Shown piece by piece: positions 1-10,808 of a stretch of 10,808 bases of DNA. The stretch is taken from positions 1 through 10,808 of the forward strand of contig JBHHYO010000084.1 in NCBI GenBank assembly GCA_046757665.1, given 5' to 3'. The notes under the pieces were generated by a model. That model ran no database searches and had not been told where the DNA came from. It was given only the letters and a program-made list of their open reading frames with translations. The stretch comes from Nitrospinales bacterium. Its GTDB lineage: Bacteria; Nitrospinota; Nitrospinia; Nitrospinales; JAJDAT01. Numbering within the stretch: position 1 is the stretch's first letter; each line of letters starts with the position of its first letter. The position numbers were made by a program, and so were the translations under genes.

Positions 1-139
1 ATTGATCTTATTTTATATGATAGCGTGAATTAAAAATAGAGTCAATGTATTGATCTTATTTATTTTTTGCAGTTAACATATTGATTTTAAATGTAATATT
101 TATTTATTTTAAATAAGATCAACGTGTTGACTCTATTTT
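1..139. repeat. AT-rich array of inverted dyad repeats (AAATAGAGTCAA-N4-TTGATCTTATTT) around an IHF-consensus site
   Basis: 33-62 (aaaatagagtcaa-tgta-ttgatcttattta) and the reverse complement of 110-139 (aaaatagagtcaa-cacg-ttgatcttattta) are identical except for the central 4 nt. A half copy lies at 1-14 (cut by the window edge) and a degenerate copy at 71-89. The reverse complement of 74-86 (aatcaa-tatg-tta) matches the IHF consensus WATCAAN4TTR. Confidence 0.8.
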
Positions 140-399
140 ATAGCTTGTTGGAGAAATTTTCTCTTCAGTTCGTCGGCCTGGCGGTCGGTTGAGTGGCCCG
201 GGTTTTCCGTGGTCTCCCTGGCGCGTTTTTCCATTGCCTTGAGGGCGCCGACCATTGAGGCCAGCGCCCGGTTGGCTTCGCGCAGGTCGGGAGTTTTCTT
301 CACCTGGCCCGTCGGCGAATAAAGGCAGATTCGTCGCAGTTTCTCGAGTTCGTTCAGGACGTCGGGGTAGTCGATGGGGGGGATTTTCGGATCAGTCAT
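133..399 (-). CDS. Small hypothetical protein (88 aa), possibly phage/satellite derived; weak resemblance to a small-terminase oligomerisation region
   Basis: ATG at 399 is preceded by GGAGG (405-409). The start overlaps the stop of the upstream ORF (ATGACTGA). The helical pattern VLNELEKL...DLREANRAL resembles TerS only by recall, not by search. Confidence 0.6.
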   Translation of the reverse strand: MTDPKIPPIDYPDVLNELEKLRRICLYSPTGQVKKTPDLREANRALASMVGALKAMEKRARETTENPGHSTDRQADELKRKFLQQAIK

Positions 400-688
400 T
401 TTGTCCTCCAAGAGTTTTGGATGTCAGGTCGTGGATTTCCAGGACGGCATTAAGCGCTTGCAACCGAAGCTTTTGCAGTTCCAGGATTTCGGATTTCAGC
501 GTCCGGGCGGTTTGCCGTTGTTTGCGGATGACGGCCATGGTGCGTGACCATTTGCCGTGTTTGAGGGCGTTCATGGAGCTTCGCGCCCGGCCTTGCGGGG
601 TTTTCGGTCCCGTGGTTTTTTCCCAAGGCCGGGTTTGCAGAATTTTTTCTCTCTGCGAATGGTTGGTTTTTGCCCTGTCTGCGGTCAT
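392..688 (-). CDS. Small basic hypothetical protein (98 aa) with a TGPKTxxG-x6-NALKHG motif (HGGxSTG-related, seen in prophage/mobile-element proteins)
   Basis: ATG at 688 has a strong GGAGG at 694-698, so the 775 start in the ORF track is probably too long. The motif RPWEKTTGPKTPQGRARSSMNALKHG is followed by a coiled-coil-like tail. Confidence 0.72.
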   Translation of the reverse strand: MTADRAKTNHSQREKILQTRPWEKTTGPKTPQGRARSSMNALKHGKWSRTMAVIRKQRQTARTLKSEILELQKLRLQALNAVLEIHDLTSKTLGGQND

Positions 689-947
689 GGTTTCCTCCAA
701 AAAATAAAAAAGGTCCTTATATATAGCGGACGAGACAGGATGCGCGCCGCAGGGCTCCACCGGTTGCGACAGCATAACCAGCTGATTTTATTTGAGAAAT
801 TTTCCATCGGCGGGGATGGCGAGGCACCGCATGGGGGAGGTGGCCACGCCGAGAAGACGCCGTTCCTCCTGGTCTGAAAGCGCCTCACTTTCCTCTGGAA
901 AGTTTTCGGCGTATATGATAATTTGAAAGTCTAAAGTTGAACCCATT

Positions 948-1059
948 GGCAGTTTTGTTGGGCCTCGCGCAACAGGGCTTTGTGAACCCCGTCAGGTCCG
1001 GAAGGAAGCAGCGGTAGCAAATTACTTTGTGTGCTGCGGGATTCCCCAACAATTCTGCC
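948..1059 (+). ncRNA. ffs: Signal recognition particle RNA, small (4.5S) type
   Basis: Conserved helix-8 motif GTCAGGTCCGGAAGGAAGCAGC at 991-1012. Termini pair (ggcag..ttgttggg / cccaacaa..ctgcc) and are followed by a T-rich run. The position upstream of dnaX is a common arrangement. Confidence 0.96.
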
Positions 1060-1117
1060 TTTTCTTTTTGGGGACGGGGCCGGTCGTTCCCGTGTTCACC
1101 CCGCGAGCGAGAACGTT

Positions 1118-2755
1118 ATGGAATACCAGGTATCGGCTCTCAAATGGCGTCCGCAAAATTTCGCGGACCTGGTGGGCCAGGAAGCCATTATTCAGACATT
1201 GAGCAACGCCATCCGTCTCGACCGCGTGGCGCACGCCTACTTGTTTTCCGGCACGCGCGGCGTGGGCAAAACGACGATGGCGCGCATTCTCGCCAAGGCG
1301 CTCAATTGCGAATCCGGCCCCACCCCGGAGCCTTGCGGTACGTGTTCCTTCTGCGTCGAGATCCGCCAGGGCAATTGCATCGATGTCATGGAGATCGACG
1401 GCGCCTCCAACAATGGCGTTGCCGAGGTGCGCGACCTGATCGAAAACGTGCAGTACGCCGCCTCCGCCTGCCGCAACAAAATTTATATCATCGACGAAGT
1501 CCACATGCTTTCCAAGAGCGCCTTCAACGCGCTGTTGAAAACCCTGGAGGAGCCGCCGCCGCGCGTGGTGTTTATCTTTGCCACGACGGAGTTGATCAAA
1601 ATTCCCGAAACCATTCTCTCGCGTTGCCAGTGTTTCGAGTTCAAGGCGCTGACGCAGAGGCAGATCGTCGAACAAATGCGGCTCATCTGTGACCGGGAGG
1701 AGATCGCCATCGACAACCTCGGCCTGGAACGGATCGCCAAAAACGCCTCCGGCAGTATGCGCGATTCGCAAAGCCTGCTCGACCAGGTGATCGCTTTCTG
1801 CGGCAAGAAAGTCGAGGCGGAGTCCGTGGAATCCATTCTCGGCATCGTTGCCCGCGACGTGCTGGAGGGTTTTATCGACCGTCTGGCCGAGCGCGACTGC
1901 CCCGCCCTGATCGGGCAGGTGCGAGACATTGCCGACGCCGGCAAGGACCTCAACTCGTTTTGCCGGGACCTGATCGAGTACCTGCGCGACCTGTTGCTCG
2001 CCAAGGTGACTCAACAACCCGAGACGCTTCTGGATCCGCAAACCTGCAATCTGCCGGCGCTGAAACGGCAGGCGGAAAAATTTCATGCCGATGAGTTGCA
2101 ACAGATGTTTACGGTGCTGTCGCACACCGAGGCGCAAATGAAGCGCAGTCCCCTGCCGCAAATCCTGCTTGAAATGGCGGTTCTGCGCCTGGCCGACGTG
2201 CGCCCCTTCCGCGATATCGGGCAGATGATCGACCGGATCAACCGGCTGGAGAATGAGGGGGTTCAAGATGAGATGAATTTTGCGGAAGCAACGGCACGGC
2301 GGGAACAACCGGCTACCGGTCAACCGGCGAAACCGCCGAGCCGGCACGCCACGCCGGCGGACGACGGCAACGAGCCGCCGGAGAACGAGGCGCTTTGGCG
2401 GGCCGTGACCGACAAGATTTGCGCCCAGAAATCATACCTGGCTCATTACCTGGACGCCTGCCGTCCGGAATTTCCGAGCCCGGAGGTTCTTCAACTTAAT
2501 TTTTCCGATCCTTTTACGCTGGAGCGCATCAAAAAAGAAGAAAATCTGAAAATTATCTCGGAAGCGGTCAACTCCATCCATAAAGCCGATATGGAAATAA
2601 AACTGGTGTTGAAAAACGCGGAGAACGCTCCGGACTCATCCGACATTAGGGAAGAAAAAAAAAACACCGCGGGTTATAATGGGGCTGGAGACCAAACTGA
2701 AATCCGGATTTTAAGAGATGCACTCGATATTTTCGGCGGCACCATTGTCCGCTGA
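1118..2755 (+). CDS. dnaX: DNA polymerase III subunit gamma/tau
   Basis: N-terminus MEYQVSALKWRPQNF, Walker A GTRGVGKTT, Zn motif C..PCGTCSFC, DEVHML, SRC motif. Synteny with ybaB-recR. The ATG at 1118 is chosen because the longer ORF overlaps the SRP RNA. Confidence 0.97.
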   Translation: MEYQVSALKWRPQNFADLVGQEAIIQTLSNAIRLDRVAHAYLFSGTRGVGKTTMARILAKALNCESGPTPEPCGTCSFCVEIRQGNCIDVMEIDGASNNGVAEVRDLIENVQYAASACRNKIYIIDEVHMLSKSAFNALLKTLEEPPPRVVFIFATTELIKIPETILSRCQCFEFKALTQRQIVEQMRLICDREEIAIDNLGLERIAKNASGSMRDSQSLLDQVIAFCGKKVEAESVESILGIVARDVLEGFIDRLAERDCPALIGQVRDIADAGKDLNSFCRDLIEYLRDLLLAKVTQQPETLLDPQTCNLPALKRQAEKFHADELQQMFTVLSHTEAQMKRSPLPQILLEMAVLRLADVRPFRDIGQMIDRINRLENEGVQDEMNFAEATARREQPATGQPAKPPSRHATPADDGNEPPENEALWRAVTDKICAQKSYLAHYLDACRPEFPSPEVLQLNFSDPFTLERIKKEENLKIISEAVNSIHKADMEIKLVLKNAENAPDSSDIREEKKNTAGYNGAGDQTEIRILRDALDIFGGTIVR

Positions 2756-2790
2756 TTGGAAAAATCGAACCGCAGGGGAAACTTTTGATC

Positions 2791-3108
2791 ATGAATAAAG
2801 GTTTTGGAGCGATTTTCAAGCAGGCTCAGGAAATGCAATCGAGGATGGCGGAACTGCAAGGCGAGCTGGCGCAAAAAACCGTCGAGGTCTCCGTCGGCGG
2901 CGGCATGGTCACCATGACCGCCAACGGCCTCAACGAAATCATTTCCATGAAAATCGACGAAGAGCTGATCAACATGCAGGACAAGGAAGTGCTGGAAGAC
3001 CTTATCGTCGGCGCGGTCAATGAAATTCACCGCAAAAACAAGGAACTCAACCAGGGGGAGATGTCCAAGCTGACCGGGGGGATCAAAATTCCCGGCTTGT
3101 TCACCTAG
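2791..3108 (+). CDS. ybaB: YbaB/EbfC family nucleoid-associated protein
   Basis: KQAQEMQ..., GGGMV, EVLEDLI, KLTGG..IPGLF family pattern. Lies between dnaX and recR. Alternative TTG start at 2785. Confidence 0.95.
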   Translation: MNKGFGAIFKQAQEMQSRMAELQGELAQKTVEVSVGGGMVTMTANGLNEIISMKIDEELINMQDKEVLEDLIVGAVNEIHRKNKELNQGEMSKLTGGIKIPGLFT

Positions 3109-3187
3109 AGTTGGAAACGGATCGTTTTTCCAGACCCGGTTCCGCCGCGCCGGCCCGCACCCTGAACCGCGCAATGCAAGGCCATCC

Positions 3188-3799
3188 GTGAAGCGACCGG
3201 AAACCGTAACCGAACTGATTAGCGAATTGAAGCGGTTGCCCGGCATAGGGCAAAAGACCGCCGAACGTCTCAGCTTTTTTTTGATGCGCGGTAGCCGCGA
3301 GCGTACGCAAAAGCTTGCCCAGGCCATTATCGACATCAAGGAAAAGATCATTCTCTGCTCCAACTGCCACGGCATTACCGAGGAGGATCCCTGCGGCATC
3401 TGCAAGGACCCCGCCCGCGACCGCGCCACCATTTGCGCCGTCGAGGACCCCTACGACGTGTTTCTGCTGGAGAACATGGGCGAGTACAAGGGCGTGTATC
3501 ACGTGCTCATGGGCGTCATATCCCCGCTCGACGGGGTGGGCCCCGACGACTTGACCATCGACGCATTAAAGGCAAAGGTCGAAAAAAATTCGGTGCGCGA
3601 GGTGATCCTGGCCACCAATCCGAACATGGAGGGCGAATCCACCGCGGTGTATATTTCCAGGATTCTGCAACCGTACAAGGTGAAGGTGACGCGCATCGCC
3701 CGCGGCCTGCCCGTGGGCGGCGACTTGGAATACGCCGACCCCGTCACCCTGCTGAAGTCCATGCAGGGACGCACGGAAATGAACGCTTCGGAAAAATGA
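3188..3799 (+). CDS. recR: Recombination mediator RecR
   Basis: HhH motif LPGIGQKTAERL, C4 zinc finger CSNC...CGIC, Toprim motifs (EVILATNPNMEGE, RIARGLPVGGDLEYAD). Confidence 0.97.
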   Translation: MKRPETVTELISELKRLPGIGQKTAERLSFFLMRGSRERTQKLAQAIIDIKEKIILCSNCHGITEEDPCGICKDPARDRATICAVEDPYDVFLLENMGEYKGVYHVLMGVISPLDGVGPDDLTIDALKAKVEKNSVREVILATNPNMEGESTAVYISRILQPYKVKVTRIARGLPVGGDLEYADPVTLLKSMQGRTEMNASEK

Positions 3800-3861
3800 G
3801 GCGTCTGCCGGCGGCGAAAAAGATTGGAGAGATTTGAAAAATCGCGGCAATATAAATCCGC

Positions 3862-3890
3862 TTGACAACTCCGATGATTTGCAATAACTT
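3862..3890 (+). promoter_or_regulatory. Sigma70-type promoter for tRNA-Asn
   Basis: TTGACA (3862-3867), 17-nt spacer, TAACTT (3885-3890), just upstream of the tRNA. Confidence 0.65.
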
Positions 3891-3925
3891 GCGAAACTCA
3901 TAATCAAACGCGAAATCCCTACCCT

Positions 3926-4000
3926 TCCGGCGTGGCGCAACGGTAGCGCGAGCGGCTGTTAACCGCTAGGTTACAGGTTCGAATCCTGTCGCCGGAGCCA
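3926..4000 (+). tRNA. tRNA-Asn (GTT)
   Basis: Acceptor stem tccggcg/cgccgga, anticodon arm agcgg-ctGTTaa-ccgct, T-loop ggttcgaatcc, encoded CCA. Confidence 0.97.
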
Positions 4001-4012
4001 GATATTAAAATG

Positions 4013-4043
4013 ACCGCCTTTCATCCGAAAGGCGGTTTTTTTA
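4013..4043 (+). terminator. Intrinsic terminator after tRNA-Asn (left copy of the 31-bp direct repeat)
   Basis: Stem ccgcctttc / gaaaggcgg, loop atcc, followed by T7. An upstream A-run allows weak bidirectional use. Confidence 0.9.
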
Positions 4044-4093
4044 TAACGAGTTTTCCGCTTGGGGTTGAATAGCAAGAGGAAGGGGGTTTTGTT

Positions 4094-4194
4094 GTGGGGG
4101 AGATAGAGGCCCAATCTCTCCACGGTATGAGATTGGACCGCCGAGGCATCCTTTCTAGGCCGTGGCCCGGATAAGTCAGCGAGTCTCCCCCCAC
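4094..4194 (-). ncRNA. Candidate structured non-coding RNA (three-way junction with complementary loops), family unknown
   Basis: Closing stem 4184-4194 with 4094-4103. Hairpin A spans 4140-4180 and hairpin B spans 4108-4139. Their loops CCACGG and CCGUGG are complementary. Four stem positions are G-U on the minus strand but A-C on the plus strand. A matching promoter lies just upstream. Confidence 0.6.
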
Positions 4195-4200
4195 GCACTT

Positions 4201-4229
4201 AATGTAACGCAAAGGCCGAGGCGGCGCAA
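4201..4229 (-). promoter_or_regulatory. Sigma70-type promoter for the candidate ncRNA
   Basis: Minus strand TTGCGC (4229-4224), 17-nt spacer, TACATT (4206-4201). The predicted start at ~4194 coincides with the 5' end of the closing stem. Confidence 0.5.
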
Positions 4230-4297
4230 AGGGAAAATGGCGAGAGTTTTTTGGTGTCGATAGTATTTTAAATTCCCTCCCTCCGAAGGAGAAGCTT

Positions 4298-4327
4298 TTG
4301 ACATAACGGATTATTGTAGTTTAGCAT
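4298..4327 (+). promoter_or_regulatory. Sigma70-type promoter upstream of the uORF/fic unit
   Basis: TTGACA (4298-4303), 18-nt spacer, TAGCAT (4322-4327). Confidence 0.55.
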
Positions 4328-4358
4328 GGCGTTGCAAACATCCGGCAAGGAGGGGTTA

Positions 4359-4412
4359 ATGAAAGGGCAAAATCCATGTGGGAGGACGCAGTTTTCTGAT
4401 GAAACCTTTTGA
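4359..4412 (+). CDS. Possible 17-aa upstream ORF (MKGQNPCGRTQFSDETF) overlapping the fic start
   Basis: AAGGAGG at 4347-4353, 5 nt before ATG 4359. Stop TGA at 4410-4412, out of frame with fic. Confidence 0.35.
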   Translation: MKGQNPCGRTQFSDETF

Positions 4413-5250
4413 GCCTAATTGTTTACCCCTCGATTGCATCGACTGGGGAGCCCATGTAACACTTGTCGGAAGGGCAAACGCCGCTCTGGCCCGGTATGAT
4501 GGTATGCTTCAAGGTGTTGTCAACCCGGCGGTGTTGCTTTCGCCCATGACAACTCAGGAGGCGGTGCTTTCATCACGCATTGAGGGAACCCAAGCCAGCA
4601 TGGAGGAGGTACTGGAATATGAAGCTGGGTCAACGGAAAAAATCATACCGGAAAAACATGCGGACATCCAAGAGATTATCAACTACCGCCATGCCATGGC
4701 CGTGGCCAAGGCGCAGTTCGAGATTATCCACCCGTTCCTTGATGGCAACGGCAGGTTAGGGCGTATGCTGATCCCCTTGTTCCTCTACGCCAAGAGACTT
4801 CTCTCAAGTCCCATGTTTTATATGAGCGCCTACTTGGAGGAACATCGTGATGTTTATTATGAACGGTTACAGGCGATTTCCAAAAATGGTGATTGGAATG
4901 GGTGGATTACATTTTTCCTTTCCGCGCTAACGGAACAAGCGGCACAAAACACGGAAACGACGAAGGCGATTATTGACCTTTACGAAAGGTTGAAAAAGCA
5001 AGTAGTCGATGCTACTCATTCGCAATTTGCCGTTCAGGCATTGGATGCGATATTTTCACGACCGGTTTTCCGCAGTTCTCAATTCCAGCAGTTGGCAAAC
5101 ATAAAAACCCGGTCGACGGCGGCGCGAATTCTGAGAAAACTCCGTGAGGTAGGTGTGCTGAAAGTGTTGAAAGAGGGCAAGGGAAGGCGGTCGGCGTTGA
5201 TTATGTTCCCTGAATTGATCTACTTAGTGGAGGGTAAAAGAGTTCTCTAA
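4399..5250 (+). CDS. Fic/DOC family protein with N-terminal inhibitory helix and probable C-terminal HTH; apparent internal in-frame deletion (possibly a pseudogene)
   Basis: Canonical Fic motif HPFLDGNGRLGR (4729-4764) and inhibitory-type motif SSRIEG. ATG 4399 follows GGAGGA (4381-4386). Only a few residues separate EIINYRHAM from AQFEIIHPF, where homologues usually have tens of residues. Confidence 0.88.
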   Translation: MKPFEPNCLPLDCIDWGAHVTLVGRANAALARYDGMLQGVVNPAVLLSPMTTQEAVLSSRIEGTQASMEEVLEYEAGSTEKIIPEKHADIQEIINYRHAMAVAKAQFEIIHPFLDGNGRLGRMLIPLFLYAKRLLSSPMFYMSAYLEEHRDVYYERLQAISKNGDWNGWITFFLSALTEQAAQNTETTKAIIDLYERLKKQVVDATHSQFAVQALDAIFSRPVFRSSQFQQLANIKTRSTAARILRKLREVGVLKVLKEGKGRRSALIMFPELIYLVEGKRVL

Positions 5251-5260
5251 AGTCTACGAG

Positions 5261-5307
5261 ACACAAAATATTTTGTGTAAAGTATTTTGCATTTTGCTTT
5301 ACACAAA
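5261..5307. repeat. Nested palindromes of ACACAAA/TTTGTGT
   Basis: Perfect 18-bp palindrome acacaaaatattttgtgt (5261-5278). Inverted repeat tttgtgtaaag (5272-5282) / ctttacacaaa (5297-5307). Confidence 0.7.
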
Positions 5308-5363
5308 CTCATTAGTGGTTTTTTCCTTGAACGTAATGGGTTTTTTAGGAACTATTGGAATAG

Positions 5364-5393
5364 CCGCCTTTCATCCGAAAGGCGGTTTTTTTA
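5364..5393 (+). terminator. Intrinsic terminator after fic (right copy of the 31-bp direct repeat)
   Basis: Same stem-loop and T7 as 4014-4044. Confidence 0.88.
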
Positions 5394-5509
5394 TGGTGCA
5401 GGGAGCTTTTTGAGAGAACCTTATTTCACTGCGGAATAGTATGGGCGGTCAATGGGATTCTTACTTCAAAAATCCGGGTAAAAATGAAGTAAGGGAAGAA
5501 AGCGGTGTT

Positions 5510-6319
5510 TTAAACATCCACGGAGCGGATCGGATGTGCCTGTTCGATCAGGCCGCGTTCGTGGCACAGGTTGCGGAAGTGGGCAAGTCCTTCCAGCTCG
5601 GCTTCTCCCAATCGGTAAATGATCCGGTTGCTTAAATAATCGGCGCATTCGGCTGTGCTGATGCCGGTTTTTCCGGCCCAGGTTTTTACGATCTCCGGTA
5701 TGGTTTCGCGCGGCTCGATTTGCTGGATCCGTTCGATGGTTTCCTTGCCAAGCGTTGCGTCCGGTCGCACCGCGGCGACGGCGTGGACAAATGTTTTGCC
5801 CGTTTGGCGAAACCATTCCTCGCTGAGGTCGTATACCGTTGCGTCGGGGAACCGCTCCCTCGCCCGGAAAGCCTGGTCGCCGATGATGAGGGCGGCGTCA
5901 TCGGTTGCCAGCATGGTTTCCAGATCGGGAATGCGGCTGTGAAACCGGACGGTCGGGGAGAGCCGGTCGGCGAACAGGATTTTTAACAGAGCGGCGGAGG
6001 TCAACGACCGGTTGTCGAGGGACAGGGTGCGAATGGTTTTCAAGGGTGTCCGCGTCACCAGCAGAACCGTTCCCACTACGCCGCGGGATGCGATGGCAAG
6101 CCCAGGTAGCAGGCGGTAACGGTCTGCGTGCCTGAGATATTCCACGGAGGGAATCATGGCCAGATCGAGTTCCCCCGACTTGAGTTTTGCGGCAACGGCG
6201 GCGGGTGTGTCCAGGACCATCTCGATGCCGGCTTCCCGGCCGAGGCGCACGAGGGGTTGCAACAAGGGCTGGGCGTTGAGGAAATCGTGGAACCCGAACC
6301 GCAACAGATTTTTTGACAT
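5510..6319 (-). CDS. mqnA: Chorismate dehydratase MqnA (futalosine menaquinone pathway), MqnA/MqnD family
   Basis: N-terminal FLNAQPL, GELDLAMIPSVEY, IASRGVVGTVLL, SLTSAALLKIL, AALIIGDQA and DLSEEWFRQTG patterns typical of MqnA. Confidence 0.85.
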   Translation of the reverse strand: MSKNLLRFGFHDFLNAQPLLQPLVRLGREAGIEMVLDTPAAVAAKLKSGELDLAMIPSVEYLRHADRYRLLPGLAIASRGVVGTVLLVTRTPLKTIRTLSLDNRSLTSAALLKILFADRLSPTVRFHSRIPDLETMLATDDAALIIGDQAFRARERFPDATVYDLSEEWFRQTGKTFVHAVAAVRPDATLGKETIERIQQIEPRETIPEIVKTWAGKTGISTAECADYLSNRIIYRLGEAELEGLAHFRNLCHERGLIEQAHPIRSVDV

Positions 6320-6320
6320 G

Positions 6321-6352
6321 AAAAAAACGGGGAACGGTTTCCCGTTCCCCGT
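6321..6352 (-). terminator. Intrinsic terminator after hppA, abutting the mqnA start
   Basis: Minus strand acggggaacgg-GAAA-ccgttccccgt followed by a U-run (plus-strand A7 at 6321-6327). Confidence 0.85.
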
Positions 6353-6376
6353 GGATGGCAGTGGTTTCCGGATGTT

Positions 6377-8445
<2,069 letters not shown>

Positions 8446-8452
<7 letters not shown>

Positions 8453-9015
8453 CCTGTGTCTTCCTCCGATTTTTTGGGTTTTTCGTTGAATTCCGCCAGC
8501 GTGGTTTCGATCAGCTCTATTGCTTGTTCCTGGACTTTCTTGACCATTGGGAAATCGTCCACCGCAAACGGCGACAAAACGAAATCCACAATATCTTCCT
8601 GATGTTCCGGCCGGCCGATGCCGATCCGTACGCGGGTAAACTGATCCGTTGCCAGCCGGTTGATGATGGAGCGGATTCCCAACTGGCCGGCATCGCCTCC
8701 GCTATGTTTTCTCTTGATTTTTCCGAGCGGCAAATCGATGTCATCGTGAACCACGATAGCCTGTTCCGGAAGTATATCCAAGGCCGAAAGAATGGCTTTT
8801 GCCGCTTTGCCGCTCTCGTTCATATAGGTCATGGGTTTAGCCGCAACGATTTCATGGCCGCCGATGGTTCCCTTTCCGTAAAGGCAGTAGTAGCCGTTTG
8901 TATCGAGTCTGATGTTGTGCTTTTCCGTCAGCGCGTCAAGGACCAGAAACCCCACGTTATGCCGCGTCAGCTCGTACTGTGCTCCCGGGTTGCCCAGACC
9001 GAGAATCAGGTGTAC
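8446..9015 (-). CDS. pth: Peptidyl-tRNA hydrolase (start codon uncertain, apparently non-canonical)
   Basis: [18 protein letters not shown] and RVRIGIGRP motifs. The conserved N-terminus [22 protein letters not shown] continues in frame upstream of the ORF-track start (8955) to about 9015. Synteny prs-rplY-pth. Confidence 0.92.
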
Positions 9016-9038
9016 AAGGTTATTGTCGTTTGTCGATT

Positions 9039-9716
9039 TTATTTCTTGTCGGATTTGCCTTCCTCCGCCGCGGGCTCCTTCTTTTCGGAAGCCTTCTGAG
9101 GCGTGGTTTCCTCCGCCCCCGCTTCTTCGCCCTCGACTGCTTCTTCCGCTTCCTTGGTCTCTTCTTTCTCAAGGTATACGGTGACGATGGGAGCGGACGG
9201 AGCGTTATGGATTGTAAATTTTTCGAACAGGGGGAGGTCCGAGATGCGGATAAACTCACCCAATTGCAAATTCTCTATGGAAACGTCAACCGTTTCCGGA
9301 ATGTCGCTCGGCAAACATTCCATGTCCAGCTCCCGGATGATATGGTTGAGTATTCCTCCCTGTTTTTCGCCGGGTGATAGGCCGGTCAATTTTACCGGTA
9401 CGCGCACGCGGATGTTTTTGTCGATGTCCACTTCCAGAAAATCCGCATGCAACCAGGTTTCCTTCAGGGGATGAGTCTGGAAATCTTTTAAAAGCACTTT
9501 GCGGTTTTTAACCGAATCTTCCTCAAGTTGGAGGTCGATCAAGGCGTTTTTGCCTTTTTGCCTGATGATTTTTCGCAAGGCCTTGGGGTTTACCGTGAAG
9601 GAAAGGTTATCTTTCCGGCCATAGAGGACGGCGGGCATGTGTCCTTCTCCGCGCGCTTTTCGGCTGGGGCTTTTCCCCGTTTCCCGCCGCAGTTTTCCAG
9701 TTAGTGTTTCCGGCAT
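9039..9716 (-). CDS. rplY: 50S ribosomal protein L25/CTC (long form)
   Basis: GKSPSRKARGEGHMPAVLYG, HADF, C-terminal CTC domain and acidic tail. Lies between prs and pth. Confidence 0.96.
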   Translation of the reverse strand: MPETLTGKLRRETGKSPSRKARGEGHMPAVLYGRKDNLSFTVNPKALRKIIRQKGKNALIDLQLEEDSVKNRKVLLKDFQTHPLKETWLHADFLEVDIDKNIRVRVPVKLTGLSPGEKQGGILNHIIRELDMECLPSDIPETVDVSIENLQLGEFIRISDLPLFEKFTIHNAPSAPIVTVYLEKEETKEAEEAVEGEEAGAEETTPQKASEKKEPAAEEGKSDKK

Positions 9717-9728
9717 GATTGGGTTCCT

Positions 9729-10682
9729 TTAGTCAAATAGAGAGCTGATGGAGCTTTCCTTATGGATTCGCAAAATGGCCTCGCCCAGCAGGGGCGCGAC
9801 GGACAAAACTTTTATTTTCGAATAAGTTTTCAACTTGTCCCCAAAGGGAATGGTGTTGGTTGTGATGATGGATTTGATCGGCGAATTTTTGATCCGCTCA
9901 TGGGCCGGGCCGGAAAGCACCGCATGGGTGCAACAAGCGTGGACTTCCACCGCGCCTTCCCGCAACAGCGCGTCCACGGCCTCTACCATCGTGCCCGCCG
10001 TATCGATGATGTCGTCCACGACGACGGCAACTTTGCCCTTGACGTCACCGATGGTGTGCATGGCCTTGGCTTCGTTGATGGCGTCCCGGCGCTTGTCGAT
10101 AATGGCCAGGGAAACACCCAGCTGTTTGGCGTAGGAGCGCGCCCGCTCCACGCCGCCGGCGTCCGGCGAGATGATCACCACGTTGCCCATGGGATGCGTC
10201 TTCTTGATATAATCCACCAGCACGTTCTTGGCGAACAGGTGATCCACGGGAATATTGAAAAACCCCTGGATTTGTCCCGCGTGCAGGTCCATGGTGAGAA
10301 TTCGCTGTGTTCCGGCGGTGTGGAGCAGGTCCGCGACCAGCTTGGACGTGATCGGCACCCGCGGTTCCACCTTCCGGTCCTGGCGGGCGTAACCGTAATA
10401 CGGGATAACCGCCGTAATCCGCTTGGCGGAGGACCGCTTCACTGCGTCGATCATGATCAACAGCTCCATCAGGTTGCCGTTACCCGGGTTGCAGGTCGGC
10501 TGGATCAGGAACACGTCGCCGCCGCGGACGTTTTCGCCCAGGCGCACGAAAATTTCCTTGTCCGAGAAATCGGTAATGTCCGCGCGGCCCAGGGGAATAT
10601 TGATATACTTGCAAATCTCTTCCGCCAGCGGCCGGTTGGCCCGTCCGGAAAACACTAATACCTTGCCGTCATTGCTGTCCAT
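9729..10682 (-). CDS. prs: Ribose-phosphate pyrophosphokinase (PRPP synthetase)
   Basis: [33 protein letters not shown] and the PRPP-binding motif [11 protein letters not shown]. Confidence 0.98.
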
Positions 10683-10706
10683 GCGGTCCTGTCTTGACTC
10701 GATAAT

Positions 10707-10782
10707 TGGCTGGGGCGGGAGGATTCGAACCTCCGAATGCAGGAATCAAAATCCTGTGTCTTAACCACTTGACGACGCCCCA
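10707..10782 (-). tRNA. tRNA-Gln (TTG)
   Basis: Minus strand acceptor tggggcg/cgcccca (U1-A72), anticodon arm cagga-ttTTGat-tcctg, ggttcgaatcc, CCA end. The position upstream of prs is a common arrangement. Confidence 0.97.
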
Positions 10783-10791
10783 AAGGCGCTT

Positions 10792-10797
10792 ATTATA
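10792..10797 (-). promoter_or_regulatory. -10 box of the tRNA-Gln/prs operon promoter
   Basis: Perfect TATAAT on the minus strand, followed by a GC-rich discriminator-like aagcgcc. The -35 would lie outside the window. Confidence 0.6.
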
Positions 10798-10808
10798 TTA
10801 TAAATTCT

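Follow-up and report, generated by a model that had tools for sequence, protein, structure and literature searches.

A three-way-junction fold with complementary loops at the left end of a repeat-bounded fic insertion

The window analyzed here is a whole stretch of 10,808 nucleotides of DNA, and all coordinates are given in its numbering. It includes a 400-bp spacer between a tRNA-Asn (GTT) gene (positions 3926 to 4000, plus strand) and a fic gene. On the minus strand of this spacer, positions 4194 to 4094 can be drawn as a compact three-way junction whose two hairpin loops are complementary to each other. An earlier, sequence-only reading had taken this fold for an independently transcribed ncRNA that has its own promoter, that is carried in the same cassette as fic, and that belongs to no known family. 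The question raised by this locus is whether the fold is indeed an RNA gene, or whether some other property of the DNA accounts for it.

Structure and relatives of the fold

The fold spans 101 nt (4194 to 4094, minus strand) and is built from helices of 10, 13 and 11 bp. Its closing stem, P1, joins GUGGGGGGAGA (4194-4184) to UCUCCCCCAC (4103-4094) through 10 bp, with one bulged G. Hairpin A has 5 + 5 + 3 pairs (GCUGA/UCGGC, UAUCC/GGAUG and GGG/CCU), together with a 2x2 internal loop, an AGAAA bulge and the terminal loop CCACGG. Hairpin B abuts hairpin A with a gap of 0 nt and consists of the 11 pairs formed by GGUCCAAUCUC and GAGAUUGGGCC, which are capped by the 10-nt loop AUACCGUGGA. At the junction, the helices are connected by CUC (3 nt), by 0 nt and by UCUA (4 nt). 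Loop B contains CCGUGG, the exact reverse complement of loop A, and all six bases of loop A can pair with it. Four stem pairs depart from Watson-Crick geometry (U17-G53, U22-G48, G27-U38 and U58-G85), and all four are G-U pairs on the minus strand, an asymmetry that we estimate would occur about once in 16 cases if the strand were random. The stems, bulges and loops that had been proposed for the minus strand, the 6-nt loop complementarity and the four wobble positions are therefore all present in the sequence.

Energy-based predictions recover the same architecture. When 111 nt of the minus strand were folded with RNAfold (-50.2 kcal/mol, z -3.26, with 1 of 200 shuffles as good), both the MFE and the centroid structures matched the proposed three-way junction. 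The plus strand folds more weakly (-43.9 kcal/mol, z -1.80), and 11 of 200 shuffles were as good. We also folded a 190-nt model (4194 to 4005) that continues through a C/U-rich linker (4046 to 4093, minus strand) to a terminator-like hairpin. The junction is unchanged in this model, and the linker, which contains CCCCCUUCCUCUU, is mostly unpaired; the z of -5.26 (0 of 200 shuffles) includes the contribution of the terminator hairpin. In a longer minus-strand model of 299 nt, an upstream sequence, GGAGGGAGGG (4275-4284), pairs with part of the C/U-rich linker (4076-4085), and the resulting helix encloses the entire three-way junction.

How often such a fold arises by chance was assessed against the genome and against the window. 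Among random 101-nt windows of the same genome, 25 of 6000 fold at least as well as the candidate (1 of 2006 when matched for GC content), a comparison in which the candidate's start position is registered on its closing stem and the random windows are not so registered. A sliding scan of 101-nt windows on both strands of the 10.8-kb stretch placed the candidate 5th of 5354 once energies had been adjusted for GC content (z -3.2). Higher ranks went to 7709-7809, which lies within the span of an ORF for pyrophosphatase, to the AT-rich palindrome of 37-137 and to 2876-2976, and some of the higher-ranked windows are inside coding regions. At least six contiguous Watson-Crick pairs between two hairpin loops were found in 16 of 3504 random genomic windows that have at least two hairpins each. 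By combining the random-window, sliding-scan and loop-complementarity rates, we estimate that a 3-Mb genome holds roughly ten to twenty chance loci of comparable quality, of which one to a few would be intergenic. The joint appearance of such a fold and such loops inside a single 10.8-kb window is unlikely (about 5 comparable folds multiplied by a rate of 0.5%), and the same combination is expected across a scan of many windows. The fold is not rare for DNA of this window, and what chance rates say about it amounts to only modest evidence.

The palindrome at 37-137 is located at the start of the contig and has a GC content of 0.20. Given its composition, both of its strands rank with the most stable folds (z values of -4.7 and -4.5).

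A search of the whole window against Rfam 15 at gathering score returned only the SRP RNA and two tRNAs, with no match on the fold. When positions 3990-4400 were searched on both strands at E<=10, five weak matches were obtained, none of which is meaningful for the fold. The only one that touches 4094-4194 is HOXB13-AS1_1, whose 14.7 bits are below its gathering score (60) and which overlaps the edge of the fold by 6 nt. The proposed absence from known families is borne out by this check. The bacterial small SRP RNA (956-1054, 75.8 bits) lies directly upstream of dnaX and overlaps its predicted GTG start by about 24 nt, and the gene order near it (dnaX, recR) is the usual one.

Phage pRNAs, purine-type aptamers and hammerheads are the architectures nearest to the fold; these are resemblances, and each fails the Rfam and junction comparisons. 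The pRNAs of the phi29 type are three-way junctions of about 100-120 nt with paired 5' and 3' ends and two complementary hairpin loops. The fold is similar to them in size, in its end-closed three-way junction and in its mutually complementary loops. However, it has no Rfam match at E<=10 on either strand, it is a single-copy orphan, and its neighbors are housekeeping genes and fic, with no phage packaging genes nearby. In purine-riboswitch-type aptamers, P1 closes two side-by-side hairpins that can be joined by a loop-loop contact, and P1 of the fold likewise closes two adjacent hairpins with complementary loops. Yet junction strands of 3, 0 and 4 nt leave no room for a ligand pocket, no Rfam match was obtained, and what lies downstream of the fold on the minus strand is not a gene but only a terminator and antisense tRNA-Asn. 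Hammerheads and other small self-cleaving ribozymes combine three-way junctions with loop-loop contacts and are frequent in mobile DNA. The hammerhead core motif, CUGANGA / GAAA, is not readable at the junction of the fold, and no ribozyme family matched at E<=10.

Within its own 2.97-Mb assembly (97.6% complete, in 160 contigs, with collapsed repeats possible), the fold is single-copy. One match was found by BLAST and one by R1, a covariance model built from one sequence and its structure. These results reject a multi-copy repeat, a MITE or an IS end, and the finding that the sequence-only reading had named as a challenge to its proposal, namely a multi-copy DNA repeat or IS end, was not encountered.

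The same two tools were applied to wider sets of genomes. BLAST against 61 genomes (60 relatives and the own genome) matched only the own genome, as did R1 with stricter filters in 102 genomes of the order. Among 120 genomes of the phylum compared with positions 4045-4361 by BLAST, five matched, namely the own genome and four foreign ones with matches of 20-32 nt. These foreign matches are apparently coding or C-rich low-complexity DNA, and none of them spans the body of the fold. The match in G060 covers 30 nt, is C-rich and lies at the end of a contig; it overlaps only the 3' strand of P1, and the sequence upstream of it is unlike the fold. Genomes G080 and G078 have matches of 20-25 nt, of which that in G080 apparently lies inside coding sequence and that in G078 is known from its BLAST line, and G113 has a 32-nt match to the spacer. 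Plasmids and phages gave no match to the fold. Metagenome contigs searched with a pattern of the two loops and the bulge, leaving the stems free, yielded four stretches, the best at 8.7 bits and none of them full-length, and a looser pattern applied to viral contigs yielded 26 stretches, with 0 at E<=1.

The homologue searches, which are sensitive only to close relatives or to relatives with identical loops and for which the window's genus is a single genome in the searched set, found no homologue in any set. There is consequently no collection of sequences in which compensatory changes could be counted. The BLASTn and nhmmer searches that had been suggested for collecting homologues returned none, and with zero homologues at the sequence level the fold would not count as a conserved structured RNA family.

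The repeat-bounded fic insertion

The fold, the promoter-like sites around it and fic together form a 1350-bp unit directly after the tRNA-Asn terminator. The unit is bounded by a 42-nt direct repeat on the plus strand, whose left copy (4003-4044) includes the tRNA-Asn terminator and whose right copy (5353-5394) provides the terminator after fic. The two copies are identical at 38 of 42 positions, including all of the last 31, and the 22-nt hairpin core of the repeat occurs exactly twice in the genome, both times at these repeats. The four mismatches are clustered at the left, and we infer that this is the pattern expected if an incoming copy of the repeat had crossed over with the chromosomal one. 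No recombinase, transposase or replication gene was found within the 1350-bp insertion.

Contigs from one sequencing run (X3) would fit a relative that has an empty site; the comparison covered positions 3800-4600, and uncovered parts provide no evidence. In this run, a 3751-nt contig matches 3810-4042 with 6 differences, and its next 664 nt did not align with 4043-4600. Another contig of the same run matches fic from position 4379, with 16 differences in 222 nt (about 93% identical). Among the loci of family relatives that were compared, no empty site was found; recR is present in five of these relatives and the menaquinone gene in four, but within the compared loci a tRNA is present in none.

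The product of the fic gene (ATG at 4399, stop ending at 5250, plus strand) includes Fic_N, a partial Fic domain, SoFic-like_C and the HPFLDGNGRLGR motif, and the inhibitory N-terminal SxxxEG motif is present as well. Relative to homologues of 370 residues (74-77% identity), this protein has an in-frame deletion of 87 residues directly ahead of the HPFLDGNGRLGR motif, which itself is intact. This loss suggests that fic is decaying, and because of it the 1350-bp insertion as a whole reads as horizontally acquired and decaying DNA. Just upstream, a 17-codon frame (4359-4412) with AAGGAGG 5-6 nt before ATG can be read in the sequence and overlaps the fic start codon. Two further Fic-domain matches were observed on other contigs of the same genome.

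A search with the Fic protein identified 27 loci in other genomes. Nucleotide homology to these loci is restricted to positions 4362-5332 of the window, and the 317 bp that carry the fold (4045-4361) therefore lie outside the conserved fic module. This stretch, which forms the left end of the 1350-bp insertion, is without relatives. Related fic cassettes have about 94-150 nt between the left repeat and fic, and the fold is absent from them. Likewise, the fold co-occurs with fic homologues at 0 of the 27 loci when these are searched by blastn, nhmmer and R1, the best score being 11.9 bits (E 7) at L013. Five whole genomes with the closest fic genes also lack it (0 of 5), an empty answer that is weakly informative. 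The proposal that the fold and fic share a cassette thus holds for the window itself, where both lie in the same repeat-bounded insertion beside a tRNA, but the association does not extend to the 27 fic loci.

The arrangement of the insertion, in contrast to the fold, recurs elsewhere. Long direct repeats of local upstream sequence flank fic at 3 of the 11 loci examined, which are the window, L003 and L005; none were found around fic at the eight other loci. At L003, the repeats are 74 nt long (2777-2850 and 4378-4451) and take in the final 26 nt of a gene for a ResIII helicase. At L005, they measure about 130-160 nt (2775-2907 and 4221-4380) and derive from the 3' end of an SNF2 gene. Across the three loci, the repeats range from 42 to about 160 nt with 81-90% identity, and no recombinase is encoded inside. 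These observations suggest that repeat-flanked fic is a small mobile unit or one inserted by recombination.

Transcription signals within the insertion were also considered. The promoter that had been proposed for the fold consists of the minus-strand hexamers TTGCGC (4229-4224) and TACATT (4206-4201). The hexamers, their 17-nt spacing and the placement of +1 on the first G of P1 all hold. However, they match the sigma-70 consensus at only 3 of 6 and 4 of 6 positions (7 of 12 in total, relative to a consensus from which that of the host may differ), and the site (4201-4229) fell below the threshold of the promoter scan and was not reported. The best promoter-like site of the spacer is TTGACA-18-TAGCAT (4298-4327, plus strand), which matches at 10 of 12 positions and is directed toward fic. 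The scan also returned an alternative site on the minus strand, TTGCAA-16-AATAAT (4310-4337, 9 of 12), from which the fold would begin about 108 nt into a transcript of about 300 nt.

The terminator-like hairpin at 4013-4036 was called on either strand. Downstream of tRNA-Asn, on the plus strand, it is succeeded by a run of seven T residues. Its minus-strand face (4036-4013), which is the tRNA-Asn terminator seen from the opposite strand, has the tail CATTTT (CATTTTAATA). The intrinsic terminator that an independently transcribed sRNA should possess can accordingly be recognized in this minus-strand hairpin. If the unit were to adopt a circular form, transcription of fic and any transcription from the minus strand would run toward the same bidirectional hairpin. 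Among sequencing runs, those with the stretch that carries the fold contain it as DNA contigs only, and the best two of them may come from the source sample. The four runs that were compared yielded no usable RNA information, and the RNA run X17 contributes only tRNA-like pieces.

What the fold may be

The fold is truly present in the sequence, and we lean toward the view that it is most likely not an RNA gene but a chance or relic structure in acquired and unconserved DNA. This view is preferred mainly because no relatives were found. The weak promoter, the bounding repeats, the loss of 87 residues from Fic and the sharing of only positions 4362-5332 among cassettes provide the context of decaying acquired DNA. 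A 1350-bp insertion would have been acquired horizontally and would now be decaying, with the fold located in its unconserved left part. The three nested inverted repeats would be fortuitous, or else a relic of what the donor DNA contained. Any minus-strand transcription from the divergent promoter region of fic would cross the fold and stop at the tRNA-Asn terminator hairpin. No function would be required of the fold in this case, and we infer that it has none. Several features argue against a chance or relic origin: the helices nest without leftover sequence, the wobble pairs are biased toward G-U on one strand, all six bases of loop A find partners in loop B, and a promoter-like site would place +1 on the first base of P1. 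Furthermore, the fold persists in the modeled 190-nt transcript that ends at the terminator, although the z of that model includes the terminator. As matters stand, the locus illustrates how a very tidy three-way junction with complementary loops can arise, about as often as chance predicts, in acquired DNA that is not conserved.

A possible, though doubtful, alternative is that the fold belongs to an orphan sRNA gene that was brought in with the fic insertion and that starts near 4194, or near 4303 if the better promoter-like site is used. The junction would then serve as a stable 5' body held together by the loop-loop kiss. The linker segment CCCCCUUCCUCUU would be single-stranded and could pair with a Shine-Dalgarno-like GGAGG, for example ahead of fic, although this pairing with the fic leader was read from the sequence and not computed. 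The RNA would end at the bidirectional hairpin that is shared with tRNA-Asn and, in a circular form, also with fic. Such a gene would be consistent with the better folding of the minus strand and its four G-U pairs, with a loop complementarity of 6 nt that has a chance rate of 16 in 3504, and with the 190-nt model, in which the fold is retained and the linker is largely open. It would also fit a hairpin that is terminator-like on the minus strand too, and the location of the fold and fic in one repeat-bounded unit with divergent promoter-like sites.

Terminator-ended bacterial sRNAs offer a parallel for this arrangement, in that the locus combines a promoter-like site, a structured body, a C/U-rich single strand and a terminator-like hairpin. 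However, the fold differs from them in being unconserved and in having a weak promoter (7 of 12) and a weak U-tail, with just CATTTT on the minus strand. The zero homologues in all searches likewise speak against an orphan sRNA, as do the related fic cassettes, which have their 94-150 nt between left repeat and fic without the fold. In addition, the gene that would be its partner, fic, is truncated.

A more specific proposal, which we consider unlikely, is that the fold is a lineage-private RNA that was acquired with fic as a two-part module and that controls or partners the Fic enzyme. The complementary loops would then lock the compact junction or, by analogy with phage packaging RNAs, link molecules hand in hand. 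In the circular 1350-bp form, the divergent promoters would share one bidirectional terminator. If the fold is an RNA, it would define a new class of structured RNA, one linked to a Fic enzyme. A search of literature records returned no RNA partner of Fic.

It is improbable that the fold acts at the DNA level, as a folded single strand or cruciform 49 nt inside the left repeat that would serve the integration or replication of a mobile fic unit. Such a site would resemble folded recombination sites and single-strand origins. The fold does adjoin the left boundary of the repeat-bounded insertion, and single-stranded DNA that folds also accommodates G-T wobbles. Under DNA parameters, the junction is preserved on the minus strand (-20.0 kcal/mol, z -2.31, 2 of 200 shuffles), compared with a z of -1.51 (19 of 200) for the plus strand. 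The fold also recalls integron attC sites, in that it has imperfect nested inverted repeats, one strand that folds better, and a position at the edge of an inserted cassette. However, the repeat-flanked fic insertions at L003 and L005 have no such element, the insertion carries no recombinase, transposase or replication gene, and the fold is single-copy. Integron-type sites are marked by the boxes GTTRRRY/RYYYAAC, and an attC site was rejected, with no such boxes readable at the base of P1, no integrase, and a fold that is not common to related fic cassettes.

A protein-coding origin is very improbable: open minus-strand frames do cross the fold (a 99-codon stop-to-stop frame at 4320 to 4021 and a 42-codon ATG frame at 4304 to 4176, whose ATG at 4304-4302 is 6 nt past the AATAAT hexamer, where transcription from the stronger minus-strand promoter is predicted to begin), but the 99-residue frame has no homologue in a large protein collection, six-frame tblastn gave no similarity to the own genome or to any fic or relative locus compared, and no ribosome-binding site was noticed before the GTG or TTG starts.

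The inverted repeat downstream of fic

What was found around the fold is more useful than the fold itself. The conserved non-coding signatures of this fic subfamily are a hairpin after fic and the repeat-flanked insertion, not the three-way junction. The hairpin corresponds to an inverted repeat, TTTGTGT-N22-ACACAAA (5272-5307, plus strand), which lies 22 nt past the fic stop in the window and at the same distance in most of the loci that have it. A regex for TTTGTGT-N22/23-ACACAAA found it in the window and at 19 of 24 homologue loci, with L010, L025 and L026 left out for their broken or partial frames. According to record titles, the loci with this hairpin come from several bacterial phyla and from methanogenic archaea. 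The right arm is often repeated about 22 nt farther downstream (5326-5340 in the window).

To count covariation, 19 sequences were aligned; L018 was dropped, its match being 33 nt past the stop and unlike the common form. The outer six pairs of the hairpin are fixed by the regex. At the five inner pairs, changes on both sides were counted in 27 cells, compared with 10.3 +/- 2.4 in shuffled alignments (0 of 500), a measure that is inflated by kinship among the sequences. The inverted repeat could act as an RNA or single-strand hairpin, or it could be a protein-binding site with two half-sites.

RAGATH-35 was considered as a family for the hairpin after fic (5273-5344) and rejected, with a score of 22.1 bits (E 0.014-0.027) that falls short of its gathering threshold (38.9 bits). 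At that threshold, no match to the family was found in the 20 fic loci scanned (L002-L021, out of 27), and none at E<=1 in positions 2190-2320 of L017. An Acido-Lenti-1 RNA match (51.1 bits) was observed at 4599-4644 of L018, a locus labeled Cloacimonas, about 500 nt downstream of its fic homologue.
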